DNA from: an uncultured Candidatus Saccharibacteria bacterium | GTDB taxonomy: Bacteria > Patescibacteriota > Minisyncoccia > Phycocordibacterales > JAACPR01 | NCBI GenBank assembly: GCA_964470825.1 | Contig: CAYYEF010000001.1 | Coordinates: 10,302 to 73,128 of the forward strand | Direction: 5' to 3' | Length of the DNA: 62,827 nt | Shown: positions 1 through 62,827 of the stretch, piece after piece | Position numbering within the stretch: the first letter of the stretch is position 1 | Layout: the number at the start of each line of letters is the position of its first letter | Translations under genes and position numbers: made by a program | The notes under the pieces: generated by a model | The model's database searches: none | What the model was told of the DNA's origin: nothing | What the model saw: the letters and a program-made list of their open reading frames with translations, nothing else

Positions 1-132
1 GTTATCGACGCCCAGGTCCGTGCGGCTCTGGAGGATATCCTCCGCCGGGATATGGCCGTCCGCCAAATGGAGCTTACCCTCCAAACCATGGGCCTAGGCC
101 CAATGATCCGTCCAGAAGGCGTATCATTATAA
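1..132 (+). CDS. 3' end of an unidentified gene (partial, frame 1), compositionally GC-rich
   Basis: Frame 1 is open from the window edge to TAA at 130-132 (VIDAQVRAALEDILRRDMAVRQMELTLQTMGLGPMIRPEGVSL). About 60% GC by hand count, with mostly G/C-ending codons, unlike the AT-rich remainder. Frame 3 is also open to 186, so the frame call is tentative. Confidence 0.3.
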   Translation, partial: VIDAQVRAALEDILRRDMAVRQMELTLQTMGLGPMIRPEGVSL

Positions 133-198
133 ACAATGAGAATGTGAACAATAATAACAATACTGTTCGCATCCTTAGAGATTGAACAAAACTTCAAC

Positions 199-246
199 CA
201 CCCCTTATCACAAAATCTTCGGATTGAGTGATGAGGGGTGTTTTTA
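199..246 (+). terminator. rho-independent terminator
   Basis: 13-bp stem CACCCCTTATCAC/GTGATGAGGGGTG (one G-T pair) followed by TTTTT. Confidence 0.7.
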
Positions 247-315
247 TTTAAAATACAAAACTGACGTCGTCTATATAAAATGTTAAAATATTATTAATTA
301 AAAGATTATAAAAAG

Positions 316-816
316 ATGAAATATTTAATTAATAATGAAAAAGATTTAGAAAATGTAGCACACGAAGTGCTTTCAATTATTAATTCAAATAAATATAATC
401 ACGCCACAGTCTTGGCTTTACAGGGGGATTTGGGAGCCGGTAAGACAACTTTTACAAAATGCTTGGCTAATATTTTAGGTATTACAGAATCAGTAACTAG
501 TCCCACTTTTGTTATTCAAAAAACTTTTTCCATCAATGAAACTAATTTAGAAAATAATTCAAATATTTTTATTCCTTTTAAGCAATTAATTCATATTGAT
601 TCTTACCGATTAGATTTATCAGGAGAACTTTTGCATTTGGGTTGGCATGATAATTTAAATCAAAAAGATAATTTAATTATTGTAGAGTGGCCAGAAAGAA
701 TCTCGGATATTTTACCTACAGAATATCTTTTATTAAAATTTTCGCACATCAATGAAACCGCCCGTGAAGTTGAACTTTTTATTATTGATTCTAAAAATAG
801 CCAAAAAACTTTTTAA
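316..816 (+). CDS. tsaE: tRNA threonylcarbamoyladenosine biosynthesis ATPase TsaE
   Basis: 166 aa. Walker A GDLGAGKTTFTK, then TSPTFVI and IHIDSYRL plus IIVEWPERI, the typical TsaE/YjeE layout. Confidence 0.85.
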   Translation: MKYLINNEKDLENVAHEVLSIINSNKYNHATVLALQGDLGAGKTTFTKCLANILGITESVTSPTFVIQKTFSINETNLENNSNIFIPFKQLIHIDSYRLDLSGELLHLGWHDNLNQKDNLIIVEWPERISDILPTEYLLLKFSHINETAREVELFIIDSKNSQKTF

Positions 817-819
817 ATA

Positions 820-3177
820 ATGGTAAAAAAAACACAAAGAAAAAAAATAGTTTTACTTGATTCTCACGCTATTTTGCACAGAGCATATCATGCAATGCCA
901 GATTTTTCTTCGTCAAACGGGGAACCAACCGGTGCTTTATATGGAATTGCAACTATGCTTTTTTCTATTATTAAAGAATTAAAACCAGATTATGTTATTG
1001 CTGCTTTTGATTTACCAAAACCTACTTATAGACACGAAGCTTATGCTGATTATAAAGCTGGAAGAAAAAAAACAGATGATAATCTTATTAAACAAATAAA
1101 TCGCTCTCGAGATTTATTCAAAGCTTTTCAAATTCCAATTTATGAAAAAGAGGGTTATGAAGCTGACGATGTTTTGGGAACTTTGGCCAAAAAACTAAAA
1201 GACAATTTTGATGTTGTTATTGCTTCAGGTGACATGGACACTTTGCAACTAGTCGATGATGATCGAGTAAAAGTCTATACCCTTAAAAAAGGTATAAAAG
1301 ACACCATTTTATATGATGAAAAAACAGTAATTGACCGATATGGATTTAAACCAGAACAGATTCCAGACTATAAGGGTTTACGTGGTGATACCTCAGACAA
1401 TATTATTGGTGTAGCTGGTATTGGTGAAAAAACTGCGACTGACTTAATTAAAAATTTTGGAACTATTGAAGAAATTTATAAGGCGCTAGAAAAAAATAAT
1501 TTAGAAAAATTTAAAAAAGCTGGAATCAAAGAACGTATAGTTAATTTATTAAAAGAAAATCAAGAAGAAGCCGAGTTTAGTAAAATGTTGGCCACAATTC
1601 AGTGTGATGTACCTATAGAATTTGAAATTCCAGAGAAGACTTGGTTTGAAAATATAAATCCAGAAAAGATAAAAGATTTGTTTAGGGATTTGGAATTTAG
1701 ATCTTTGCTTGTGCGTGTCGATACTATTTTTGGAGAGGCAAGTGCTGAAAATTTAATGGAAGAAACAGTTCAAGATATTGATTCTGAAAAATTAGATGAA
1801 ACTAAAATTATGGTTTGGCTTTTAAATTCAACAATTTCTAATCCATCTCTAGAAGATATTTACTCTGTTGCAAAAACAAAAAATTTTACAGACGCTTATC
1901 AAAAATTAGCAGAAGAAATAAAAAAAAGAGAATTAGAATTTGTTTTTGAAAAAATCGAGAAACCTTTAATACCACTAATTAAGGAGATGGAGAAAAATGG
2001 AGTTAAATTAGATACAGTTTTTTTGAAAAAGTTATCAGAAGAATATCATTTTGATTTGGAAAAAATTCAAAAAGAAATTTGGCAGGAAACAGGACATGAG
2101 TTTAATATCAATTCTCCTTCCCAAATGGCTGACGTTTTATTTAATAAGCTAGGATTAAGTTATAAAGGTATGAGAAAAACTGCTACAGGTAAATTTTCTA
2201 CAAAAGAAGATGTCTTGCAAAAATTATCAGAAGAAAATCCTATTGCCGAGAAAATTTTAGAATATCGAGAATTGCAAAAATTATTATCAACCTATATTGA
2301 TAACTTTCCTTTGTTAATTGGCGAAGATGGGCGATTGCATGCAACTTTTTTACAAACAGGCACTACAACCGGTAGAATGTCTTCAAATAATCCTAATCTA
2401 CAAAATATTCCAATTGGTTCAGAGAGAGGACAGAGAATCAGAAACGCTTTTGTGGCTGATAAAGGTAAAAAATTATTAGCATTAGATTATTCTCAATTTG
2501 AATTGCGTATCGCAGCTTTTCTTTCTGAAGAGAAAAAACTAATTGAAATTTTTAAGAGAGGCGAAGATATTCACACTGCTGTCGCGGCAGAGGTTTTTGG
2601 TGTGTCTTTTGATAAAGTTACAAAAGAAATGCGTCGTCAGGCAAAAGTTATTAATTTCGGAATGCTTTATGGGATGGGAATTAATGCTTTGAGACAAAAT
2701 TTAAAAACAGATAGGAAAACTGCTCAAGAATTTTATAATAAATATTTTTTGGTCTACTCTGATCTTTCTGCATATTTGGAAAGAGTTAAATCTGAAGCTG
2801 CTCTGAAGGGTTATACGAAGACTCTTTTTGGAAGACGTCGTTATTTTGATGGTTTTAATTCAAGCCTACCTTTTATTCGAGCTCAAGCAGAACGCATGGC
2901 TATTAATGCTCCAATTCAAGGAACTCAAGCAGATATTATAAAAATGGCCATGTTTCAGATTGATCAATTTTTATCTGAAAAAAAACTAAAAAATTCTGTT
3001 AAATTAATTTTACAAATTCATGATGAGGTAATCTATGAAGTAGATGAAGATAAGGTTGATGAAGTTTCTATAAAAATAAAAAAAATAATGGAGGAGGTTG
3101 TAAATAAAGAACAAACAAAAGGTGTGCCTGTATTAGCGGAATATAAAATAGGGGATAGTTGGGGTGGATTAAAATAG
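820..3177 (+). CDS. polA: DNA polymerase I (5'-3' exonuclease plus polymerase; 3'-5' exonuclease region strongly reduced)
   Basis: N-terminal 5' nuclease (LLDSHAILHRAYHA, GIGEKTA). Family A motifs A LLALDYSQFELRIAA, B RRQAKVINFGMLYGM and C LQIHDEV. Only about 80 aa lie between the nuclease and polymerase domains. Confidence 0.95.
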   Translation: MVKKTQRKKIVLLDSHAILHRAYHAMPDFSSSNGEPTGALYGIATMLFSIIKELKPDYVIAAFDLPKPTYRHEAYADYKAGRKKTDDNLIKQINRSRDLFKAFQIPIYEKEGYEADDVLGTLAKKLKDNFDVVIASGDMDTLQLVDDDRVKVYTLKKGIKDTILYDEKTVIDRYGFKPEQIPDYKGLRGDTSDNIIGVAGIGEKTATDLIKNFGTIEEIYKALEKNNLEKFKKAGIKERIVNLLKENQEEAEFSKMLATIQCDVPIEFEIPEKTWFENINPEKIKDLFRDLEFRSLLVRVDTIFGEASAENLMEETVQDIDSEKLDETKIMVWLLNSTISNPSLEDIYSVAKTKNFTDAYQKLAEEIKKRELEFVFEKIEKPLIPLIKEMEKNGVKLDTVFLKKLSEEYHFDLEKIQKEIWQETGHEFNINSPSQMADVLFNKLGLSYKGMRKTATGKFSTKEDVLQKLSEENPIAEKILEYRELQKLLSTYIDNFPLLIGEDGRLHATFLQTGTTTGRMSSNNPNLQNIPIGSERGQRIRNAFVADKGKKLLALDYSQFELRIAAFLSEEKKLIEIFKRGEDIHTAVAAEVFGVSFDKVTKEMRRQAKVINFGMLYGMGINALRQNLKTDRKTAQEFYNKYFLVYSDLSAYLERVKSEAALKGYTKTLFGRRRYFDGFNSSLPFIRAQAERMAINAPIQGTQADIIKMAMFQIDQFLSEKKLKNSVKLILQIHDEVIYEVDEDKVDEVSIKIKKIMEEVVNKEQTKGVPVLAEYKIGDSWGGLK

Positions 3178-3221
3178 TTGACGACTTTTTTAAAAGAGTT
3201 AAATTAAGAATAGAAAGAACC

Positions 3222-3407
3222 TCAAAACATATGAATCAGGACTTCCTTGAAATTATCCCCGGACAGAACCAGCGTGATGATGTTGTGCAACTCTATGCTG
3301 AACAACATCAACAGCAGCGCCAAGAAATAATCAACGACGTGTGTCACGGAGATGAAATTCCTCAGCATCCCGCGAATCCACCAGTCGAAGATTTTCTTCC
3401 TGGTCAT
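3222..3407 (-). CDS. hypothetical small hydrophobic protein with foreign-like codon usage
   Basis: 61-aa ORF MTRKKIFDWWIRGML...FLALLLMLFSIELHNIITLVLSG with one TM-like segment. Hand count gives 46 of 61 codons ending in G/C (CTG, TTC, ATC), the opposite of neighbouring genes. No clear promoter, SD or terminator, and all three overlapping frames are open, so the call is tentative. Confidence 0.3.
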   Translation of the reverse strand: MTRKKIFDWWIRGMLRNFISVTHVVDYFLALLLMLFSIELHNIITLVLSGDNFKEVLIHMF

Positions 3408-3437
3408 AGAACCGGTTGCGCAACCTAGTCTTTACCC

Positions 3438-3464
3438 AAGCGTCGTTAATTCGGCGCTTTTTTA
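3438..3464 (+). terminator. rho-independent terminator about 260 nt downstream of the polA stop
   Basis: Stem AAGCGTCG/CGGCGCTT (one G-T pair), loop TTAATT, followed by TTTTT. Confidence 0.65.
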
Positions 3465-3489
3465 TTTCAAAAGTAAGATTATTTAATTT

Positions 3490-3498
3490 TGATATAAT
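3490..3498 (+). promoter_or_regulatory. extended -10 element TGATATAAT, 6 nt upstream of ATG 3505
   Basis: Exact TGnTATAAT match. No Shine-Dalgarno fits between it and the start codon. Confidence 0.5.
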
Positions 3499-3504
3499 TA
3501 AAAA

Positions 3505-4215
3505 ATGATTTATTTGTTTTTGGGACAATATAAAAAAACCTTACAAAAAGCCAATAATTTGGTTGATGTTTTATTAAAAAAACAACCAGATGCTTCTTTG
3601 TTAAAATTTAATATTGAAAATTTTGAAAATAAAAATATTAATGATTTAGTATCTGCTCAAGGATTATTTTTTAATAAAAATATTATTGTACTTTCAAAAA
3701 TTTTTGAAGATATCGATAATAAGGAAATAATCTTAAAAAATATTAATGAAATTAAAGGATCACAAAACATTTTTATTTTTATTGAAGAATCACTTGATAA
3801 AAAAAGTTTAGAAAAATTTGAAAAGTTTGCAGAAAAAATTCAAGAGATAAAAATTGAAGAAAAGAAGGTTGAGTCTAAATTTAATATGTTTAGTCTAACT
3901 GATTCGTTAGGCAAGAGGGATAAGAAAAATTTATGGTTGTTGTATCGTAACGCTCTTAAAAACGGCTCTGCTGAAGAAATTTACGGAATTCTGTGGTGGC
4001 AATTAAAAACAATTTTAATCGTTCAAAAAAGTAAAAATGTTTCTGACTCAGGATTAAAACCGTTTGTTTTTAACAAGACTAAAGATTTTTTAAAAAATTT
4101 TAAAGAAGATGAAATACAAAAAAAAGCTTTTGATTTAGTTAAGATTTATCATAATACTCGCCGCCAAAGTACAGAGATGGAAATTAGTTTAGAAAAATGG
4201 ATTTTGAATTTTTAA
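3505..4215 (+). CDS. holA: DNA polymerase III delta subunit-like protein
   Basis: 236 aa. The N-terminal pattern MIYLFLGQ...LVSAQGLFFNKNIIVL and helical C-terminus resemble short HolA proteins. By recollection only, so moderate. Confidence 0.5.
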   Translation: MIYLFLGQYKKTLQKANNLVDVLLKKQPDASLLKFNIENFENKNINDLVSAQGLFFNKNIIVLSKIFEDIDNKEIILKNINEIKGSQNIFIFIEESLDKKSLEKFEKFAEKIQEIKIEEKKVESKFNMFSLTDSLGKRDKKNLWLLYRNALKNGSAEEIYGILWWQLKTILIVQKSKNVSDSGLKPFVFNKTKDFLKNFKEDEIQKKAFDLVKIYHNTRRQSTEMEISLEKWILNF

Positions 4216-4217
4216 TG

Positions 4218-4290
4218 TCCGCCCAGTAGGACTCGAACCTACGACCCTCTCCTTAAAAGGGAGTTGCTCTACCACCTGAGCTATGGGCGG
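4218..4290 (-). tRNA. tRNA-Lys (anticodon UUU)
   Basis: Reverse complement folds as a cloverleaf: acceptor CCGCCCA/TGGGCGG, D arm GCTC/GAGC, anticodon loop CTTTTAA, T arm GTAGG-TTCGAGT-CCTAC, discriminator A. No encoded CCA. Confidence 0.9.
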
Positions 4291-4354
4291 AAATACCATT
4301 TAAAAATGGTTTGTTTAATATAACTGAAAAGGCTTTGAATTTCAAGTGTCTATA

Positions 4355-4756
4355 CTAAAAAGGTAAATCAAGTGCGAAAGCCCCTGGTCCAAGAAAAAGG
4401 AAAGATAATGAAATTAGTATTAATCCCAAATAAAAAACTGTTGGATGATGATCTATTTTATGAGACCAAAAATCCATGATCATAACTTTTAAAAATAAAT
4501 AAGCTAAAACAATACAGACTACTTGAGTATATAAACCAATGATCATTAACCCTCCTGAAATTATTAGAGTGGTTGATAAAATCCAAGGCATAATATTTGC
4601 TAGTGGAATACCAAGCGAGGTTACAAATTCTATAAAATTATTTTTTTTAGACAAAATTTTAAAACCAATGTAAACTCCTATAAAACCAACAACAATACGA
4701 ATAATGGTAATTCCAAGTAAATTATAAATTAATAAATCGGGAAAAATACTTAACAT
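4355..4756 (-). CDS. small polytopic membrane protein (DoxX-like)
   Basis: 133 aa with about four hydrophobic helices. Start moved to MLSIFPD (4756), because the longer ORF would overlap the divergent gene at 4777. The DoxX call rests on general resemblance. Confidence 0.4.
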   Translation of the reverse strand: MLSIFPDLLIYNLLGITIIRIVVGFIGVYIGFKILSKKNNFIEFVTSLGIPLANIMPWILSTTLIISGGLMIIGLYTQVVCIVLAYLFLKVMIMDFWSHKIDHHPTVFYLGLILISLSFLFLGPGAFALDLPF

Positions 4757-4776
4757 GAAATAAGTATAACAAAATA

Positions 4777-5289
4777 ATGGAAAAAATAATAAACAAAAAA
4801 ATAGAAAAAACTGATCGTCGAATAATTTTGGTATTACATAATATACGCAGTACTCATAATGTCGGGGCAATTTTTAGAACTGCTGACGCTGCAGCAGTTA
4901 AAGAAATTTTTTTAGTTGGAATTACTCCAGATCCAATTGATCGTTTTGGTCGAAAGAGAAGTGATATTGCAAAGTCTGCTCTAGGGGCCGAAGAGACAAT
5001 TGCGTGGAAGCATTTTAGTGATCAAGAATTTTTAGAGAAAGCTTTTGATTTAAAAAAAGTCGGATTTGAAATTATTTCAATTGAGCAATCAGAAAATTCT
5101 GTAGATTATAAAAGTATTAAAGTTGGAGATAATGCATTGATTATTGTCGGTAATGAAGTAGAAGGATTACCAAAAGAGGTGATAGGAATTTCTGATTTTG
5201 TATCAGAAATTCCTATGTATGGTAATAAAGAATCTTTAAATGTTTCTGTGGCAACCGGCGTGGCTTTGTTTAGAATTTTGGAAATTTAA
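4777..5289 (+). CDS. SpoU/TrmH-family RNA 2'-O-methyltransferase
   Basis: LVLHNIRSTHNVGAIFRTADAAAV, GNEVEGLP and LNVSVATGVALF motifs of the SPOUT methyltransferases. Confidence 0.8.
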   Translation: MEKIINKKIEKTDRRIILVLHNIRSTHNVGAIFRTADAAAVKEIFLVGITPDPIDRFGRKRSDIAKSALGAEETIAWKHFSDQEFLEKAFDLKKVGFEIISIEQSENSVDYKSIKVGDNALIIVGNEVEGLPKEVIGISDFVSEIPMYGNKESLNVSVATGVALFRILEI

Positions 5290-5310
5290 GGAGAGTCTTT
5301 TTGCAAAGAT

Positions 5311-6213
5311 TTATTTTTGATGCGTACTACAAAAATGTGCACTACGAGTAGCAACTACTTTTCTAAGTATTATTCCAGAACAACCTTTTTTCTTACATTT
5401 CTGACCTTTTAATTTATAAGCATTATGGTGGTTTTGGAATTCTCCTCGAGCGCCAAGCGGGTTTCTATAATCACTCATTGAATCTCCTCCAAAATCAATA
5501 CCTTTTGAGAGAAGTTTTTTCATCCAAGTGTGCATGTTTTTAAATTCTATCTCAGAAATATCAGAAACTTTTCTTTCCGGATGAATATTTGTAGCCCATA
5601 AAATTTCATCAGAATAAATATTTCCAATTCCAGAAATAATAGTTGCGTCCATTAAGACTGTTTTTATTTTTCCATAAGGTTTTTTTAATAAAGCTTTTTT
5701 AAAATCAGAAACATTGAAATTTTTATCTAATGGCTCTGGACCAATTGGAGCAAATTCTTTAGAGAAAGCTTGTTTATCACTTAATAATTTTACAGTGGCA
5801 AATTTTCTCATATCAGAAAAAGCTATATGTTTACCATTACCTAATTCAAAAACCAAATGCACAAATCTGTTAAAAGGATCAGCTAAAGGACTTTTAGAGT
5901 CAAAAGGAGACCATTTCTTTTTTTCAAATTTATATTTACCAAAAAGTAAATGACCAGTCATTTTCATGTGGATTAAAATGGTTTTATCTCCTGATATATC
6001 AATTAATACATTTTTAGCACGACGCCATACCCGCAAAATCTTTTGGCCCTCAACATCTTTTTTAAAATTTTTGAAATATTTAGGATCTTTAATATTATTT
6101 TTTCCATAGAAATAGGGACTATTGTAGTCTGTCCAAACAGAAATAATTTTTTGGTTTTTAACCAAATCGTTCAACATTTTTGCGGTTGTTTCAACTTCTG
6201 GTAATTCAGGCAT
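5311..6213 (-). CDS. mutM: formamidopyrimidine-DNA glycosylase
   Basis: The catalytic N-terminus MPELPEVET begins at the ATG at 6213, so the upstream 34 codons of the ORF are not needed. Has the H2TH region and a C-terminal zinc finger (CKKKGCSG...HFCSTH). Confidence 0.85.
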   Translation of the reverse strand: MPELPEVETTAKMLNDLVKNQKIISVWTDYNSPYFYGKNNIKDPKYFKNFKKDVEGQKILRVWRRAKNVLIDISGDKTILIHMKMTGHLLFGKYKFEKKKWSPFDSKSPLADPFNRFVHLVFELGNGKHIAFSDMRKFATVKLLSDKQAFSKEFAPIGPEPLDKNFNVSDFKKALLKKPYGKIKTVLMDATIISGIGNIYSDEILWATNIHPERKVSDISEIEFKNMHTWMKKLLSKGIDFGGDSMSDYRNPLGARGEFQNHHNAYKLKGQKCKKKGCSGIILRKVVATRSAHFCSTHQK

Positions 6214-6231
6214 AGTGTTATTATTTTGCGT

Positions 6232-7233
6232 ATGATTAAAATTCTGGATAAGTTTGTGCCCACTATTTGTGTCTCTCTTGCAATAATTTTTCTCGGGGCT
6301 GCTATATATTTGCATGCCGAGACTACTTTGCAGAATACTAACACAAACCCAGGAGACCTAAAAATTTCATTAGCACAAAATGTAACAAGAGAAAATCTTT
6401 TAAGTAGATTTCAGGCTTATTCAAATAATTCAATAACCACTATTGAAAAATTAAAATCTGAAGGTCAAAGAAGTGGAAAGATTAGAATTTTGATTGTGCC
6501 TGGTCATGATTTTGAATATTCAGGAGCTTTTGTTAAAAACATTAAAGAGTCAACCTTAACTCTTAAAACCGGACAATATCTAAAAGAGTTTCTAGAAAAA
6601 GCCGGTCCTTTTGAAGTTTTTATAACGCGAGAAAATAAAATATCTGATAATAATAATGATTATACTCAAGCTTTTCAAAAATATTTTAATGAAAACAGAG
6701 AAAGCGTTTTGAAATATAGAGACCTTTATAAAAGAGAGACCGAAAAAATAGAAAGTCAAAAACAAATAGAACCAGTTACTAATGTGGAGCATAATGATGC
6801 TCCTGCCGAGATGGCTTATAGACTATATGCTGTCAATAAATGGGTTGAAGATAATAATATAGATATAGTTATTCATATTCATTTTAATGATTATTCTGGT
6901 AGGAAAAATGTTTGGGGAAAATACAAAGGTTTTTCTCTCTATGTGCCTGATATAAATTTAAGAAACGGAAAAGTTTCTCAAGACTTTTCTGATTTTATTG
7001 GAAAATCTTTATCTGAAAAGTTTAAATATAGTAATAATCCAGTAGAAAAACAGGGAATTATGTCAGGTGATGAGTTAATAGCAACGGGGGCAAATAATAC
7101 AATATCTGCGATTTCAGTTTTAATCGAATATGGTTATATATACGAAAAGCAATTTCAAAATGAAAATGTTTTAAGATCGCTCGCTGAACAAACAAGTAAA
7201 GGTGTTATTAATTATTTTCTAGAACCTTTTTAA
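6232..7233 (+). CDS. exported N-acetylmuramoyl-L-alanine amidase-like protein (Amidase_3-like)
   Basis: N-terminal hydrophobic anchor. ILIVPGHDFEYSGA and HIHFNDYSG resemble the zinc-ligand regions of Amidase_3. First ATG at 6232. Confidence 0.5.
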   Translation: MIKILDKFVPTICVSLAIIFLGAAIYLHAETTLQNTNTNPGDLKISLAQNVTRENLLSRFQAYSNNSITTIEKLKSEGQRSGKIRILIVPGHDFEYSGAFVKNIKESTLTLKTGQYLKEFLEKAGPFEVFITRENKISDNNNDYTQAFQKYFNENRESVLKYRDLYKRETEKIESQKQIEPVTNVEHNDAPAEMAYRLYAVNKWVEDNNIDIVIHIHFNDYSGRKNVWGKYKGFSLYVPDINLRNGKVSQDFSDFIGKSLSEKFKYSNNPVEKQGIMSGDELIATGANNTISAISVLIEYGYIYEKQFQNENVLRSLAEQTSKGVINYFLEPF

Positions 7234-8485
7234 TTTCTTCCTTTGCTACATCTGAATCAAGCCAAGGGGTTTTTGAACCATTAGGACCCATAATATATGG
7301 ATCTGTCCCTTTACCTGTAATTAAAACAATCGTATTTTCAGGATTATTTTTATTTAGTGCTTTTTTTAGACCTGTATTTATAGCAGTTCTTCGATCCATA
7401 ATAATTTCTACAGGTTTTTTACTTATTGCATCTCTCATTTCTTTTATTATTTGATTTGGATCTTCGTCGTATGGATCTTCATCAGTTAAAATAATTTCAT
7501 CACAATAAGTCTCTGCAATTTTTGCCATTTCTGGTCTTTTCCATTTATCTCTTCCTCCACCAGTGTTACCAAGAATACAAATTTTCTTCTTGTTGGGAAA
7601 AGCTTGATATAAAGCTTCTAAAGATTCTTTTGTGTGAGCGTAGTCGACATACACTTCAAAATTTTGACCACCATCAATTTTTTGAGCTCTACCAGGAATT
7701 TGTTTCAGGTTTTCAATTGCTTCTTTGATGATTTCATCGCTTATGCCGATTTCTTTTGCAAAAGTTGCTGCTGCCAAAATATTGTAAGCATTAAATTCTC
7801 CTAGAAGAGGAGAGTATAAAGTGGTCTTGTTGAAACGCATCTTAATCCCGTTTGTTAAGTCGAGTGGTTTTGAATTTGAGATTGAATATGAAATTTTTCT
7901 ATCTGCTTTTTTCTCTAAAAACTTTTCTGCTTCAGCATCATCACCGTTTACTATTAAAAGTGTATTTTGTTTTGTACCCACCAAATTATCAGCTAGATTT
8001 AATTTAGCTTGTACATATTTTGCATAAGAACCATGTGCCTCAATATGTTCTGGAGATAGATTTGTAAAAATAAAAGCATCAAGCCAAATAAATTTGTGTC
8101 TAAACATTTTTGATCCTTCAGATGTCATTTCAATTACTGCGTGTGTACACCCAGCTTTTACTGCGTCACTTAGAAATTTTTGCATAAAGAATCGACCAGG
8201 CATAGACATTTTATATTTATTTAACCTACTTTTATTGCCAATTTTAAAACGAATACCGTTTGAAAGCGCGGTTTTTTTACCAGCTTTTTCTAATATTGCA
8301 TTCACTATTTCGCTGGTAGATGTTTTACCTTTTGTACCAGTCATTCCAACAATATAAATTTTTCTAGCAGGAAAACCGTAAATAATTGCACCCAACAGAG
8401 TCATTCCATAATGATAGAAGGGTTGAAAAAAACGGTAAATTTTTTTCGGTATAAATTTTTCAATTGTTCTTAAAATTTTCTCCAT
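7208..8485 (-). CDS. murE: Mur ligase, MurE-like, lacking the usual N-terminal domain
   Basis: P-loop GMTGTKGKTST plus VDYAHT, NTGGGRDKWKRP and LTDEDPYDEDP, which match the MurE pattern (DYAHTPDAL, GGDRDxxKRP, TSDNPRxEDP). 425 aa. Confidence 0.65.
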   Translation of the reverse strand: MEKILRTIEKFIPKKIYRFFQPFYHYGMTLLGAIIYGFPARKIYIVGMTGTKGKTSTSEIVNAILEKAGKKTALSNGIRFKIGNKSRLNKYKMSMPGRFFMQKFLSDAVKAGCTHAVIEMTSEGSKMFRHKFIWLDAFIFTNLSPEHIEAHGSYAKYVQAKLNLADNLVGTKQNTLLIVNGDDAEAEKFLEKKADRKISYSISNSKPLDLTNGIKMRFNKTTLYSPLLGEFNAYNILAAATFAKEIGISDEIIKEAIENLKQIPGRAQKIDGGQNFEVYVDYAHTKESLEALYQAFPNKKKICILGNTGGGRDKWKRPEMAKIAETYCDEIILTDEDPYDEDPNQIIKEMRDAISKKPVEIIMDRRTAINTGLKKALNKNNPENTIVLITGKGTDPYIMGPNGSKTPWLDSDVAKEEIKKVLENN

Positions 8486-8486
8486 A

Positions 8487-9053
8487 TTATTTTTTACTAC
8501 TTAAATTTTTTAAAGCCTCCTTAACAATCTCTTCTGTGTTTTCTTTATTTTTAATTTTTTGAACAGCATCACGAGCATCTCTTTCTGAGTAACCCAAAGC
8601 TGTTAGGGCATCAATTGCAAATGATCCAGCACCTTGAGCAGAATCATTATTCATAACCCCAACTTTATCTTTAAGACCCAACATTATTTTTTCAGCAGTT
8701 TTCTTACCAATTCCAGTGATCTTTGAAAAATAAATCGAATCACCTGACATTAGACCTTCGTTGATTGTTTCTAGACTCGCAGCACTCATTATGGTTATTG
8801 CAGACTTCGGACCAACTCCATTTATTGTTAAAAGTAATTCAAAAAAATTTAATTCATCCTTATTTAAGAATCCATATATATCAATTGCTGTTTCTCGAAC
8901 TGAAGTATAAAGCCATAAATTAGCAATTTTCCCTATATGAAAATTGTTAATTGTGTGAGGCGCTGCAAAAACCCTATATCCAACACCACCACTGTTAATA
9001 ATTAAGTCATTAAATCCTTTATCTATAACTTCTCCTGTAATCCATCTAAACAT
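8487..9053 (-). CDS. ruvA: Holliday junction DNA helicase subunit RuvA
   Basis: 188 aa. OB-fold N-terminus (GGVGYRV), HhH region LLTINGVGPKSA and GIGKKTAEKI, and a C-terminal domain III. Confidence 0.9.
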   Translation of the reverse strand: MFRWITGEVIDKGFNDLIINSGGVGYRVFAAPHTINNFHIGKIANLWLYTSVRETAIDIYGFLNKDELNFFELLLTINGVGPKSAITIMSAASLETINEGLMSGDSIYFSKITGIGKKTAEKIMLGLKDKVGVMNNDSAQGAGSFAIDALTALGYSERDARDAVQKIKNKENTEEIVKEALKNLSSKK

Positions 9054-9122
9054 ACTTAAATAATATCATATTTTAAATTAGTACTTTACAAAGAAAATAA
9101 AAGGCATAATATCTTTTTAGGT

Positions 9123-9530
9123 ATGAAACTAAGAACTTTGTCAGCATTGGATAGGGTGGAGTGTTTTCTTTACTCTATTAAAGAACAAGAAGATCTAAAA
9201 GGAAATCGTGTGGCCTTACCACCACTCTTTGATCTAAGAAAAGATCAGGAAGATTTTTGGAAAAATATTCTTGGGGTTTGTGCAGGAAAGCTTTTCGGTA
9301 TTTATAGTCAAAACCCCTTGGAAGAATTCAGAAATATTGTTCGACAATCCAGGATTATTTTTGAAGAAAAAGTCTTTAGTGAAGGTATTCTATGCTTCAA
9401 TAATAGGCCTTATGCTTGGGGTTATGATGTCATTCATAAAGCTGATCCTGAGTTTGCAGAAAATTTACAATATTTTGTTTCTATAATAGCTCTAGTTCCA
9501 AGAGGAGATTCACCAATCTATATATCTTAA
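9123..9530 (+). CDS. hypothetical protein (orphan)
   Basis: 135-aa ORF followed by the hairpin AAACTGACCATTTGGTCAGTTTTTT. No family recognised. Confidence 0.5.
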   Translation: MKLRTLSALDRVECFLYSIKEQEDLKGNRVALPPLFDLRKDQEDFWKNILGVCAGKLFGIYSQNPLEEFRNIVRQSRIIFEEKVFSEGILCFNNRPYAWGYDVIHKADPEFAENLQYFVSIIALVPRGDSPIYIS

Positions 9531-9637
9531 TAATTTAAACTGACCATTTGGTCAGTTTTTTATTTTTTAATAAAATAAGTTCTAGAGGCTATATTTCTTG
9601 CTTTTTTCTAAAACCTTTGGTAAAGTCTTGTGCATAT

Positions 9638-9901
9638 ATGGCAATTACAAAATCAGCAAAAAAAGCAATTAGAAGCTCTGAAAAAAAGAGAGTTTTGAAC
9701 TTGCGAAGAAGTCGAGATATGAAAGATGTCGAGAAAGAAGTTAAATCTCTTGTTGCTTCAGGTAAAGTGAAAGAAGCTCAAGAAAAACTAACTGTGGCTT
9801 ACAAAAAAATTGATAAAGCAGCTAAAATGAACACAATCAAGAAAAACACAGCTTCTCGAAAAAAATCTAGACTGAGCGCTTTAATCAAAAAGGCTAAATA
9901 A
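9638..9901 (+). CDS. rpsT: 30S ribosomal protein S20
   Basis: MAITKSAKKAIRSSEKKRVLNLRRS..., a basic helical 87-aa protein. Start moved from 9548 to ATG 9638. Confidence 0.85.
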   Translation: MAITKSAKKAIRSSEKKRVLNLRRSRDMKDVEKEVKSLVASGKVKEAQEKLTVAYKKIDKAAKMNTIKKNTASRKKSRLSALIKKAK

Positions 9902-9911
9902 TAAAAAGAAA

Positions 9912-9936
9912 AGTCGCCACAAGGGCGATTTTTTCT
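9912..9936 (+). terminator. rho-independent terminator after rpsT
   Basis: Stem TCGCC/GGCGA with loop ACAAG, then TTTTTT. Confidence 0.7.
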
Positions 9937-10097
9937 TTTTAAATATTTTTTATTAAAATCAAGACCGCTGTAAGGATTTCTTAAAGATTTTTTGGTATGT
10001 CAGGTTAAGGCATCTTGGTCAGGAATATACTTCATCAAAATTGCATTCTTGCAATTTCAAATCTCTCTGATAATCTTGTCTTTAGAAATAAAACCTT

Positions 10098-10355
10098 ATG
10101 AAAGCACTATTATTACTAGTAAGTTTTCTAACTCGACTCTGGGACCGACTTGATCAAAGATTGTGTCGCTCATTACCTGGACCTATTCGTTTTCGTTGGG
10201 CAAAACTGTGGGTCAGGAAAGATGAATTTCATCCCTCCCTTGATTCTCATGCTGAGTATGTTTATCGTCTTCCTGTAAGGGTGAGGGATAATTACTGGCA
10301 CAATCTCATCGAACGTAGACAAATCGCTCACGAACGTGATCTTTCAATAAATTAG
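10098..10355 (+). CDS. hypothetical small Arg/Trp-rich protein (orphan)
   Basis: 85-aa ORF with a hydrophobic N-terminus (MKALLLLVSFL). Own terminator immediately downstream. No family recognised. Confidence 0.45.
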   Translation: MKALLLLVSFLTRLWDRLDQRLCRSLPGPIRFRWAKLWVRKDEFHPSLDSHAEYVYRLPVRVRDNYWHNLIERRQIAHERDLSIN

Positions 10356-10358
10356 TTT

Positions 10359-10392
10359 CGCCGCCAGGTCATTGGACCTCTGGCGGTTTTTA
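10359..10392 (+). terminator. rho-independent terminator
   Basis: GC-rich stem CGCCGCCAGGTC/GACCTCTGGCGG (bulged) followed by TTTTT. Confidence 0.7.
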
Positions 10393-10429
10393 TTATTTTA
10401 ACTATTTCAGCAGATCTCTCTCAAAAGGG

Positions 10430-10501
10430 TGCTCCCGCTAGGAATCGAACCTAGATCGCAAGTTCCGCAAACTTGCATTCTATCCATTGAACTACGGGAG
10501 C
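10430..10501 (-). tRNA. tRNA-Arg (anticodon GCG)
   Basis: Reverse complement: GCTCCCG-TA-GTTC-AATGGATA-GAAT-G-CAAGT-TTGCGGA-ACTTG-CGAT-CTAGG-TTCGATT-CCTAG-CGGGAGC-A. Positions 34-36 of the anticodon loop read GCG. Confidence 0.85.
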
Positions 10502-10556
10502 TATTAAAACTTCTGCTTTGTAAATATATTTTATTTTAAAAATAAAGCAAGAAAAA

Positions 10557-11030
10557 CTAAAAACCCAATCTAGTAAGTATTTGTTGAATAGTTGGCTCGT
10601 ACATTTCTTCCTCATCTAAATATTCAATTAAGTATTCTCTGATTTCGTCTGGCCTAACTTGATCTCCAAGAGGAATTATTATCAGGGGCATAAATGTTTT
10701 TCTTGATTTAAGGATTATTCTGTCTCTATCGAATCCATCCTCATCAATTACATAAAAAGATTGAAGTGAGGCATATGTGTATAATATATCTCCAACCTGA
10801 ACACCTTTTCTATTTATTTGATAATCAACCATTCTTGGAGGATTATTTGCAACCATAAAGATAACAGCGGTCCCTATTATTACTAGTAGAGCAAATAGCA
10901 CATTATTAAAAAAAATTGCAAGAATAGATATTGCAATTGCAATAATTCCAATTACCCAAAACCAGTCAGAGCTTTTCTTTTCTCTTATATGATCTAGAGC
11001 TTGCCACGTTAATTTTTTAGAACCATTCAT
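10557..11030 (-). CDS. membrane protein (two TM helices plus a C-terminal soluble domain)
   Basis: 157 aa, with hydrophobic helices WFWVIGIIAIAISILAIFF and VLFALLVIIGTAVIFMV. Lies 19 nt downstream of the VKOR gene on the same strand. Confidence 0.55.
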   Translation of the reverse strand: MNGSKKLTWQALDHIREKKSSDWFWVIGIIAIAISILAIFFNNVLFALLVIIGTAVIFMVANNPPRMVDYQINRKGVQVGDILYTYASLQSFYVIDEDGFDRDRIILKSRKTFMPLIIIPLGDQVRPDEIREYLIEYLDEEEMYEPTIQQILTRLGF

Positions 11031-11049
11031 TTCCTTTATTATCTCTCTT

Positions 11050-12060
11050 TTATTTTTTCTTGTCGAGTGATTTTTTGTCTCTATATTGGAATGTTATCAG
11101 AGCTAATATTGCAGAAGTAAAAATTATTATTAAATAAGTCATTATGTTTCTTTTGAAAGAACAGGTGCATTGAAAAATTTGATTTATAAAAACATTTACT
11201 AACCAAGAAGTAAGGAGGATTGTACTAAAAGCTATTGCAATATTTCTATAAAATGAAACAGATGTAATATGCATTACATTACAAGCAATTTTTGATTTAT
11301 CTAATTTGGGTAAGATAAAGAAACTCATCATGATAGAGCCAAAAATTATAAATCCAAATATTAATGTTTTGATTAAGTAAATTCTTTGATTATCAAAAAC
11401 TTGTAATTGAAATACAAAAATAGCAAAACTAGATATTATGACCAAAAAGATTGCTGACCATAAAACCTGCCATAAATACATTAGGGTCAATTTTTCTTTT
11501 TGATCAATCTTGAAATCTTTTAAAAATTTTAAAGTTAAGAATTCTGAAATTATTGCGACGCTTGTTCCAAGAGCGTAAGCAAAGACATTTATTAAAATAA
11601 AAAACCAAGGTACACTCCTCATTAGATTAACAAGAATATCCAAGTTAAGATAAAAACTTATTGTAGAAATTATAAAAATAAGGGTAGAGAAAAGACTTGA
11701 GTATAAACACCAAGTGCACCAATTTTTTAAATAAAAAGCTTGAATTGAAGTAAGATATATAGAAAACAAGAATCCAAAAAGAGTAATTCCAAATAAAATT
11801 ATTTCAACCAGAGAGAATCTTAAGTTAGGAATAACTAAAAAAATAATATTCGCGATCAGTATTGATAGATAATAGGCAATACCCGCAATCTCCAATGGAA
11901 TACCAACTATTTTTGCAAAATCAGAGTTAAGGACTTGTTCGCAATTTCCATTTAGAGGACAAACCATTTTGTGTCCTCTTTTTTTCTCAATACGAATTTC
12001 ATTTGCGACGTATAGACCGCCCAAACTTAAAATAATTAAAATTATTTCATAAAAAAACAT
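11050..12060 (-). CDS. vitamin K epoxide reductase (VKOR) family protein with an extra polytopic C-terminal extension
   Basis: Loop cysteine pair CPLNGNC followed by the CTWC redox motif within TM helices, the VKOR arrangement. About 190 further residues of TM segments follow. Confidence 0.7.
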   Translation of the reverse strand: MFFYEIILIILSLGGLYVANEIRIEKKRGHKMVCPLNGNCEQVLNSDFAKIVGIPLEIAGIAYYLSILIANIIFLVIPNLRFSLVEIILFGITLFGFLFSIYLTSIQAFYLKNWCTWCLYSSLFSTLIFIISTISFYLNLDILVNLMRSVPWFFILINVFAYALGTSVAIISEFLTLKFLKDFKIDQKEKLTLMYLWQVLWSAIFLVIISSFAIFVFQLQVFDNQRIYLIKTLIFGFIIFGSIMMSFFILPKLDKSKIACNVMHITSVSFYRNIAIAFSTILLTSWLVNVFINQIFQCTCSFKRNIMTYLIIIFTSAILALITFQYRDKKSLDKKK

Positions 12061-12067
12061 TACATAT

Positions 12068-12076
12068 ATTCTATCA
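12068..12076 (-). promoter_or_regulatory. extended -10 element TGATAGAAT, 7 nt upstream of the VKOR ATG (12060)
   Basis: Reverse complement of ATTCTATCA. No SD between the element and the ATG. Confidence 0.45.
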
Positions 12077-12123
12077 CTTTACTTTTTTGAAAAAAGGAAT
12101 AAGTTAGATTCTAGGAGTTTTTT

Positions 12124-12447
12124 ATGAAAAATAAACATTCAAACCGTACGTGGTTCATCTATTCTTGCGATAGTCACACTAATCGCGCTGTGTTCATTGA
12201 ACTTAACTGTGATACAGAATTTGGTTGTTCTGTTCAGGATATTGACCATTTGGGTCAAAAGGTTAATAAGAACCTTAACTTGGCTAAACTTAATTCATAT
12301 GACGAAGTTCAACTTTTAAAAAGAAGTAAAAAACAGTTAGGGTTGAAATTCAAAGTTTTTATTCAGGATGATCCTGGCGGAAAAATTTATCGGTGGCCGT
12401 TTGATGAAGGATTAAGAACGGTCAGTCGTAAAGCAAAATCTCGCTGA
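12124..12447 (+). CDS. hypothetical protein (orphan)
   Basis: 107-aa ORF with a canonical SD AGGAG (12113-12117) 6 nt upstream and its own terminator. No family recognised. Confidence 0.6.
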   Translation: MKNKHSNRTWFIYSCDSHTNRAVFIELNCDTEFGCSVQDIDHLGQKVNKNLNLAKLNSYDEVQLLKRSKKQLGLKFKVFIQDDPGGKIYRWPFDEGLRTVSRKAKSR

Positions 12448-12466
12448 ATTTGGCGAGATTTTTTAT
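12436..12466 (+). terminator. rho-independent terminator
   Basis: Stem AAATCTCGC/GCGAGATTT with the stop codon TGA in the loop, then TTTTT. Confidence 0.75.
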
Positions 12467-12575
12467 TTCTGATTTCTGATTGATTTTTAAGTTGATTTCA
12501 GATAATATGTTGAAACTTGTTATTCTTTGATAATGAGTTAAAGTTAATAAACCGTCGTTTGAAAAAACGAGATAT

Positions 12576-12662
12576 GGAGAGGTGGCAGAGCGGTTGAATG
12601 CACCAGTCTTGAAAACTGGAATATCCGAAAGGGTATCAAGAGTTCGAATCTCTTCCTCTCCG
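12576..12662 (+). tRNA. tRNA-Ser (anticodon UGA), class II with long variable arm
   Basis: Acceptor GGAGAGG/CCTCTCC, anticodon arm CCAGT-CTTGAAA-ACTGG, long variable arm, T arm AAGAG-TTCGAAT-CTCTT, discriminator G. Confidence 0.9.
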
Positions 12663-12673
12663 CAAACAGACTA

Positions 12674-12701
12674 CAACTTCCTAAAAAGGAAGTTGTTTTT
12701 T
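12674..12701 (+). terminator. rho-independent terminator after tRNA-Ser
   Basis: Stem CAACTTCC/GGAAGTTG, loop TAAAAA, then TTTTTT. Confidence 0.75.
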
Positions 12702-12715
12702 GTTATAATTTTTTT

Positions 12716-12940
12716 ATGAAAATCAACTTAGGAAAATATAGACATTATAAAGGAAAAGAATATGAGGTAATTGGACTGGCTCATCACAGTGAAACTCTTG
12801 AAGAATTGGTTGTATATAGAGCCCTTTATAAGTCAGAAGATTTTGGTGAAAATGCTTTATGGGTTCGTCCAGCCGAAATGTTTTTAGAAAAAATTGTAAT
12901 TAATGGTGTAGAAAAATCTAGATTTGAATATATAGGATAG
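12716..12940 (+). CDS. DUF1653-like small protein
   Basis: 74 aa. YRHYKGKEYEV...HSETLEELVVYRALY...WVRPAEMF matches my recollection of the DUF1653 signature. TGTTATAAT (12701-12709) sits 6 nt before the ATG. Confidence 0.65.
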   Translation: MKINLGKYRHYKGKEYEVIGLAHHSETLEELVVYRALYKSEDFGENALWVRPAEMFLEKIVINGVEKSRFEYIG

Positions 12941-12958
12941 TGAGATATAATCTGTCTC

Positions 12959-13507
12959 ATGTCTTTATCATATTTTTTTGACCTTTTTACTACAACTGGG
13001 GCTATTGTTTTTGTATTAGTAACTGCAACTCTTTTTATAATTTCTTATTCAAAAAATGAGAAAGCAATAAAAATAACAAGATTTTTTATAAAAAATTCAA
13101 AATGTTTAATTCTAGCAGCTTCTTTTATGGCTATTGTGGGCAGTTTAATATATTCAGAAATTTTTAAATTCGAACCATGTGTTTTGTGTTGGTGGCAAAG
13201 AATTTTTATTTATCCTGTATTTTTCATTTCTTTAGTTTCAATTATTAATAAAGACAAAAATCCGTTTCAATATATTAATCCTTTAATGTGGATTGCTTTG
13301 ATTATCTCTATTTACCACAATTATTTAATTACAGTTGCAGGCAAAGCAGATGCTTTTCTGTGTAACCCTGGAACAGCCGGGGCATGTAGTGATAGATATG
13401 TAGAAATATTTTCTGTTATAGATATTCCTTTTATGGCTCTTTCGGTAATACTCTTTATTTTAGTGTTATCATTTATATCTTTAAAGGATTTGAGAAGGGG
13501 TAATTAA
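12959..13507 (+). CDS. disulfide bond formation protein, DsbB/BdbC-like
   Basis: Four TM helices, CVLC (CxxC) after TM1 followed by WWQRIFIYP, and a second cysteine pair CNPGTAGAC in the second loop. Confidence 0.75.
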   Translation: MSLSYFFDLFTTTGAIVFVLVTATLFIISYSKNEKAIKITRFFIKNSKCLILAASFMAIVGSLIYSEIFKFEPCVLCWWQRIFIYPVFFISLVSIINKDKNPFQYINPLMWIALIISIYHNYLITVAGKADAFLCNPGTAGACSDRYVEIFSVIDIPFMALSVILFILVLSFISLKDLRRGN

Positions 13508-13517
13508 AATAAAAAAT

Positions 13518-15083
13518 ATGATAAACAAAAACAAACAAACAGCCCTAATAATTTTAGATGGTTGGGGACATAGTACCGACTTAGAAAATAATGCTATTGC
13601 AAAAGCTAAAACCCCTTTTTTTGATTATTTAATGCAAAATTACCCACATACTTTTTTACAGGCAAGTGGTGAATGTGTTGGTTTACCAGATGGTCAGGTT
13701 GGTAATAGTGAAATAGGGCATACAACTATTGGAGCAGGAAAAATTATTGATACTGATTTGGTTAGAATTCATAAATCTGTTAAAAGTGATGATTTTATAA
13801 ATAATGAAGCTTTTAAAAAAATTTTTTCTCATATAAAAAATAATAATTCAAAAATTCATATTATTGGGCTACTTAGTTCCGGAGGTGTTCATTCTCACGA
13901 AGAACACCTTTTTGCTTTTCTTGAAATGGCTAAAAATATTTTTGAAAAAGAAATTGGCGATGGATTTTTAAACACTGAAGCTTTTCCCAAAATAATTATT
14001 CACGCTATTACAGACGGAAGAGACACCGATCCTCGCGCTTCTATTGAAAGCTTTAAAAAACTCGAAAGTAAAATTTCTGAAACAAAAATTAACGGGAAAA
14101 ATATTGCTGAAATAGCTACTGTCTCTGGAAGATATTATCCAATGGACCGAGATAATAATTGGGATCGTGTTGAGAAGTTTACTGACATGCTTTTGGGAAA
14201 AGCAGAAAATACTGAAAATACGATCAAGCACTCTACTTTAGAAGAAATTTCTGTTCAACACGAAGGAGGTAAGACGGATGAACACATCACTCCTTTTAAA
14301 GTGAAAAACATTCCTTTGCAAAATAATGATGCTGTTTTTATTTTTAATTTTAGATCAGACAGAGCAAGAATGGTCACCAAAAAAATTTTAGAGAGTAAGG
14401 AAGAGATGAATTTGATGATTGCAACCATGACTGAATATTCAAAAGATTTTTCTGTAGAAGTGGCTTTTCCTGCAATAAAAATTGAAACCACTCTTGCTGC
14501 TGAAATTTCTAAAAATAATTTAAATCAGGCTCACATTGCTGAAACTGAAAAATTTCCTCATGCAACTTATTTCCTAAACGGAGGTCAGGAGAAACCTTAT
14601 GACAAAGAAGAACATGTTTTACTTGAAAGTAGAAAAGATGTGAAAACTCATAACGAGGCTCCAGAAATGCGGGCGGAAGCCATTGCTGATGAAGCGGTAA
14701 AAAGAATTAAAGATGGTGTTAATTTTATTTTTATTAATTTTGCTAATCCTGATATGGTTGGTCACACCGCTGATGTTCCAGCTATTATTACTGCTGTGGA
14801 GACCGTTGATAGAGAATTGAAAAAAGTAGTTGATGCAATGCTTGAACAAGGTGGCTCAGTTCTGATTACAGCAGATCATGGAAATGCTGAGTTAAATATT
14901 GATCCGATTACTGGTTCTATCCATACCGCTCACACCTTAAATGTTGTACCTTGTATTTTAACTGATAAAAATATTAATTTGAAAGAAAGTGGTTCACTTC
15001 AGGATCTTGCTCCAACAGTATTGGATATTTTAAATATTGAAAAACCATATCAAATGACAGGTCAGAGTTTGATAGTGAAATAA
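13518..15083 (+). CDS. gpmI: 2,3-bisphosphoglycerate-independent phosphoglycerate mutase
   Basis: 521 aa with ILDGWG, GNSEIGHTTIGAG, RDTDP, PDMVGHT and TADHGNAE motifs. Confidence 0.95.
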   Translation: MINKNKQTALIILDGWGHSTDLENNAIAKAKTPFFDYLMQNYPHTFLQASGECVGLPDGQVGNSEIGHTTIGAGKIIDTDLVRIHKSVKSDDFINNEAFKKIFSHIKNNNSKIHIIGLLSSGGVHSHEEHLFAFLEMAKNIFEKEIGDGFLNTEAFPKIIIHAITDGRDTDPRASIESFKKLESKISETKINGKNIAEIATVSGRYYPMDRDNNWDRVEKFTDMLLGKAENTENTIKHSTLEEISVQHEGGKTDEHITPFKVKNIPLQNNDAVFIFNFRSDRARMVTKKILESKEEMNLMIATMTEYSKDFSVEVAFPAIKIETTLAAEISKNNLNQAHIAETEKFPHATYFLNGGQEKPYDKEEHVLLESRKDVKTHNEAPEMRAEAIADEAVKRIKDGVNFIFINFANPDMVGHTADVPAIITAVETVDRELKKVVDAMLEQGGSVLITADHGNAELNIDPITGSIHTAHTLNVVPCILTDKNINLKESGSLQDLAPTVLDILNIEKPYQMTGQSLIVK

Positions 15084-15089
15084 AGTTTT

Positions 15090-15704
15090 ATGAAAAATTC
15101 TTCAAAAAATAAAACCTTGAAAAAAGATAAATACGAAAAAGTTTTAGAGCGTTGCGATTGGCTTAATTTAGAAAACTCAGAATATGTTAATTATCATGAT
15201 AAAGAGTGGGGAGTACCAATTCATAATGATAGAAAGCTTTTTGAGATGCTCATATTAGAAGGGGCTCAGGCCGGACTTTCTTGGTCAACAGTTTTAAAGA
15301 AGCGTGAAAATTATAGAAAAGCTTTTGATAGTTTTGATTTTGAAAAAATTGCTAAATATAATTCTAAAAAAATATCAGAACTTTTAAAAAATGAGGGTAT
15401 TATTAGAAATAAATTAAAAATTTCTGCTACTGTTCAAAACGCCCAAGTTTTTATAGAAATTCGTAAAGAATTTAAAACCTTCAATAAATATATTTGGTCT
15501 TTTGTTAATAATAAAATTATTATAAATAAAGTTAAGTCTATGAAAGACTTAAAAAATAGAACCGAGATTTCGGATTTGATTTCTAAAGATTTGAAGAAAA
15601 GAGGTATGAATTTTGTCGGCTCAACTATTATATATGCATTTATGCAGGCTTGTGGTATGGTTAATGACCACAAAATGACTTGTTTTCGATACAAACAAGT
15701 TTAA
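15090..15704 (+). CDS. tag: DNA-3-methyladenine glycosylase I
   Basis: YHDKEWGVP, EGAQAGLSW and the C-terminal FMQACGMVNDH pattern of Tag. Confidence 0.9.
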   Translation: MKNSSKNKTLKKDKYEKVLERCDWLNLENSEYVNYHDKEWGVPIHNDRKLFEMLILEGAQAGLSWSTVLKKRENYRKAFDSFDFEKIAKYNSKKISELLKNEGIIRNKLKISATVQNAQVFIEIRKEFKTFNKYIWSFVNNKIIINKVKSMKDLKNRTEISDLISKDLKKRGMNFVGSTIIYAFMQACGMVNDHKMTCFRYKQV

Positions 15705-15713
15705 TATAAGAAC

Positions 15714-16097
15714 ATGAGAATTTTAGGAATAGACTATGGTTCAAAAAGAATAGGTGTTGCAATGTCTGATGAAAACGAGCAGATCGCTTTTCCTAAACTT
15801 GTTTTACAAAATGATGCCAGGTTGATTGATAATTTTCAAAAAATCATTAATGAAAATGAAATCAAAACTGTTGTCATGGGGGAATCAAAGAACTATAAAA
15901 TGATGGATAATGAAATAATGAAAGAAATTTTAGACTTCAGAGAAATTATGGAGAAAACTTTTAATGTTGATGTTGTAATGTATTCTGAAATTTTATCTTC
16001 TGCACAAGCTGAATTTTTCCAAGGAAAGAACGCAATGCTTGATGCTTCTGCGGCAGCTATTATTTTACAAAGCTATCTTGATTCAAAGAAAAAATAA
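15714..16097 (+). CDS. ruvX: Holliday junction resolvase-like nuclease RuvX/YqgF
   Basis: ILGIDYGSKRIGVAMSD N-terminus and DASAAAIILQSYL C-terminus. Confidence 0.85.
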   Translation: MRILGIDYGSKRIGVAMSDENEQIAFPKLVLQNDARLIDNFQKIINENEIKTVVMGESKNYKMMDNEIMKEILDFREIMEKTFNVDVVMYSEILSSAQAEFFQGKNAMLDASAAAIILQSYLDSKKK

Positions 16098-16111
16098 ATT
16101 AAAATAAAAAT

Positions 16112-16468
16112 ATGAATAACGATGAAATTAAAATAGAAACACCCAAAATTACTATTGACGATTTAAAAAAAGTTGAAATTAGAGTTGGTCAAATAAAAAA
16201 CGCTACTCCTGTTGAGGGTTCTGAAAAACTCCTTATTTTAAAAGTTGATTTTGGAAATGAAGAACGTCAAATTGTGTCAGGGATTGCTAAATATTTTTCT
16301 CCAGAAAATTTGATTGATAAGAAGGTGCCTTTTGTTACAAACCTAGAGCCAAGAAAATTAATGGGGCATGAAAGTAATGGTATGATTTTTGCTGCAAAAG
16401 ATTCCGCAGGTCACTTTTCTTTGTTAGATGTTTCATCAGAAATTGAGAACGGAACTCATATATCATAA
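16112..16468 (+). CDS. free-standing tRNA-binding OB-fold protein (CsaA / MetRS C-terminal-domain-like)
   Basis: KVEIRVGQI...EKLLILKVDFG...RQIVSGIA...KLMGHESNGMI, the tRNA_bind domain pattern. Confidence 0.8.
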   Translation: MNNDEIKIETPKITIDDLKKVEIRVGQIKNATPVEGSEKLLILKVDFGNEERQIVSGIAKYFSPENLIDKKVPFVTNLEPRKLMGHESNGMIFAAKDSAGHFSLLDVSSEIENGTHIS

Positions 16469-16531
16469 ATTTAATTATTTCTCACAACTTCTTAATTAAA
16501 TTTTTTTATATATGGTGTATAATATTTTTAT

Positions 16532-17545
16532 ATGTCATCTATTTTTAAAAAAGCTTGTGATATATTCCATGACGCTTTTCCAACTCCAGAGTACTTAACT
16601 CTTGATCCGGTCGGTATAGATATTGCTTCTGATGCTATTTATTTTATGAAGCTTAAGAAAAATAAAGACGGTTTGTTTCCAGAAAAATATGATCAAATTT
16701 CTTTCGGAAAAAATATTGATATTAATGAGAGTATAAGTGCCGATGACAGGGCTATTATAGTAGCTGGCTTGTCCCAATTAAAAAAGAAACACAAGCTTGA
16801 ATATGTAATTGCATCTCTTCCAGAACAAAAAACATATATATTTAGAACGGTTTTACCAAAACAGGCTATGTCAGACATAGTTTCTTTTATTCGTTATCAA
16901 ATTGAGGAAAATGTTCCTCTGGCTGCTGTAGATGTTAACTTCTATTATTTTATTACAGGAGAAGTTAATAAAAATGGTGACTGTGGTGTTGTTGTTAGTG
17001 TTTTTCCAAAGCAGGTTACAAATATTTATACAGATATTTTTTCAGAAGCCGATCTTTTTCCAATATCTTTTTTTGCTGAATCTAGAGCACTTTTTTATTC
17101 TCTTGTTAAAGAAGGAGACAAAACACCATATTTATTAGTAAGACTTTTACCTAATAGAGTAGCAGTTTCTGTTTTAGAAAACGGTATTATTCAGTACACA
17201 ACTGATATTTCAGTTGATACAAATTCTTTGATAAATAATTTAAATGGACCAGAATCATCTTTATTAAAAGAATCTTTGAATAAAATTTTAATATATTGGT
17301 TTACTAGCAAAAAAGATATAACAGAACATAAAAAAATTGAAAATGTTTTATTGGTCGGGCACAATTCAAGCAACCCTGAAATAATTGATTTCCTTGAGAG
17401 GGCACTAAAAATAAATGTAGATATTGGGAATGTTTGGATTAATTGCTTTGATTTAAAAAGTCACGTTCCGGAAATGGATCAAAAAACTGCTTTAGATTAT
17501 GCAGTATGTCTTGGTCTAGCAATTAGATGTATTAATTATGCTTAA
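16532..17545 (+). CDS. pilM: type IV pilus assembly protein PilM
   Basis: 337 aa with an actin-like ATPase pattern (GIDIASDAIYFMKL). Followed by two translationally overlapping single-TM genes, as in pilMNO. Confidence 0.7.
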   Translation: MSSIFKKACDIFHDAFPTPEYLTLDPVGIDIASDAIYFMKLKKNKDGLFPEKYDQISFGKNIDINESISADDRAIIVAGLSQLKKKHKLEYVIASLPEQKTYIFRTVLPKQAMSDIVSFIRYQIEENVPLAAVDVNFYYFITGEVNKNGDCGVVVSVFPKQVTNIYTDIFSEADLFPISFFAESRALFYSLVKEGDKTPYLLVRLLPNRVAVSVLENGIIQYTTDISVDTNSLINNLNGPESSLLKESLNKILIYWFTSKKDITEHKKIENVLLVGHNSSNPEIIDFLERALKINVDIGNVWINCFDLKSHVPEMDQKTALDYAVCLGLAIRCINYA

Positions 17546-18086
17546 TTTATTAAATAGAGAAAAAAGATATTTTATAAGAGGAGAGTATTTAGGAAGACTT
17601 CTAAATATATTTCTTGGGGTTGTTATATTTAGCTTGGTTTACTACGCTATATTGCTTTTTTCTAATAGTTTTTTAGTTAATTTTGAAAAGAAGGTTGTTG
17701 AATCTGAAAAAAATAATTCTTCTATTTCTTCCTTGCAAAAAGAATTAAAAGAGTATGAAAATGTTCTTAAGCATATTGAGTCAGAATATAATTTATTTGC
17801 TAAAAATATTATTTATCCAACAGATTTTATTTCCATAATAAATTCAAAAAATATTTCTGGTATTAAAATCACTTCACTTTCTTTTCAAAAAATAAGTGAA
17901 GAAGGAGGGGTTAGATTAGAAGTTAATGGTATTGCTGACAATAGAGATATACTTATTCAATATTCAAGTAATCTTAAAGATGTTGAATCTTTCAAGGATG
18001 TAACAGTTCCAATTTCTAGTTTAACTAAAAATACAAATATTCCTTTTTCTATAACAATTAATGCTAAAATTGAAGAGAAAAAATGA
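17538..18086 (+). CDS. PilN-like pilus assembly protein
   Basis: 182 aa with an N-terminal TM, then a coiled-coil/soluble region. Start overlaps the pilM stop by 8 nt. Called from context and topology. Confidence 0.5.
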   Translation: MLNLLNREKRYFIRGEYLGRLLNIFLGVVIFSLVYYAILLFSNSFLVNFEKKVVESEKNNSSISSLQKELKEYENVLKHIESEYNLFAKNIIYPTDFISIINSKNISGIKITSLSFQKISEEGGVRLEVNGIADNRDILIQYSSNLKDVESFKDVTVPISSLTKNTNIPFSITINAKIEEKK

Positions 18087-18607
18087 AAACTAACACAAAA
18101 AAAATTACAAAGATTCTAATATTAACTCTTGTTTTGATTGTTTCTTTTATTGTGTATTTTAAAATTATTATAAATAAAGATATTGAATATATATCTCAAA
18201 CCAAAATTGAAAATTTTAATACATATCAACAAATAAATTCCATTGTCGGATTAAAGGGTAAATTAGAAAATGCCAAATTTATTTCCAAGTCTTTTGACTC
18301 CTTGTATGTAGACAGGTCAAATATTTTAGAATTTATTGAAATTATAGAATCTGGCGCTAAAAAATATAATTCTATTTTGATTATCGATAATGTAAATATA
18401 GATGAAACACACTTAAAAGATGATTTGCCTTATGGAACTCTTAACATGATCTTGGTATTAAATGGTCAATATAAAGATATAATTTCTTTCATTCATTTTC
18501 TAGAAGATTTACCTTATTTTGTAAATATAAATAGCGTAAAAATAAATATTTCAGAAAGTTCAAAAGATTGGAGTGCAAATATATATTTCTCAACCTTAAC
18601 AAATTAA
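18083..18607 (+). CDS. PilO-like pilus assembly protein
   Basis: 174 aa with an N-terminal TM and a 4-nt ATGA overlap with the upstream gene. Called from context and topology. Confidence 0.45.
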   Translation: MKTNTKKITKILILTLVLIVSFIVYFKIIINKDIEYISQTKIENFNTYQQINSIVGLKGKLENAKFISKSFDSLYVDRSNILEFIEIIESGAKKYNSILIIDNVNIDETHLKDDLPYGTLNMILVLNGQYKDIISFIHFLEDLPYFVNINSVKINISESSKDWSANIYFSTLTN

Positions 18608-18618
18608 TGTAATAAATT

Positions 18619-18912
18619 ATGAATCCAGAAAATCAAAAACAAAATAATGGTTATATAATAACTTCAAAAAAATATAAGCTTTCTTTTTTTGGCACAAACC
18701 CTAGACATGATTGGACGGTAGTATTTCTGGTCGGTCTTTTATTGATAATTTCTTTTTCTCTAGCTTATTATTTTGAAAGTTTGCATATTAAAAAAAGAGT
18801 TTCAGGAGAAGATTTGGTTTCAGAACAAAAGAAATATTTTAATGTAGAAAAAGCTGAAAAATTATTGAAAGATTTTGAAGTTAGGCGTGGTTTAGTTGAC
18901 CAAACTCTTTAA
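18619..18912 (+). CDS. small single-TM protein, last gene of the pilMNO-like cluster
   Basis: 97 aa with a central TM WTVVFLVGLLLIISFSLAYYF. No family recognised. Confidence 0.45.
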   Translation: MNPENQKQNNGYIITSKKYKLSFFGTNPRHDWTVVFLVGLLLIISFSLAYYFESLHIKKRVSGEDLVSEQKKYFNVEKAEKLLKDFEVRRGLVDQTL

Positions 18913-18934
18913 AATTGGTAATTTTTTAATTACC

Positions 18935-19006
18935 GCTCCCGTAGTTCAATGGATAGAACAGAGCTCTTCTAAGGCTTTGATGTAGGTTCGATTCCTGCCG
19001 GGAGCA
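18935..19006 (+). tRNA. tRNA-Arg (anticodon UCU)
   Basis: GCTCCCG-TA-GTTC-AATGGATA-GAAC-A-GAGCT-CTTCTAA-GGCTT-TGAT-GTAGG-TTCGATT-CCTGC-CGGGAGC-A. Acceptor and D arm are identical to the Arg-GCG gene. Confidence 0.9.
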
Positions 19007-19093
19007 CCGAATAAAAATTTTAAACCCTTTGCCATTTTTTAAAAAATATAGTATCTTTCTATTTACGCATATTTGATGCGAAGGAAGAAATGA

Positions 19094-19166
19094 GGGCGAT
19101 TAGCTCAGTTGGTAGAGCAACTCATTTACACTGAGAAGGTCAGGGGTTCAAGTCCCTTATCGCCCA
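19094..19166 (+). tRNA. tRNA-Val (anticodon UAC)
   Basis: GGGCGAT-TA-GCTC-AGTTGGTA-GAGC-A-ACTCA-TTTACAC-TGAGA-AGGTC-AGGGG-TTCAAGT-CCCTT-ATCGCCC-A. Confidence 0.9.
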
Positions 19167-19184
19167 CAAAGTAATTTTTTAAAA

Positions 19185-19213
19185 AAGAGCTAGATTGACA
19201 CTAGCTCTTTTTA
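19185..19213 (+). terminator. rho-independent terminator after the tRNA pair
   Basis: Stem AAGAGCTAG/CTAGCTCTT, loop ATTGACA, then TTTT. Confidence 0.75.
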
Positions 19214-19261
19214 TTTGCTTATTATTGTAATTTATATTAGTTTGTATTTCAGGAGAAATTT

Positions 19262-19894
19262 ATGAAAACACCTTATTATATAAGAACGTTCTTTTTGAGT
19301 GGTGCAGATGATTTTTCAAGCTCTGTTCCAGAAGGGTTTGTGTTTAAAGGGGTGGTTGATGAAACATATCGAATCTCTAGTCCTGTATGGAAAACCACTG
19401 AAAAGAGAATGTTACATGAAAATGAACTTAAAAAATTTCCAAACGGATTTGTTTTAATTGTTCAGGCCAGAGAAATTGTTGAATATGTGGTTCAAACAAA
19501 AACCTTCTTTAAAACCTTATCTGCTGAAGATCAAAAAGAAGTTTTGGAATACTATAATTTTTTAGGTTTCAAGGAAAAACAAAAACCAAAAAAGCCTGTT
19601 TCTTCAGCAAAAAAAGTTATAGATCATGAAAATAATCCAGTGGATTTTTTAAGAGGGGAAATTTTAGCGGAAAAAACTTTTCAACTGAACTCCACGATCT
19701 CTTTCTTTTGTCCTTCTCATGATGACAAAGTAGAGGTTGGACCAGGAGAATTTGAATTTGTTTTAATACCTTCGCCGATGCCACAAGATGATTCGTTAAA
19801 GATTAGATGGTGGGTTCTCAAAAAACAACTACCTAAAATTTACGGAAAATCAGAAAATTCTTTCCAGATTGTTCTTGGAGAGTATCCGTCCTGA
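19262..19894 (+). CDS. hypothetical protein (orphan)
   Basis: 210-aa ORF with SD AGGAGA (19251-19256) 5 nt upstream and a terminator hairpin at 19884-19909. No family recognised. Confidence 0.6.
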   Translation: MKTPYYIRTFFLSGADDFSSSVPEGFVFKGVVDETYRISSPVWKTTEKRMLHENELKKFPNGFVLIVQAREIVEYVVQTKTFFKTLSAEDQKEVLEYYNFLGFKEKQKPKKPVSSAKKVIDHENNPVDFLRGEILAEKTFQLNSTISFFCPSHDDKVEVGPGEFEFVLIPSPMPQDDSLKIRWWVLKKQLPKIYGKSENSFQIVLGEYPS

Positions 19895-19953
19895 TTGGGG
19901 CGGATTTTTATTTACTTTGATATTTAGAAAAACCTGCTAGCATAAATAATTAT

Positions 19954-20685
19954 ATGATAATTAGCCAAACAAAAGATTATGCATTGATAAACAAACCTGC
20001 TGGTTTGGTTGTTCACCCTGACGGAAAAACAAATGAGCCAACTTTGTGTGATTTTTTGCTTGAAAAATTTCCTGGAATTGAAAATGTGGGTGAGCCATTA
20101 AAATTAAACAACGGCACTATAATTAACAGACCGGGAATTGTTCATCGATTGGATCGTGATACTTCTGGAGTGATGTTGGTAGTTTTGAACCAAGAAGCTT
20201 TTGCTTATTATAAAAAACAATTTCAAGATCGAGCTATCAGAAAAACTTATCATGCTTTTGTTTATGAAAATATAAAAGAAGACCGCGGAGTGATTAATGA
20301 ACCGATTGGCCGTAGTCGAAATGATTTTAGACAATGGCAAGCAGGGGACAAGGCACGTGGTGAAATGCGTGAAGCTATTACCGAATTTACTGTTTTAGGT
20401 CGAGCCACAGACAAATCTTTTACTTTTGTAGAAGCTAAACCAAAAACTGGACGAACTCATCAAATTCGTGTGCACTTCAAATATATTTTTCACCCATTAG
20501 TTGCAGACAGTCTTTATGCCCCAGGGCGTGAAAATAAGCTTGGTTTTAATAGATTAGCTCTACACTCCCGAGATTTAGAATTTGTAGATATTAATGGCAA
20601 AATTATAAAAGCAGAAGCTCCTTACCCAGAAGATTTTGAAAATGCCATGAAATCACCTCTATTAGAAGTTGTAAAAACCTCCTAA
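19954..20685 (+). CDS. RluA-family pseudouridine synthase (no S4 domain)
   Basis: KPAGLVVHP, the catalytic HRLDRDTSG motif, and TGRTHQIRVH. Confidence 0.85.
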   Translation: MIISQTKDYALINKPAGLVVHPDGKTNEPTLCDFLLEKFPGIENVGEPLKLNNGTIINRPGIVHRLDRDTSGVMLVVLNQEAFAYYKKQFQDRAIRKTYHAFVYENIKEDRGVINEPIGRSRNDFRQWQAGDKARGEMREAITEFTVLGRATDKSFTFVEAKPKTGRTHQIRVHFKYIFHPLVADSLYAPGRENKLGFNRLALHSRDLEFVDINGKIIKAEAPYPEDFENAMKSPLLEVVKTS

Positions 20686-20746
20686 AATCGTTCAAAAGCC
20701 GTGGCCCTTGCTTGTTATTATTTAATATGTTAGATTTTCTTTCACT

Positions 20747-21199
20747 ATGCAATTCACATCAGTAAACGTAGAAGCCAGAAAAAACCTAGACATGCGTCCG
20801 GGTGATACTGTTAAGGTTTATCAAAAAATTCAAGAAAAAGGCAAAACAAGACTTCAAATCTTTGAAGGTTTGGTTTTAGCTAGAAAACATGGTACCGAAG
20901 AAGGTGCAACTTTCACTGTTCGTCGAGTTGCTAATGGATATGGCGTGGAAAAAATCTTTCCTTTGTATTCTCCTATGATTGATAAAATTGAGGTTGTAAA
21001 ACGTTCAAAAATTGGACAATCAAAACTTTATCACATCAGAAAAACAGCCCTAAAACAAATTAGTAAGAGAATGAAGATGATGTTTGTAAACTTTGGAACA
21101 TCAGCAGAAGAAGCAAAACTAGAGGCTTTAAAACCTCAAGAACCTGAAGCTGTAGAAGATACCTCTGTTGAAGAAGTAAAAACAGAAGAAGTAAAATAA
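20747..21199 (+). CDS. rplS: 50S ribosomal protein L19 with an acidic C-terminal extension
   Basis: RPGDTVKVYQKIQEKGKTRLQIFEGLVLARKHG...FTVRRV...GVEKIFPLYSP. About 35 extra E/A-rich residues at the C-terminus. Confidence 0.9.
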   Translation: MQFTSVNVEARKNLDMRPGDTVKVYQKIQEKGKTRLQIFEGLVLARKHGTEEGATFTVRRVANGYGVEKIFPLYSPMIDKIEVVKRSKIGQSKLYHIRKTALKQISKRMKMMFVNFGTSAEEAKLEALKPQEPEAVEDTSVEEVKTEEVK

Positions 21200-21205
21200 T
21201 TTATA

Positions 21206-21236
21206 AAAATCCTCTATAACAAATAGGGGATTTTTA
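21206..21236 (+). terminator. rho-independent terminator after rplS
   Basis: Stem AAATCCTCTA/TAGGGGATTT (one G-T pair) followed by TTTT. Confidence 0.65.
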
Positions 21237-21289
21237 TTTTGTGTAAAATTCAAACCATAATTTTATTATGGTGGTAATATTATTTATAT

Positions 21290-23968
21290 ATGAAGTATTT
21301 TTATTTAATTACCATCTGTTTTTTTATAAGTTTTAATTTTTGTTTTGCACAAAACACTCAAATAAATATACCAATAAATAATTCCCAAACTATCCCAAGG
21401 GTTGTTATTGAAAACATTTCTTTAGATAAGGAAATTTATAATAGTGGAGAAACTGTCACTGGAAAAATAAAATTTTTAAATATAGGAGATTCCAATCAAT
21501 CAGATATATATTACGCAATCTCTTTAGCAGGTGATTTTTCAACTTCTACTAATGCGTGGAATATACCAAATATTATATATGACACAAAGACTTTTGGGCC
21601 GCTGATTATAAAATCTGGTGAGAGTTCAGAAATAAATTTTTCATATAATCTTCCTGATGGTATATCAGGAGAAGGGTTGGGCCTTAGAGTGCTTACTCAA
21701 CTACAAACAGGTCTACCTATTAGTTGGAATAATGCCTTTTTTAAAAAAATTGAAGGTCAAGATATTCCTCTTGAGGTAAAACAAAACTATATTTCAGTTG
21801 ATGGTCAAGATTTTTCTTCTCAATCTGGTCCAACAATATATCCAAATAATAATGCTGAAATAAAAATAAAGTTATACAATCCAACGGATAAAGAAATTAT
21901 CGTTAGCCCATATATTGAAATATTTGATAGATTTATTTCTGATAATATTCTTAAAACAATTCAAAAAGAATTTTTAAAAATACCAGCTAAATCAGAAAAA
22001 GATCTTATTATCCCTGTTGATAAAAATTTAGAACCAAAAGTTTATTTATCTAGAATTAGTCTTTATGATTTAAATAAAAAATTAAGGGCACCAAAATTAC
22101 AAACAAGATACATTATTGGCGGAAAACCTATTGCAACCATACAAACTGTTTATACAAACGATACAAGTCTAACAAAAAATAAACCTTTAAATTTATCTGT
22201 GTCTTATAGCGGATCTCCCAGAGATTTAAATACAGGACAAGATCTTAAGATTGGTGAAGCTGTTTTGAATGTGAAACTTTTTAATGAAGAAAATAATGAA
22301 TTAATAGGGGAAAATTCAATAACAAAATCTGATTTTGATGTTGATTTTGGAACGGTTGATATCCAAGTTGTTCCTAAGAAATATGCTCAAAAAATCAGAG
22401 TTGAAGCATTTATTATTAAAGATCAAAATATTTTAGGAAAGTACAATACTTCTATTAATTTACCAGAAAAAAAATCTGATTTTCTTTTCTCATATATTGA
22501 TTTTGTAATTATATCAATATTATTGCTTGGTTTTATTAGTCTATTCATTTTCAGAAAAAAAATAAATACAAAGTTATTTTTTTGCATCTCTTTAATATTA
22601 ATTATAGCCACAATTATTTTTGTCCTTATAAAAGACGATCTTGTTTTTGCGCAACCTTATGTACAAATAAATAACCCAATAGGGCAGGATGTATTAAGGG
22701 GAAGTGATATTAATATAACAGGGGTAATTGTTGATTTACGATGTCTTAACGCTATTGGTCAAGTATACGCAACCTCTACAATCATAGGTGTTCCAGGAAC
22801 AACAAACACTGTTAGTTATATACATCAAAATGTAAATCAGCATTTTCAATTTGCTACTGATTATAATTATTTCTCCTTTCTTCAAAACACTCAAAATCTA
22901 GAAGAAAAAAGATATACTGTTCAGGTTGAATTTTCTTCTGTCCAGACTGGGATATTTAATAATTCTGTATCTTGGATAAATAAATGTAATTCAACAGATG
23001 GCCTATGTAGATATACATACTGGACTTCATCCGATCCGGTTCCAGCACCTTACGGATATTTAAGTAAAGCCACTTCTACTTTTAATATTTTATTCCCATC
23101 AGAAGGCTATTTAGATGGTGTTAATGGTAGTTGCGCTGCATGGGGCTGGGTTTGTGATAAAAGTAATTATGCATCATCAACGCAAGTCCATTTTTATGTT
23201 GATAGTGATTCATTCCAAAATTATGCAGGATATACTACAGCTAATATAAACAGACCGGATCTTGTTTCCGCGGGTGTTTGCGGTGGGTATGCTAATCATG
23301 GATATTCTTTTGACATTCCTGCTCAGTATAAAGATGGTCAAACACACAATCTGTATGCATATGGAATAAATATTGGTAAAGATTCTAGTTCCGTTTTTTT
23401 GAATTCTATGCTTATAGGATCTCCTAAACAATTTAATTGTCCTGCTCCACAGTCAGGTGTTTGTGGTTCCGCTGCATCTGTATATGCCTCCTCATCAGTT
23501 TCTTTTAATGGTGCTTATTGTGGTCTTGGTCAAAACCCTGTCGTAACACCTAATTTTCCAGATAAGGGTCAGGCATCACAATGGACTTGTTCCGGTGTTA
23601 ACGGTGGATCTGCAACAACCTGTACAGCTTCTAGGTGTTCTGATTATCAATCGTTGGAAAATGGAGTCTGTATATCTTCTACTCAAGGAGTTTCTCAAAT
23701 AGATGCTAGATTATCACCAAATATTGTTAACTATGGTGAATATTGCACTGTTAATATTAGTACCCCAGGAATAAATATTGCTGATGTTAATGGGGTGTGT
23801 GGTTTATTTAAAAATAATATTAAACAGGTAGATCAAGATTTATTAACCCCAGGTTTTCAAGTTCAAGGGGGATCTGTTTATAGAGTTCTTTGCCAAGATG
23901 GTGGTCAATTATTGGCAACTTCTAAAGATTTGAATTGTTTGATAAACCCTAAAACAAAAGAGTTATAA
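21290..23968 (+). CDS. large exported/membrane protein: N-terminal Ig-like repeats, two central TM helices, Cys-rich C-terminal ectodomain
   Basis: 892 aa. Signal-like N-terminus MKYFYLITICFFISFNFCFA. TM helices FLFSYIDFVIISILLLGFISLFIF and LFFCISLILIIATIIFVLI near residues 400-445. Many cysteines in the C-terminal half. No family recognised. Confidence 0.7.
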   Translation: MKYFYLITICFFISFNFCFAQNTQINIPINNSQTIPRVVIENISLDKEIYNSGETVTGKIKFLNIGDSNQSDIYYAISLAGDFSTSTNAWNIPNIIYDTKTFGPLIIKSGESSEINFSYNLPDGISGEGLGLRVLTQLQTGLPISWNNAFFKKIEGQDIPLEVKQNYISVDGQDFSSQSGPTIYPNNNAEIKIKLYNPTDKEIIVSPYIEIFDRFISDNILKTIQKEFLKIPAKSEKDLIIPVDKNLEPKVYLSRISLYDLNKKLRAPKLQTRYIIGGKPIATIQTVYTNDTSLTKNKPLNLSVSYSGSPRDLNTGQDLKIGEAVLNVKLFNEENNELIGENSITKSDFDVDFGTVDIQVVPKKYAQKIRVEAFIIKDQNILGKYNTSINLPEKKSDFLFSYIDFVIISILLLGFISLFIFRKKINTKLFFCISLILIIATIIFVLIKDDLVFAQPYVQINNPIGQDVLRGSDINITGVIVDLRCLNAIGQVYATSTIIGVPGTTNTVSYIHQNVNQHFQFATDYNYFSFLQNTQNLEEKRYTVQVEFSSVQTGIFNNSVSWINKCNSTDGLCRYTYWTSSDPVPAPYGYLSKATSTFNILFPSEGYLDGVNGSCAAWGWVCDKSNYASSTQVHFYVDSDSFQNYAGYTTANINRPDLVSAGVCGGYANHGYSFDIPAQYKDGQTHNLYAYGINIGKDSSSVFLNSMLIGSPKQFNCPAPQSGVCGSAASVYASSSVSFNGAYCGLGQNPVVTPNFPDKGQASQWTCSGVNGGSATTCTASRCSDYQSLENGVCISSTQGVSQIDARLSPNIVNYGEYCTVNISTPGINIADVNGVCGLFKNNIKQVDQDLLTPGFQVQGGSVYRVLCQDGGQLLATSKDLNCLINPKTKEL

Positions 23969-23996
23969 AATATTATGGTATAATATTCTTAAAGGT

Positions 23997-24926
23997 ATGT
24001 TGTTTTTATGGATAATTATTTTTATTGTATCACTCTTTATTTTAATAAAAGGAGCTGATTATCTTTTATTTGGGGCGGAAAAAATTGGTTTAGCTTCTGG
24101 ACTATCAAAATTTGTTATAGGGGTTACTATTGTTGCAATCGGAACTTCTTTACCTGAATTATTAACCTCACTGGTCTCTGTTTTTAAAGGTTTTGATCAA
24201 TATGTTGTTGCCACTGCGGTTGGGTCTAATATTGCAAATATATTCTTAATTATTGGTATTTCTGCAATTATCGCCAAGAGATTGTTAGTTAAAAAAGAAA
24301 CAGTTAATTTGGATTTACCAATACTTTTCATAGCCACATCACTTTTCACAGTTATGGTTATTGATGGAAAGATAAGATTCTTTGAGTCGGTAATTTTATT
24401 AACCGCTTATATTATATATATTATATTTTCTATATTTTATAAAAGTGAAAGAAAAACAAATAAACCTCACAAAGAAAAAATATGCTTATTTGATATCCTA
24501 ATTCTAATACTAGGTATTTTAGGATTGGCTATAGGCTCAAAATATTTTATTGATTCTCTTGTTCAAATATCAATTATTCTAAAAATTGCCCCAACAATTA
24601 TTGCAATTACAGTTGTTGCAATCGGAACTTCTTTACCAGAATTGTTTGTGTCTGTGAAAGCGGCCATGAGAAGACAGTCTGAATTAGCCCTAGGGAATAT
24701 TATAGGCTCAAATATATTTAGAGTTCTTTTTATGGTTGGTTTACCTGGAATTTTTTCTACTCTTACAATAGATAGACAGACTTATGCTGTGGGTATTATA
24801 TTTTTAATAATATCAACTCTTACTATTATTATTTCTGGGTTTTCTCGTAGAATTACTCTACAAGAGGGTGCCTTATATTTAATTATGTATGCTGTTTTCA
24901 TTGCTAAGCTTTTTAATTTGTTCTAG
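23997..24926 (+). CDS. Ca2+/Na+ (CaCA family) antiporter
   Basis: Polytopic protein with the two alpha-repeat motifs GTSLPELLTS and GTSLPELFVS. Confidence 0.85.
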   Translation: MLFLWIIIFIVSLFILIKGADYLLFGAEKIGLASGLSKFVIGVTIVAIGTSLPELLTSLVSVFKGFDQYVVATAVGSNIANIFLIIGISAIIAKRLLVKKETVNLDLPILFIATSLFTVMVIDGKIRFFESVILLTAYIIYIIFSIFYKSERKTNKPHKEKICLFDILILILGILGLAIGSKYFIDSLVQISIILKIAPTIIAITVVAIGTSLPELFVSVKAAMRRQSELALGNIIGSNIFRVLFMVGLPGIFSTLTIDRQTYAVGIIFLIISTLTIIISGFSRRITLQEGALYLIMYAVFIAKLFNLF

Positions 24927-24935
24927 AATCTGATC

Positions 24936-25493
24936 ATGGCTTTATTTACAGGAAAAGGTGATAATGGAACTACAAAAACTTTTGCGTGTGATCAGCGTCG
25001 TTCAAAAAATTCTGCTGTTTCTGAAGCGCTTGGAACAGTTGACGAGTTAAATGCTTATTTGGGTTTTGTAAAAATAAAAGCAAAATCTTTTGAAAATAAT
25101 GAAATTATTGGTAAAAAATTTGAACAAATTTTAGATGAGGTTCAACAAAACCTTTTCATTATTCAAGCAGAATTGGCTGGTGCAGAAATGAAGATTGTAG
25201 AAGAAAAAGTTAAAGTTTTGGAAAATATTGTAAATACTGCTGAAAAAGATATGCCGCCAATTACCAGCTTCTTTGTTTCTGGTGGAACTGAATTAGCTGC
25301 AACGTTTGATTTTGCACGCACAATTGCGAGAAGGGCGGAGAGGAGAGTTGTCGGAGCTCATGAAACAAAAGATCCTGAAGTCTCACAATTCAGTCTGGCC
25401 TACCTTAACAGATTGTCCAGTTTGTTGTATGCTCTTGCAAGGCTTACAAATCACCGAGCTGGTGTTCTAGAAGAGAAGCCTGAGTATAAATAA
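24936..25493 (+). CDS. PduO-type ATP:cob(I)alamin adenosyltransferase family protein
   Basis: N-terminal TGKGDNGTT motif and a helical-bundle remainder (RAERR). Confidence 0.8.
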   Translation: MALFTGKGDNGTTKTFACDQRRSKNSAVSEALGTVDELNAYLGFVKIKAKSFENNEIIGKKFEQILDEVQQNLFIIQAELAGAEMKIVEEKVKVLENIVNTAEKDMPPITSFFVSGGTELAATFDFARTIARRAERRVVGAHETKDPEVSQFSLAYLNRLSSLLYALARLTNHRAGVLEEKPEYK

Positions 25494-25535
25494 ATTTTAT
25501 TTATAAAAAGACGATTAACCATCGTTAAAACATAT

Positions 25536-25608
25536 GGTCTTTATAGTGTAATGGTTAGCACAAGGGTTTGTGGAACCCTTAGTTCGGGTTCGAGTCCCGA
25601 TAGAGACC
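25536..25608 (+). tRNA. tRNA-His (anticodon GUG) with encoded G-1
   Basis: G(-1)-GTCTTTA...AGGGT-TTGTGGA-ACCCT...TCGGG-TTCGAGT-CCCGA-TAGAGAC-C. The extra 5' G opposite discriminator C is the bacterial tRNA-His hallmark. Confidence 0.9.
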
Positions 25609-25812
25609 CATTAAGAAACCAGACAAAGAAATATTGCATATCGAGAGTATTTTACAGCGCATGGATGTAGGTAAAATAACACTAGAGAAGGCTTTAATAG
25701 AAGCTAATGAAATACTAGAAATAAAAAACTCCTATACAAAATGTATCGGAGTTTTTTAAATAATTTATATGATATAATTACCCAACTTTATTAGATAGTA
25801 ATATAAAAATAT

Positions 25813-26430
25813 ATGTCATTTATTTCAAACTTATCATGGCGTTACGCTACAAAATTATTTGATCCGGCTAAAAAAGTTTCATCAGAAAATCTGGCAAAAA
25901 TTTTAGAGTCTATAAAACTAGCTCCAACATCATTTGGCTTACAACCATTTCATGTTATTAATGTTGTTGATTCTGCTAAAAGAGAAGAATTAAAAGCTCT
26001 TGCTTGGAATCAGTCTCAAGTAACAGATTCATCTCATTTTTTAGTATTTTGTGCTCGTAAAGATATAAAAGAAAGAATTGAAAAGTTTTTTGATTTGGCT
26101 ACTGGTGGTGATGAAAACGTTAAGGTTGCAATGTCTTCATACAAAGATATGATGCTTGGTTTTGAATCAAGTTTACTGCCCGAAGCTAAAATTCCATGGG
26201 CAACTCGTCAGGCATATATTGCTCTTAGTTTTGCTATGGCAGCATGTACTGAGTTGGAAATAGATTCTTGTCCTATGGAAGGTTTTGATTCAGCAGCCTT
26301 TAAATCATCTTTAGACTTACCTGAAAATATTACTCCTGTAGTTTGTCTTGCTGTGGGTTACAGAAGTTCTTCTGATACCGTTCGTCCAAAAATAAGATTC
26401 GACCTTTCTGATTTGGTTAGTGAAAAATAA
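25813..26430 (+). CDS. nitroreductase-family NAD(P)H oxidoreductase
   Basis: 205 aa. SWRYATKLFDP, APTSFGLQPFH and DSCPMEGFD are typical of the NfsB-like family. Confidence 0.8.
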   Translation: MSFISNLSWRYATKLFDPAKKVSSENLAKILESIKLAPTSFGLQPFHVINVVDSAKREELKALAWNQSQVTDSSHFLVFCARKDIKERIEKFFDLATGGDENVKVAMSSYKDMMLGFESSLLPEAKIPWATRQAYIALSFAMAACTELEIDSCPMEGFDSAAFKSSLDLPENITPVVCLAVGYRSSSDTVRPKIRFDLSDLVSEK

Positions 26431-26476
26431 AAAACTTTTAAATTTGCTAAAATTTAGTATAGTCTAATTTAACTAT

Positions 26477-27559
26477 ATGAGTTTTTGGCAAAAAATAACT
26501 GAGTATATTAAAAAAAATCAAGGCCACATTTCAACGGCAGCTCTTATTGTCGGTTTTATTATAGATAATCTAACTTTAAATAGGGTAGATCAGATCTATG
26601 ATAATGTCGTATTGATTTTCTATATTTTTTTGGCTGGATTGAGTATTTTAGCTTTTAATTTTGTTGAAGTTAGAAATCTTTCATCAAATTTGGCAACAAA
26701 AATAAAAATTTTTGCTCCTATTATCATCCAGTATTCTTTTGGAGGTCTGTTTAGTGCTTTCTTTGTTTTCTATTCAAGAAGCGGATCATTCGGTGCTAGT
26801 TGGCCTTTTATTGTACTTATAATTTTTCTTTTAATTTTAAATGAATTTCTAAAAGAAAAATATTCTCGATTGGTATATCAAGTAGGAACATATTTTTTTG
26901 TAGTTTTCTCATATATGATTTTTTTAGTCCCTGTTTTACTAAAAGAAATGGGGCAGTTGGTATTTATTTATAGTGGATTAATATCTTTAACTTTTATTTA
27001 CATCTTTACTATATTAATTCATCTATTAACTCAAAGAAAATATTTTAACTTCAATAAAAAAATGTGGGCCGCCATATTTTCAACTTACTTAATTATGAAT
27101 TTATTTTATTTTACTAATATTTTGCCACCACTCCCTTTATCCATGAAAGAATCGGGTGTTTTTAATTTAATTAAAAAAGATAATAATAATTATGTTTTAT
27201 ACCGTGAGCCAATAAATTTTGTTTCTAAATTCTTTAATAATACAATAGAAATAAATCCTGCCGCAGGTCTATATTATTTTAGTTCAGTTTTTGCACCAAC
27301 AAAACTAAACACTAGCATTATTCATGAGTGGCAATATTATGATCAGGTTTCTAAGAAATGGATTCAAACAACAAAAGTCTCTTTTACAATTTCAGGAGGC
27401 AGAAATACTGGTTATAGAGGATATTCTTTAAAACAAAATTTACAAGAAGGAAATTGGAGAGTTCTTACAAAAACTTCAAATGGGCAAATTATCGGAGAAG
27501 AGAAGTTCAAAGTTTTATTTACCGAAGAAAATTTAAATCTTAAGGAAGAGGTAAAATAA
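26477..27559 (+). CDS. polytopic membrane protein with a C-terminal beta-rich domain (possibly DUF2914-like)
   Basis: 360 aa with about 7 TM helices. The C-terminal IHEWQYYD...GYRGYS...GNWRV...G pattern recalls DUF2914. Low certainty. Confidence 0.5.
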   Translation: MSFWQKITEYIKKNQGHISTAALIVGFIIDNLTLNRVDQIYDNVVLIFYIFLAGLSILAFNFVEVRNLSSNLATKIKIFAPIIIQYSFGGLFSAFFVFYSRSGSFGASWPFIVLIIFLLILNEFLKEKYSRLVYQVGTYFFVVFSYMIFLVPVLLKEMGQLVFIYSGLISLTFIYIFTILIHLLTQRKYFNFNKKMWAAIFSTYLIMNLFYFTNILPPLPLSMKESGVFNLIKKDNNNYVLYREPINFVSKFFNNTIEINPAAGLYYFSSVFAPTKLNTSIIHEWQYYDQVSKKWIQTTKVSFTISGGRNTGYRGYSLKQNLQEGNWRVLTKTSNGQIIGEEKFKVLFTEENLNLKEEVK

Positions 27560-27645
27560 TATCCAAAAAACCAATCCAAGCCTTAATTCTAAAGGTTTTT
27601 TACATGTTTGTTTGAAGTATCTATATGTGGTTTAATTAAAAGTAT

Positions 27646-28353
27646 ATGAAAAGTATAAAACAAAAAGGGGACATCATGGTTCCAGTAGCTATAGTTATAG
27701 CGGCCGTAATAATTGCATTAGCAGTGGTTTTTACAAACAAAGGAGGAGTACAAGGTCCTCAAAATAATCCTGGTGTTGCTCAAGAAGAAAATAAAGAAAT
27801 AAAACTAGAACCAGTAACTGAAAAAGATCATATTAGAGGAAACATAAATGCTCCAATTAAAATTGTTGAGTTCTCTGATATCGAATGTCCTTTCTGTAAA
27901 AGATTCCATGAAACTATGAAGCAAGTTTCTGCAGAATATGGAGATAAAGTCGCATGGGTCTATAGACACTCACCATTAGTTCAGCTTCATCCAAAAGCAT
28001 TTAATCAGGCTCATGCTACAGAATGTGTCGCTGAACTTGGAGGTGAAGAGAAATTCTGGCAATATTTAGATATGCTTTATTCAAGAACCCCTTCAAATAA
28101 TCAGTTTGACCTAAATAATCTCGCTGTATATGCAGAAGAAATTGGAATTAATAAAGATGCTTTTAATGCATGTCAAACATCAATGAAATACAAAGATAAG
28201 ATTAATTCACAAATAGAACAGGCTTTTGCTGCAGGAGGACAAGGAACACCACATTCAATTATTATTGGAAAAGATGGTAGCTTAACTCCAATTCTAGGTG
28301 CTCAACCATTTGAATCTGTCAAAAGTTCAATAGACGGACTGCTTTCTAAATAA
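27646..28353 (+). CDS. membrane-anchored DsbA-like thiol:disulfide oxidoreductase
   Basis: N-terminal TM anchor and a thioredoxin fold with the CPFC active site (FSDIECPFCKRFH). Confidence 0.8.
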   Translation: MKSIKQKGDIMVPVAIVIAAVIIALAVVFTNKGGVQGPQNNPGVAQEENKEIKLEPVTEKDHIRGNINAPIKIVEFSDIECPFCKRFHETMKQVSAEYGDKVAWVYRHSPLVQLHPKAFNQAHATECVAELGGEEKFWQYLDMLYSRTPSNNQFDLNNLAVYAEEIGINKDAFNACQTSMKYKDKINSQIEQAFAAGGQGTPHSIIIGKDGSLTPILGAQPFESVKSSIDGLLSK

Positions 28354-28375
28354 TTGTTTGATATAATACCATCTA

Positions 28376-28552
28376 ATGGTATTAGAAAAGAAGATTGTAA
28401 ATATTAATTCGTCAGAACAATCAATAGAAGATAGTGCTGAAATAAAAGATAAATTAGAAAAAGCTCTTGTTGAGCAGAAAAAAGTGCGCAGAATGATAGA
28501 CCTATTCATTTTGGCACTTTTTTTGGTTTTTATGATGTTTGTGCTATCTTAA
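28376..28552 (+). CDS. small tail-anchored membrane protein (58 aa, below the ORF-track cutoff)
   Basis: My translation: MVLEKKIVNINSSEQSIEDSAEIKDKLEKALVEQKKVRRMIDLFILALFLVFMMFVLS. TGATATAAT at 28359-28367 lies 8 nt before the ATG. The ORF ends 16 nt before folD. Confidence 0.35.
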   Translation: MVLEKKIVNINSSEQSIEDSAEIKDKLEKALVEQKKVRRMIDLFILALFLVFMMFVLS

Positions 28553-28568
28553 TGTCTTAAAAATAAAA

Positions 28569-29411
28569 ATGATTATTTTAGATGGCCGAAAATTAAAAAA
28601 TGAAATTAGTTTATTTCTCAAAAAAGAAATAGATGGTTTGAGATTTTTAGGTAAAAAAACTCCAAAGCTTGTCATTATTCAGATCGGAGATATTTCTGCT
28701 TCCAATGTTTATATCAAACAAAAATTATCTTTTGCAGATAAAATAGGTGTTTTTGCAGAGTTGTTAAAATTTCCAGAAATTGTTTCTCAATCTGAAATTA
28801 TTAATAAAATATCCGAGCTTAATAATAATGATGATGTGCACGGTGTAATTGTTCAGCTTCCAGTTCCAAATAATCTTGATCAAACACAGATTCTAAATTC
28901 AATTGATGACAAAAAAGATATTGACGGTCTGGGTAGTATGAATCTTTCAAAATTAATAAGAAATGATTCTTCAGGTTTAGTGCCCGCTACTTCAAAAGGG
29001 ATAATCTCTTTGTTAAAAAGTTATGATTTAGGAATATCAAATAAAAATATTGTAGTTATTGGGAGATCTGTGTTAGTTGGAAAAACTCTATCACTTGCTC
29101 TAATTAATCAAGATGCGACCGTTACAGTTTGCCATTCTCATACTTTGGAACTTTCAAAGATAATAAAAAATGCCGATATTGTAATTTCTGCTGTTGGTAA
29201 GCCGGGTATTATTAATGATGGAAATGTTCATGAAAAACAAATTATTGTAGATGTTGGCATTTCAAAAAATGACAAAGGTGTTATTTGCGGAGATGTTTTT
29301 CTGGATAAAAAAACTGTTTATGCAGTTTCTCCAGTACCTGGAGGAGTGGGGCAGATGACTGTTGCTTCACTATTTCAAAACCTTTTAGAGGCATATAGAA
29401 ATCAGGAATAG
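28569..29411 (+). CDS. folD: bifunctional methylenetetrahydrofolate dehydrogenase/cyclohydrolase
   Basis: MIILDGRKL start (ATG 28569). LVIIQIGDISASNVYIKQK, VQLPVP, GRSVLVGK and VPGGVGQMTVA motifs. Confidence 0.9.
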   Translation: MIILDGRKLKNEISLFLKKEIDGLRFLGKKTPKLVIIQIGDISASNVYIKQKLSFADKIGVFAELLKFPEIVSQSEIINKISELNNNDDVHGVIVQLPVPNNLDQTQILNSIDDKKDIDGLGSMNLSKLIRNDSSGLVPATSKGIISLLKSYDLGISNKNIVVIGRSVLVGKTLSLALINQDATVTVCHSHTLELSKIIKNADIVISAVGKPGIINDGNVHEKQIIVDVGISKNDKGVICGDVFLDKKTVYAVSPVPGGVGQMTVASLFQNLLEAYRNQE

Positions 29412-29514
29412 TTTCTGGCTTTTACAAACACGTGTATAATAATACACGTAAGATGTATTTTCTTAATCAGTAAAGAAAATCATTCTTTAATTTTATTAGT
29501 TTATTAAAAAGTAT

Positions 29515-30318
29515 ATGAAAAAATTTTTTACAGATAACAAATATGCAGCAGCTTGGGGTATTTTCGGAATAATCGTCCTTTCTACAGTTGGCTCTTTATT
29601 TTTATTAGTTAAGACGATAGATCAAATAAAAAAGATCGGACAAAACGATAATCCTTATTACAATTCTGTAAGTATGAATGGTGTGGGAGAAGTTGTTGCA
29701 ATTCCAGATGTCGCTTCTTTTAACTTTGCAGTAAGTGAATCAGCTTTAAAAGTTGAAGATGCTCAAAAAGTTGCTACAGAAAAAATGAATAAAGCTCTTG
29801 ATTATTTGAAATCACAAGGAATTGAAGAGAGAGATATTAAAACTACTTCATATAATATAAATCCAAAATATGAATGGAAACAAGGAATTTGTAATGAAAA
29901 TTTCTGTGATTCAGGAAAAAGTGTTTTGGTTGGTTATGAGGTCAGTCAAAATGTTGATGTAAAAGTTCGTGATACAGCAAAAGCAGGGGAAATATTATCA
30001 GGTATTGGAACAATTGGTATTTCTAATGTAAGCAGCCTTCAATTTAAAGTTGATGATGATGAAGCTTTGAAAGCAGAAGCACGAACAAAAGCAATTGCTG
30101 ACGCAAAGAAAAAAGTTGAATCAGTTGCTAAGGATCTTGGAGTCAAAGTTGTTAGAGTAATAAGTTTCTATGAAGAAACTGAAAATCCTCCATATTACGG
30201 TGGTTATGGAATGGGAGGTGATATGATGGCTGAAAAAGCTGCGTCAGTTGCACCTCAACTACCAACGGGTGAAAATAAAATTACTTCACGAGTTAGTGTT
30301 ACTTTTGAAATAAAATAA
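29515..30318 (+). CDS. SIMPL/DUF541-family exported protein
   Basis: N-terminal TM/signal. The GYEVSQNVDVKVRD and A-rich helix KAEARTKAIADAKKKVESVAKDLG pattern of SIMPL proteins. Confidence 0.7.
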   Translation: MKKFFTDNKYAAAWGIFGIIVLSTVGSLFLLVKTIDQIKKIGQNDNPYYNSVSMNGVGEVVAIPDVASFNFAVSESALKVEDAQKVATEKMNKALDYLKSQGIEERDIKTTSYNINPKYEWKQGICNENFCDSGKSVLVGYEVSQNVDVKVRDTAKAGEILSGIGTIGISNVSSLQFKVDDDEALKAEARTKAIADAKKKVESVAKDLGVKVVRVISFYEETENPPYYGGYGMGGDMMAEKAASVAPQLPTGENKITSRVSVTFEIK

Positions 30319-30343
30319 AGCTAAAATACTTATTTCAAATTAA

Positions 30344-30372
30344 AAAAGCCCATTTCATAGGGGGCTTTTTTA
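30344..30372 (+). terminator. rho-independent terminator
   Basis: Stem AAAGCCC/GGGCTTT with loop ATTTCATAG, flanked by A and T runs. Confidence 0.7.
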
Positions 30373-30377
30373 ATGTA

Positions 30378-30407
30378 TTGACTTTATATAAATAAAAGTG
30401 GTATTAT
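30378..30407 (+). promoter_or_regulatory. sigma70-like promoter of secE-nusG (TTGACT, 18-nt spacer, TGgTATTAT)
   Basis: TTGACT at 30378-30383, TATTAT at 30402-30407 preceded by TGG. Confidence 0.55.
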
Positions 30408-30452
30408 ATTACCAACGTGCCCTTCGGGGCATTTTTAATTAATTTAAAAAAT

Positions 30453-30641
30453 ATGAGATTACTTGATTATATAAGAGATACAAAAGGAGAAATGAAGCAT
30501 GTGAGCTGGCCAACCAGAAGTCAGGCTTTCGGGTATACGATTATAGTTTTAGCTGTTTCAATTACTCTTGCATTATATCTTGGTTTCTTCGATTACATTT
30601 TTACTAATGTAGTTGATAAGTTTTTTGTTAATAATTTTTAA
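30453..30641 (+). CDS. secE: preprotein translocase subunit SecE
   Basis: 62 aa. KGEMKHVSWPTRSQ followed by one TM, immediately upstream of nusG. Start moved to ATG 30453. Confidence 0.75.
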   Translation: MRLLDYIRDTKGEMKHVSWPTRSQAFGYTIIVLAVSITLALYLGFFDYIFTNVVDKFFVNNF

Positions 30642-30652
30642 TTTTATCTAAG

Positions 30653-31198
30653 ATGTCAAAACAACAACCACAAAGAGAAAGGAATTGGTATGCCATCCAC
30701 ACTTATGCTGGATATGAAAATGCTGTTTCTAAAAACTTACAACAAAGAATCGAATCTCTAGGAATGGAAGATAGAATTTTTAATGTTGTAGTTCCAACTG
30801 AAAAGAAAATTAAGATTAAAAATGGAAAAAGGGTAGAAACTGAAGAAAAAATTTATCCTGGTTACGTTATGGTAGACATGATTGTAACAGATGATTCTTG
30901 GTACGTAGTTCGAAACACCCCTCGTGTTACAGGATTCGTCGGTTCAGGTGTTTATCCAGTTCCATTATCAAAGAAAGAGATAGATGATTTATTTAGTCGA
31001 ATGAATTCAGATACTACAAAGCATAAGATTGATTTAATGGTTGGAGATTTGGTTGCTGTTGCTGAAGGTCCTTTCAAAGATCTAGAGGGTAAAGTAGAAG
31101 AAGTAGATGAAGATCGTGGAAAAATTAGAGTAAATGTTTCTATGTTCGGTCGAGAAACACCAGTCGAACTAGACTTTTTACAAGTTAAGAAAATTTAA
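30653..31198 (+). CDS. nusG: transcription termination/antitermination factor NusG
   Basis: NGN domain NWYAIHTYAGYEN and KOW motif GDLVAVAEGPFKDLEGKVEEVD. Confidence 0.9.
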   Translation: MSKQQPQRERNWYAIHTYAGYENAVSKNLQQRIESLGMEDRIFNVVVPTEKKIKIKNGKRVETEEKIYPGYVMVDMIVTDDSWYVVRNTPRVTGFVGSGVYPVPLSKKEIDDLFSRMNSDTTKHKIDLMVGDLVAVAEGPFKDLEGKVEEVDEDRGKIRVNVSMFGRETPVELDFLQVKKI

Positions 31199-31280
31199 TT
31201 AAAAGTTGAAATTCCTATTAAATCGTGTAATATAGCTAGCACTGTTACGCGCTTCAAAGTAAATAATATTTAATAAAAAT

Positions 31281-31703
31281 ATGGCAAAGAAAATAAAGAA
31301 AGTAATAAAAGTTCAAGCCAAAGGGGGAGCCGCAACTCCTGCGCCACCTTTAGGTCCAGTTTTGGGTCAGGCCGGAATTAACATTGGTGAATTTATTAAC
31401 CAATTTAATGGTGGAACTCAAGACCGAAGAGGAGAAATTGTACCTTGTGTTATCACAGTGTACGAAGATAGAACTTTCTCTCTTCAATTCAAAACTTCTC
31501 CAGCATCACAACTTATTCTAAAAGCACTAGGAAAAGAATCAGGTTCAGGATCAAATTTAACTAAAAAAGTTGGTTCTCTGAACAAGGCCCAAATTCGTGA
31601 AATTGCTGAAAAGAAAATGAGTGATCTAAATGCAAATACTATCGAAGCAGCAATGAAAATTATCGAAGGAACTTGCAGATCAATGGGGGTAGAAGTTAAA
31701 TAA
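31281..31703 (+). CDS. rplK: 50S ribosomal protein L11
   Basis: [25 protein letters not shown] and the remainder are typical of L11. 140 aa. Confidence 0.95.
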
Positions 31704-31706
31704 AAT

Positions 31707-31806
31707 AAAAAACACTTTTCTCAATCTTGTCCTCGTCGTTGTATATTAAGTAACTTAATTGAAACTTAGTAACTTCTGCGAGGAGATTTCGAAAAGTGTT
31801 TTTTTA
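31707..31806. terminator. long imperfect hairpin / bidirectional terminator between rplK and convergent folA
   Basis: AAAAACACTTTTC...TCCTCG...CGAGGA...GAAAAGTGTTTTTT: outer and inner stems flanked by A and T runs. Confidence 0.6.
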
Positions 31807-31808
31807 TT

Positions 31809-32369
31809 TTATTTTTCTAATACAACAAATTCGTAAGTAAAATTATCGTCTTGTGATTTTCGGCTGGAAATTATTTTTGAAAAACCAGAGGATTCATAAT
31901 TTGGAAATTTTTTAGAATAATTTACGTTCGCATCGACTAAAGTTAAGTAAAGTCTGTCCGCATAGGGAATGGCTAATTCATAAATTTGAGAACCACCAAT
32001 AATAAAAATTTCAGACTCTTTATTTTGTTCTTCACAAAAAGCCTTATTCTCATTTTCTATTTTTTTTGCCAAATCAATAGATTCACTAAGAGAAGTGACA
32101 ATTGAAACTTTATCTGAAATCTCTGGTGAAACCTGGTAGTTTTCTTGTCTTGTTATGATAATATGATGTCTTCCTGGTAATGGTTTTCCTTTGAATTCCT
32201 CCCAAGTGCTTCTGCCCATAATAATTGGGTGACCCATAGTTTTTTCTTTGAAGAATTTAAAGTCTTCGGGAATATGCCAAGGTAGACCACCTTGTTCTTT
32301 GCCTATGGTGCGACTTTGCCGATCAATGGCTGAAATTAGACTTACTGTAATTTTTTTATTTGTGTTCAT
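31809..32369 (-). CDS. folA: dihydrofolate reductase
   Basis: ISLISAID...GLPWHIPEDFKFFKEKTMGHPIIMGRSTWE...GRHHIIITR...IFIIGGSQIY. Confidence 0.85.
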   Translation of the reverse strand: MNTNKKITVSLISAIDRQSRTIGKEQGGLPWHIPEDFKFFKEKTMGHPIIMGRSTWEEFKGKPLPGRHHIIITRQENYQVSPEISDKVSIVTSLSESIDLAKKIENENKAFCEEQNKESEIFIIGGSQIYELAIPYADRLYLTLVDANVNYSKKFPNYESSGFSKIISSRKSQDDNFTYEFVVLEK

Positions 32370-32435
32370 GTCTTGAAAATTTATAGCAAATTATGATTAT
32401 TTTAACAATTAAAGACGGTCGTGTATAATTTAAAT

Positions 32436-32933
32436 ATGAATGAAATAAATACGCATGTAAGACCTTCTTGGGATGAATATTTTATGAATATTGCAAAAAC
32501 TATTGGAACAAGAGGAACTTGTGATCGTGGTAGGGTTGGTAGTGTTATTGTTAAAGATAAAAAAATAATTTCTACTGGTTATGTGGGTTCTCCTTCAGGT
32601 TGTAAACACTGTGATGAAATTGGACACGAAATGCACACTGTAGATTATGGAGAAGGCGAGATTCATCGTCATTGTGTTCGTACCGCTCACGCTGAAACAA
32701 ATGCAATTATTCAAGCTGCTCGTTTTGGAATAAGTACAGACGGGGGAACTTTGTACTGTATGATGGTTCCTTGTTATGCTTGTGCAAAAAATATTATTAA
32801 TGCAGGAATAAAAAGAGTCGTTTGTGAAAAAGATTATCACGGAGGAAAACGTTCAAAAGAAATTTTTTCTGAAGCTGGAGTGGAGATTGTTCTATTAATA
32901 GATGAATTAATGCAGTATGCAGATCAAAAATAA
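32436..32933 (+). CDS. dCMP deaminase
   Basis: Zinc motifs HAETNAI and PCYACAK. Start set to ATG 32436, because TGTATAAT (32422-32429) lies 6 nt upstream. The GTG at 32421 is inside that promoter. Confidence 0.85.
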   Translation: MNEINTHVRPSWDEYFMNIAKTIGTRGTCDRGRVGSVIVKDKKIISTGYVGSPSGCKHCDEIGHEMHTVDYGEGEIHRHCVRTAHAETNAIIQAARFGISTDGGTLYCMMVPCYACAKNIINAGIKRVVCEKDYHGGKRSKEIFSEAGVEIVLLIDELMQYADQK

Positions 32934-32936
32934 CTT

Positions 32937-33494
32937 ATGAAAAATAAAATAATCATTGCCTTAACCGGTCAAATTGCTTCAGGTAAAGATGTCACAAAAA
33001 AATATTTAACTGAAAAATATGGTGCTCAAAGTGTAAAATTCTCACAGATTTTAAGAGATGTTTTGAATAGATTAAACATCTCTGTTGAAAGAAAAACCAT
33101 GCAAGATTTATCTACAGTTTTACGACAAACTTTTGGTGAAGATCTACTGGCTAGAAACATTGCAGAAGATGCTAAAAAATTAGAAGCGGATATTGTAATT
33201 TTAGATGGAGTTCGTAGACCTGCTGATATTTTACACGCTCAGAAATTAGAAGGTTTTGTTTTGGTAAGAGTAGAAGCGTCTCCAGAATTACGATATGAGC
33301 GCATGAAATTAAGAAATGAAAACGTGGGAGATGCAGAAAAAACCTTTGAAGAATTTTTAGCTGATCATGAATCAGAGGCTGATAAAGAAGTTCCTGTAAT
33401 CATGTCTCAAGCCACAGAAACTCTTGATAATAATGGAACTTTTGATGATTTATATAAACAAATCGAAGAACTTATTTTAAGATTAAAAAACTAA
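32937..33494 (+). CDS. P-loop nucleotide kinase-like protein (possibly dNMP kinase-like)
   Basis: 185 aa. P-loop LTGQIASGKD and DGVRRPADI. The SGKD P-loop recalls phage T4 gp1-type dNMP kinases (recollection only). Sits in a dTTP-synthesis context. Confidence 0.5.
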   Translation: MKNKIIIALTGQIASGKDVTKKYLTEKYGAQSVKFSQILRDVLNRLNISVERKTMQDLSTVLRQTFGEDLLARNIAEDAKKLEADIVILDGVRRPADILHAQKLEGFVLVRVEASPELRYERMKLRNENVGDAEKTFEEFLADHESEADKEVPVIMSQATETLDNNGTFDDLYKQIEELILRLKN

Positions 33495-33522
33495 TTTATT
33501 CAATAAATAATCAGTAAATAAA

Positions 33523-33554
33523 AAACACCCGACATTTCTGAAGGGTGTTTTGTT
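33523..33554. terminator. bidirectional terminator between the kinase gene and convergent thyA
   Basis: Stem AACACCC/GGGTGTT with loop GACATTTCTGAA, flanked by A and T runs. Confidence 0.7.
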
Positions 33555-33559
33555 TAAAC

Positions 33560-34501
33560 TTACACTGCGATCGGCGCCTTGATACCAGGATGCGAATCGT
33601 AATCCAGAAGCTCGATGTCTTCTTTTTTGAAATCAAATATGTTCTTGATTTCAGGATTAAGTCTCACTTTCGGAGAAGGGCCTTTTGAGTCACGACCAAG
33701 TTGCTCGTTCACTTGCTCAAAGTGATTTTTATAAAGGTGAGTGTCGCCACCAACCCAAACAAATTCGCCAGGCTCATGTCCTGTCACTTGTGCCACCATC
33801 ATCAACAACAAAGCGTAGGATGCAATATTGAAGGGAACACCAAGGAAGGTGTCGCAACTGCGTTGGTATAATTGCAAATGAAGTTTTCCTCCAAGCACTT
33901 TGAATTGGAACAGACAATGACATGGAGGCAATCCAGAGATCGCCATTTCTTCAATATCTGCAGGATTCCAAGCAGACACAATTAGTCTCCTTGAATTAGG
34001 AGATTTTTTAATGTCCTCAATTACTCCTGCCAACTGATCGATTGATCCACCTTTGGGATTTGGCCAACTTCTCCATTGATATCCATAAACCGGACCAAGG
34101 TTTCCATATTCATTTGCGAAATTTTCATCGCTCAGAATTTTTTCATTGAAAACCTTGATCTGTTCTTCCCATTCAGGACTGTTTGGTTTTGGAACAGGGA
34201 GGTTGTTGGCCTGACAATAGTGTTTGAAAGGCCAGTCATCCCAGATGTGGTTATTGCTTTGGAGTAAAGTTTTCAGCTTTGTGTCTCCGGCAATAAACCA
34301 CAAAAGTTCAGAAACAATCAATCCAAATGGAACCTTCTTTGTGGTTAGTAGAGGAAAACCCTGTGAAAGGTCAAACCTCATTTGGTGACCAAAAACCGCT
34401 CTGGTGCCCGTACCGGTTCTATCATCGGTATCAGTTCCTGTTTGCATAATACGTTCAAGCAGAGCGTGATATGTTGCATCATGTGTGTTTAATGTTTTCA
34501 T
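33560..34501 (-). CDS. thyA: thymidylate synthase ThyA (long form with internal insertion)
   Basis: [27 protein letters not shown] (catalytic Cys), [18 protein letters not shown] and GDTHLY. Start set to ATG 34501. The TTG at 34552 is part of a TTGACT box. Confidence 0.9.
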
Positions 34502-34562
34502 GGTTCTATTGTATCTGATTTTGTTTTTAACGCTAATCACAGATAAAGTCAATTAATAAAAT

Positions 34563-34598
34563 AAAAAACAGTTCTAAATATTTAGAACTGTCGTTTTT
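34563..34598. terminator. perfect 24-nt palindrome flanked by A and T runs (bidirectional terminator geometry)
   Basis: ACAGTTCTAAATATTTAGAACTGT (34568-34591), with AAAAAA on the left and TTTTT on the right. Confidence 0.7.
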
Positions 34599-34743
34599 CG
34601 ATAATTACTTTTTTGGGTTTTGAACAAAAATTATTCCATGCCATATAGCAAAAAGGGTGCATGGGTTTAATGATTGTTATTGGACCACAAGACCCAAAAC
34701 AAACCTCGATATGAATGAATAAAGATGTGATGCAGGTTTTCAT
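34582..34743 (-). CDS. candidate Cys-rich small protein (53 aa, below the ORF-track cutoff)
   Basis: My translation of the minus strand: MKTCITSLFIHIEVCFGSCGPITIIKPMHPFCYMAWNNFCSKPKKVIIEKRQF. The stop codon lies inside the palindromic terminator. Possible promoter TTGACG-17-TAGGGT upstream. No SD. Could instead be a structured RNA. Confidence 0.3.
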   Translation of the reverse strand: MKTCITSLFIHIEVCFGSCGPITIIKPMHPFCYMAWNNFCSKPKKVIIEKRQF

Positions 34744-34825
34744 AAAGTTCAACTTTTATCACCCTACATATTAAATTAAATAACGTCAAATTTTATTAAG
34801 TTCGGGACTTTGATAAAATGAAAAC

Positions 34826-36073
34826 ATGAAAGATTTACAAATTAAAAAGTTGCTTGAAATAGAAAAGAAACGTCAAAAAACTGTTATCAACTTAATTGCT
34901 TCGGAAAATATTGTTTCAGAAGATGTGCTTGAAGCTCTTGGTAGTGAATTAACAAATAAATATTCAGAAGGGTATCCTGGTCACCGATATTATGGTGGTA
35001 ACGAAGTAGTCGATAAAATTGAATTATTGGCACAGGAGCGAGCATTAAAACTTTTTAAATTAGATTCAAAAAAATGGTCAGTGAATGTACAGCCTTTGTC
35101 TGGTTCACCAGCAAATTTAGCCGTATACACAGCACTTGTGCCTAAGGGTGAAAAAATTATGGGTATGTCGCTTTCTCATGGGGGGCATTTAACGCATGGA
35201 CATAAAGTTTCTGCTACTGGAAAATTCTGGCAACAAATTCCATTTGGGGTTGATGAGAAGACTGAAACGATAGACTATGCTTTGCTCAAGAAAATTGCAG
35301 TGTCAGAAAAACCAAAAATTATCGTTTGTGGTTTTACAGCTTATCCACGGCAGGTGGATTTCAAAAAATTTCGTGAAATTGCTAATGCCTCCGGAGCAAT
35401 TTTAATGTGTGACATGTCTCATTTTGCGGGGCTGGTTGCGGGTGCAGAATATCCTTCTCCTTTTGAATATTGTGATGTTGTTACTACTACAGTACATAAA
35501 ACTTTGCGTGGTCCACGAAGCGCTATGATTTTTTCTCGTAAAGACAAATTCGTAAAAACAGAAAAAACAAATTCTAAAACTGGAAAAAAACAAATTATTA
35601 AAAACATCTACTCTGATTTAATTGACAAGGCGGTTTTTCCTGGTCTTCAAGGTGGTCCGCATAATAATCAAATTGCCGCAGTGGCGGTTGCTTTAAAAGA
35701 AGCCGACTCAGGATCTTTCAAAAAATACGCTCAACAAGTAAGAAAAAATGCTGCAGTGCTTGCCAAAGAATTATCTGAAAGAGGTTGGAAAATTATTTCA
35801 AATGGAACAGATACGCATCTTGTTCTTGTTGATGTTTGGATGAATGGAGTAAAAAATGAAAAAGGAGCAGGTGGTTTAACTGGACAAGAGGCTAGTGATC
35901 GTTTGGAAAAAGTAGGAATTATTGTAAATAAAAATACTATTCCAGGCGAGTCTCGAAGCGCGTTTGATCCTTCAGGTATTAGATTAGGTAGCGCAGCTGA
36001 AACTACTCGTGGTAAAAAAGAGGCCGACTTCAAAAAAATAGCAGCAGAGATTGATAAAGTCTTAAAAAAGTAA
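34826..36073 (+). CDS. glyA: serine hydroxymethyltransferase
   Basis: NLIASENIVS, SLSHGGHLTHG, TTTVHKTLRGPR (PLP lysine) and FPGLQGGPH. TGATAAAAT (34811-34819) lies 6 nt before the ATG. Confidence 0.95.
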   Translation: MKDLQIKKLLEIEKKRQKTVINLIASENIVSEDVLEALGSELTNKYSEGYPGHRYYGGNEVVDKIELLAQERALKLFKLDSKKWSVNVQPLSGSPANLAVYTALVPKGEKIMGMSLSHGGHLTHGHKVSATGKFWQQIPFGVDEKTETIDYALLKKIAVSEKPKIIVCGFTAYPRQVDFKKFREIANASGAILMCDMSHFAGLVAGAEYPSPFEYCDVVTTTVHKTLRGPRSAMIFSRKDKFVKTEKTNSKTGKKQIIKNIYSDLIDKAVFPGLQGGPHNNQIAAVAVALKEADSGSFKKYAQQVRKNAAVLAKELSERGWKIISNGTDTHLVLVDVWMNGVKNEKGAGGLTGQEASDRLEKVGIIVNKNTIPGESRSAFDPSGIRLGSAAETTRGKKEADFKKIAAEIDKVLKK

Positions 36074-36088
36074 TAATCTAGAATAAGA

Positions 36089-36718
36089 ATGAACACCAAA
36101 CGCGGAAAATTTATTGTCCTAGATGGAAGTGAAGGAGCGGGAAAATCTTCACAGTTGAAATCTCTCAAAGAAAGATTTGGAGACAAGATTTTGATTACTC
36201 GTGAGCCCGGAGGTACTCCTTATGCCGAAGAAATTCGCAATATTATTTTGAATTCTTCTAATGCAAGTCAGGCTGATGCTAAAACCCATTTCGCATTATT
36301 TTGGGCCTCACGTGCAGATCATATGAGGAATAAAATTATTCCTGCTCTTGAATCTGGAATGACAGTCATTACTGACCGTTTTGACTCCTCAACATTTGCC
36401 TATCAGATTTTCGGGCAAGAAGCCACAGAACTAAAAGATCATTTCTTTGCTTTCAGAGATTTCTTTTTAGGGGATTATAAGCCTGACCTATATATTTATC
36501 TAGATGTCGACACAAAAATCGGCTTGTCTAGAAAAAATAATCAACCTAATGAAATAAATCACTTTGAACAAAGGAAGGTGGAATTTTTTGAAAGGATGAA
36601 GCAGGGTTTTGCTGAATTTTTCAATCATGTTCCTTATGTGGTAGTTAATGCAAACGTTGATTTTGCTTCAGTTGAAAAAGATTTAACTTCTATTATGGAG
36701 AAGCAATTAAACAGCTAG
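36089..36718 (+). CDS. tmk: thymidylate kinase
   Basis: GKFIVLDGSEGAGKSSQ P-loop, TREPGGT, DRF. Confidence 0.9.
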   Translation: MNTKRGKFIVLDGSEGAGKSSQLKSLKERFGDKILITREPGGTPYAEEIRNIILNSSNASQADAKTHFALFWASRADHMRNKIIPALESGMTVITDRFDSSTFAYQIFGQEATELKDHFFAFRDFFLGDYKPDLYIYLDVDTKIGLSRKNNQPNEINHFEQRKVEFFERMKQGFAEFFNHVPYVVVNANVDFASVEKDLTSIMEKQLNS

Positions 36719-36721
36719 TTT

Positions 36722-36746
36722 TCCTAGCTGTTTTTATTTTAAAAAT
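36722..36746 (+). terminator. hairpin plus T run between tmk and dut
   Basis: Stem CAGCTAG/CTAGCTG with loop TTTTC, then TTTTT. Ends directly at the dut ATG. Confidence 0.6.
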
Positions 36747-37169
36747 ATGAAACTAAAAATTAAAAAATTAAACATTGAGGCAATTGTTCCAAATTATGCT
36801 CATTTAAACGATGCTGGTTTTGATTTGTTTTCCGTTGAAACCATTGAAATTGAACCAATGTCTCGTGTTCAAATTTCAACTGGTATAGCTATGGAAATTC
36901 CAGAAGGTTTTGTTGGTTTAATTTGGGATAAGTCTGGTTTGTCTCATAAGTATGGATTGAAAACTTTGGGTGGAGTTATTGATTCCGGGTATAGGGGAGA
37001 GATAAAAGTTGGAGTTATAAATCTTGGAACAGAAAAATATATTTTAGAAAAAGGTCATAAAATTGCTCAGATGATTATTCAAAAAAGAGAATTTTGTGAG
37101 ATAGAAGTCGTTGACGAATTATCTGACACTTCACGTGGGGAAGGTGGTTTTGGTTCAACAGGTAAATAA
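36747..37169 (+). CDS. dut: dUTP pyrophosphatase
   Basis: AGFDL, GVIDSGYRGE and the C-terminal RGEGGFGSTG motif. Confidence 0.9.
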   Translation: MKLKIKKLNIEAIVPNYAHLNDAGFDLFSVETIEIEPMSRVQISTGIAMEIPEGFVGLIWDKSGLSHKYGLKTLGGVIDSGYRGEIKVGVINLGTEKYILEKGHKIAQMIIQKREFCEIEVVDELSDTSRGEGGFGSTGK

Positions 37170-37235
37170 GCTTTTATAAAAAATATTCTAAAGCTTTATA
37201 AACCGTTATTTTTCTGTTATTCTAAATCTAATAAT

Positions 37236-39038
37236 ATGAAACAAATTGTTCGAGAATCTATTAATAAAGTTTTAAGAAGTGCCGGTTTAAACGAGGTTGA
37301 TTTTAATATTGAATACCCAGCTGATTTAAAGTTCGGAGATTATTCCTCAAATGTTGCGATGGTCTTAGCTAAAAAAATTGAGAAAAATCCCAGAGACTTA
37401 GCTCAAGCTATTGTGAACGATTTAAATCGTAATCTTTCTCCTGAAATTGAAAAGGCTGAAATGGCTGGTCCTGGCTTTATTAACTTTTATCTAAAAAAAG
37501 AAATTCTATTTCAAAAAATAGGAGAGATATTTTTAACTGGAAATAATTACGGTCGTTCAAAAAAACTAGCTGGTCAAAAAATTGTTATTGAATACACTGA
37601 TCCAAACGCTTTTAAGCAATTTCATATAGGTCATCTTATGGCCAACGCGATAGGTGAGTCAGTGTCTAGAATTTTAGAATGGAACGGTGCAGACATTACT
37701 CGTATTTGTTATCAGAGTGATGTTGGAATGAATGTGGCGAAAGCTTTATGGGGTATGATTCAAAATAAGGCTGCGTTTCCTCATGATGAAGATTCTTTAG
37801 AAGATAAAATAAAATTTGTTGGAGAGGCCTACACCCTAGGTGCCGCTCGATTCGAAGATGATGAAAATTCCAAACTTGAAATTCAAGAAATTAATAAAAA
37901 AGTTTTTAATTTTTTTAATGGTGACCCAAAGGACGATGATCAAGAATTGAAAATATATTATGAGAAAGGTAAAGCTTGGAGCTTGGCTCATTTTGAAGAG
38001 TTGTATATAAAACTTGGAACAAAATTTGATCGTTATATTCCTGAAAGTAGCACTGCTTCTCTAGGGGAAAAAATTGTTAGGGATAATATAAAAGATCCAG
38101 AAGATGAAAATTCAAAAGGGGTATTTGAGTTGAGTGACGGTGCTGTGGTTTATAAGGGGGAGCAAGACGGTTTGCATACTCGTGTTTTTCTTAATTCTCA
38201 AGGTCTACCTACTTATGAAGCAAAAGATCTAGGACTGGCTTATTTCAAAGATAAAATAGCCGACTTCGATACTTCTATTGTTGTGACGGCTAGCGAACAA
38301 AAAGAATATTTTAAAGTTATGATGGCGGCCCTTGCACGAATAAATTCTGATTTAGCTTCTAAAACAAAACATATTACTCACGGTATGATGCTTCTTGAAA
38401 GTGGAAAAATGTCTTCACGAAAAGGACAGGTTATAACTGGAGAAACCTTAATTAATGAAGCGGAAGAAATGGTGCGACAAATTATTGCTGATAGAGGATT
38501 TGAAAAAGATGTGGCGGAAAAAATAATTGTAGATGTTGCTGTTGCTGCTATTAAATATTCTATTTTAAAACAAGCCTCTGGTAGAGATATTATTTATAAT
38601 GCAAAAACAGCAGTAACTTTTGAAGGAGATTCTGGTCCTTACTTACAATATTCTGTTAATCGTGCTCGATCAGTCATGTCTAAGGCTTTGGAACAAGGAA
38701 TTAAAATTGACAATGATTTAAAGAATCTTATTTTTGATCAAGGTCAAAATTCTTTACCAAATCAAAATTTTTACCACGAATGGCAAACTACAAATCTAGA
38801 GAGAATGATTATTCGTTTCCCAGAAATTGTTTTGGGTGCTGCAGAAAATTTATCACCACATACAATTACCAATTATTTAATTCAGGTAGCAGGTGAATTC
38901 AATAGTTTCTATGCTAATAATCAAATTATTGATAATAAGCCTGATATGGCCTACAAACTAGCTTTAACAAAAGCCACAGAACACGTTTTAGAAAACGGTC
39001 TTCAAATTCTAGGTATTAGAATTCCTTCTAAAATGTAA
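37236..39038 (+). CDS. argS: arginyl-tRNA synthetase
   Basis: 600 aa. FINFYL N-domain, HIGH-type FHIGHLMAN, MSSRKG (KMSK variant), and a C-terminal DALR-type anticodon-binding region. Confidence 0.95.
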   Translation: MKQIVRESINKVLRSAGLNEVDFNIEYPADLKFGDYSSNVAMVLAKKIEKNPRDLAQAIVNDLNRNLSPEIEKAEMAGPGFINFYLKKEILFQKIGEIFLTGNNYGRSKKLAGQKIVIEYTDPNAFKQFHIGHLMANAIGESVSRILEWNGADITRICYQSDVGMNVAKALWGMIQNKAAFPHDEDSLEDKIKFVGEAYTLGAARFEDDENSKLEIQEINKKVFNFFNGDPKDDDQELKIYYEKGKAWSLAHFEELYIKLGTKFDRYIPESSTASLGEKIVRDNIKDPEDENSKGVFELSDGAVVYKGEQDGLHTRVFLNSQGLPTYEAKDLGLAYFKDKIADFDTSIVVTASEQKEYFKVMMAALARINSDLASKTKHITHGMMLLESGKMSSRKGQVITGETLINEAEEMVRQIIADRGFEKDVAEKIIVDVAVAAIKYSILKQASGRDIIYNAKTAVTFEGDSGPYLQYSVNRARSVMSKALEQGIKIDNDLKNLIFDQGQNSLPNQNFYHEWQTTNLERMIIRFPEIVLGAAENLSPHTITNYLIQVAGEFNSFYANNQIIDNKPDMAYKLALTKATEHVLENGLQILGIRIPSKM

Positions 39039-39097
39039 TTACTTTAGGTAAGGTTAGATACTTTAAAAACTCTATTTAAAGTGATAGTATTTTTGTT

Positions 39098-42000
39098 ATG
39101 ACAACTAAAAATGAGCAGGCGCCAGAGGCGTCTTTAAACGGTCCTGATATGGCCGGTTCAAATCAAGGGCAAACTGAAAAAAGTCAGGTTGCTTTAACTG
39201 AGGAGGCCGTTCTATCTTTTTGGCAGAAAAATAATATATTTGAAAAAAGTCTGGCTCAAAATATGCCAGAAAATAATTCAAATTCAAAAGGCGAGTTTGT
39301 TTTTTATGATGGACCTCCATTTGCAACTGGAACACCACATTATGGACATTTGCTTGCGGGAACAATGAAAGATTTAATTCCTCGTTATAAAACCATGCAA
39401 GGATATTATGTGCCCAGAAAATGGGGATGGGATTGTCATGGTTTACCAATTGAAAACTTAATCCAAAAAGAAAATAATCTTCATACAAAAAAAGATATTG
39501 AGAATTTTGGAATTAAAAAATTTAGTCAGGCCGCAAAAGCAAGCGTGTTTAGATATGATGCTGAATGGAGAAAAACCGTACCTAGAATCGGTAGATGGGT
39601 AGATATGGATAACCAATACACCACAATGGATTCTGGTTTTATGGAGTCTGTATGGTGGGCTTTTTCTGAATTATATAAAAAAGATTTAATCTATAAAGAT
39701 TTTCGGGTAATGCATATTTCTCCTGCACTCGAAACCCCACTTTCAAATTCTGAGGTCAGTCAAAACTATAAAGATATTACTGATATTACTGCATATGTGA
39801 AATTTGAATTAGTAGATGAACCAGGAACTTTTTTTATTGCTTGGACAACAACCCCTTGGACGTTGCCAGGAAACGTAGCGCTTGCTGTTGGTGAAGATAT
39901 TGATTATGTAAAAGTTGAGATTGAAAATGCTGAAGAAAATCAAAAAGGAAATATTTTTATCGCAAAAAACAGGGTAGAATCTGTTCTAAAAGATAAAACT
40001 TATAAAATTATATCTGAATTAAAAGGTCGTGATTTGGTCGGGAAGAGATATAAGCCTGTTTTCGATTATTACGCAAAAAACGAAAAATTAGAAAATCGTG
40101 AAAATGGATGGAAAATTTATTCAGCTGATTTCGTAACTGATGCTGACGGAACGGGTATAGTTCACATTGCTCCTGCTTTTGGAGAAGATGATTTTAATTT
40201 AAGAAAAGATAAAAATCTTCCTTTTATACAACATGTAAACATGGATGGAACAATTCGTCCCGAAGCAATTGATTTTGCAGGTCTTCAAGCGAAACCAAAG
40301 GCTACAGATGAAAACCCAAATGCTCATCAAAATACGGACATTGAAGTGATTAAATATTTGGCTCATCACGGAAATTTATTTGCTAAAGAAAAAATAATAC
40401 ACTCATACCCTCATTGCTGGAGAACAGATGCGCCACTTTTGAATTATGCTCTTTCTTCTTGGTTTGTAAAAGTTACTAATCTGCGTTCAAAAATGGTTGA
40501 ATTAAATAAAGATATTTATTGGGTTCCAGAGAATATTGGTTCAAAGCGTTTTGCTAATTGGCTTGAGAATGCAAAAGATTGGGGAATTTCCCGCTCTCGT
40601 TTTTGGGGAACAACTATGCCTATTTGGGTTTCTGAAGATGGAGAAATAGATGTTATTGGTTCTGTTGAAGATCTAAGAAATAGAACAAAAGGAACTAATA
40701 AATATTTTCTAGCTCGTCATGGTGAAGCAGAACATAATGTTGCTAAATTTTTATCATCAGATAATTCTGTAAAAAGTGAATTGACCGAAAATGGTTTAAA
40801 ACAAATTGAAGATTTGGCAGAAAATCTTTTGAAAGAACTTGCTAAGAATGGTCAAAAAATAGATTATATTTTTACCTCTCCATTACACCGAACAAAAAGA
40901 ACAGCACAAATTGTGGCTGAAAAAATTAATCTAGATAAAGAATTAATTATTGTAGATGAAAGATTAAAAGAAGTTCAATCTGGAATTCTTAATGGAAAAC
41001 CTACTTCTGAATATTTGAAATTAGTTAATAGTGTTTCAGAACAATTTGAAATTTCTCCAGAAGGAGGTGAAACTATTTCTGATATTAGAAAAAGAGTAGG
41101 GGATTTTATTTATGAAATAGATAAGAAATATTCAAATAAGAATATCCTTATCGTAACCCATGAATATCCAATCTGGATGTTTAATGCTGTGAAGAATGGA
41201 TTAGACAATAAGAAAGCCATTGAAATAAAAACTTTTGGAAAGAGTTTTGTTCCAACAGGTCATTTTGAAGTATATGATTTTGCTCCTTTACCACACGATG
41301 ATGATTATGTTTTGGATCTACATAGACCCTATATTGACGAAATTACATATTTAAAAAATGGTAAAAAATTCACAAGAATTCCAGAGGTTTTTGATACTTG
41401 GTTTGATTCTGGTTCAATGCCATATGCTGTTCCTCATTTTCCATTTAATAATAGACAAAAAAATTCTGGTGGAATTTTGAGTAATTTATTAAAATCTCTT
41501 ACTTCATCAAAAGAACCAAATCATTTTCCTGCAGATTTTATTGCTGAAGGGCTTGATCAAACAAGAGGCTGGTTTTATACCCTAATGGTTTTAAATAGTG
41601 CTTTGTTTGGTAAAAGTCCATTTAAAAATGTCATTGTAAATGGTTTGGTTTTGGCAGAGGACGGAAGAAAGATGTCAAAAAGTCTAAAAAATTATCCAGA
41701 TCCTTCTTATATTTTGGATAAATATGGTGCTGATGCTTTGAGGTATTACATGCTTTCTTCACAAATTGTAAAAGCAGAGCCTTTGAATTTTTCTGAGAAA
41801 GGTGTTGATGAGGTTTTGAAAAAAGTGATCAACAGGTTAATGAATGTTGTTTCATTTTATGAATTGTATGTAAAATCAGAAGAGTCACAAAAAATATTCG
41901 AAGCTTATAAAAATGATAAAAACAAGAAACCACTTTTGAAAAATGAATTAGACACATGGATTGTTTCAAGGTTGGGTGAAGTTTTGAAAAAAACAACAGA

Positions 42001-42784
42001 AGCTCTGGATAAATATGAATTAGATGTTTCAGCTAGACCAATTGCAGAATTTATCGATGATTTGTCTACATGGTATTTGCGTCGATCAAGAGACAGATTT
42101 AAGGGGGAGAATTTCGAAGATTCTGAATCTGCGAAAGAAACTACAAATTATGTATTAATTAATTTGGCAAAAATTATGGCTCCATTTATGCCTTTTACAG
42201 CTGAAGAGATTTACCAAAATATAAGTGGATTCAAAATGAAAAATCCTGATTATAGCGTCCATTTTGAAAAGTGGCCAAACAATATCTATTTTGATCAGAA
42301 AATTATTCAAGAAATGGAGATTGCTAGAAAAATCGTCGCTTTAGGTTTAGAGGCAAGAGACAGAAATAAAATAAAAGTTAGACAACCACTTAAAGAATTA
42401 TTAGTTAAAGATGACTCAATATCTAATCTTAGTGAGGGTATATTAGAAACCATTAAAGATGAGCTGAATGTTAAGGAAATAAAATTTGATTCTCAGATAA
42501 AAGAAGAAGTCTTTCTTAATACAGAGATTACCCCAGAACTTTTAGAAGAAGGAGTAGCACGTGAAATAATTCGAACAATTCAATCTCTTAGAAAAAAATC
42601 AAACTTAAATCCAGAAGATCAAATAGATTTGGTTGTACAAACAGAAGATCAAGGAGAGAAGCTTATCAAAAAATTTGCTGAACAAATTAAAAAACCAACA
42701 AACGTTGTTAATTTTGATTTTGCTGAAAACGACGGAGATAAAATCTCTGTAGAAGGATATAACTTTAATATAGTTATTAAATAG
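39098..42784 (+). CDS. ileS: isoleucyl-tRNA synthetase (type 2, eukaryote-like) carrying an internal histidine-phosphatase domain
   Basis: PPFATGTPHYGHLL (HIGH), WTTTPWTLPGN editing domain, WGISRSRFWG, DQTRGWFY and KMSKSLKNYPDP. 1228 aa, about 200 aa longer than expected because of the insertion annotated separately. Confidence 0.95.
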   Translation: MTTKNEQAPEASLNGPDMAGSNQGQTEKSQVALTEEAVLSFWQKNNIFEKSLAQNMPENNSNSKGEFVFYDGPPFATGTPHYGHLLAGTMKDLIPRYKTMQGYYVPRKWGWDCHGLPIENLIQKENNLHTKKDIENFGIKKFSQAAKASVFRYDAEWRKTVPRIGRWVDMDNQYTTMDSGFMESVWWAFSELYKKDLIYKDFRVMHISPALETPLSNSEVSQNYKDITDITAYVKFELVDEPGTFFIAWTTTPWTLPGNVALAVGEDIDYVKVEIENAEENQKGNIFIAKNRVESVLKDKTYKIISELKGRDLVGKRYKPVFDYYAKNEKLENRENGWKIYSADFVTDADGTGIVHIAPAFGEDDFNLRKDKNLPFIQHVNMDGTIRPEAIDFAGLQAKPKATDENPNAHQNTDIEVIKYLAHHGNLFAKEKIIHSYPHCWRTDAPLLNYALSSWFVKVTNLRSKMVELNKDIYWVPENIGSKRFANWLENAKDWGISRSRFWGTTMPIWVSEDGEIDVIGSVEDLRNRTKGTNKYFLARHGEAEHNVAKFLSSDNSVKSELTENGLKQIEDLAENLLKELAKNGQKIDYIFTSPLHRTKRTAQIVAEKINLDKELIIVDERLKEVQSGILNGKPTSEYLKLVNSVSEQFEISPEGGETISDIRKRVGDFIYEIDKKYSNKNILIVTHEYPIWMFNAVKNGLDNKKAIEIKTFGKSFVPTGHFEVYDFAPLPHDDDYVLDLHRPYIDEITYLKNGKKFTRIPEVFDTWFDSGSMPYAVPHFPFNNRQKNSGGILSNLLKSLTSSKEPNHFPADFIAEGLDQTRGWFYTLMVLNSALFGKSPFKNVIVNGLVLAEDGRKMSKSLKNYPDPSYILDKYGADALRYYMLSSQIVKAEPLNFSEKGVDEVLKKVINRLMNVVSFYELYVKSEESQKIFEAYKNDKNKKPLLKNELDTWIVSRLGEVLKKTTEALDKYELDVSARPIAEFIDDLSTWYLRRSRDRFKGENFEDSESAKETTNYVLINLAKIMAPFMPFTAEEIYQNISGFKMKNPDYSVHFEKWPNNIYFDQKIIQEMEIARKIVALGLEARDRNKIKVRQPLKELLVKDDSISNLSEGILETIKDELNVKEIKFDSQIKEEVFLNTEITPELLEEGVAREIIRTIQSLRKKSNLNPEDQIDLVVQTEDQGEKLIKKFAEQIKKPTNVVNFDFAENDGDKISVEGYNFNIVIK
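40688..41305 (+). other. histidine phosphatase (PGAM-like, branch 1) domain inserted in frame within ileS
   Basis: Residues about 531-736: YFLARHGEAEHN (RHG motif), LTENGLKQ, TSPLHRTKRTA, EVQSGILNG, PEGGETISD and LIVTHEYPI (second His). Flanked by the IleRS segments IDVIGSVEDL and LDLHRPYIDE. Confidence 0.8.
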
Positions 42785-42786
42785 TA

Positions 42787-43386
42787 ATGCATCATATTTA
42801 TAGAACAGAAGCTATTATTTTATCTAGTCGTCCAAGCGGGGAGTCTGGTAAATATTTAACTGTTTTGTCCAAAGAATATGGGGTTTTAAAAATTGAAGCC
42901 CAAGCAGTTAGGAAAAATGATTCAAAGCTTCGTCAATCAATTCAAGATTTTTCAGTTGTGGATATTTCTTTCGTAAGAGGAAAGACAGGAAATAAATTAG
43001 TAAACGCATCTTTTATTTCTAATTTTTATTATGAAATATCAAATCAGAAAATTTTGAAAAGCATCTCTAATATTTTTCGCCTGGTTGAAAAAATGATTGT
43101 CGACGAAGAAAAAGATGATTCTATTTTTGATTTATTCATCAAAATAAACCTTATTTTAAAAGATAATTTAGACTGTACCGATGATTTTCTCAAGGCCTTG
43201 GAAATTATTTCTGTATATAGACTTCTTTCAAGTCTTGGATATTTAAGCCGAGATGGAGAGTATAATTTTATTTTAAGTGAAGAACTTGATGAAGGTTTGG
43301 TTTTGAGAATGGAAAAAAAATTAATTACCGATAAAGAAAAAATAATTAGATTAATTAATAATGCTATTAATGAAAGTCATTTATAA
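42787..43386 (+). CDS. recO: DNA repair protein RecO (short form)
   Basis: 199 aa. The N-terminal OB pattern TEAIILSSRPSGESGKYLTVLSKEYGVLKIEAQAVRK resembles RecO. No zinc motif seen. Confidence 0.7.
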   Translation: MHHIYRTEAIILSSRPSGESGKYLTVLSKEYGVLKIEAQAVRKNDSKLRQSIQDFSVVDISFVRGKTGNKLVNASFISNFYYEISNQKILKSISNIFRLVEKMIVDEEKDDSIFDLFIKINLILKDNLDCTDDFLKALEIISVYRLLSSLGYLSRDGEYNFILSEELDEGLVLRMEKKLITDKEKIIRLINNAINESHL

Positions 43387-43405
43387 TTTGGTATAATAAT
43401 TGCAC

Positions 43406-45319
43406 ATGCAATTACCTAATGGTCAAAAATCTAGATTAGAAAAATTAGAGCAAAAACTTTATTCTGTTGACGGTATTTCTTCCAAAGAAAGGGCTTCCTT
43501 AAAAGCAAAAAATTACACGGTAAATAATGATTGGGGAGAGCCTGAAATGAAAAATGATTTTTCTTTTCCTAAAAAGAAATTTGGTTTTTTTAGCTTGGTG
43601 TTAATTTTAGCTGCAATATTTTTTGTTGGCTCTTTGTCTTATGCCGGATTTATTTTTCTAAATGGCAATAAGGCAATTTCCGGAAATAATGTTGACATAA
43701 AAGTCGTCGGACCTGTTTCTGTTGGAGGAGGAGAGTCTCTGTCTGTAGATGTTGTTGTTGCTAATAATAATCAAATTCCACTTGAACTTGTAGATCTTTT
43801 TGCTGAATATCCGGAGGGATCTAAAAATCCTGAAAATATTTCTGAAGATTTGAGAAGAGTTAATTTAGATTTGGGAACAATTCCACCCGGATCAGTAATA
43901 AGAAAGACCGTAAAAGTGGCTTTGTTTGGAGAAGAAGGTTCAAATAAAAAAATCGACTTTATTTTGCAATATAGAATTTCTGGATCAAATGCAATTTTTG
44001 AAAAAAAGAAAGAATTTGAAGTTGCTTTAAGTGCAACACCTATTCGTCTGTCTGTTTCTGGTTTAGAAGAGATCTCTTCATCTCAAACTGTTGATTTAAC
44101 TGTTAAATTTAATTCTAATTCTGTTCAACCTCTTAAAAATGTCATGATAGTGGCTGAGTATCCTTTTGGTTTTAAGTATGAAAAATCAGATTTAAAGCCA
44201 AAATACAATAATAATATTTGGTTTTTTGAAGAACTAAAGCCTAATGAGGAAATAGAATTCAAGGTATCAGGTGTAATAGAGGGACAAAATCAAGAAGATA
44301 GAATATTTAGATTTAATACTGGTTTAGCGAAAGAAAATTCTCCTGAAGAGATTGGTGTGTTGTTTGCCACTACCATGCACGAAGTAAAGGTTACAAAATC
44401 TTTTGTCGGTCTTGTCCTAAATATTAACAAAGATCCTGCTACTGTTGTCTCTGTACAGAGCGGTGAATATAACGAAGGAGAAGTTATTTTTACAAATAAT
44501 ACCAACGACTCAATTAAAAACTTAGAAATTAAATTACAACTAAATGGTGCAGTACTTAATGAAGACTCAGTTACCGTAACAAGTGGATTTTATAGCTCTA
44601 TTGATAATACAATAACTTGGAATAAAAATACTGATGATTTGTTTTTAAATATTGCCCCTAGGAAAACCGGAAGAATATCATTTAGATTTAAGACTCTGGA
44701 ATTAGTTAGTGGAAAAACTAGTATTAAAAATCCACAAATAGATATAACAGCAAAAGTATCTGGTACAAGGATTTCAACTTCAAATACTGAAGAAAAAATA
44801 TCATCCGATACATTTAAAAATATAAAAGTTATATCAGACACATCTGTATATGCCTACACTCATTACAATGAAGGACCTTTTATTAATTCTGGCCCGATTC
44901 CTCCCAAGGTAGATACTCCAACTAGTTATACAATTGAATTTGCAGCCTCAAATAATTCTAATGATTTAGATAACGCTCAGATAACAGCCATATTGCCACC
45001 CTATGTTTCTTGGAAAGGGGCATTTAGTCCAAGTGGAGAAAATGTATCTTTCGATTCAATTAATAGAAAAATGGTTTGGAATATTGGACCTATTCCTGCA
45101 GGAACAGGTTATACAAAAAATATTAAACAACTGTATTTTAAAGTAGAGCTTTTGCCAAGTATTTCTCAAACTGGAAACAAGTTAGATTTATTAAATGATA
45201 TTATGTTTAATGCAAATGATACTTTTACAAGGAAAAGTATCTCTACAAAAGTTAATTCACCAAATACTATTATAAAAGGGTATCCTATTGCAGATAACCA
45301 CGGAAATGTGGTTCAATAG
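43406..45319 (+). CDS. membrane-anchored surface protein with repeated Ig-like (CARDB-like) domains
   Basis: 637 aa. Cytoplasmic N-terminus, one TM (FGFFSLVLILAAIFFVGSLSYAGFIFL), then beta-rich repeats. TGGTATAAT (43389-43397) lies 8 nt before ATG 43406. No family recognised. Confidence 0.65.
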   Translation: MQLPNGQKSRLEKLEQKLYSVDGISSKERASLKAKNYTVNNDWGEPEMKNDFSFPKKKFGFFSLVLILAAIFFVGSLSYAGFIFLNGNKAISGNNVDIKVVGPVSVGGGESLSVDVVVANNNQIPLELVDLFAEYPEGSKNPENISEDLRRVNLDLGTIPPGSVIRKTVKVALFGEEGSNKKIDFILQYRISGSNAIFEKKKEFEVALSATPIRLSVSGLEEISSSQTVDLTVKFNSNSVQPLKNVMIVAEYPFGFKYEKSDLKPKYNNNIWFFEELKPNEEIEFKVSGVIEGQNQEDRIFRFNTGLAKENSPEEIGVLFATTMHEVKVTKSFVGLVLNINKDPATVVSVQSGEYNEGEVIFTNNTNDSIKNLEIKLQLNGAVLNEDSVTVTSGFYSSIDNTITWNKNTDDLFLNIAPRKTGRISFRFKTLELVSGKTSIKNPQIDITAKVSGTRISTSNTEEKISSDTFKNIKVISDTSVYAYTHYNEGPFINSGPIPPKVDTPTSYTIEFAASNNSNDLDNAQITAILPPYVSWKGAFSPSGENVSFDSINRKMVWNIGPIPAGTGYTKNIKQLYFKVELLPSISQTGNKLDLLNDIMFNANDTFTRKSISTKVNSPNTIIKGYPIADNHGNVVQ

Positions 45320-45324
45320 TACTT

Positions 45325-46725
45325 ATGAACAATAATCCAGAAAACAATATGGAAAACCTTATTTCTCTATGCAAGAGAAGAGGTTTTATTTACCAAGGCT
45401 CTGAAATTTACGGAGGATTAGCTGGTACTTGGGATTATGGACCGTTGGGTGTAGCTCTAAAGAAAAATATTGAGAATCTTTGGTGGAAAAGATTTGTTTT
45501 AGATAGAGAAGATATGTATGGTATTGATGCGGCTATTTTAATGAATCAAGAAGTTTGGAAATCCTCTGGTCATGTTGCAGGATTTGCTGATCCATTAGTT
45601 GAGGACACTAAAACAAAAAAACGCTATCGTGCCGATCATCTCCTGGAAGCAAATAATATAAGTCCAATTGGAATGAAGATTGATGATATGGATAAAGCCA
45701 TCAAAGAAAATGGAATAAAAAGTCCTGAAGGTAATCCTCTTGGTGATGTTCGCCAATTTAATATGATGTTTAAAACTAATGTTGGTGCTACTGAAGATGA
45801 ATCTTCTATTTCATATCTTCGACCTGAAACTGCTCAGGGTATGTTCGTAAATTTTAAAAATGTTCTTGATTCTTTTCATCCGAAAATTCCTTTTGGTATG
45901 GCTCAAATAGGTAAAGCTTTTAGAAATGAAATAGCTCCTCGAGACTTTATTTTTAGAGTAAGAGAACTTGAACAAATGGAAATTGAATATTTTGTTAAGC
46001 CTTCAGAATGGGAAAAAACCTTCGATTATTTTTTTGAAGAGCAAATGGCTTTTCTAAGAGATCTTGGATTAACAGAATCAAAAATTCATAAAATAGAAGT
46101 CGCAGCCGCTGATAGAGCACATTATTCAAAGAGAAGTATCGATACTGAATTTGATTTTCCTTTTGGCCAAAAAGAGCTTCTTGGTTTGGCATACCGAACA
46201 GACTACGATCTATCTGCTCACATAAAAGGAAGTAAGGTAGAACTTTCATATTTTGATGAAGAAAACAAAGAAAGATATGTTCCTCATTGCATTGAACCAA
46301 CTTTTGGTTTAGGTAGACTTTTGCTTGCTGTAATTTCTGATGGATATACAGAAGACGAGCTTGGTGGTGAAAAGAGAATTTATTTAAAACTTTCTCCAAA
46401 AATTGCTCCATATTTAGTTTCAGTTTTTCCACTTCTTAAAAATAAGCCAGATCTAGTTAATAAGGCCAGAGAAGTTTTCTCAATTTTGCGTAAAGAATCA
46501 GAATTTAGCGGAAGAGTTTCTTTTGATGATAATGGAAATATTGGAAAAAGATATAGAAGACAAGATGAAATAGGAACACCATTCTGTGTGACAATTGACT
46601 TTGATACTTTAGGAGAAAATCCAGAATTAAAAGATACAGTAACTGTAAGGGATCGTGACACAGGAGAACAAAAAAGAATCTCTATTAATGATCTTGCTGC
46701 TTATTTAAAAAATACTAGTTTTTAA
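45325..46725 (+). CDS. glyQS: glycyl-tRNA synthetase (dimeric class II type)
   Basis: RRGFIYQGSEIYGGLAGTWDYGPLG, FRNEIAPR and GLGRLLLA motifs. 466 aa. Confidence 0.95.
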   Translation: MNNNPENNMENLISLCKRRGFIYQGSEIYGGLAGTWDYGPLGVALKKNIENLWWKRFVLDREDMYGIDAAILMNQEVWKSSGHVAGFADPLVEDTKTKKRYRADHLLEANNISPIGMKIDDMDKAIKENGIKSPEGNPLGDVRQFNMMFKTNVGATEDESSISYLRPETAQGMFVNFKNVLDSFHPKIPFGMAQIGKAFRNEIAPRDFIFRVRELEQMEIEYFVKPSEWEKTFDYFFEEQMAFLRDLGLTESKIHKIEVAAADRAHYSKRSIDTEFDFPFGQKELLGLAYRTDYDLSAHIKGSKVELSYFDEENKERYVPHCIEPTFGLGRLLLAVISDGYTEDELGGEKRIYLKLSPKIAPYLVSVFPLLKNKPDLVNKAREVFSILRKESEFSGRVSFDDNGNIGKRYRRQDEIGTPFCVTIDFDTLGENPELKDTVTVRDRDTGEQKRISINDLAAYLKNTSF

Positions 46726-46799
46726 ATTTTTAAATTAATATTTTAAATATTGGTTTGACTTTAAATAATTACAGTGTTTATATATTTGAGGAGGTAAAA

Positions 46800-47231
46800 A
46801 TGTTAAATAAAATACTCTTTCTGTTTGAAGTTGATTTTAATCTATATCCTGATCAGAAAATTTCTGCAGAAGCAAAAAAAATCTTTGAAAGAAATATAGC
46901 CAAATACTATTGGTCTGTAAGTCAGGAAGGGAAAATTATTAACGCTAGGTTTGAAAATTTTCCAAGAAAAGATATGGTTGTTAATACGGAAGATGAGAGA
47001 ACTGTTGAAAGTCTTAATTTGCTCCCAAAGCTTTTCTCAAGAACTCTTTCTGGATCTCAAAAGAAGAATTGGAGAATTCAAGTTTATTACAGTAAACATG
47101 ATGAGACAGATCATATAATTATTATAAACGAAGAACTTCATTTGCAGGATTATTATATTTCTTGGCAAAAGGAACATAATAATTTTAATGCACTTATGAA
47201 AGAAGTTAGTAAGATACAAGATCTAATTTAA
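46800..47231 (+). CDS. hypothetical protein (orphan)
   Basis: 143 aa from ATG 46800, with a strong SD GAGGAGG (46788-46794), promoter TTGACT-17-TTATAT upstream and its own terminator. No family recognised. Confidence 0.6.
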   Translation: MLNKILFLFEVDFNLYPDQKISAEAKKIFERNIAKYYWSVSQEGKIINARFENFPRKDMVVNTEDERTVESLNLLPKLFSRTLSGSQKKNWRIQVYYSKHDETDHIIIINEELHLQDYYISWQKEHNNFNALMKEVSKIQDLI

Positions 47232-47257
47232 TTACCTGTGGAAGCAGGTAATTTTTA
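47231..47257 (+). terminator. rho-independent terminator
   Basis: Stem TTACCTG/CAGGTAA with loop TGGAAG, then TTTTT. Confidence 0.7.
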
Positions 47258-47313
47258 TTTATTGCAAAAAAGGTAGTCTAGTATAAAATACCTTTAACTA
47301 ATAAAACAAAAAT

Positions 47314-48579
47314 ATGAAATATACAAAAAAGACATTGAAAAATGGTTTACGAATTATGACCATACCGATGAAAGATTCTGAGACCGCTATTGCTATGGTT
47401 TTGGTAGAGGCAGGTTCTGATTATGAAACAAAAAATAATAATGGCTTATCTCATTTTTTGGAACATATGTGTTTTAAAGGGACTGAAGAGCGCACAGGGG
47501 ATGATATTAAATATGAACTAGACAGTTTGGGTTCTGACTCGAATGCTTTTACAGGAAATGAATATACTGGATATTATGCTAAAGCTAGTTATACAAAAAT
47601 AGATAAAATTTTAGATTTGGTTTCCGATATTTATCTTAATCCAACTTTTCCAGAAAAAGATATAGATATTGAAAAGGGTGTGATTATTGAAGAAATAAAT
47701 ATGTATGAAGATTTACCTCAAAGAAAAGTTTGGGATATTTGGATGAAACTTCTGTACGGAAATCAACCCGCTGGTCAAACAATAATTGGACCAAAAGAAA
47801 ATATTCAAAAAATAAAACAAATTGATTTTAAAAAATATCATACTGAACACTATGTTCCTGCAAAAACAGTTATCGTAGTGGCTGGAAAAATAAATGAAGA
47901 AAAAATAATTAAGGCTATAGGAGATAAATTTGGTTCACTTACAAAAGGAAAAATTTCTAAAAAACAACCTACAGTTGAATCTCAGAAAAATCCACAAATA
48001 AATATTTTTGAAAAAAAGACTGATCAAACTCACTTAATAATTGGTTTTAGAGCTTTTGATTTGTATGATAAGAGAAATAAAGTTCTTAATCTGGCATCTG
48101 TAATTTTAGGTAAAGGTTTTAGCTCACGTCTATTTACAAAAATGCGTGATGAACTTGGTATGTGCTACTACACTAGAGCAGACGTGGACAGTTTCACTGA
48201 TCATGGATACTTTTCAGTTTCTGCCGGTGTAAGCAATAATCGTTTTGAAGAAGCTATCGCAGTTATTATGGAAGAGTTTAAAAAAATCAGAGACCTTGAT
48301 ATTTCTGAAAAAGAATTACAAAAAGCAAAAGACTTCGCTATTGGTAAATTGGCTACTGGGCTAGAAACCTCAGATTCTTGGGCGATGTATTACGGATTTC
48401 AAGAACTACTCCATGAAAAAATAGAAACCCCTGCAGAAATAGTAGAAAAAATTAACAAAATAACTGTAAAAGATATTAAAAAAGTTATAAAAGAAGTATT
48501 TGATATTTCTAAATTAAATCTAGCTGTTGTTGGTCCTCAAAAAAATACCTCAACCTTAAAAAAGTTATTAAAAATATAA
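47314..48579 (+). CDS. M16-family (insulinase-like) zinc peptidase
   Basis: HFLEHMCFKGT (HxxEH inverted zincin motif). 421 aa with a two-domain layout. Confidence 0.85.
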   Translation: MKYTKKTLKNGLRIMTIPMKDSETAIAMVLVEAGSDYETKNNNGLSHFLEHMCFKGTEERTGDDIKYELDSLGSDSNAFTGNEYTGYYAKASYTKIDKILDLVSDIYLNPTFPEKDIDIEKGVIIEEINMYEDLPQRKVWDIWMKLLYGNQPAGQTIIGPKENIQKIKQIDFKKYHTEHYVPAKTVIVVAGKINEEKIIKAIGDKFGSLTKGKISKKQPTVESQKNPQINIFEKKTDQTHLIIGFRAFDLYDKRNKVLNLASVILGKGFSSRLFTKMRDELGMCYYTRADVDSFTDHGYFSVSAGVSNNRFEEAIAVIMEEFKKIRDLDISEKELQKAKDFAIGKLATGLETSDSWAMYYGFQELLHEKIETPAEIVEKINKITVKDIKKVIKEVFDISKLNLAVVGPQKNTSTLKKLLKI

Positions 48580-48650
48580 AATAAGCTAAGAAGTAGGGTA
48601 TAAATATTAAAATTGAGATAATTTTGCTTTGGTGCTATATTAAATAATAT

Positions 48651-49724
48651 ATGAGTAAGGAAAATCAACCAATCTTAATTAGCATTACTCCAGGAGCTAT
48701 TCTGAGAATAATAGCCATAATTCTAATATTTTATTTTCTATTTATAGTTAGGGATTTAGTTTTAGTTCTATTGACCTCAGTAGTTATTGCCTCTGCTGTA
48801 GAGCCATTTGCAGCTTGGTTCGTATCTAAAAAAATTCCTCGTGTTATTTCAGTTTTAATTATATATATAACAACTCTATTACTATGTGGAATAATTTTCT
48901 ATATCTTCGTACCTACTTTGATAGGTGATATAAGAGGTTTAATTAATAATTTACCTGATTATGTAAACACCTTATCTGACAAAGCTGGTCTAATTAATAA
49001 TATTCCAGAAGTTAATAAGTTTCTTAATGATCTTTCTTTTGGAATTGAAAATGAAAGTTTGTTAAATCAGTTTGGTGGAGCAGTTTACGGTGCAACCTTC
49101 GGTTTCTTCAATATTGCCTCAAGTATTTTTGGAGGTATTCTAAGTTTTATTTTAATCATTGTCCTATCGTTTTACCTAGCTGTACAAGAAGACGGTGTGG
49201 CTAATTTTTTAAAAGTTGTTATTCCTATTCAATACGAAGACTATATTTTAGATCTATGGAAAAGAGCTAGAAGAAAAATAGGGCTATGGATGCAGGGTCA
49301 GTTATTGCTTGGATTTTTGGTTGGGGTACTTACTTTTTTAGGTCTAAGTATTTTAGGAATCGAAAACGCTTTGTTGCTTGCATTAGTTGCAGCAATATTT
49401 GAACTTATCCCTATTTTCGGACCTATTCTATCTGCGGTGCCAGCCGTAGCATTTGGTTTTGCTCAAGGCGGTCCTACTCTAGGCTTATTAGTTGTTGGCT
49501 TATATGTAATTATTCAACAATTTGAAAGTCAGCTAATCCATCCTCTGGTAGTAAAGAAGATTGTCGGTATTCCGGCTCTTATTGCTATTCTGGCCTTAAT
49601 GGTTGGTGCTCAAATAGCAGGATTCCTTGGAATTATTTTATCTGTTCCTGTCACTGCAGCTCTTATGGAATATTTTTCTGATTTAGAAAAGAAAAAAGTT
49701 CGCGAGATGAAAGTAGGTAATTAA
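48651..49724 (+). CDS. AI-2E family (PerM/UPF0118) transporter
   Basis: 357 aa, polytopic, with the characteristic C-terminal cluster of Gly/Pro-rich TM helices (ELIPIFGPILSAVPA). Confidence 0.8.
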   Translation: MSKENQPILISITPGAILRIIAIILIFYFLFIVRDLVLVLLTSVVIASAVEPFAAWFVSKKIPRVISVLIIYITTLLLCGIIFYIFVPTLIGDIRGLINNLPDYVNTLSDKAGLINNIPEVNKFLNDLSFGIENESLLNQFGGAVYGATFGFFNIASSIFGGILSFILIIVLSFYLAVQEDGVANFLKVVIPIQYEDYILDLWKRARRKIGLWMQGQLLLGFLVGVLTFLGLSILGIENALLLALVAAIFELIPIFGPILSAVPAVAFGFAQGGPTLGLLVVGLYVIIQQFESQLIHPLVVKKIVGIPALIAILALMVGAQIAGFLGIILSVPVTAALMEYFSDLEKKKVREMKVGN

Positions 49725-49736
49725 ACTCAATAAAAC

Positions 49737-51188
49737 ATGAAGAAAAATTTTTATATCACTACAACTTTACCGTACGTTAATGCGCCTCTTCATTTGGGAC
49801 ATGCAACTGAAATAATCAGAGCAGATGCTATTGCTCGTTATCAAAAATTACAAGGTAAAGAAGTTTTTTTTAATACCGGTACTGATGAGCATGGTCAGAA
49901 AATTTTTGAAGCTGCTCAAAAATCAGGTCAAACACCTAAAGAATATACTGATTTCTACGCAGATCTTTTTAAAGAAACTCTAAAGAAATTTGGAATAAGT
50001 TCAGATGCTAAGTATGTTCGTACCACAGATGATCATCATGTTGTCGGCGCTCAAGCTTTTTGGAAAAAATGTGCTGACAATGGTTTTATTTATAAAAAGA
50101 ATTATAAGACAAAATATTGTGTTGGTTGCGAAGAAGAAAAAACAGATAGTGAATTAGTTGATGGAAAATGTCCAATTCATCCAAATAGAGAACTTGAAAT
50201 TATTGAAGAAGAGAATTACTTTTTTAAATTTAGTGAATTTGGTGATCGTCTTTTAAAATATTATGAAAAAAATCCGAATTTTATAATTCCACAGTATCGC
50301 ATGAATGAAATGACTGAATTTATAAAAAGAGGTCTTCAAGATTTCAGTATTTCTAGATTAAAATCAAAAATGTCCTGGGGTATTCCTGTACCAGGGGATG
50401 AAGAACATGTTATGTACGTTTGGTTTGATGCTTTAACAAACTATATTTCTACACTTGGTTGGCCAAATAATAATGATGTTTTTGAAAAATTTTGGTCTGG
50501 TTCTGATTGCACAACAATTCAATATTGCGGAAAAGATAATACTCGTTTCCAGGGTGTAATGTGGCAAGCAATGCTTATGGCTGCTGATATTAAGAATACG
50601 GATAAAATAGTTGTTGACGGTTTTATTTTAGGTGAGGGTGGAATAAAGATGTCCAAGTCTTTGGGTAATACTATTGATCCTCTGGAAATAATTGAAGAAT
50701 ATGGAACTGAAGCTTTGCGCTATTTTGTTTTAAGAGAGTTTCATTCTTTTGAAGATACACCAGTTTCTAAAAACTCATTAAAAGAAAGCTTTAATGCCAA
50801 TCTGGCAAATGGTTTAGGAAATGTTGTTTCCCGTGTTATGAAGATGGCAGAAGGTTTAATTGAGCCTATCTCAGAATCAGAAAAATTAGAAATTAGACTT
50901 ATGGCAAGTGAATATGTTTTAGCTATAGATAATTTTGATTTACAAAAGGCTATGAATATAATTTGGTTTCATATTTCTGAAATAGATAAAACTATTACAG
51001 AAAAAGAACCTTTTAAGTTAGTAAAGACAGACAAAGAGGCTGCCTCAAAAATTATCAAAGACCAAGTTTTGAAAATAGACTTAATTGCAAAATTACTTGA
51101 ACCTTTTATGCCAGAAACTTCTAAAAAAATTGCAATGGCTATTAAAGAAAATAAAAAACCAGAAAATCTTTTTTCAAGAAAAGACTAA
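49737..51188 (+). CDS. metG: methionyl-tRNA synthetase (short form without the C-terminal tRNA-binding domain)
   Basis: PYVNAPLHLGHA (HIGH), zinc knuckle CVGCEE...CPIH, KMSKSLGN. 483 aa. Confidence 0.95.
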   Translation: MKKNFYITTTLPYVNAPLHLGHATEIIRADAIARYQKLQGKEVFFNTGTDEHGQKIFEAAQKSGQTPKEYTDFYADLFKETLKKFGISSDAKYVRTTDDHHVVGAQAFWKKCADNGFIYKKNYKTKYCVGCEEEKTDSELVDGKCPIHPNRELEIIEEENYFFKFSEFGDRLLKYYEKNPNFIIPQYRMNEMTEFIKRGLQDFSISRLKSKMSWGIPVPGDEEHVMYVWFDALTNYISTLGWPNNNDVFEKFWSGSDCTTIQYCGKDNTRFQGVMWQAMLMAADIKNTDKIVVDGFILGEGGIKMSKSLGNTIDPLEIIEEYGTEALRYFVLREFHSFEDTPVSKNSLKESFNANLANGLGNVVSRVMKMAEGLIEPISESEKLEIRLMASEYVLAIDNFDLQKAMNIIWFHISEIDKTITEKEPFKLVKTDKEAASKIIKDQVLKIDLIAKLLEPFMPETSKKIAMAIKENKKPENLFSRKD

Positions 51189-51221
51189 TTATTTAATTGA
51201 TTTTTTATTAAGATAAAATAT

Positions 51222-52067
51222 ATGAATAAATTTTTAGATATACATTCTCATTTAGATTATCCGGAATATCAGTCTGATTTCGAGTCTATTATTTATAAAA
51301 TGAGAGAATTAGATATTGGAACGATCACTATCGGCACTGATTTTGCTTCTGCAGAAAGAGCAGTTGATCTTGCTAATAAATACGAAAATATTTGGGCATG
51401 TATTGGTATTCATCCAGCAGATAATCATAAAGAAAAATGGAATGAAGAGGGTTTTGAGAAGCTTGTTCAAAATAATAAAGTAGTAGCCATTGGGGAGTGC
51501 GGTCTCGATTTTTTTAGATTGCCAGTCAATCAAAATACTATTGAACCAGATGCTCAAGAAATTATTTTTGAAAAAGAAAGACAACAAGAATTATTTGAAA
51601 AACAAATTGAATTTGCAATTAAGTATGATAAACCATTAATGATTCATTGTCGTGATGCTTATAAAGAAGTTTATGATACGTTAGTCAGGTATAAGGTAGG
51701 GGATTTAAGTCAAAAATCTTTTAATGGTAATAAAGGATCTAATTTAAAAATCCACTTACATTTTTTTGCTGGCGATATAGAGGTTGCAAAAAAATTTTTA
51801 GAATTAGACGCTACTTTTTCTTTTACAGGAGTGATTACTTTTACTAATCAATATGATGAAGTAATAAAATTTTTACCTTTGGAAAAAATTATGTCTGAAA
51901 CAGATTCGCCCTTTGTAGCCCCGGTACCTTATAGGGGAAGGAGAAATGAACCAAGTTATGTTATAGAAGTAATTAAAAAATTGGCTGAATTGAAAAAGAT
52001 ATCTTTTGAACAGATGAATGAATGTTTAATTAAAAATACTCTCAGAGTTTTTACTCTAAAACAGTAG
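51222..52067 (+). CDS. tatD: TatD-family metal-dependent hydrolase/DNase
   Basis: DIHSHLD, GECGLDF, MIHCRDA, HFFAG and ETDSPF motifs. Confidence 0.9.
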   Translation: MNKFLDIHSHLDYPEYQSDFESIIYKMRELDIGTITIGTDFASAERAVDLANKYENIWACIGIHPADNHKEKWNEEGFEKLVQNNKVVAIGECGLDFFRLPVNQNTIEPDAQEIIFEKERQQELFEKQIEFAIKYDKPLMIHCRDAYKEVYDTLVRYKVGDLSQKSFNGNKGSNLKIHLHFFAGDIEVAKKFLELDATFSFTGVITFTNQYDEVIKFLPLEKIMSETDSPFVAPVPYRGRRNEPSYVIEVIKKLAELKKISFEQMNECLIKNTLRVFTLKQ

Positions 52068-52081
52068 ATCCATAGTAAAAT

Positions 52082-52109
52082 TATTGACATATTTTAAATA
52101 TATGTTATT
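52082..52109 (+). promoter_or_regulatory. near-consensus sigma70 promoter (TTGACA, 16-nt spacer, TGtTATTAT)
   Basis: TTGACA at 52082-52087 and TATTAT at 52104-52109, preceded by TGT. No ORF follows. Confidence 0.6.
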
Positions 52110-52115
52110 ATCAAT

Positions 52116-52492
52116 CTGGGATAGGTACTTCAAATATCAAAATGCAATTGTGACGAAAACCCGCTTAGACGGACATACTGGAATATGGTTGGAATCTTTA
52201 AGGATAAGGTGAAAAACCAAAAGTGCTAGGTCAACTTGGATCCCTAGTGCTTCTTTAAATGAAACTGATAGAGGTAGTGTATGAACTCCTTTTCATAGGA
52301 GTCTTGGGTATAAAAGCCCGTCGGATTAAATAGCCGAAATATACGAAAAATATTTCAAAGTCTGGTATTTTGATACTTTTTGAAAGTTCTAGTCAGCAAG
52401 GGAAGCTGGCAAAATGTATAGTAAAGCCCGGCCAAAGAAAAGAAAGAGTTGTAACAATCACTCAATCTTAAATTTCTTGGCCGGGTATTTTT
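52116..52492 (+). ncRNA. candidate structured ncRNA of unknown class (about 380 nt)
   Basis: No ORF longer than 37 codons. Bounded by the promoter above and a terminator: 10-bp stem GCCCGGCCAA/TTGGCCGGGT (52424-52484) plus T8. Internal hairpins: 52221-52248, 52283-52300 (ACTCCT/AGGAGT), 52351-52383 and 52390-52408. The 5' end is estimated from the -10 box. Confidence 0.5.
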
Positions 52493-52532
52493 TTAATTGC
52501 CATTTAAAGCCTTTTATGATAATCTAACACGC

Positions 52533-53036
52533 ATGTCTAAAGAAAAGACAATGAACGAATCAAGCAAGCTTTACGAGCTTGGCTTCCATATTGTAGGCAC
52601 AATTGATTCAAACAAGGTTGCCAGCGTCATTGATGAAATTAAAAGCTTAATTACAACTCATCATGGCGACATTGTTCGAGAGGGTGAAGTGCGTGAAATT
52701 ACCCTTGCTTACACTATGGTAAAACACGTTGCAGGCGTGAATAAAAAATATAATCAATCATTTTTTGATTGGATTAAATTTAATATGAACCCTGAGGACG
52801 TGGTCAATCTGAAAACTGCTCTAGATTCAAATGAAAATATTATAAGATTTATTCTTGTTAAGACTGTTAATGATGATGAGCACAGTACATCAAAATTGGT
52901 AGAATTAGAAGAATCAGAAGAAGATGAAGTTTCAGTTAGTGAAACTGCACCAGAAAAAATAGAAGAATCAGAAGAAGTTTCTGTAAAAGCTAAAGACCAA
53001 GAAATCGATGAGGCTATCGATGAAATGGTTAAATAA
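52533..53036 (+). CDS. rpsF: 30S ribosomal protein S6 with an acidic C-terminal tail
   Basis: YELGFHIV...REGEVREITLAYTM...FDWIKF pattern, first gene of the rpsF-ssb-rpsR order. Start uncertain (ATG 52533 or 52551). The TTG at 52497 overlaps a TTGCCA box. Confidence 0.8.
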   Translation: MSKEKTMNESSKLYELGFHIVGTIDSNKVASVIDEIKSLITTHHGDIVREGEVREITLAYTMVKHVAGVNKKYNQSFFDWIKFNMNPEDVVNLKTALDSNENIIRFILVKTVNDDEHSTSKLVELEESEEDEVSVSETAPEKIEESEEVSVKAKDQEIDEAIDEMVK

Positions 53037-53101
53037 GCTAAACTAAATTTTTTCTAAAAATCTAGTTTGACTTCAAAGGACACATCTGCCAACATAATAG
53101 T

Positions 53102-53548
53102 ATGTATTTAAACAAAGTATTATTAATCGGGAATTTAACCCGAGATCCAGAGTTAAAAGCTCTGCCGTCAGGAATCAAGGTTACTTCATTTAGTCTTGCT
53201 ACAAATCGTGTCTGGAGAGACAAGGATGGTAAGACTCAAGAGGCTACTGAATATCACAATGTTGTGGTTTTTGGACGCCAAGCTGAAACTAGTGGACAGT
53301 ATTTAAAAAAAGGACAATCCGCTCTAATTGAGGGTCGTTTACAGACTCGAAGTTGGGATCAAGATGGGACTAAAAAATACCGGACAGAAATCATTGCCGA
53401 TAAAGTTCAATTTGGACCAAAGGCTGGTGGTGGAAGTGCTCCATCAACTTTCAATAATAAAGATGAAGGAACAGATAAATTACCTGATGAGAATGTGGCA
53501 ATCGATTATCCAGAAGATGAAATTAACCCAGACGACATTCCATTCTAA
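53102..53548 (+). CDS. ssb: single-stranded DNA-binding protein
   Basis: OB fold MYLNKVLLIGNLTRDPELK...TEYHNVVVFGRQAE..., Gly-rich linker and the acidic tip DDIPF. Confidence 0.9.
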   Translation: MYLNKVLLIGNLTRDPELKALPSGIKVTSFSLATNRVWRDKDGKTQEATEYHNVVVFGRQAETSGQYLKKGQSALIEGRLQTRSWDQDGTKKYRTEIIADKVQFGPKAGGGSAPSTFNNKDEGTDKLPDENVAIDYPEDEINPDDIPF

Positions 53549-53583
53549 ACTAAATTCTAAATTATTAACTTTAAAATCAATTC

Positions 53584-53790
53584 ATGAAAGAGAAAGATTG
53601 TTTTTTCAAGAAAAATGATATTACTCACATCGATTACAAAGATGTCTCAGTATTGAAAAAATTCTTGAATCCAAACGGGCGAATCCTAGGTTCAAAGAGA
53701 ACAGGGGTTTGTGCAAAAAACCAAAGATTATTATCTGCCGCTATTAAACAAGCAAGATTCATGGGACTACTTCCATATATCAATAGATAA
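53584..53790 (+). CDS. rpsR: 30S ribosomal protein S18
   Basis: ITHIDYKDVSVLKKFLNPNGRILGSKRTGVCAKNQRLLSAAIKQARFMGLLPY. Confidence 0.9.
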   Translation: MKEKDCFFKKNDITHIDYKDVSVLKKFLNPNGRILGSKRTGVCAKNQRLLSAAIKQARFMGLLPYINR

Positions 53791-53803
53791 TAAAACTAAT
53801 TTA

Positions 53804-53831
53804 AAAAACTGCCTTAACAGGGCAGTTTTTT
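53804..53831 (+). terminator. rho-independent terminator after rpsR
   Basis: Stem AACTGCC/GGCAGTT with loop TTAACAG, then TTTTTT. Confidence 0.75.
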
Positions 53832-53862
53832 GTTTATTAAAAAGTGATATAATTTTTAAGAA

Positions 53863-54396
53863 ATGAGCACTTTTTCTATTTTATCTCCCAAATTAGATAC
53901 TGAAATTCTCCCGCCTTATCACTGGACAGAAGAAGATTGGTGTACCATTCAATCAATTTGTGAACCTTCAGAAATATATAAAATTCTGATAAGAGTTTCT
54001 AAGAAATTAAAGCATCATTATTCTCCGGTTGGTTTCGTTATTGGTCCTGTTATGACCGGTGGTTTTGACTCCGAAAAAAATATGCAAGTTTTTGATGCTG
54101 CTATTCAAATTGTTCGAATGAAAGGTGTTGCTGTTCTTAATCAGTTATACACCATACCAGCCCTTGTAAGGTACACAGAACAGTTTCAATCTGTTTATGG
54201 GTGTAATAAATATCCTGATAATATTATGTCAGAACTTTTCTTGCCACTTATCTCAAATGCAAAATTCGAAAGAATATTTGCTATAGAAGGGTGGGAGAGT
54301 TCGATTGGTGCTTCAATGGAGTATGAGTTATGTATTCAATTAGGTTTTTCTCCTGAGATTGTACCAATCAACCAAATTCTCAGTTATATCAGATAA
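53863..54396 (+). CDS. DUF4406-like protein (nucleoside 2-deoxyribosyltransferase-like fold)
   Basis: 177 aa. VGFVIGPVMTGGFDSEKNMQVFDAAIQIVRMKGVAVLNQ and GWESSIGASMEYELCIQLG resemble the DUF4406 pattern (recollection). TGATATAAT (53845-53853) lies 9 nt before the ATG. Confidence 0.45.
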   Translation: MSTFSILSPKLDTEILPPYHWTEEDWCTIQSICEPSEIYKILIRVSKKLKHHYSPVGFVIGPVMTGGFDSEKNMQVFDAAIQIVRMKGVAVLNQLYTIPALVRYTEQFQSVYGCNKYPDNIMSELFLPLISNAKFERIFAIEGWESSIGASMEYELCIQLGFSPEIVPINQILSYIR

Positions 54397-54398
54397 AC

Positions 54399-54432
54399 AA
54401 AAACAGCCTCAAGAAATTCAAGGCTGTTTTTA
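54399..54432. terminator. bidirectional terminator between the 53863 gene and convergent efp
   Basis: Stem AACAGCC/GGCTGTT with loop TCAAGAAATTCAA, flanked by A and T runs. Confidence 0.7.
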
Positions 54433-54447
54433 TTTTGATATTATTGA

Positions 54448-55038
54448 TTATTTACCAACTCTTTCTACATATTCTCCGGTCTCGGTATTCACGCGTACAA
54501 TTTCACCTTCAGTTATGAATATCGGAGCATTAATAACAGCACCTGTTTCAAGGGTGATTTGTTTATTTGCAGCATTAGCAGTGTTTCCTCGTACTGCTGG
54601 AGGTGCCTCGGTTACTTTCAACTCAACTTTTATCGGTAAACTTACCCCAATAATTTTTTCATCAAAGACTAGAGCGCTAACCTCTGAATTAGTTTTCATG
54701 AATTTTTCTGCACTACCAATTGTGTCACTAGTCAAAATAAATCTATTGGCAGGGTTATTAATATCACAGAACCAAAATTCAGTAATATTAGCTTGTCTGT
54801 TATCTTTTTTAAAAAGATATTTTATGTTTTTTTTGCTTAATTCTGCTTCTTCAGCCGTATCATTAACGTGAAAGGTTTCTTGTCTAATGCTTCCGTTAAT
54901 TAAATTTCTTAATTTGGTTTGGTTAACAGGTTTTCTTTGTTGTTTTCTAAAAACATGAGAATCCAAGACCTCATAAGGATCTCCGTCTAAAATAATATAG
55001 CGGCGTTCTTTGATTTCATTATAACTTAACATAGACAA
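54448..55038 (-). CDS. efp: elongation factor P
   Basis: 196 aa. YIILDGDPYEVLDSHVF...TKLRNLINGS and three OB/KOW-like domains, typical of EF-P. Confidence 0.9.
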   Translation of the reverse strand: MSMLSYNEIKERRYIILDGDPYEVLDSHVFRKQQRKPVNQTKLRNLINGSIRQETFHVNDTAEEAELSKKNIKYLFKKDNRQANITEFWFCDINNPANRFILTSDTIGSAEKFMKTNSEVSALVFDEKIIGVSLPIKVELKVTEAPPAVRGNTANAANKQITLETGAVINAPIFITEGEIVRVNTETGEYVERVGK

Positions 55039-55079
55039 ACAGCTTAGCTTAAAATTAGAAAAAATTCAACGGAAGGTAA

Positions 55080-56126
55080 TTACATTTGTTCTTTCATCTT
55101 TACTCTTATTTGTTTCAAGATTTCATTTGTGACTTTTTCATTTTCTTTTAGAAAAGTTCTGGTTGCGTCGTAGCCACGTCCCATTTTTACATCGCCATAC
55201 GCATAACTACTACCAGATTTACTGATGATTCCATATTTTTCTCCCAGAGCAATAATTTCACCTTCTTTTGAGATTCCTTCGTTATACATCAGATCAAATT
55301 CAGTAACCTTGAATGGGGCAGCAACTTTATTTTTTACAACTTTAACGCGAACACGTCCTCCCATAATTTCTTCTCCTTTTTTAATTTGAGCAATACGACG
55401 AATATCAAGACGTACAGATGTGTAGAATTTCAATGCTTTTCCTCCTGGAGTAGTTTCAGGATTACCAAACATAACACCAATCTGCATTCTGATTTGATTT
55501 ATAAAGATAACAATAGTTCCGCTACGAGCTACAATAGCAGTTAGTTTTCGTAAAGCTTGAGACATTAGGCGAGCTTGTTTTCCGACATGATGAGCGCCCA
55601 TTTCACCCTCGATTTCGTCTTTAGGTGTTAGAGCGGCGACAGAATCAACAACAATAACATCAATTTTTCCAGAACGTACCAATGATTCTGTTATCTCTAA
55701 AGATTGTTCTCCTGTATCAGGTTGTGAAATTAATAATTCATCAATTTTTACACCAATTTTTTTAGCATACTCTGGATCCATTGCATGTTCAGCATCAATA
55801 AAAGCACAGATACCGTCTTTTTTCTGAGCCTCTGCAATAACATGAAGGGCTAGGGTAGTCTTACCAGAAGATTCTGGTCCAAAAACTTCAATAATTCTTC
55901 CGCGAGGTAAACCACCGATTCCAAGAGCTTCATCAAGACCAATAGAACCAGTAGAGATAGAATCTACGTTTACTTTGGCTGTTTCACCAAGCTTCATAAT
56001 TGATTCATTTCCAAACTTGGTTTTAATTTCATTCAAGGTTGATTCGAGAGCAGATTGTTTGCTGGATTTGGACTCATTGTTTAATTTCATTCCGTCGCTA
56101 TTCTTTTTTGTTTTTTCTTTTGCCAT
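55080..56126 (-). CDS. recA: recombinase RecA
   Basis: [38 protein letters not shown] and [22 protein letters not shown]. Confidence 0.97.
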
Positions 56127-56176
56127 AAGTTAATTATTATAAGTATTGATAAATTTCTAATAAAAAATTATTAAAA

Positions 56177-56641
56177 TCATTCTGAATTTTCTTCAGTGGT
56201 GCTAGCTTTTGAATCCAAGGTACTTGTGCCAGAATCAGTTGAGGTTGAAAGACTGTCTCCTATATTAACAACATCTTGATGAGTAACAGATTGTCCCGTA
56301 AATATAATTTCAATATTTTTGGAAATATTTCTTTCAAACTTATCCTTAGCCTTAACTATAATTATATTATAGCCAGGGGATAGGAGCAAAAATTCTTTAA
56401 AATTACCGTCACTATCAATAAAAATAGGTCTATCATTTAAGCTAATAAAATTTACGTTTGTTGCTTTTCCAATTACCTCTATTAATTCTTTATCGGCTGT
56501 CTGACCGTTTTGCGGAGAGGTTATGATTATATCTGGACCGGCAATGAATATTCTAAAATTAAAGATAAAATAACCAACAATAAAGATGGAAAATGCTATT
56601 ATTGATACAGCTTTTAGGTAATCTGAGCCACTTTTCCTCAT
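56177..56641 (-). CDS. membrane-anchored protein with an Ig-like ectodomain and S/T-rich tail
   Basis: 154 aa with an N-terminal TM (AVSIIAFSIFIVGYFIFNF). 2 nt separate its start from the ftsK stop. No family recognised. Confidence 0.55.
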   Translation of the reverse strand: MRKSGSDYLKAVSIIAFSIFIVGYFIFNFRIFIAGPDIIITSPQNGQTADKELIEVIGKATNVNFISLNDRPIFIDSDGNFKEFLLLSPGYNIIIVKAKDKFERNISKNIEIIFTGQSVTHQDVVNIGDSLSTSTDSGTSTLDSKASTTEENSE

Positions 56642-56643
56642 AT

Positions 56644-58857
56644 TTATTCTTGGTTATCTTCTTTATGAGAATTGTCAGGACCAACTAATATTTCTCTAGG
56701 TTTTGCACCATCTGCAGGACCAATAACCCCTCGTTCTTCTAATATATCCATTAATCTTGCTGCTCTAGAATAGCCAATACGTAGTTTTCTTTGTAGATAA
56801 GATGTCGAAGCTTTTCCAGCACTTACAACAACCTCTTTGGCTTCTTCATACAAATCGTCATCTCCATCTTCGTCATCTCCAAAACTATCTCCGCCTCTAC
56901 CACTATCATTTTTTAAAGAATCAAAGATATCGACCTTATTTGTTTGCCCCTCTAAATTAATGTTTTCAGGCAATTCGTCCCTGTAATTATTCGTTAGCCA
57001 ATCAACAACTTTTTTAATCTCTTCTTCTGATAGGAAGGCAGATTGGATACGACGAGGTTGAGACATTTCTCCAGATAAGAACAACATATCTCCAGCACCT
57101 AGCAATTTTTCAGCACCGGGCATATCCAAAATGGTTCTAGAGTCAATTTGTGAAGCCACTTGTAAGGCGATTCTGGCAGGAATGTTCGCTTTGATTAGAC
57201 CTGTAATAACATTTACAGAAGGACGTTGAGTAGAGATTATTAAGTGAATACCAACAGCTCGACTCATTTGAGCCAGACGAACAATACCAGCCTCTAGTTC
57301 TCGAGGGTAAGTCTGCATAATATCAGCCAACTCATCGATAATAATAACGATGAAAGGCATTGTTTCTGGTAATTCAGCCCCATCATTTTTCTTGGCTTTT
57401 TCTAAAGCAGGTTGCAAAACATTTTTATGATAAGAACCAATATCTCGAACTCCTTTTGATTCCAATACATCATATCGTCGACTCATTTCATTTGCTGCCC
57501 ATTTCAAAGATAGAATTGTTTTCTTTGGATCTGTAATAACAGGAGTTAGTAAGTGGGGGATTTTGTTATACATAGTTAATTCCACACGCTTCGGATCAAC
57601 CATAATAAATTTCAGCATCTCAGGAGAGTTTCTGAAAAGCAGAGAATTAATCAAAGTATGAATTGTTACAGACTTTCCAGAACCAGTGGTACCAGCAATC
57701 AAAAGGTGAGGCATTTTTGCTAAGTCCGCATAGAAAGATTGTCCTGAAACTCCTTTACCTAGCCCCATTAATAATTCTTTTGGAGAGTTAGCAAATTCAG
57801 GCTGACCAAATAATGTTCCAAGACCAACTTTTGTTTTTGTAGAGTTTGGAATTTCAATACCTACTAATGATTTACCTGGAATAGGAGCTTCGACTCGAAG
57901 AGGGTGGGCAGCCAAGGCTAGAGACAAATCGTTTTGAAGAGCAACTATTCTTGATAGTTTTACACCTTCTGCAGGTTTTAAGGCATAGCGAGTGACGGAA
58001 GGTCCAATAGAAATTTCATCCATTTCTACTTGAATACCAAAATTAGAAAGAGTTCTTTTGATTACGTTTGCGTTTGCTTTGATATCTCCTACACCAGGTT
58101 TACCAGCATCTTTTTCAAAAAGGGAAAGAGGGGGTGCTTTGTAAGGGGCCAAGCTATCTGATTTTTGAGAAAGGAAAATTAATCCGGTTTGTTTTGCTGG
58201 AGGTTCTTCTGTTGGTTTTGGAGTTGGTGTGGTTGATTTAACTTCCACTTCTTCCTCGTCATCTTTATTGTTGTTAGGAGAAACTTGAATTGAATTTTTA
58301 TCAATTTTAATTTCAGCTTCAACAAAACCATTGTCCTCTTCATTTTCCTCTCTTTTCTTAAATAAGTTTGCAATAAAAGAGACTTTTAATGATGTATCAA
58401 AAATAACTAAAATAGAAATTATGATAAGACCAACTAATAATATTAAAGTAACCCAAAAATCAAAAAGACTAACTAATGGTTTTGAGATTAATCGACCTAT
58501 GATACCACCGTTATGGAAAAGCAAATCTATAAGTCCGATTGCAGATAGGGTAAAGATAGATGCTCCAGTAATTTTAGGCCACGCTAAATTGTGACTGAGT
58601 GATTTAATAAAAGATATACCTAGTGTGATTAAGATGACAGGTAATATGTAATATCCAATCCCAAATAATAAAGTTAAGAATTCAAAAATTTTGTCTCCAA
58701 CTATACCCGCTTTGTTGAAAGGTGCGAGCAATAAGAATATTGAGACTATTATAAAAATAATGGCACTAATACCTTCTAGAGTTTCTTTTTTAAAAGCTTT
58801 AACAATATTGTCTGTTGACTCCTCTCTTCTAATATCTTCTTTTTTTCTTCTACCCAT
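56644..58857 (-). CDS. ftsK: DNA translocase FtsK/SpoIIIE
   Basis: Four N-terminal TM helices, an acidic/Pro linker, the motor domain with Walker A GTTGSGKS and IIIDELADIM, and a C-terminal winged-helix gamma domain (YLQRKLRIGYSRAARLMD). Confidence 0.92.
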   Translation of the reverse strand: MGRRKKEDIRREESTDNIVKAFKKETLEGISAIIFIIVSIFLLLAPFNKAGIVGDKIFEFLTLLFGIGYYILPVILITLGISFIKSLSHNLAWPKITGASIFTLSAIGLIDLLFHNGGIIGRLISKPLVSLFDFWVTLILLVGLIIISILVIFDTSLKVSFIANLFKKREENEEDNGFVEAEIKIDKNSIQVSPNNNKDDEEEVEVKSTTPTPKPTEEPPAKQTGLIFLSQKSDSLAPYKAPPLSLFEKDAGKPGVGDIKANANVIKRTLSNFGIQVEMDEISIGPSVTRYALKPAEGVKLSRIVALQNDLSLALAAHPLRVEAPIPGKSLVGIEIPNSTKTKVGLGTLFGQPEFANSPKELLMGLGKGVSGQSFYADLAKMPHLLIAGTTGSGKSVTIHTLINSLLFRNSPEMLKFIMVDPKRVELTMYNKIPHLLTPVITDPKKTILSLKWAANEMSRRYDVLESKGVRDIGSYHKNVLQPALEKAKKNDGAELPETMPFIVIIIDELADIMQTYPRELEAGIVRLAQMSRAVGIHLIISTQRPSVNVITGLIKANIPARIALQVASQIDSRTILDMPGAEKLLGAGDMLFLSGEMSQPRRIQSAFLSEEEIKKVVDWLTNNYRDELPENINLEGQTNKVDIFDSLKNDSGRGGDSFGDDEDGDDDLYEEAKEVVVSAGKASTSYLQRKLRIGYSRAARLMDILEERGVIGPADGAKPREILVGPDNSHKEDNQE

Positions 58858-59072
58858 TTGTATAAATTATAGCATGCACTTTTATAAAATAACTGTTTAT
58901 AAATAAGCACTTTCTTTAAAAGACGCTTAAAAACAAAATGTTTTAAAATGGCTCCTATATTTAGTATTTGACTTTTAAACTGTCCGTTATAAACTACCGG
59001 TGAATGTCCTAAAAGTCTTTTGATAAAAGACATCTATTATAAGCGCGTAAGAATTATAAAAGACAAAAAATT

Positions 59073-59870
59073 ATGGAAAATAATAAAAAGACATTGGAAC
59101 AATACAATGGAAAAGGTTCAGTAATAAAGGCTTTCATTAAAGACGGTGATTTGTCCTTTATAATTAAAAAGACAGAAAAAATAGCCACTGCTATATACTT
59201 GATCTCTAACTTTTTGAATGTTGAAGAACCATTGAAATGGGAGCTTAGAAAAATAGTTACAAAGCTTCTAAAAAATTTAATGTCTCTAAATGACACTTCT
59301 TTGTCTAATAAGGAAATGGTCATATCTAGAATCCAAAATGATTTTGTGGAATTAGAAGTCGTTTTTAATCTGACTTATAATTCTGGATTCATTTCAGATA
59401 TGAACTATCAAATTGTCATAGAAGAGATAAACAACCTATCTGTTCTGATCAATAACTATACAGATAGACAAATTTCTACTTCAAAGACTATTTTCAATAC
59501 TGACTATTTTAATGTTAAAAAAGAAAAGGAAAATAAAGAATCATCTTTAAAGGACATTATAAAGGACACTGTAAATCCTATAAAGGACAGAGTTATTTTT
59601 AAAGGAAATAAGACTGATTTAGATAGTTTCTTTAAAGATACTATTAAAGACAACAGACAGACAGTATCTAATAATGAAAACTCTCAATCTGAGAGAGGTG
59701 AAAAGATTATCCAAAAAATTAAAACTCACGGTCCTTTAACAATAAAAGAGATCTCTGAAGAATTTAAAGATTTAAGTGAAAAAACCATCCAAAGAGAGCT
59801 TCAAAAAATGTACGAAAAAGGTCAAATTAAGAAAGAGGGAGAGAGAAGGTGGACAAAATATTTTATTTAG
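59073..59870 (+). CDS. hypothetical regulator-like protein with a C-terminal winged-helix DNA-binding domain
   Basis: 265 aa. Helical N-terminal domain, a K/D-rich linker with repeated KD(T/I)(I/V)K motifs, and C-terminal LTIKEISEEFKDLSEKTIQRELQKMYEKGQIKKEGERRWTKY (wHTH-like). Confidence 0.55.
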   Translation: MENNKKTLEQYNGKGSVIKAFIKDGDLSFIIKKTEKIATAIYLISNFLNVEEPLKWELRKIVTKLLKNLMSLNDTSLSNKEMVISRIQNDFVELEVVFNLTYNSGFISDMNYQIVIEEINNLSVLINNYTDRQISTSKTIFNTDYFNVKKEKENKESSLKDIIKDTVNPIKDRVIFKGNKTDLDSFFKDTIKDNRQTVSNNENSQSERGEKIIQKIKTHGPLTIKEISEEFKDLSEKTIQRELQKMYEKGQIKKEGERRWTKYFI

Positions 59871-59897
59871 AAATTAAATTAAAAATACACCTATATA

Positions 59898-59926
59898 TTG
59901 ATAAAAAGCTGAAAATTTGCTATACT
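59898..59926 (+). promoter_or_regulatory. sigma70-like promoter (TTGATA, 17-nt spacer, TATACT)
   Basis: TTGATA at 59898-59903 and TATACT at 59921-59926, about 515 nt upstream of the next start codon. Confidence 0.55.
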
Positions 59927-59932
59927 AGTCCC

Positions 59933-60442
59933 GATAACTCTATTACAGGGGTTATCCACATTAGGGGCTTCAACCAATTAAGGTAAAGGTCTATAATGTT
60001 GATAACGGTTGGACGGGAGTAATTGTTGCACTGCGCGGTCATTGACAATCAAATAAAAAATGTCACTTGATTGCTTTGGTAATTTAAGAAAGAAATTCTA
60101 ATTCCTTTACGGTTAGTAAAAGATAGAAAAACTAATTCTAAAAAGCCGAGCTCTCAATATACATAATGTCGAGTCTGTAATTATTTCACTAAAAATAATT
60201 ACAGTTTATGTGTTTGAGAAATTGGTGATTGATTATCACATCCCGCGCCGATACGCGGTATCCCCGAATTTCAGAAATGTCTGAATGATTGGTTAGGTGT
60301 CGGACTAACTGGCTACTTCCGTGAGAAGAAGTGGTCTGCAAAGAAAATTATTATTAAACGTTTATTAGTAAGAAACATAAATTGATCCAAAATTTTTTAA
60401 AAGTTAACGGATCATTTTATTAATCAAAAAAAATTATAAAAC
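59933..60442 (+). ncRNA. long structured 5' leader and/or independent ncRNA upstream of the surface-protein gene
   Basis: About 510 nt with no ORF. Helices: TCCCG/CGGGA (59929-60018) enclosing GATAAC/GTTATC and CAACC/GGTTG; CAATCAA/TTGATTG (60046-60073); an 11-bp hairpin at 60175-60204; and a GC-richer block at 60240-60340 with four short hairpins. Confidence 0.45.
60175..60216 (+). terminator. terminator-like hairpin inside the leader (possible attenuator or 3' end of an sRNA)
   Basis: Perfect 11-bp stem CTGTAATTATT/AATAATTACAG with loop TCACTAAA, followed by TTTATGTGTTT. Confidence 0.4.
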
Positions 60443-62167
60443 ATGCGTAAATATTTATTAGGCGCTTTCGCAACTACAGCATTATTTGCTTTTGTAGTTG
60501 TTGCTGACGCCGCAACATATACACGTGATCTAACTATTGGTTCAACAGGTTCAGATGTAGTAGCTCTACAAGACATGTTGATCGCTTCAGGAGATCTAGT
60601 GTTGCCAGCTGGAGTATCAAAAGGATACTTTGGTTCATTAACAAAATCAGCTCTTGCAAAATGGCAAGCTAAGAATGGTATTACACCAGCAGCTGGATAC
60701 TTTGGTCCAATTACAAGAGCTAAAGCAGAAGGTTCATCAACATCAACAGGTGGTTCATCAACAGGTGGTTCATCAACTTCACTTAAAGGTGGAGACGGAG
60801 ATGTTCAATCAGTAGATAAAACTACTTCAGGAACAGAAACAACTCTTGGAGAAGGTAAAACAGAAGATGTTCTAGGTTTCGATCTAGAAGCTGATGACAA
60901 CTCAGATCTTGACGTAACTTCAGTTCGAGTTGAAATTACAACAGCAACTGGAGAAACATCAAGAATTAGCAAATACCTTGATTCAGCAGCTATCACTTTA
61001 GATGGTGAAGAAGTTGGTTCAGTAGATGCTTCTGATTTTTCAAGAACAGGTTCAGTTTCAAAAGCAACAATCGCTCTTAAAGATGCAGTTGTAAAAGCTG
61101 GTGAAAAAGGACGATTCTACGTAACTCTTACAGCAGCTGATTCAATTAACGACTCAGAACTAGATGCAACACTAGATGTTGTAGTAGATCGAGTTAGAGT
61201 TGAAGATGCTAACGGAGCAGTTCTTACAGAAGATGTTACAGGAGTTGACGCAACAGTTGACTTCGAAGATGCAACAGCAAACGATGATGCAAGAATCAAA
61301 TCAGATTCTGCAACTCGAGAAGCTGGTCTTCTAAAAGTTGAAGAAAACAAAACATCAGAAGATTATGATCTAGTATCATTTAAATTTGATGTTGATCAAG
61401 ATTCATCAGATCTTGTTGTAACAGAACTTCCAGTTGAATTAACTATCGTTAATGGTTCATCAACAGGTGCTCTTAATATTGAATCAATGATTCAAGATCT
61501 ATGGGTAGAAGTTGATGGAAACAAATACGATGATTATGCATGGGGAACAAACGTATCAGTTGCAGCAGGAGCAACAGAAGTTGCTACAGCTACAATTTCA
61601 ATCGATGAAGGTGATTTAGAAATCGCTTCAGATGATGTAGTGGATGCAGTTGTGTTTGTTAAGCTTGCAAAACAATCAGGAAACTATGCTGAAGGTACAA
61701 AAATCACAGCAAAAGTTACTGGTTCACAAATCGACGCTGAAAACACAGAAGGAGATAACTTTGACGTAAGTGGAACAGTTACTGGTAAAGAACAAACACT
61801 TCAAATCTCAGCTGCTACAGTTGAAGATTACAAGTGGTCAGTAAACAACACTGGAAACATTGTTGACTTCTTCTTCACAGTTACAGCAGAAGATGAAGAC
61901 TTTAACGTTCTATCATCAAGTATTGCTTCAACAACATCAGGTACAGCAACAACTTCAGCTGGAGTTCTATCTCTAAGTACAGGTGACGCTGATACAATCT
62001 CTGGTGGATTCAAAGTTCTTGATGGAGATACAGCTACATTCCGAGTACGATACACATTGTCAGGTGTAAACGGAACATACCGAGAAGTGAAAATTACATC
62101 AGTTGCAGGACAAGAAGTGCCTAAGGCAAATCAAATCTCACCTACAGCAACTATTAATATTCAATAA
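60443..62167 (+). CDS. secreted peptidoglycan-binding, acidic T/S/V/D/A-rich surface protein (S-layer-like candidate)
   Basis: Signal peptide MRKYLLGAFATTALFAFVVVADA. PG_binding_1-like domain (GSTGSDVVALQDML...GYFGSLTKSALAKWQAKNGI...GYFGPIT). GSST linker, then about 450 aa with no Cys and beta-rich. Very uniform A/T-ending codon choice (TCA, ACA, GTT, GCT, GGT). Strong terminator downstream. Confidence 0.8.
   Translation: MRKYLLGAFATTALFAFVVVADAATYTRDLTIGSTGSDVVALQDMLIASGDLVLPAGVSKGYFGSLTKSALAKWQAKNGITPAAGYFGPITRAKAEGSSTSTGGSSTGGSSTSLKGGDGDVQSVDKTTSGTETTLGEGKTEDVLGFDLEADDNSDLDVTSVRVEITTATGETSRISKYLDSAAITLDGEEVGSVDASDFSRTGSVSKATIALKDAVVKAGEKGRFYVTLTAADSINDSELDATLDVVVDRVRVEDANGAVLTEDVTGVDATVDFEDATANDDARIKSDSATREAGLLKVEENKTSEDYDLVSFKFDVDQDSSDLVVTELPVELTIVNGSSTGALNIESMIQDLWVEVDGNKYDDYAWGTNVSVAAGATEVATATISIDEGDLEIASDDVVDAVVFVKLAKQSGNYAEGTKITAKVTGSQIDAENTEGDNFDVSGTVTGKEQTLQISAATVEDYKWSVNNTGNIVDFFFTVTAEDEDFNVLSSSIASTTSGTATTSAGVLSLSTGDADTISGGFKVLDGDTATFRVRYTLSGVNGTYREVKITSVAGQEVPKANQISPTATINIQ
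60731..60778 (+). repeat. short tandem repeat encoding the GSST linker
   Basis: GGTGGTTCATCAACA occurs twice in tandem (60749-60778) after a partial copy at 60731-60742. Encodes GSSTSTGGSSTGGSST. Confidence 0.7.
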
Positions 62168-62222
62168 TTAGTTGTTTAGGACAGATTTTGTCAAAGAGTT
62201 TAGAGTAACTTAAAAGCTCAAC

Positions 62223-62253
62223 AAAAAACCACTCCGAAAGGGGTGGTTTTTTG
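62223..62253 (+). terminator. rho-independent terminator with a GAAA tetraloop
   Basis: Stem CCACTCC/GGGGTGG (one G-T pair), loop GAAA, then TTTTTT. Confidence 0.8.
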
Positions 62254-62286
62254 TTTTGATTAAACTTTAATATATAATAAAGATAT

Positions 62287-62709
62287 ATGAAAATTTTATT
62301 TTTATTGCCAATATTACTTTTGTTTATTGTAAATATTACTCAAGCTAAAACTCTGGTTGATGAAAAATCACAGGGTAGTTTTTCAATAAATGTCTCAGAT
62401 ATTACATACTATAAAGATATAAAAAGTACTCAATTTACTTTAAACATCGAAGATATCAAAAATCTTCAAAATATTTCTTACTGGAAAATAAGCGCATATT
62501 GCGATAAAAAAATGACAATTCAGTTAAATCCAACAGATCCGGATATCTGTATTAAACCTATAAGGATTAAAGATATTTCTAATAATAAAATTTCTTTTTT
62601 ATTTAAAAATAAAACAAGTCAATCAAAAGATTTCTCTCTTAAAATAAAAGCTTTTGATAAAAACGGTAAAGGATTATACGGCGAATCTGTTGGATTTGGT
62701 TGGAAATAA
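62287..62709 (+). CDS. small secreted protein, hypothetical
   Basis: 140 aa with signal peptide MKILFLLPILLLFIVNITQA and a beta-rich mature part with two Cys. No family recognised. Confidence 0.6.
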   Translation: MKILFLLPILLLFIVNITQAKTLVDEKSQGSFSINVSDITYYKDIKSTQFTLNIEDIKNLQNISYWKISAYCDKKMTIQLNPTDPDICIKPIRIKDISNNKISFLFKNKTSQSKDFSLKIKAFDKNGKGLYGESVGFGWK

Positions 62710-62827
62710 AAATTCATAAAAAATTTAATTTTTTTTCAAATAAATTTTAATGGCACTTTTTTAAAATGCCACTATGATTTTTTATAATTACAATCAATTA
62801 AGGTTTTTAGTAATTTTAGCAATTTCA

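Follow-up and report, generated by a model that had tools for sequence, protein, structure and literature searches.

The 62.8-kb stretch of DNA analysed here, which we call the window and which comes from an ultra-small bacterium of the Patescibacteria, encodes a type-2 isoleucyl-tRNA synthetase (IleRS) whose connective peptide CP3 contains, in frame, a whole branch-1 histidine phosphatase (HP). The insert is a dedicated partner gene in fused form, one that related Patescibacteria encode between argS and ileS. We put the probability of the joint architectural and evolutionary statement, namely that an HP domain occupies CP3 and that its kin occur as free proteins, in other loops of IleRS and in valyl-tRNA synthetase (ValRS), at about 95%. 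The mechanistic part of our reading, that this is a synthetase-tethered phosphomonoesterase working near the acceptor-end/nucleotide pocket, is a good deal more tentative, and we would give it about 40%.

What kind of synthetase carries the domain?

Judged by its sequence features, the gene product looks like a functional type-2 IleRS, with predicted activity. The initial annotation had read a continuous 1228-aa ileS frame of the eukaryote-like type 2 at this place, and both parts of that claim held up: the open reading frame is uninterrupted and the quoted motifs, located afresh, all lie where they had been reported (Table 1). This is the one ileS copy in the window. It is recognised as ileS by NCBIfam TIGR00392 (867.7 bits against a cutoff of 621.4), and the match falls into two stretches, as does that of Pfam tRNA-synt_1 (E 1.5e-130), while Anticodon_1 (PF08264) covers residues 952-1100 (E 4.9e-34) and DUF5915 residues 1138-1227. 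The class Ia features of an IleRS are all in evidence, including HIGH, KMSKS, a CP1 editing domain and a helical anticodon-binding domain.

The affiliation with type 2 is equally clear. The top PDB matches are the yeast and human cytoplasmic enzymes and Priestia megaterium IleRS2 (E 1e-204 to 1e-220), whereas in the same comparison IleRS1 structures match far less well (E 1e-60 to 1e-82), and similarity to MupA/MupB and the type-2 C-terminal DUF5915 are further signs. A Foldseek search with the AF2 model returns 8c8v, 8wnd and 1ile (TM 0.8-0.9 on the target). Indeed, the domain order, with HIGH and KMSKS, is that of the mupirocin-resistant type of IleRS from Saccharomyces cerevisiae (7D5C/8WND) and P. 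megaterium (8C8V), the best phmmer E being 3e-220. The difference lies in the CP3 loop (Sc 492-497), where the solved IleRS structures have nothing and the window enzyme has 206 phosphatase residues.

What exactly has been inserted, and where?

An in-frame insert of about 205 residues had been proposed, and we find 206, with exactly the proposed boundaries. In the phmmer alignment to yeast IleRS (8wnd_A), query residue 530 pairs with Sc 492 and residue 738 with Sc 497, with about 207 query residues standing where the yeast enzyme has 4, in a loop midway through CP3; the predicted location in a connective peptide is thus borne out by alignment to type-2 enzymes. In ScIleRS, CP3 spans residues 459-526 and the CP2-3 linker, 453-465, lines the pocket for the tRNA CCA end (A76) (PMC7955072), and the insert begins 27 residues past this linker. 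On its two sides stand IDVIGSVEDL (residues 517-526) and LDLHRPYIDE.

The inserted segment is recognised by PF00300 both within the full IleRS (residues 537-706, E 9e-29) and when excised (E 2.6e-30, 106 bits; 101-106 bits overall, against a cutoff of 21.7). As the initial annotation had it, the branch-1 catalytic core is complete, with the RHG nucleophile His, two Arg, the acid/base Glu and the second His, and the quoted PEGGET lies at residues 654-659. In size the insert is comparable to a whole free-standing protein of about 190 aa, and its free homologs align over their entire length. It is predicted to fold normally, with an AF2 pLDDT of 96.4 alone and 91-97 in context (90.9 for the whole protein, pTM 0.83), and the model has the alpha/beta fold of the superfamily, Foldseek matching it to PspA (4ij5/4ij6), PhoE (1h2e), CobC (6nru) and cofactor-dependent phosphoglycerate mutase (dPGM) (E 1e-14 to 1e-11, TM 0.7-0.77). 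The GC content of the insert, 0.27-0.30, is only a little below the 0.33-0.35 of its flanks. We regard it as an apparently active phosphatase domain, its activity being a prediction, in a loop beside the IleRS active site.

An intein or other mobile insertion was considered and rejected, in agreement with the earlier view: the Pfam search of the IleRS matched no Hint or intein family, and the junctions, which read ...EDLRNRTKGTNKYF... and ...PLPHDDDYVLDLHRP..., lack intein junction residues, namely Cys, Ser or Thr on the N-terminal side and His-Asn with a nucleophile on the C-terminal side.

Table 1. Coordinates of the synthetase gene, its inserted domain and neighbouring genes in the window (residue numbers refer to the IleRS)
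Feature	Position	Strand	Basis
Cofactor-independent phosphoglycerate mutase (iPGM)	13518..15083	+	Pfam Metalloenzyme E 4.6e-65, iPGM_N E 6.5e-57
argS (arginyl-tRNA synthetase), conserved upstream neighbour	37236..39038	+	Pfam Arg_tRNA_synt_N, tRNA-synt_1d, DALR_1
ileS, type-2 isoleucyl-tRNA synthetase with inserted phosphatase domain	39098..42784	+	ORF, TIGR00392, Pfam, Foldseek
IleRS N-terminal part: Rossmann fold first half, CP core, CP1 editing, CP2, CP2-3 linker, CP3 first half	39098..40687	+	Alignment to ScIleRS 13-492; limits from PMC7955072
HIGH motif, PHYGH (residues 80-84)	39335-39349	+	Motif position
CP2-3 linker, KDWGISRSRFWG (residues 493-504)	40574-40609	+	Motif position
Inserted histidine phosphatase (His_Phos_1, branch 1), residues 531-736, 206 aa	40688..41305	+	PF00300, AF2, Foldseek, free homologs
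RHGEAEHN (residues 540-547): catalytic Arg540, nucleophile His541, Gly542, Asn547	40715..40738	+	Invariant in 121/121 homologs
SPLHRTKRTA (residues 594-603): phosphate-binding Arg598	40877..40906	+	Invariant in 121/121
LKEVQSG (residues 623-629): acid/base Glu625	40964..40984	+	E in 120/121, D in 1
VTHEYP (residues 686-691): second catalytic His688	41153..41170	+	Invariant in 121/121
IleRS C-terminal part: CP3 second half, Rossmann fold second half, anticodon-binding domain, type-2 C-terminal domain	41306..42784	+	Alignment to ScIleRS 497-885; Pfam
LDLHRPYIDE (CP3 second half; residues 739-748)	41312-41341	+	Motif position
DTWFDSG	41393-41428	+	Motif position
KMSKS (residues 858-862)	41669-41683	+	Motif position
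recO-like gene, conserved downstream neighbour, outside the fusion	42787..43386	+	RecO_N E 2e-13

Which known enzymes does it resemble?

The domain had been called PGAM-like, a label that stands at the level of the superfamily and fails at the level of dPGM. None of the specific equivalog models tried (dPGM, CobC, PspA, SixA and GpmB) reached its cutoff for the insert: it scores 85-90 bits against 225 for NF038349 (dPGM_arch), 27.6 against 81.7 for TIGR01258 (pgm_1), 68-73 against 162.9 for the CobC alpha-ribazole phosphatase model TIGR03162, 66-71 against 350 for the PspA phosphoserine phosphatase model NF045917 and 39.7 against 74.5 for the SixA phosphohistidine phosphatase model TIGR00249, and it lies far below the cutoffs of all PRK dPGM models. 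With PspA (4IJ5), PhoE/YhfR (1H2E/1EBB), CobC (6NRU) and the histidine phosphatase of the riboflavin pathway (HFP; 9MMH) it shares the fold, a length of about 200 aa and the RHG...R...E...H set, but it is only 20-27% identical to them, below every equivalog cutoff, and it differs from them in being embedded in, or encoded beside, a synthetase and in having strongly basic free forms.

Bacterial IleRS with an extra catalytic domain have a precedent among the curated families of NCBIfam, NF040702 (ileS_w_GNAT), but there the addition is a GNAT domain and not a phosphatase; the window protein reaches 282 bits where the cutoff is 1999 and has no acetyltransferase match in Pfam. One relative (P0233) carries both the phosphatase and a GNAT domain. 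The RNase H/acid phosphatase of the Rv2228c type (NF005567), which is the insert's second-best NCBIfam match (79-82 bits, below the cutoff of 326), likewise joins a CobC/PhoE-like phosphatase to a nucleic-acid enzyme, though as an end-to-end fusion with RNase H rather than an insertion in IleRS. The principle of design is shared with the CP1 editing domain of IleRS, ValRS and LeuRS, a separate hydrolytic domain set into the Rossmann fold via a connective peptide and acting on whatever the synthetic site deals with. CP1, however, is universal and cleaves aminoacyl esters, whereas the HP domain is of the phosphomonoesterase type, restricted to certain lineages, located in CP3 and sometimes a separate protein.

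How widespread is the arrangement, and where did it come from?

The inserted phosphatase is a trait of many Patescibacteria lineages and not a singular oddity. All of the best 120 full-length homologs (52-76% identical) carry the PF00300 insert, which is itself 36-73% identical across them and 204-213 aa long in every sequence save one; since these are all insert-bearing, the edge of the insert-bearing IleRS clade is seen only through loci with a free HP gene. Throughout the resulting set of 121 IleRS sequences R540, H541, G542, N547, R598 and H688 are invariant, and E625 is present in 120, with a single change to Asp, which upholds the view that the domain is no decayed relic. Among GTDB species representatives 6 share this architecture, and so do 32 metagenome loci that come from many independent samples. 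The window's clade lacks the CxxC...CxxC zinc knuckle of CP3. The initial annotation knew of no described IleRS with such a module, and our full-text literature search found no description of a phosphatase within IleRS either. Database labels for the insert-bearing proteins are only generic ('class I tRNA ligase family protein' or 'isoleucyl-tRNA synthetase').

The nearest free-standing homologs of the inserted domain (P0007, P0008 and P0009) sit in the order argS-HP-ileS, with open reading frames that abut or overlap, and the ileS beside them is insert-free. Among 80 metagenome loci we count 47 with a free HP gene (ileS lying next downstream in 41 of them), 32 with the CP3 insert and one ArgRS-HP fusion; the gene orders met with are argS-HP-ileS and argS-ileS::HP. 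The fusion that is mutationally easiest, an N-terminal read-through from HP into IleRS, occurs at none of the 80. On the HP tree and on the IleRS tree alike, free and embedded forms are intermingled, with the window's IleRS clade nested among enzymes that have a free HP. These neighbour-joining trees are rough (BLOSUM62 distances, without support values) and we use them for the interleaving only, backed by nearest-neighbour identities such as the 76-79% that the embedded HP of locus L049 shares with free HPs.

Nor is CP3 of IleRS the only place where the domain is found. Some IleRS carry additional HP copies in two other loops, 787-812 and 929-941, with the catalytic set kept in these extra copies, and all three sites flank the KMSKS-bearing half of the enzyme; arrays of 2-4 copies occur. 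In 70 of 119 relatives, ValRS of Gracilibacteria/Peregrinibacteria (P0291-P0408) has a homologous phosphatase at the homologous point of CP3, flanked by WCISRQIWWGHRIPVWYD and QDEDTLDTWFSS, with 1-3 copies and often two or three in tandem. Some of these ValRS copies have, unlike the IleRS insert, lost catalytic residues (Glu in 25 of 81, the second His in 9 of 81), so catalysis is not universally retained in ValRS.

The wider neighbourhood is less informative than it might appear. A recO gene lies 3' of ileS in 44 of 46 loci, and the gene order argS-(HP)-ileS-recO-hyp639 is conserved in general, as a syntenic block, so that the adjacency of argS, HP and ileS is by itself weak evidence for functional coupling. 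The nucleotide-metabolism genes glyA, tmk and dut upstream were set aside as a functional clue, since 0 of 37 loci keep them upstream of argS, and a role in anti-phage defence was also discarded, since PADLOC matched neither the insert nor the free HP nor the conserved neighbour of 639 aa.

What might a phosphatase do inside a synthetase?

We think that the HP domain may be an active phosphomonoesterase whose job would require a place beside the aminoacylation and acceptor-end pocket of a class Ia editing synthetase. Its likeliest substrate would be a phosphorylated ribose end offered at that pocket, either a 2'/3'-phosphate or pyrophosphate on A76 of the tRNA, where it prevents charging, or a product or analogue of the adenine-nucleotide kind, and clearing it away would keep the synthetase or the tRNA competent. 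The guesses of the initial annotation, a phosphorylated nucleotide by-product or the tRNA 3' end as target, would fit this evidence. That position matters is suggested by the ValRS copies in CP3, the interleaving of free and embedded states and the extra loop copies with their catalytic set. Moreover, the repeated use of one place in CP3, the copies in tandem and the free form encoded in the operon together point to a selected functional coupling of class Ia aminoacylation with a phosphomonoesterase, of which our literature search found no description.

A precedent for a substrate at the tRNA end is provided by the toxSAS toxins, which pyrophosphorylate the tRNA 3'-CCA end and so block aminoacylation (bioRxiv 10.1101/2021.04.30.441581; PMC11559606). 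Free HPs are unusually basic, with a median charge of +9.9 per 100 aa, whereas neighbouring ORFs stand at +2.3 and reach +8 in only 2.3% of cases, and this hints at contact with nucleic acid; but the window's own domain leans slightly to the acidic side (-1.7 per 100 aa, pI 5.9), and the ValRS inserts do likewise, so the basic charge of the free and most embedded forms is only a hint of tRNA binding. It would also be odd for general tRNA-end repair to reside on IleRS, where it would serve tRNA-Ile alone, and to our knowledge no branch-1 histidine phosphatase acts on RNA 3' ends, which counts against the tRNA-end reading. A bolder version, which we consider unlikely as it stands, is that the domain is an unrecognised class Ia repair or proofreading activity, stripping from A76, at the charging enzyme itself, a 2'/3'-phosphate or pyrophosphate made by a toxSAS-type toxin or left by a nuclease.

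Could it be something simpler?

Some explanations can be disposed of quickly. That the architecture is an artefact has next to no chance: its recurrence in more than 100 independent assemblies (likewise in frame in the best 120 homologs, the GTDB representatives and the metagenome loci) leads us to reject a chimeric assembly or a mis-called ORF, and an intein or mobile insertion has against it the lack of any Hint/intein match and of a composition break. It is also very unlikely that the insert is the organism's glycolytic dPGM fused to IleRS. The best NCBIfam match by name is dPGM_arch, and the dPGM signature LxRHGExxxN is present, but every dPGM equivalog fails, the nearest structures are short phosphatases and not mutases, and the complete iPGM in the window makes a glycolytic role for the insert unnecessary. 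More thought is due to a non-catalytic module, be it a dimerisation or scaffolding domain or a sensor of a phospho-ligand that regulates IleRS allosterically. His_Phos proteins commonly dimerise, the zinc knuckle of CP3 has gone in the window's clade and a fraction of the ValRS copies lack Glu or the second His; nevertheless, we find this improbable, given that the catalytic set persists through 121 IleRS (E625 in 120) while the domain drifts to 36% identity, and that the extra IleRS copies retain it as well.

Two further possibilities leave the domain active and change its purpose. It might be a housekeeping small-molecule phosphatase, for nucleotide salvage or another metabolite, fused to ileS or co-transcribed with it merely for co-expression and genome compaction and having no mechanistic tie to aminoacylation, and this we regard as somewhat unlikely. 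Fold and sequence are closest to the broad-specificity PspA, PhoE, CobC and riboflavin HFP, P0014, a free homolog of more remote kinship, is clustered with Maf, an HD 5'-nucleotidase and a nucleoside deoxyribosyltransferase, argS-ileS-recO-hyp639 is a conserved block anyway, and Patescibacteria genomes are highly streamlined. Yet mere co-expression would hardly favour an insertion in mid-protein CP3 (32 of 80 loci) over the trivial read-through (0 of 80), and it sits poorly with the use of the same site by the paralogous ValRS, with further copies in other IleRS loops and with free HPs much more basic than a metabolite phosphatase requires. Alternatively, the domain could be a protein phosphatase that undoes an inhibitory phosphorylation of the synthetase, for example on a KMSKS-loop serine, as HipA places on GltX and HipT on TrpS. 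The superfamily includes the protein phosphatases SixA, PGAM5 and Sts-1, kinase toxins act on the serine of the KMSKS motif in class I synthetases, and all three insertion sites flank the half of the enzyme that bears this motif. We give this idea little credence, however: the SixA match is weak and under its cutoff, one copy would be enough intramolecularly and yet arrays of 2-4 exist, there is a free and very basic form, and no kinase was seen in the loci examined.

Why does it matter?

Aminoacyl-tRNA synthetases are among the best-studied enzymes, and extra catalytic domains in the bacterial ones are rare and usually terminal. Here a further enzyme, to all appearances active, lies within the catalytic domain of IleRS, and in other lineages of ValRS, over much of the Candidate Phyla Radiation. 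This architecture explains why NCBI names essential enzymes merely 'class I tRNA ligase family protein', and it comes with a warning, since metabolic reconstructions of Patescibacteria should not list the domain among phosphoglycerate mutases. If the repair of A76 should prove true, these bacteria would have a tRNA-end repair module integrated in IleRS and ValRS or encoded with them in an operon. The substrate, once identified, could reveal a new quality-control step for tRNA or nucleotides, or a defence against translation-targeting toxins in episymbiotic bacteria.

The inserted domain and where it sits

In the window, the isoleucyl-tRNA synthetase (IleRS) gene is a single continuous frame of 1228 residues and, as the initial annotation had proposed, a histidine phosphatase (HP) domain interrupts the synthetase it encodes. 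The protein passes membership tests both as an IleRS, scoring 867.7 bits against TIGR00392 (cutoff 621.4), and as PF00300; Pfam finds tRNA-synt_1 (E 1.5e-130), Anticodon_1 and DUF5915, and the TIGR00392 and tRNA-synt_1 matches are each split into two stretches, with His_Phos_1 (PF00300, E 9e-29) lying between them. The insert, excised and searched by itself, matches PF00300 at E 2.6e-30, and GC content dips only slightly across it. All the motifs originally quoted are found at their positions in the protein, and the reported lack of intein-like junction residues agrees with a Pfam search that matched no intein family in this IleRS. The same protein is present in NCBI, without a product name.

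Its assignment to the type-2 (eukaryote-like) enzymes also holds: the best solved relatives are the yeast and human cytoplasmic IleRS and Priestia megaterium IleRS2 (E 1e-204 to 3e-220), with type-1 IleRS matching more weakly (1e-60 to 1e-82). In the alignment to the Saccharomyces cerevisiae enzyme (ScIleRS), residue 530 pairs with Sc 492 and residue 738 with Sc 497, so that about 207 residues stand in place of a 4-residue loop. The published limits of ScIleRS are 8-169 and 527-643 for the catalytic domain, 170-196 and 400-419 for the connective peptide (CP) core, 197-399 for CP1, 420-458 for CP2 and 459-526 for CP3 (PMC7955072), which, with the alignment, puts the insertion point in mid-CP3. 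The ScIleRS CP2-3 linker, 453-ARDWNVSRNRYWG-465, lines the pocket that binds the tRNA CCA end and reveromycin (PMC7955072); its equivalent here is KDWGISRSRFWG (residues 493-504), and the insertion comes 27 residues further on, which bears out, by alignment, the idea of a connective-peptide position near the active site. Foldseek with the whole model matched IleRS2 structures, all without any insertion in the corresponding loop.

An AlphaFold2 model of residues 30-1228, built with 76 homologs, has a mean pLDDT of 90.9 and a pTM of 0.83 (91-97 across the insert), and the insert modelled by itself reaches 96.4. Foldseek matches the insert to short branch-1 phosphatases and dPGMs at similar scores (TM about 0.7-0.77, identity 20-27%), the former including PspA (4IJ5/4IJ6), a mycobacterial hydrolase (6S2Q), the riboflavin-pathway HFP (9MMH), CobC (6NRU) and PhoE (1H2E). 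The label 'PGAM-like' is apt only at superfamily level, and no dPGM equivalog model reaches its cutoff; indeed, the insert falls below cutoff for every specific phosphatase or mutase equivalog, including dPGM_arch (85-90 bits, cutoff 225), CobC (68-73, cutoff 163), PspA (66-71, cutoff 350) and SixA (40, cutoff 74.5).

Features of the window and of related proteins and loci
Feature	Location	Strand	Remark
tRNA	window 4217-4290	-	ARAGORN call 'tRNA-Stop', anticodon TTA at position 35
Cofactor-independent phosphoglycerate mutase	window 13518-15083		complete
892-aa ORF	window 21290-23968	+	no Pfam family at E <= 1e-5
argS	window 37236-39038		directly followed by ileS with insert
ileS	window 39098-42784	+	1228 residues
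N-terminal low-complexity extension	window 39098-39184		about 30 residues, MTTKNEQAPEASLNGPDMAGSNQGQTEKSQ…
Insert	window 40688-41305		exactly residues 531-736
His_Phos_1 match	residues 537-706		
hyp639	window 43400-45319	+	639-aa ORF; no Pfam, no PADLOC match
Extra HP, loop 1	window residues about 787-812		after DxWFDSG
Extra HP, loop 2	window residues about 929-941		early anticodon-binding domain
Transposase-like domain in P0233	residues about 326-472		inside editing domain
ArgRS and HP in one open frame	L086:4375-6561		…VMGISSPQQM / KRIELNNKYYIMRHGQ…, then ileS; single locus
P0014 gene cluster	L008:6001-8356; L009:3004-5359		

Two side observations belong here. The N-terminal extension, common to this IleRS and its closest relative (metagenome locus L001), precedes the part alignable to solved IleRS. 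The tabulated tRNA, if its loops are read canonically (7 nt, CUUUUAA, with a variable loop of 5 nt), has the anticodon UUU; instead of a suppressor it is most probably a normal tRNA-Lys that has an A27·A43 mismatch.

Spread and conservation

A full-protein search gave 8000 candidates, and domain content was read for the best 120. All of these (52-76% identical, 1130-1268 aa) carry PF00133 and PF00300 under no source names other than 'class I tRNA ligase family protein' (Candidatus Paceibacterota/Patescibacteria MAGs) and 'isoleucyl-tRNA synthetase', and the same insertion is present in six GTDB species representatives and 32 metagenome loci. Across 121 aligned sequences, insert identity to the window's is 36-73% (median 49%), and the length is 204-213 aa in all but one; R540, H541, G542, N547, R598 and H688 are invariant and E625 is kept in 120, which upholds the view of an intact rather than decayed active site. 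Sequence and model together make the insert look like a functional enzyme. HP also occurs in a second, distant IleRS type, which is Thermus-like (with YEGPPTANG and, in CP3, a CxxC...CxxC zinc knuckle); there too it is inserted at this point, separating the two knuckle halves. When 1.84 billion cluster representatives were searched with the insert, the top 150 matches were mostly IleRS, complete or as fragments, that carry the domain at the CP3 site. Judged by these comparisons, the insert is a lineage-wide trait and not a chimera; the chance of an assembly or ORF artefact is close to negligible, given the same architecture across the best 120 homologs and the metagenome loci.

A free gene between argS and ileS

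The nearest free homologs, P0007, P0008 and P0009, are 185-192 aa long and share 39-42% identity with the insert; in each case the gene lies between argS and an ileS without insert, in abutting or overlapping ORFs. The free HP aligns with the insert over its full length, from NKY[FY]xxRHGE to TGE[LF]R, so a whole gene has been embedded. A metagenome scan that started from free forms gave 80 loci, which were classified with custom HMMs for the IleRS N and C parts, HP and ArgRS; both the search pattern and the cut at the top 80 bias this sample, and the counts are not population frequencies. HP is free in 47 (ileS immediately downstream in 41, argS upstream in 38), inside ileS CP3 in 32 (argS upstream in 21, the others having a contig edge or a different neighbour) and, in one (L086), fused in frame to the ArgRS C-terminus, a case of either genuine fusion or stop-codon loss. 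The mutationally trivial alternative, an N-terminal HP-IleRS read-through fusion, was found in none of the 80. The block argS-(HP)-ileS-recO-hyp639 is generally conserved, recO lying downstream in 44 of 46 loci and hyp639 following recO in 33 of 46 related ones; an optional class II synthetase-like gene closes it. A more distant free homolog, P0014 (35% identical), sits with Maf, an HD/YfbR-like 5'-nucleotidase and nucleoside 2-deoxyribosyltransferase, a nucleotide-salvage context.

Free and embedded states are interleaved on neighbour-joining trees, the window's IleRS clade (FYDGPPFATGTPHYGH) nesting among IleRS with a free HP adjoining (55-57% identity), and the large embedded clade is the Thermus-like type. 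The embedded HPs of loci L029 and L049 are 72-79% identical to the free HPs of L016, L028, L030 and L032, and that of L091 is 66% identical to the free HP of L092; despite the roughness of the trees, these nearest-neighbour identities support at least three transitions or exchanges between the two states. Rare IleRS variants carry further HP copies in two other surface loops, all with the catalytic residues. P0282, P0206 and P0247 have two HP domains, the second in one or other of these loops, and an IleRS fragment of 1066 aa (P0233) combines HP in CP3 with a GNAT domain, placed in the loop that follows DxWFDSG, and a domain like the IS200/REP-associated tyrosine transposases. In the ValRS of Gracilibacteria, Peregrinibacteria and related MAGs (P0291-P0408), 70 of the 119 nearest relatives have one to three HP copies in tandem. 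Most of those inspected have them at the homologous site in CP3, flanked by WCISRQIWWGHRIPVWYD and QDEDTLDTWFSS, and a few have an extra copy ahead of the WxISRQ motif; of 81 HP copies in ValRS, 80 retain R, H and R, 56 the Glu and 72 the second His.

What might the phosphatase do?

We infer that the substrate of HP is a phosphorylated ligand presented at the acceptor-end/nucleotide pocket. It would preferably be a phosphorylated ribose end, of one of two kinds. The first is a 2'/3'-phosphate or a pyrophosphate carried by A76 of the tRNA, for which there is a precedent in that such a modification is known to stop charging when toxSAS toxins add it (bioRxiv 10.1101/2021.04.30.441581; PMC11559606); the second is an adenine-nucleotide product or analogue. 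Median charge per 100 aa is +9.9 for free HPs, +6.4 for embedded HPs and +2.3 for neighbouring ORFs (only 2.3% of which reach +8), a basic character that hints at such a substrate, although the domain in this IleRS, like the ValRS inserts, is slightly acidic. Against a tRNA end, moreover, an IleRS-tethered enzyme would serve tRNA-Ile only, and we know of no branch-1 histidine phosphatase that acts on RNA ends.

A housekeeping small-molecule phosphatase fused merely for co-expression would suit both the salvage cluster around P0014 and the general conservation of the argS-ileS block, but we think it rather unlikely in the face of the positional pattern: recurrence in CP3, the missing read-through fusion, ValRS and the extra loops. 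It is doubtful that the domain is a protein phosphatase acting on the synthetase's own KMSKS loop, and just as doubtful that it is a non-catalytic scaffold or sensor. A glycolytic dPGM is very improbable, both from the equivalog scores and because the window encodes its own cofactor-independent phosphoglycerate mutase, which makes such a role unnecessary.

Known relatives and meaning

The closest known systems are type-2 IleRS and the small PhoE/CobC/PspA-type phosphatases. They also include the NCBIfam family 'ileS_w_GNAT', in which an IleRS is already known to have gained a catalytic domain, and the Rv2228c RNase H/acid-phosphatase fusion; the CP1 editing domain offers a conceptual parallel. 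No such module in an IleRS had been known to the initial annotation, and our full-text literature search likewise found no description of any synthetase with a histidine-phosphatase domain, many subscription papers lying outside it, so that this absence is not proof. A synthetase with an accessory domain is a known kind of protein, of which the HP version is real and widespread. Selection has repeatedly placed HP in CP3, beside the acceptor-end/nucleotide pocket, and a conserved, catalytically intact-looking phosphomonoesterase is coupled, genetically and physically, to the class Ia editing synthetases.

What the first reader, a model, noticed from the sequence alone, without database searches (positions are those of the whole stretch)
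52082..52492. Unassigned roughly 380-nt structured RNA gene with its own consensus promoter and terminator, upstream of rpsF-ssb-rpsR
The 465-nt gap between tatD and rpsF has no credible ORF; the longest ATG frame is 37 codons. It starts with a near-perfect promoter (TTGACA, 16 nt, TGtTATTAT) and ends in a 10-bp GC stem plus a T8 run.

In between are at least four clean hairpins and several G-rich single-stranded motifs:
- GTGCTAGG/CCTAGTGC
- ACTCCT/AGGAGT
- TTTCAAA/TTTGAAA with a nested GTAT/ATAC
- GTCAGC/GCTGGC
- motifs GGATAAGGTGAAAAACC and, twice, AAAGCCCG

rpsF appears to have its own promoter-like element (TTGCCA...GATAAT) after the terminator, so this looks like an independent transcript. 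Its size is in the RNase P / tmRNA range, but it fits neither class (see rejected items). It could be a novel large ncRNA or an unusually long attenuating leader of the S6 operon.
Basis: seen in the sequence. Interest (0 to 1): 0.65.

Follow-up and report, generated by a model that had tools for sequence, protein, structure and literature searches.

The report
New structured RNA gene in Patescibacteria
The gap between tatD and rpsF holds a separately transcribed RNA gene of about 377 bases, with a conserved multi-arm fold, that matches no catalogued RNA family and is so far seen only in one small clade of ultra-small (CPR/Patescibacteria) bacteria; its function is unknown.

Summary
Window 52084-52494 (+) has a near-consensus extended -10 promoter, about 377 nt with no conserved ORF, and a long-stem terminator. 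rpsF then has its own promoter and almost no leader.

I recovered 10 further distinct homologues, always between tatD and rpsF, from metagenomic relatives (S6 75-94% identical). All keep the promoter and terminator. Their primary sequences are barely alignable.

All 11 fold better than dinucleotide shuffles (z -2.2 to -7.3). A covariance-model alignment of the core gives 94% paired cells and compensatory changes in 13 of 16 pairs. RNAalifold predicts the same four helices independently.

- **Architecture:** closing helix P1, helix P2, a three-way junction with conserved purine-rich strands (GGUUGGAA, AGAnGUAG, CGAAAAA), two variable arms, a 3' hairpin with an AAGGGA loop, and the terminator.
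- **Known families:** Rfam 15 gives no meaningful hit in the window or in 10 homologous loci. RNase P, tmRNA, 6S, SRP, riboswitch and rpsF-leader memberships were examined and not met.
- **Distribution:** the element is missing at this site in one nested subclade and in more distant Patescibacteria.

Verdict: a real, independently transcribed, structured ncRNA of a new, narrowly distributed family. Its function is unknown.

The parts
52084..52111 (+). Promoter of the RNA: -35 TTGACA (52084-89), 16-nt spacer, extended -10 TG (52103-04) + TATTAT (52106-11)
   Evidence: 11 of 12 matches with TG. The same TTGAC[AT]-N13-TG-TTATTAT layout sits in front of every homologue.
52118..52494 (+). Predicted transcript, about 377 nt, starting GGG about 7 nt after the -10 and ending in the U-tract
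   Evidence: The ends are inferred from the promoter and terminator, not mapped. MFE -100.4 kcal/mol, z -3.46. No conserved ORF.
52127..52143 (+). P1 5' strand (ACUUCAAAUAUCAAAAU) of the long closing helix; pairs with 52366-52386
   Evidence: Present in the MFE. Helices in the equivalent place occur in 8 homologues, from a hand alignment. The shuffle control shows only about half are individually significant in this AU-rich sequence, so support is moderate.
52144..52178 (+). 5' interior region with the ACGAAAA motif and small or variable hairpins
   Evidence: Read from the sequences. It varies in length among homologues and its pairing is not resolved.
52179..52186 (+). P2 5' strand (UGGAAUAU); pairs with 52350-52357 (AUAUUUCA)
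   Evidence: The 3' strand starts right after GAAAA(A) in at least 8 of 10 homologues, and helices of 8-11 bp occur in win, L022, L067, L003 and L078. Counts are and the control; support is moderate.
52187..52194 (+). Junction strand J1, GGUUGGAA (conserved GGKYNGAA; T-loop-like UGGAA)
   Evidence: Conserved in 9 of 10 homologues.
52195..52272 (+). Arm A. Short invariant helix UCU/AGA (52195-97 with 52270-72; tentative). Variable helix UUAAGG/CUUUAA (52198-203 with 52253-58). Hairpin GGU-GAAAA-ACC (52208-18). Hairpin GUGCUAGG/CCUAGUGC (52223-50). Conserved 3' internal loop AUGAAACUGAU (52259-69).
   Evidence: plus hand comparison of homologues. The loop motif [A/U]GAAAY is conserved in 8 of 10. 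The UCU/AGA helix never varies, so covariation neither supports nor tests it.
52273..52276 (+). Junction strand J2: n-GUA of the conserved AGAnGUAG block
   Evidence: AGA, G, U, A and G are invariant columns in alignment A4.
52277..52344 (+). Arm B, a four-way junction. Closing helix Pc GUGUAU/AUAUAC (52277-82 with 52339-44). Hairpin Ha ACUCCU/AGGAGU (52285-302). Hairpin Hb GGGU-AUAAAA-GCCC (52306-19). Hairpin Hc UCGG/CCGA (52321-37).
   Evidence: The CM R1 hit at window 52259-52355 scores 53 bits, E 1e-7. In the CM alignment 94% of cells pair and 13 of 16 pairs show double changes. RNAalifold predicts the same helices.
52345..52349 (+). Junction strand J3, GAAAA of the conserved CGAAAA(A) block
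   Evidence: Invariant columns in A4 and A5.
52350..52386 (+). P2 3' strand (52350-57), the semi-conserved GUCUGG linker, and the P1 3' strand (52366-86)
52392..52409 (+). 3' hairpin GUCAGC-AAGGGA-GCUGGC with a purine-rich, Shine-Dalgarno-like loop
   Evidence: In 8 homologues the stem changes on both sides at all 6 pairs while the loop keeps A/GGGA/GAGA. The L066/L078 subgroup lacks it.
52426..52494 (+). Intrinsic terminator: long stem GCCCGGCCAAAGAAA/UUUCUUGGCCGGGU with a 31-nt loop, then T7
   Evidence: All terminator cells pair in 10 homologues, with conserved U-G pairs that would be A-C mismatches on the other strand.
52497..52535 (+). Not part of the RNA. This is rpsF's own promoter (TTGCCA ... 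TGATAAT) and its ATG at 52533, which leaves a 5' UTR of about 10 nt or less.
   Evidence: Conserved in 15 loci, including 4 without the RNA.

Best explanation
**What it is.** This is a stand-alone gene for a stable, structured non-coding RNA of about 377 nt here and 334-494 nt in relatives. It belongs to a family not yet catalogued. The family is confined, as far as these data reach, to one family-level clade of Patescibacteria (CPR), where it sits between tatD and rpsF.

**Shown here.**
- It has its own strong sigma-70-type extended -10 promoter and its own terminator.
- The + strand is the functional strand.
- A fold is conserved while the sequence diverges.
- No ORF is conserved.
- It matches no Rfam family.

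**Fold.** The arm B four-way junction, the 3' hairpin and the terminator are well supported. P1 and P2 have moderate support.
- P1 closes the molecule and P2 leads into a three-way junction.
- The junction strands are the most conserved part of the molecule: GGUUGGAA, AGAnGUAG and CGAAAAA, together with an internal loop [A/U]GAAAY.
- Arm B is a four-way junction. One homologue reduces it to a tetraloop hairpin, so its periphery is dispensable.
- After P1 come a hairpin with an AAGGGA loop and the terminator hairpin.

**Inferred mechanism (not shown).**
- The RNA is made abundantly from the consensus promoter and acts in trans.
- The invariant purine-rich junction core, stabilised by A-rich or GNRA-like loops on the variable arms, is the functional site. 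It would bind a partner, either a protein or another RNA.
- The terminator hairpin would protect the 3' end.
- It does not work as a leader of rpsF.
For: **Transcription unit.**
- The promoter matches 11 of 12 positions with TG.
- Promoter and terminator are present in all 11 distinct homologues.

**Independence from rpsF.**
- rpsF has its own conserved promoter ending 9-10 nt before the ATG, in loci with and without the RNA.
- The element is absent at the same site in L024, L031, L070 and L074.

**Structure.**
- z-scores run from -2.2 to -7.3 in 11 of 11 homologues; for the window z is -3.46.
- Hand core alignment: 93% of cells pair, 13 of 16 pairs show double changes, and slid controls give 27-44%.
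- Covariance model R1 realigned the real sequences: 94% paired, 13 of 16 double changes, 0-1 of 500 shuffles as high, slid controls 25-41%.
- RNAalifold independently returns the same four helices.
- P1, P2, the 3' hairpin and the terminator: 98% paired, 21 of 25 pairs with double changes.

**Strand.** Many G-U pairs occur on the + strand, and the promoter and terminator point the same way.

**Not a known family.** Searches give only noise hits.

**Sequence diverges while the fold stays.** nhmmer with the window sequence finds only 3 of the homologues, with E from 2e-14 down to 2.5e-6, although the S6 proteins are 75-94% identical.
Against: - There are no expression data, so the transcript ends are inferred.
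- Only 11 distinct sequences are available, all from one clade. The covarying cells are therefore not independent events.
- The P1, P2 and 3' hairpin alignment was made by hand. A shuffle control shows that in this AU-rich sequence helices as long as P1 and P2 arise by chance in about half of the homologues.
- The UCU/AGA helix is invariant, so covariation cannot test it.
- The most divergent homologue (L001/L083) is not found by the model and I could not fit it to the fold.
- The L066/L078 subgroup lacks P1 and the AAGGGA hairpin.
- Nothing here identifies a partner or an activity. The proposed mechanism is inference only.
Confidence: 0.8

Rival explanations
1. It is a long cis-acting leader or attenuator, riboswitch-like or binding a ribosomal protein, that controls rpsF-ssb-rpsR through regulated read-through of its terminator.
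For: It lies directly upstream of rpsF on the same strand in every case. It ends in a terminator. Its conserved junction could be a binding pocket.
Against: - rpsF keeps its own conserved promoter downstream of the terminator and is nearly leaderless. That promoter is the same in relatives lacking the element.
- No antiterminator is evident. An independent hairpin and a linker of about 15 nt separate P1 from the terminator.
- Terminator stems are long and G+C-rich.
- A nested subclade (L024, L031, L070) has the same operon without the element.
- No Rfam riboswitch, T-box or ribosomal-protein leader hit appears.
Confidence: 0.07
2. It is an extremely diverged copy of a housekeeping RNA that Rfam models miss: RNase P RNA, 6S, tmRNA or SRP RNA. 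RNase P RNA is already known to be diverged in the CPR.
For: - The size, strong promoter, closing helix and variable peripheral hairpins resemble RNase P RNA.
- Lui et al. 2021 (PMC8172020) report that 10 of 35 complete CPR genomes needed sub-threshold RF00010 scores to find RNase P RNA.
- The window sequence ACGAAAACCCGCUUA fits the CR-V pattern as I recall it (own knowledge).
- None of these four RNAs is found elsewhere in the 62.8-kb window.
Against: - No RNase P, 6S, tmRNA or SRP hit appears even at E<=10 with permissive filters, in the window or in 10 homologous loci.
- No P4-type pseudoknot exists. In no homologue is the strand after GGAA-UCU complementary to the strand after CGAAAA. Instead P2 closes an ordinary three-way junction.
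- The CR-V-like match is not conserved in L084 or L072.
- ARAGORN finds no tmRNA, and there is no tRNA-like 5'/3' pairing or T-arm.
- The topology is branched, not the 6S rod with a central bubble.
- The sequence diverges far faster than the RNase P core does.
- The gene is missing at this site in a nested subclade.
Confidence: 0.06
3. It has no function as an RNA. It would be a decaying remnant, spacer or selfish insertion whose hairpins reflect composition, or it encodes a small protein.
For: The distribution is narrow, the primary sequence changes fast, and one subclade lacks it. AU-rich sequence forms many chance helices.
Against: - Compensatory changes keep four anchored helices in the CM alignment.
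- Promoter, terminator and junction motifs are invariant across lineages whose TatD C-terminal regions are only 60-89% identical.
- z-scores are negative in 11 of 11 homologues.
- No ORF is conserved in length, frame or strand.
- There are no flanking repeats and no second copy in the window or the loci.
Confidence: 0.04

Closest known systems
Bacterial RNase P RNA (Rfam RF00010/RF00011), including the diverged CPR forms described by Lui et al. 2021 (PMC8172020)
   Same: It is a stand-alone gene of 330-490 nt with its own promoter and terminator. It has a terminal closing helix, A-rich conserved junction strands, a four-way junction with hairpins, and peripheral helices that come and go between relatives.
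   Different: There is no P4 pseudoknot, no conserved CR-I to CR-V blocks and no Rfam score. The core sequence is not conserved at RNase P levels. The element is absent from the locus in a nested subclade.
Orphan large structured bacterial ncRNAs found by comparative genomics (own knowledge): OLE, ROOL, GOLLD, raiA
   Same: It is a long, intricately folded RNA defined by covariation only. It has conserved junction nucleotides, A-rich or GNRA-like loops and a narrow phylogenetic range, and its biochemical function is unknown at discovery.
   Different: No sequence or structure match to any of them appears in Rfam 15. The host phylum is different (Patescibacteria). The context is different too: a fixed housekeeping locus, not phage or tRNA neighbourhoods. 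It is also smaller than OLE, ROOL or GOLLD.
6S RNA (RF00013)
   Same: It is a non-essential, fast-evolving, abundant RNA recognised by structure rather than sequence, with its 5' and 3' regions pairing in a closing stem.
   Different: 6S is a rod of about 180 nt with a central bubble. This RNA is twice as long and branched, with a three-way and a four-way junction. Rfam gives no hit.
rpsF (S6:S18) ribosomal-protein leader (own knowledge: a short autoregulatory structure in the rpsF 5' UTR)
   Same: It lies immediately upstream of rpsF on the same strand.
   Different: The leader is short and lies inside the rpsF mRNA. Here a terminator and the rpsF promoter lie between the RNA and rpsF, and the rpsF 5' UTR is about 10 nt or less.
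[quoted passage not shown] 2013, PMC3664808)
   Same: Two conserved pentamers fit the module's core pattern of UG..A and AG..A. They are J1 (UGGAA or UGAAA) and the internal loop ([A/U]GAAA), and they flank a 3-bp helix.
   Different: Only the sequence pattern resembles the module. Several homologues break the pattern (L067, L075, L076, L078). The order and strand placement differ from the known modules. Nothing three-dimensional was tested.

Membership tests
Bacterial RNase P RNA | Match to the covariance models RF00010/RF00011 | tested here: not met
   No RNase P hit at gathering score or at E<=10 with permissive filters, in the window region or in 10 homologous loci. Thresholds as low as the 5 bits used by Lui et al. 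could not be run.
Bacterial RNase P RNA | P4 long-range pseudoknot between the strands that follow the two A-rich junctions (J3/4 and J2/4) | tested here: not met
   By hand in 10 homologues: the strand after GGAA (UCUUUAAGG and equivalents) is not complementary to the strand after CGAAAA. The latter pairs with the strand before J1, forming an ordinary nested helix, P2.
Bacterial RNase P RNA | Near-invariant CR-I and CR-V sequence blocks | tested here: not met
   The window's ACGAAAACCCGCUUA fits the CR-V pattern, but L084 (ACGAAAAAAUUUACA) and L072 (ACGAAAAACUAACUA) do not. The consensus patterns come from my own knowledge.
Bacterial RNase P RNA | Pre-tRNA 5' cleavage activity; an essential single-copy gene | not testable with these tools
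   Indirect evidence only: the gene is absent at this locus in the L024/L031/L070 subclade. It could be elsewhere in those genomes.
tmRNA | tRNA-like domain (5' and 3' ends forming an acceptor stem, plus a T-arm) and a tag-peptide reading frame | tested here: not met
   ARAGORN finds no tmRNA in the window. Rfam gives no tmRNA hit. The 3' end is a terminator hairpin and no ORF is conserved.
6S RNA | Rod-like helix of about 180 nt with a large central bubble; match to RF00013 | tested here: not met
   The fold is branched, with three-way and four-way junctions. Length is 334-494 nt. Rfam gives no hit.
SRP RNA (4.5S / large bacterial) | Conserved domain IV (helix 8) motif with a GNRA tetraloop and symmetric and asymmetric loops | tested here: not met
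   Rfam gives no hit. The only similar hairpin, GUCAGC-AAGGGA-GCUGGC, is a plain stem with a 6-8-nt loop.
Riboswitch / T-box / ribosomal-protein leader (cis-regulatory) | Lies in the 5' UTR of the regulated gene, with an expression platform (terminator versus antiterminator, or SD sequestration) coupled to the sensor | tested here: not met
   The rpsF promoter lies downstream of the terminator and rpsF is nearly leaderless. No antiterminator pairing was found by inspection. No Rfam cis-regulatory hit appears. Read-through was not measured.
Guide or scaffold RNAs of mobile elements (IscB/TnpB omega RNA = HEARO, IS110 bridge RNA, retron ncRNA) | Adjacent gene for the partner protein (IscB, TnpB, IS110 recombinase or reverse transcriptase) | tested here: not met
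   The neighbours are always metG, tatD, rpsF, ssb, rpsR and efp. Rfam gives no HEARO or related hit.
New family (this report) | Conserved AGAnGUAG - helix Pc - (0-3 hairpins) - Pc' - CGAAAA(A) core, preceded by an [A/U]GAAAY loop | tested here: met
   Model R1 finds the window copy (53 bits) and 9 other loci, plus a weak hit at the right place in L076. It finds nothing else in 390 kb, including 60 rpsF loci of other Patescibacteria. A descriptor scan gives the same result.

The most novel reading that the evidence does not exclude
The invariant junction would be a catalytic or RNA-docking core, not just a protein-binding site. The two conserved T-loop-like pentamers are UGGAA in J1 and [A/U]GAAA in the internal loop, and they flank the 3-bp UCU/AGA helix. 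[quoted passage not shown] If so, this would be a fourth, independent class of tRNA-binding RNA, or a new ribozyme acting on tRNA, in bacteria with minimal genomes.
Probability: 0.08. Interest if true: 0.9.

Novelty: categorically new. Interest (0 to 1): 0.58.

Why it matters
- **Rarity.** Large, intricately folded bacterial RNAs are rare. The well-known ones have turned out to be ribozymes, ribonucleoprotein scaffolds or global regulators.
- **Host.** Patescibacteria have tiny genomes of about 0.5-1 Mb with little spare DNA. A 340-490-nt RNA gene kept under a consensus promoter, with structure-preserving evolution, implies a real cellular role.
- **Annotation.** It shows that CPR genomes hold RNA families invisible to current annotation. 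It also gives a defined covariance-model core for finding more members.
- **Limits.** So far it is known from 11 sequences of one clade and has no functional clue, which keeps its present impact modest.

Tried and rejected
- **Rfam.** I ran gathering and E<=10 scans of the window and of 10 homologous loci. They returned only noise: snoRNA and miRNA models, mostly over the terminator or inside the S6 gene.
- **ARAGORN for tmRNA.** None found.
- **Plain MAFFT E-INS-i of the full RNAs followed by RNAalifold.** Only the terminator was recovered because the alignment was too poor. Q-INS-i was not installed.
- **MAFFT on real core segments.** It gave shifts of one base in the 3' strands. I therefore built equal-length 'core' pseudo-sequences, using real nucleotides with the variable loops cut out. 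These served as the seed, and the model then realigned the real sequences.
- **RNase P reading.** It was prompted by CR-I- and CR-V-like strings and by PMC8172020. I rejected it for lack of P4 and lack of conservation of those strings.
- **Hammerhead, TPP, group I and T-box resemblances.** The short strings involved are not conserved among homologues and have no Rfam support.
- **16S h22-h23 mimicry (S6:S18 site).** GGUGAAA and GUAGAG resemble 16S sequence, but they are not conserved in L022 or L067.
- **Search for copies elsewhere.** A descriptor scan and the CM over the window plus 75 loci found none.
- **IMG/VR pattern scans.** They gave 9 matches, about the number I estimated would arise by chance. 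All scored 22 bits or less with R1, so I rejected them.
- **Distant Patescibacteria rpsF loci.** In most, the gap upstream of rpsF is under 200 nt, and R1 finds the element in none of them.
- **L001/L083.** I could not fit it to the common fold.
- **Literature.** Searches for CPR or Parcubacteria ncRNAs found nothing describing this RNA.

Full report
**1. The observation**

tatD ends at 52067 and the rpsF ATG is at 52533, so the gap is 465 nt. No ORF in the gap exceeds 42 codons, and the longest ATG ORF is 37 codons.

The promoter is the best sigma-70-type site in the surrounding 3 kb. It reads TTGACA (52084-89), a 16-nt spacer, TG, then TATTAT (52106-11), matching 11 of 12 positions.

The terminator pairs GCCCGGCCAA(A)GAAA with UUUCUUGGCCGGGU (52426-86) and is followed by T7 (52488-94). 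The simple scanner misses it because its loop is 31 nt, but the minimum-free-energy fold forms it.

The predicted RNA (52118-52494, + strand) folds at -100.4 kcal/mol with z = -3.46. The reverse strand gives z = -2.68.

**2. Organism and relatives**

The S6 protein has relatives only in metagenome collections: 27 hits, none from NCBI genomes. In GTDB species representatives the best S6 matches are 44-48% identical. They come from MAGs labelled Parcubacteria, Paceibacterota, Nomurabacteria, Saccharibacteria or Patescibacteria. The window therefore comes from a poorly sampled Patescibacteria (CPR) lineage.

Using the loci and twelve exact-protein look-ups, I found the same metG-tatD-[gap]-rpsF-ssb-rpsR arrangement in relatives whose S6 is 75-94% identical.

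Ten further distinct versions of the gap element were recovered:

| Locus | Length (nt) | Note |
|---|---|---|
| L084 | 346 | |
| L072 | 453 | |
| L075 | 494 | |
| L022 | 334 | |
| L067 | 391 | |
| L066 | 377 | |
| L078 | 338 | |
| L076 | 336 | |
| L003 | 460 | |
| L001 | 389 | near-identical second copy in L083 |

These sequences are shown. Every version starts after a TTGAC[AT]-N13-TG-TTATTAT-type promoter and ends in a G+C-rich terminator.

Primary sequence is poorly conserved. nhmmer with the window sequence detects only three of the homologues.

**3. Independence from rpsF**

A second promoter, aaATTGCCA...TGATAATct, lies downstream of the terminator and ends 9-10 nt before the rpsF ATG. 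It is conserved in all 15 loci examined. These include four (L024, L031, L070, L074) where the tatD stop codon is followed directly by this promoter and the RNA element is absent. rpsF is therefore nearly leaderless and does not need the element.

TatD C-terminal identities show how the absences are distributed.
- L024, L031 and L070 form one subclade, 88-93% identical to each other, nested among RNA-bearing lineages.
- L074 (no RNA) and L003 (with RNA) are both deep branches.
- The simplest history is one gain at the base of the clade and one or two losses or relocations.
- In more distant Patescibacteria most gaps upstream of rpsF are under 200 nt, and the model in section 4 finds no copy there.

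**4. Structure**

All 11 homologues fold better than dinucleotide shuffles, with z from -2.2 to -7.3.

By comparing the sequences I derived a common architecture. Coordinates are given for the window.
- **P1:** 52127-43 pairs with 52366-86.
- **5' interior region:** variable.
- **P2:** 52179-86 pairs with 52350-57.
- **J1:** GGUUGGAA.
- **Arm A:** 52195-52272. It contains a conserved 3' internal loop [A/U]GAAAY.
- **J2:** AGAnGUAG.
- **Arm B:** 52277-52344. It is a four-way junction of Pc, Ha, Hb and Hc.
- **J3:** CGAAAA(A).
- **3' module:** a hairpin with an AAGGGA-type loop (52392-409), then the terminator.

To test arm B objectively I made an 83-column seed from real nucleotides with the variable loops cut out. 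From it I built covariance model R1 and let it realign the real sequences.

| Test | Paired cells | Pairs with changes on both sides | Controls |
|---|---|---|---|
| Hand seed A4 | 93% | 13 of 16 | slid partners 27-44% paired |
| CM alignment A5 | 94% | 13 of 16 | 0-1 of 500 shuffles as high; slid partners 25-41% paired |

RNAalifold run on alignment A5 predicts the same four helices.

L076 replaces the whole interior of arm B with a 4-bp stem and a CGAG loop. The periphery of arm B is therefore dispensable, and the junction is the conserved core.

For P1, P2, the 3' hairpin and the terminator, a hand alignment gives 98% paired cells and 21 of 25 pairs with double changes. A shuffle control tempers this: in this AU-rich sequence, helices as long as P1 and P2 arise by chance in about half of the homologues. 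I rate P1 and P2 as moderately supported. I rate the 3' hairpin, the terminator and arm B as well supported.

The UCU/AGA helix never varies, so covariation cannot test it.

G-U pairs are frequent on the + strand, for example a conserved U-G in the terminator. This fits the promoter and terminator orientation.

The L066/L078 subgroup lacks P1 and the AAGGGA hairpin. L001/L083 could not be fitted to the fold.

**5. What it is not**

Rfam 15 gives no hit at gathering scores. At E<=10 it gives only noise, both in the window region and in ten homologous loci.

RNase P needed a check by hand. Lui et al. 2021 (PMC8172020) showed that CPR RNase P RNAs can fall below the Rfam thresholds.
- The defining P4 pseudoknot is absent. 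The strand after J1 never complements the strand after J3, and P2 is an ordinary nested helix.
- The CR-V-like string in the window is not conserved in L084 or L072.
- The core evolves far faster than the RNase P core does.

The other candidates also fail.
- **tmRNA:** none found by ARAGORN; there is no tRNA-like domain and no conserved ORF.
- **6S RNA:** the topology here is branched, not a rod.
- **SRP RNA:** there is no domain IV motif.
- **Cis-regulatory leaders:** excluded by section 3.
- **Mobile-element guide RNAs:** the neighbours are always housekeeping genes.

No second copy exists in the window, and none in 75 other loci totalling 390 kb. Two pattern scans of IMG/VR returned 9 matches, about the number I estimated would arise by chance, and all scored 22 bits or less with R1.

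**6. Most likely mechanism**

Shown here: the element is an independent gene with a conserved fold on the + strand, and the junction strands are its most conserved part.

Inferred: it is an abundant, stable, trans-acting RNA. Its purine-rich three-way-junction core is the functional site, braced by A-rich or GNRA-like loops on the variable arms. The terminator hairpin would serve as a 3' protective element. The partner is unknown.

One lead from sequence alone concerns J1 (UGGAA or UGAAA) and the internal loop ([A/U]GAAA). [quoted passage not shown] Several homologues break the pattern and nothing three-dimensional was tested, so I give this reading about 8%.

**7. Novelty and score**

No catalogued family fits after explicit tests, so I file this as a new RNA family. 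The general kind, an orphan structured bacterial ncRNA, is familiar.

Interest is moderate to high for RNA biologists. It is tempered by the very narrow distribution (11 sequences, one clade), the absence of expression data and the lack of any functional clue.

Noticed in passing
window 4217-4290 (-): ARAGORN calls this a 'tRNA-Stop' with anticodon UUA. Read by hand in the canonical register, the acceptor stem is CCGCCCA/UGGGCGG, the anticodon stem is ACUCC/GGAGA and the loop is CUUUUAA. That gives anticodon UUU, so it is an ordinary tRNA-Lys. The suppressor call looks like a one-base register artefact.
   Followed up: partly
window 59871-60442 (+): This is a second ORF-free gap, 572 nt long, upstream of a 574-aa ORF. 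It has a TG-extended promoter-like site at 59898-59926. Its 510-nt fold has z = -5.0 and Rfam gives no hit. It may be another unassigned structured RNA or a long structured 5' UTR.
   Followed up: partly
window 52497-52535, and the same place in 14 other loci: rpsF is nearly leaderless. The conserved TTGCCA...TGATAAT promoter ends 9-10 nt before the ATG, and no Shine-Dalgarno sequence is present.
   Followed up: partly
L067 about 2650-2661; the same place in L068 and L069: Three otherwise identical copies of the RNA from different samples differ only in a poly-C run of 8, 9 or 10 C in the 5' domain. This could be homopolymer length variation or an assembly or sequencing error.
   Followed up: no
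L024 2930-2965; L031 about 2385-2395; L070 about 1370-1390: In one subclade, whose TatD C-terminal regions are 88-93% identical to each other, the tatD stop codon abuts the rpsF promoter and the RNA gene is missing. Whether the gene moved elsewhere in those genomes is unknown.
   Followed up: partly
L066 1104-1679, L075 900-1496, L083 136-297 (- strand): Some relatives carry a gene for a prepilin-type N-terminal methylation domain protein (PF07963), inserted between metG and tatD on the opposite strand. The window has no such gene.
   Followed up: no
window 49737-51188 and 52533-53036: MetRS is short, at 483 aa. S6 carries a long acidic C-terminal tail rich in E and D. Both features recur in the relatives.
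   Followed up: no

Follow-up and report, generated by a model that had tools for sequence, protein, structure and literature searches.

A conserved leader with a DnaA box and a boxA is predicted ahead of a candidate major surface protein gene in an order of Patescibacteria

A conserved non-coding region precedes a surface protein gene

What does a gene-free stretch of about 570 bases (59871–60442) do directly upstream of a gene for a candidate major surface protein? The stretch lies in a window of 62,827 nucleotides from an uncultured Candidatus Saccharibacteria bacterium whose genome we call G000 (other G numbers denote comparison genomes). An earlier note on this DNA had described a promoter followed by a structured leader or non-coding RNA with nothing coding before the start codon at 60443, and the ORF listing indeed contains no long ORF in 59871–60442. 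The flanking genes are as follows.

59073–59870, + strand: upstream neighbour, a 265-aa protein with a C-terminal DeoR-like winged helix-turn-helix (HTH) domain (Pfam HTH_DeoR, residues 208–254)
60443–62167, + strand: downstream gene, a 574-aa secreted protein with an N-terminal PG_binding_1 domain, the candidate major surface protein

The order of HTH gene, leader and surface-protein gene is conserved. Orthologues of the surface-protein gene stand 3′ of the leader throughout the family and in 118 of 151 genomes of the order. Within the family, 12 genera share the layout of the region ahead of the gene for the orthologous secreted peptidoglycan-binding protein, as do more than 10 further families of the order. 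Of 33 family genomes, 28 have an orthologue of the HTH gene directly 5′ of the leader, and so does G113, which belongs to another family.

Judged from sequence, the region probably comprises promoters and a ~440–510-nt untranslated mRNA leader of the major peptidoglycan-anchored surface protein, fronted by a DnaA box and bearing a boxA. The long structured leader that the earlier note envisaged before this gene is supported, as one conserved non-coding leader with strong folding and several covarying hairpins, whereas its riboswitch or attenuator is not. The region 59929–60345 folds at −120.3 kcal/mol (z = −5.5), and 24 of 26 leaders from relatives have z < −2 (median z −4.1). Downstream of the second predicted promoter (P2, below) the leader in the window holds no ATG ORF of at least 15 codons. 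No ORF is common to the leaders of relatives, several of which have none of at least 15 codons, and a leader peptide was rejected on this ground.

At the gathering threshold no Rfam family matched the window or 24 orthologous regions, and with E up to 10 and permissive filters the only matches were to snoRNA and sRNA models at chance level. A hidden tmRNA, RNase P, SRP or 6S RNA was rejected because no model matched, and ARAGORN found a tmRNA neither in the leader region nor in the G000 genome. The ydaO-yuaA (c-di-AMP) family, RF00379, which the earlier note had singled out, is like this locus in placing long structured RNA before a cell-wall-related gene; it differs in that its model was absent here even from the permissive search and that no expression platform is present.

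These results bear on a rival explanation, which casts the leader as a sensor RNA, either a riboswitch or a protein- or tRNA-bound switch: binding of a ligand or protein to the conserved loops and blocks would alter the fold and thereby control read-through or translation of the surface-protein mRNA. Very strong, conserved folding is what such an RNA would show, and the lack of a catalogued match makes an undescribed class possible. On the other hand, the element ranges from 265 to 506 nt among relatives and in G016 lacks its whole 5′ half, unlike a compact aptamer. We regard a sensor RNA as unlikely, and return to it with the hairpins.

Predicted tandem promoters flank a DnaA box

The 5′ part of the region contains the following elements.

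59898–59926, + strand: promoter P1, TTGATA-17-TATACT with extended TG, 10/12 matches, predicted start ~59933
59933–59956, + strand: P1-proximal stem GATAAC/GTTATC, formed by an upstream complement and the 5′ half of the DnaA box
59952–59960, + strand: perfect DnaA box TTATCCACA, at about −52 to −44 of P2 and +20 to +28 of P1
59969–59997, + strand: promoter P2, TTCAAC-17-TATAAT, predicted start ~60004
59997–60005, − strand: inverted DnaA-box-like 9-mer TTATCAACA with one mismatch, overlapping the P2 −10 element and start

P1 is the promoter that the earlier note had placed ~515 nt before 60443, and it is present there. A promoter scan gave 8 promoter-like sites compared with 7.7 in shuffles, so the match to P1 is by itself no proof; a TTGAYT-17-TAnnAT promoter occupies the same position in most family genomes. 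For P2, every one of the 24 family regions with a DnaA box has TATAAT or TACAAT as its −10 element, a −35 element of TTTACA or TTAACA lies at 16–17 nt in genera g8–g12, and the layout box-N(25–36)-TATAAT recurs in other families.

The earlier note had drawn a closed multi-helix RNA domain over 59929–60216, with TCCCG/CGGGA enclosing GATAAC/GTTATC and CAACC/GGTTG, and all the complementary words that it named do occur in the sequence. P2 lies only ~70 nt 3′ of P1, however, so that much of this domain would be promoter DNA. Across 17 orthologous regions the three helices are not conserved as RNA: 51% of cells were paired compared with 49% in shuffles (76 of 500 shuffles reached the observed pairing), with 40% for the outer helix and 43% for CAACC/GGTTG. 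The invariant columns are instead GTT(A/T)TCCACA, which is the DnaA box, and TA(T/C)AAT, the P2 −10 element. The P1-proximal helix was 69% paired on a MAFFT alignment, and relatives pair differing parts of the box with an upstream arm (TGTGGAT/ATCCACA, GGGTAAC/GTTATCC and others); 59933–59956 may be an RNA stem, or it may represent a further, partial DnaA box in inverted orientation. The alternative GATAAC/GTTATC pairing that had suggested a switch has as its partners the DnaA box and the P2 promoter, both DNA signals, which leaves the riboswitch or attenuator geometry unsupported. The second GATAAC copy itself, TTATCAACA, is not conserved in relatives. This lack of a conserved aptamer-like domain counts against a sensor RNA.

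The consensus DnaA-box 9-mer (TTATCCACA or TTWTNCACA) occurs at 59952–59960 as the sole perfect copy in the window, and in relatives as TTATCCACA or TTTTCCACA: TTATCCACA in the same orientation is found in 20 of 27 family regions, with TTTTCCACA in 5 more, and a perfect box in 13 of 19 orthologous upstream regions from other families. G000 carries 17 copies of TTATCCACA, 13 of them outside long ORFs where 0.8 would be expected (~16-fold enrichment); one box lies 30 nt 5′ of a dnaN-like gene, a tandem pair lies on contig C12, and dnaA is encoded at C5:1392–1877. From the end of the box to the P2 −35 element the distance is 7–12 nt in 24 family regions. The position is thus kept, although a spread of 5 nt is loose for an activator bound to one face of the helix and counts against our preferred reading.

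Invariant DNA signals in the 5′ part are also what would be expected if conservation were at the DNA level only, with the RNA folds incidental. The region would then be a dense regulatory one, made up of the DnaA box, the promoters and an AT-rich palindrome that the neighbouring HTH protein would bind like an operator; it might even be an origin of replication. The adjoining HTH gene fits this picture. Two observations argue against an origin, and we rejected it: GC skew stays positive across the window without a switch, and there is only a single perfect box. We hold conservation of DNA signals alone to be very unlikely; the hairpins of the downstream part speak to it most directly.

Under the preferred reading of a promoter region with a long leader, transcription would start from two tandem sigma-70 promoters, at ~59933 (P1) and ~60004 (P2). 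We infer that DnaA binds the box between them and so couples envelope-protein expression to the state of replication, by hindering P1, helping P2, or both. In the E. coli dnaA promoter region, a DnaA box lies between the promoters dnaAp1 and dnaAp2. The present locus resembles it in having a consensus TTATCCACA flanked by two tandem promoters; the difference is that the target here is a surface protein, that one fixed arrangement runs through an order of Patescibacteria and that the DnaA site is a predicted one. More generally, DnaA acts as a transcription factor that represses or activates according to position (reviewed in PMC8203912). A literature search for papers joining 'DnaA box' with 'Patescibacteria' found none. 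If the prediction holds, the most abundant envelope protein would have DnaA at a constant position in its promoter, providing a genome poor in regulators with a simple coupling of surface growth to the cell cycle.

An rrn-type boxA follows the second predicted promoter

Downstream of P2 lies a match to the antitermination signal of rRNA operons.

60036–60057, + strand: rrn-type boxA CGGTCATTGACAATCAAATAAA, resembling the boxA of the organism's own 16S and 23S leaders

The leader boxA, GGTCATTGACAATCAAATA, is of the same type as that of the G000 16S leader, GAACTTTGACAAATCAATA; the rRNA leaders of this genome contain GGAACTTTGACAAATCAATATG (16S) and TGTAGTTTGAAAACTAAATACT (23S). A simple regular expression for boxA gave 5 matches compared with 3.2 in shuffles and is thus unspecific in an AT-rich genome, so we relied on a weight matrix, derived only from the boxA of the 16S leaders in 12 family genomes, together with orthologous position. 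Of 26 leaders, 25 had their best match to the matrix at +40 to +60 relative to the P2 −10 element, and in 22 leaders the score of this match was reached by none of 300 shuffles. In G064, G040 and G133 boxA follows the −10 element by 8–14 nt, which makes it promoter-proximal relative to predicted start sites. When a leave-one-out matrix was run over the whole G000 genome, the 23S leader ranked first and the 16S leader second. The surface-gene leader of G000 itself scored moderately (11.3, reached by 3 of 300 shuffles) and came below 8 genome sites with scores above 12, so it is the orthologous position that carries the case for boxA. G016 lacks boxA and the middle of the leader yet retains the gene, indicating that boxA is dispensable at least there.

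A NusB domain is encoded in G000 (C2:59080–59472, 109 bits). By contrast with NusB, Rho is missing: a search for the Rho_RNA_bind domain gave no match in G000 and none above the cut-off in any of 151 genomes from the order, whereas 9 control genomes were positive. A role for boxA against Rho is therefore excluded here. The absence of Rho also removes the classical reason for a boxA on an untranslated leader, which counts against our preferred reading. In that reading, boxA, ~35 nt into the P2 transcript, would load NusB, NusE (S10) and other Nus factors onto RNA polymerase, making transcription through ~400 nt of untranslated structured RNA fast and resistant to pauses and hairpins. The Nus complex may also guide folding of the leader RNA.

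Two known systems invite comparison. The leaders of rRNA operons (boxB-boxA-boxC, with NusB, NusE/S10, NusA, NusG, SuhB and S4) share with this locus strong sigma-70 promoter(s), a promoter-proximal boxA followed by a long structured untranslated RNA, and an encoded NusB. They differ in that a protein-coding gene follows here, that Rho is absent and that no conserved boxB hairpin is clear: the rrn leaders have a distinct CCUCC...GGAGG hairpin, whereas the hairpins that precede boxA in the surface-gene leaders are weak and not homologous. Action of Nus factors on mRNAs is an established concept, and boxA sites exist 5′ of non-rRNA genes, E. coli suhB and others among them; the suhB boxA lies beside the Shine–Dalgarno sequence, where it is a repressor of translation and favours termination by Rho (Baniulyte et al. 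2017, PMC5725501). Both loci would have a NusB/E-type site in the 5′ region of an mRNA, but the boxA described here is ~400 nt from the start codon, with neither a Shine–Dalgarno sequence nor Rho. If confirmed, an rRNA antitermination signal would be serving a protein gene without Rho, isolating the Rho-independent functions of Nus factors in an order-wide example from little-studied, ultra-small bacteria.

Since boxA is typical of stable RNAs, the 5′ part might also be a separate stable non-coding RNA, produced in rRNA-like fashion from P2 with its boxA and freed by processing or termination; the surface-protein gene would then be merely downstream, or the processed 3′ part would be its real, short leader. 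Processing at the long stem described below would give a hairpin-capped mRNA, and G000 has a free-standing unit of comparable make-up (G000:C5:28355) with TTATCCACA, a TTTACA-17-TATTAT promoter, a boxA-like GAGTTCTTTGAAATAG and ~280 nt without an ORF. Several results speak for a continuous leader instead. There is no terminator between P2 and the ATG, the last 150 nt before the ATG hold no promoter conserved among relatives, the conserved elements run on to ~30 nt before the ATG, and the unit always occurs with the surface-protein gene. We consider a separate RNA quite unlikely. The earlier note had allowed for either a small RNA plus a leader or one long leader, and it is the single leader that is supported.

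Conserved hairpins fill the downstream leader

Between boxA and the start codon we identified the following elements.

60109–60122, + strand: conserved block ACGGTTAGTAAAAG, family consensus ACGGTYAGTTAA, also in G059 (another family)
60145–60226, + strand: long stem-loop with conserved base GCYAA/UUGGU and variable apex, −27.7 kcal/mol, z −5.4
60222–60230, + strand: conserved TTGGTGATT block, comprising the 3′ strand of the basal helix and an unpaired tail
60243–60258, + strand: hairpin CCGCG-N6-CGCGG, 5/5 pairs invariant in 11 sequences of five genera
60291–60310, + strand: hairpin GGTTAG-N8-CTAACT, with GC→AU and AU→GC double changes (RNAalifold pairs 79–98)
60348–60371, + strand: AT-rich near-palindrome TTATTATTAAACGTTTATTAGTAA, an RNA hairpin or DNA operator, unique in the genome
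60382–60414, + strand: last hairpin, TTGATCC-loop-GGATCA, with a large AU-rich loop ending TAAC
60415–60442, + strand: A-rich unpaired stretch before the ATG, without a Shine–Dalgarno sequence

The long stem-loop contains an internal GUCGA motif (60168–60172) and ends in an AU-rich 12-bp hairpin (60175–60204, −10.2 kcal/mol). An equivalent hairpin of 20–90 nt, with the same closing base pairs and differing inner stems, is present in 17 family genomes, and its basal helix has covarying pairs. The perfect 11-bp hairpin and T-rich tract that the earlier note had taken for an internal terminator turned out to be the apex of this conserved stem and the stem's own 3′ strand; relatives have no U-tract 3′ of the apex hairpin, and a terminator scan of 59000–61000 found none on the plus strand. 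Within the TTGGTGATT block, alignment A5 has an invariant GGTG and invariant T50, A51 and T52 (numbered on its first sequence). A STAB-SD-like ribosome site at TTGGTGATT was considered and rejected, because 16S rRNAs of the family lack a CCUCC/AUCACC tail.

The 3′ module is conserved in position while its stems change. The last hairpin has double changes in 9 of 10 pairs among 11 sequences, with a covariation score of 0.40 compared with 0.20 in shuffles (reached by 0 of 500) and at most 0.16 when slid, and it recurs in every family genome, as well as in other families, with stems that differ. The near-palindrome forms 9 pairs, 94% paired, with one covarying pair (AU in 6 sequences, GC in 5) and a conserved U-G; its left arm is variable and has one unpaired position, and other genera have different AT-rich palindromes at the same place. 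A covariance model of the two elements (R1, from 11 sequences) recovered only its own source genera, so homology of the module between genera is argued from position and per-sequence folds.

These patterns help to separate RNA from DNA conservation. The palindrome changes symmetrically between genera, as an operator would, but hairpins that keep their pairing through double changes and G-U pairs, and whose stems differ wholly between genera, are better explained by selection on RNA than by DNA signals alone, and so are the variable left arm, the unpaired position and the conserved U-G of the palindrome. Nor does the neighbouring HTH protein follow the palindrome: its recognition helix, SEKTxQRxL, is nearly invariant among relatives although the palindrome type changes (types I and III occur with REL, type II with RTL and RDL). 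The palindrome as operator of this protein is thereby weakened, as it also is by being unique in the genome.

For a sensor RNA, the hairpins cut both ways. The ACGGTYAGTTAA block, the loop with GUCGA and the AU-rich loop that ends in TAAC are unpaired motifs kept across families, but we found no terminator/antiterminator pair, the sole terminator-like hairpin being the tip of the conserved stem, and there is no Shine–Dalgarno sequence to sequester. The 16S rRNA 3′ ends of four family genomes read ...GTGGATTAT or ...GTGGAATAT, without CCUCC, and thus lack an anti-Shine–Dalgarno sequence.

In the preferred reading of one mRNA leader, the downstream hairpins (the long stem, CGCG, GGTTAG/CTAAC, the AU-rich palindrome and the last hairpin) would shield the mRNA from nucleases, and the downstream elements would present an open A/U-rich landing site to ribosomes that have no anti-Shine–Dalgarno sequence. 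A large conserved leader RNA would then precede a gene translated without Shine–Dalgarno pairing. The conserved single-stranded blocks (ACGGTYAGTTAA, GUCGA, TTGGTGAWTAT and the loop ...TTTAnAAnTAAC) exceed what a simple stabiliser needs and so hint at a specific partner. A more elaborate, and rather doubtful, possibility joins all these parts: DnaA would gate the promoter as a general regulator acting close to promoters, boxA-loaded Nus factors would cross the ~400-nt leader, and the loops GUCGA, ACGGUYAGUUAA and the AU-rich TAAC loop would make the leader an undescribed protein- or ligand-binding riboregulator of translation without a Shine–Dalgarno sequence.

The closest parallel among surface proteins may be Lactobacillus slpA, for which two promoters, a long 5′ untranslated leader and a stable mRNA are described (Boot et al. 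1996, as cited in PMC3666127). The likeness is in tandem promoters and a long structured leader before the most abundant surface protein (a candidate here), whereas the Lactobacillus S-layer leaders are shorter, rely on a 5′ hairpin and a Shine–Dalgarno sequence and are not described as having a boxA or a DnaA box.

A GC-rich block of small hairpins

The part of the leader that the earlier note had called locally GC-rich is so: GC content of 60200–60349 is 42–44%, compared with ~31% for the window. Comparison of orthologous regions, which found no conservation of the helices in the 5′ part and covariation in several downstream hairpins, also sorted the four short hairpins proposed for this block. 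CCGCG/CGCGG is invariant in five genera, and other genera have at its place a covarying hairpin with a GGUACGU loop. TTCAGA/TCTGAA and CTACTTC/GAAGTGG occur in this genome only, and GTGAT/ATCAC shares positions with the conserved TTGGTGATT block. GGTTAG/CTAAC, a fifth hairpin that had not been listed, covaries.

A conserved, probable control region in front of a surface-protein gene

The gap between 59870, where a gene for a 265-amino-acid winged helix–turn–helix (HTH) protein stops, and 60443, the ATG of a gene for a 574-amino-acid secreted PG_binding_1 protein, contains no long open reading frame (ORF). The genome (G000) is a 562-kb assembly of the ultra-small Patescibacteria type, with a GC content of around 31%. 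We found orthologues of the HTH gene in 28 of 33 family genomes and took the DNA 3' of each for comparison. In nearly all cases the gene is followed by a gap of 300–600 nt and then by a secreted protein whose start resembles that of the window protein (...AYTRDLTIGSTGSDV...). Blocks are shared across the family gaps in a constant order, and no ORF is common to the family leaders; leaders this divergent are aligned only imperfectly by MAFFT. The same layout precedes the orthologous surface-protein gene elsewhere in the order, beyond this family, with a perfect TTATCCACA 270–640 nt upstream in 13 of the 19 regions with a recognizable start, followed in those 13 by TATAAT and then a TTGACAA..AATA motif. 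Our reading is that 59870–60443 comprises the control region of the major surface-protein mRNA together with its leader. Less likely rival readings are a sensor RNA, a separately released stable RNA and DNA-only regulation.

Tandem promoters flank a DnaA box

The promoter TTGATA-17-TATACT proposed in the earlier note is present at 59898–59926 (P1) and is conserved in relatives. Between P1 and boxA, the only invariant columns are GTT(A/T)TCCACA and TA(T/C)AAT. The TTATCCACA at 59952–59960 is a consensus DnaA box and the sole perfect copy within the window. The -35 element of a second promoter, P2 (59969–59997), lies 7–12 nt past the box. In G000 this element is TTCAAC, and several genera have TTTACA or TTAACA; a perfect or near-perfect -10 element follows 16–18 nt beyond it. 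With P1 conserved and P2 past the box, the order is therefore P1, DnaA box, P2, a layout like that of the Escherichia coli dnaA promoter, in which a DnaA box lies between tandem promoters. Judged by its sequence, the 5' part of the leader stretch is promoter DNA and not an aptamer. In relatives, part of the DnaA box is recurrently complementary to a segment just 5' of it; the P1 transcript could form a stem here at its 5' end, or the segment could be a second box, inverted and incomplete.

G000 encodes dnaA and contains 17 copies of TTATCCACA, of which 13 lie outside long ORFs, compared with a mean of 0.8 for permuted 9-mers; a DnaA box stands directly 5' of a dnaN-like gene (contig C5, position 647). 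We propose that the tandem promoters, with predicted start sites and putative DnaA binding between them, would drive the surface-protein mRNA. The role of DnaA as a regulator has been reviewed (PMC8203912). A replication origin at 59870–60443 was considered and rejected, the GC skew showing no turn there.

Further boxes were seen elsewhere in G000. Intergenic copies of TTATCCACA lie 5' of two LexA-like/HTH genes (C19:9524 and C4:24530), and contig C14 has two inverted boxes, 21 nt apart, 5' of a 793-amino-acid gene. Two of the sites, C19:9593 and C5:28355, have 32–33 nt between box and -10 element, as at P2. Very AT-rich DNA at C12:1800–1920 (L059), around 300 nt 5' of an 842-amino-acid gene, contains a pair of 40-bp tandem repeats that both carry a perfect TTATCCACA; the repeats are a candidate for either an origin or a further promoter fronted by DnaA boxes. 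Some relatives also have perfect boxes at their rRNA promoters: TGTGGATAA lies 3 nt 5' of the 16S -35 element in G025 (L065), and TTATCCACA falls within the spacer of the 16S promoter in G019 (L072; TTGAC-TTATCCACA-...-TATAAT).

An rrn-type boxA follows P2

Around 40 nt past the P2 -10 element, at 60036–60057, lies a boxA, CGGTCATTGACAATCAAATAAA. The rRNA leaders of G000 carry GGAACTTTGACAAATCAATATG (16S, downstream of the promoter and a boxB-like hairpin) and TGTAGTTTGAAAACTAAATACT (23S). Using a weight matrix built from 12 rrn boxA sites in the 16S leaders of 15 relatives, we located the best match in each surface-gene leader. In 25 of the 26 genomes this match fell at +40 to +60 relative to the P2 -10 element, and in 22 of those it scored above all 300 shuffles. 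A leave-one-out matrix ranked the 23S leader first and the 16S leader second among all G000 positions. With a score of only 11.3, the site in the G000 surface-gene leader itself is identified largely through orthology.

G000 encodes NusB, and boxA-type Nus sites on mRNAs are known (PMC5725501); the rrn-type boxA may load Nus factors here, with NusB and S10 as the predicted binders. Rho is absent from G000, and its RNA-binding domain exceeded the Pfam cut-off in none of 151 sampled genomes of the order, Rho-bearing control genomes being detected. The role of boxA here is therefore not to counter Rho. The rRNA genes on contig C13 (L055) are unlinked: 23S (9029–12649) and 5S lie together, the 5' part of 16S is separated from them by 8 kb, at the end of the contig, and each unit has a separate promoter and boxA. 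The 23S gene spans 3.6 kb against a 2.9-kb model, indicating around 0.7 kb of insertions.

A chain of hairpins leads to an open start region

The 59929–60345 region folds at -120.3 kcal/mol (z-score of -5.5 against shuffles), and family leaders have z-scores below -2 in 24 of 26 genomes (median -4.1). The earlier note had described a closed domain of TCCCG/CGGGA, GATAAC/GTTATC and CAACC/GGTTG helices. These helices are present in G000, where 59929–60020 folds at -31 kcal/mol, but are not conserved as a domain, pairing in 51% of cases compared with 49% in shuffled controls across 17 orthologous regions. Rfam returned no family at threshold in the whole stretch and only chance-level matches with permissive filters, the suggested ydaO-yuaA not among them.

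The earlier note had described the perfect hairpin and T-rich tract (60175–60216) as terminator-like. That hairpin is AU-rich (-10.2 kcal/mol) and forms the apex of a longer stem, 60145–60226 (-27.7 kcal/mol, z-score of -5.4), whose descending strand is the supposed T tract; no U-run follows the long stem in relatives, and a terminator scan called no plus-strand terminator. The base of the long stem is conserved, GAAGCYAA pairing with UUGGUG and the lower pairs covarying, whereas the apex (20–90 nt) differs in sequence in each genus. Four elements follow.

60243–60258, CCGCG-N6-CGCGG hairpin, invariant across five genera
60291–60310, GGTTAG/CTAAC hairpin with GC to AU double changes
60348–60371, AU-rich near-palindrome
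60382–60414, last hairpin, with compensatory changes at 9 of 10 pairs

The last hairpin had a covariation score of 0.40; shuffles gave 0.20, and slid controls did not exceed 0.16. Two of the four hairpins listed in the earlier note, TTCAGA/TCTGAA and CTACTTC/GAAGTGG, proved private to G000. A covariance model found no matches beyond its source genera.

As an operator, the 60348–60371 palindrome would accord with the rival reading of DNA-only regulation. AT-rich palindromes at this site differ by genus (TAAACGTTTA, TTAATAATTAATTATTAA, GTTATTAACGTTAATAAC and GTAATTAATTAC), and binding by the HTH protein would therefore have its recognition helix vary alongside; no such covariation was seen, SEKTxQRxL being nearly invariant. 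Because of this invariant helix, the single occurrence of the site in the G000 genome, an unpaired position that varies and a U-G that is conserved, we lean towards an RNA hairpin, an operator being less probable. The HTH and wing (SEKT[IL]QR.L ... GERRW.[KRT]Y) of the 59073–59870 protein are almost invariant across orthologues (L112–L138) from 12 genera and in genome G113 of another family, and the linker is highly variable; an invariant target, for example the DnaA-box region, is conceivable.

An A-rich, unpaired stretch of 28 nt without a Shine–Dalgarno sequence leads up to the ATG. In four relatives (G029, G026, G015 and G007; L076–L079), 16S ends in ...GCGGAAGCTG(C/T)TCGTGGATTAT or ...GGAATAT; the canonical tail GGATCACCTCCTT is missing, and with it the CCUCC anti-Shine–Dalgarno sequence, which fits a surface-protein gene that lacks a Shine–Dalgarno sequence. 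We propose that the hairpin chain would stabilize the message and leave open an A/U-rich ribosome landing site, with predicted effects on expression, an arrangement resembling S-layer gene leaders (PMC3666127).

Other candidate RNA genes

A well-formed tRNA gene at 4217–4290 on the minus strand has a 7-nt anticodon loop, UUUUAAG, with anticodon UUA, corresponding to the stop codon UAA (tRNA-Stop in ARAGORN; Rfam tRNA score of 67 bits). Read with table 11, the genes of the window appear intact; the tRNA may act as a suppressor, come from a phage or be a modified reader. A second unit with a leader-like front end, at C5:28355–28690 (L056), begins with TTATCCACA, followed after 9 nt by TTTACA-17-TATTAT, a boxA-like GAGTTCTTTGAAATAG and around 280 nt without an ORF. 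Its body, which has no match in Rfam, holds AGCCAA...GGGTGATTCAT and ends in a weak hairpin and T6; the unit resembles a stand-alone gene for a non-coding RNA.
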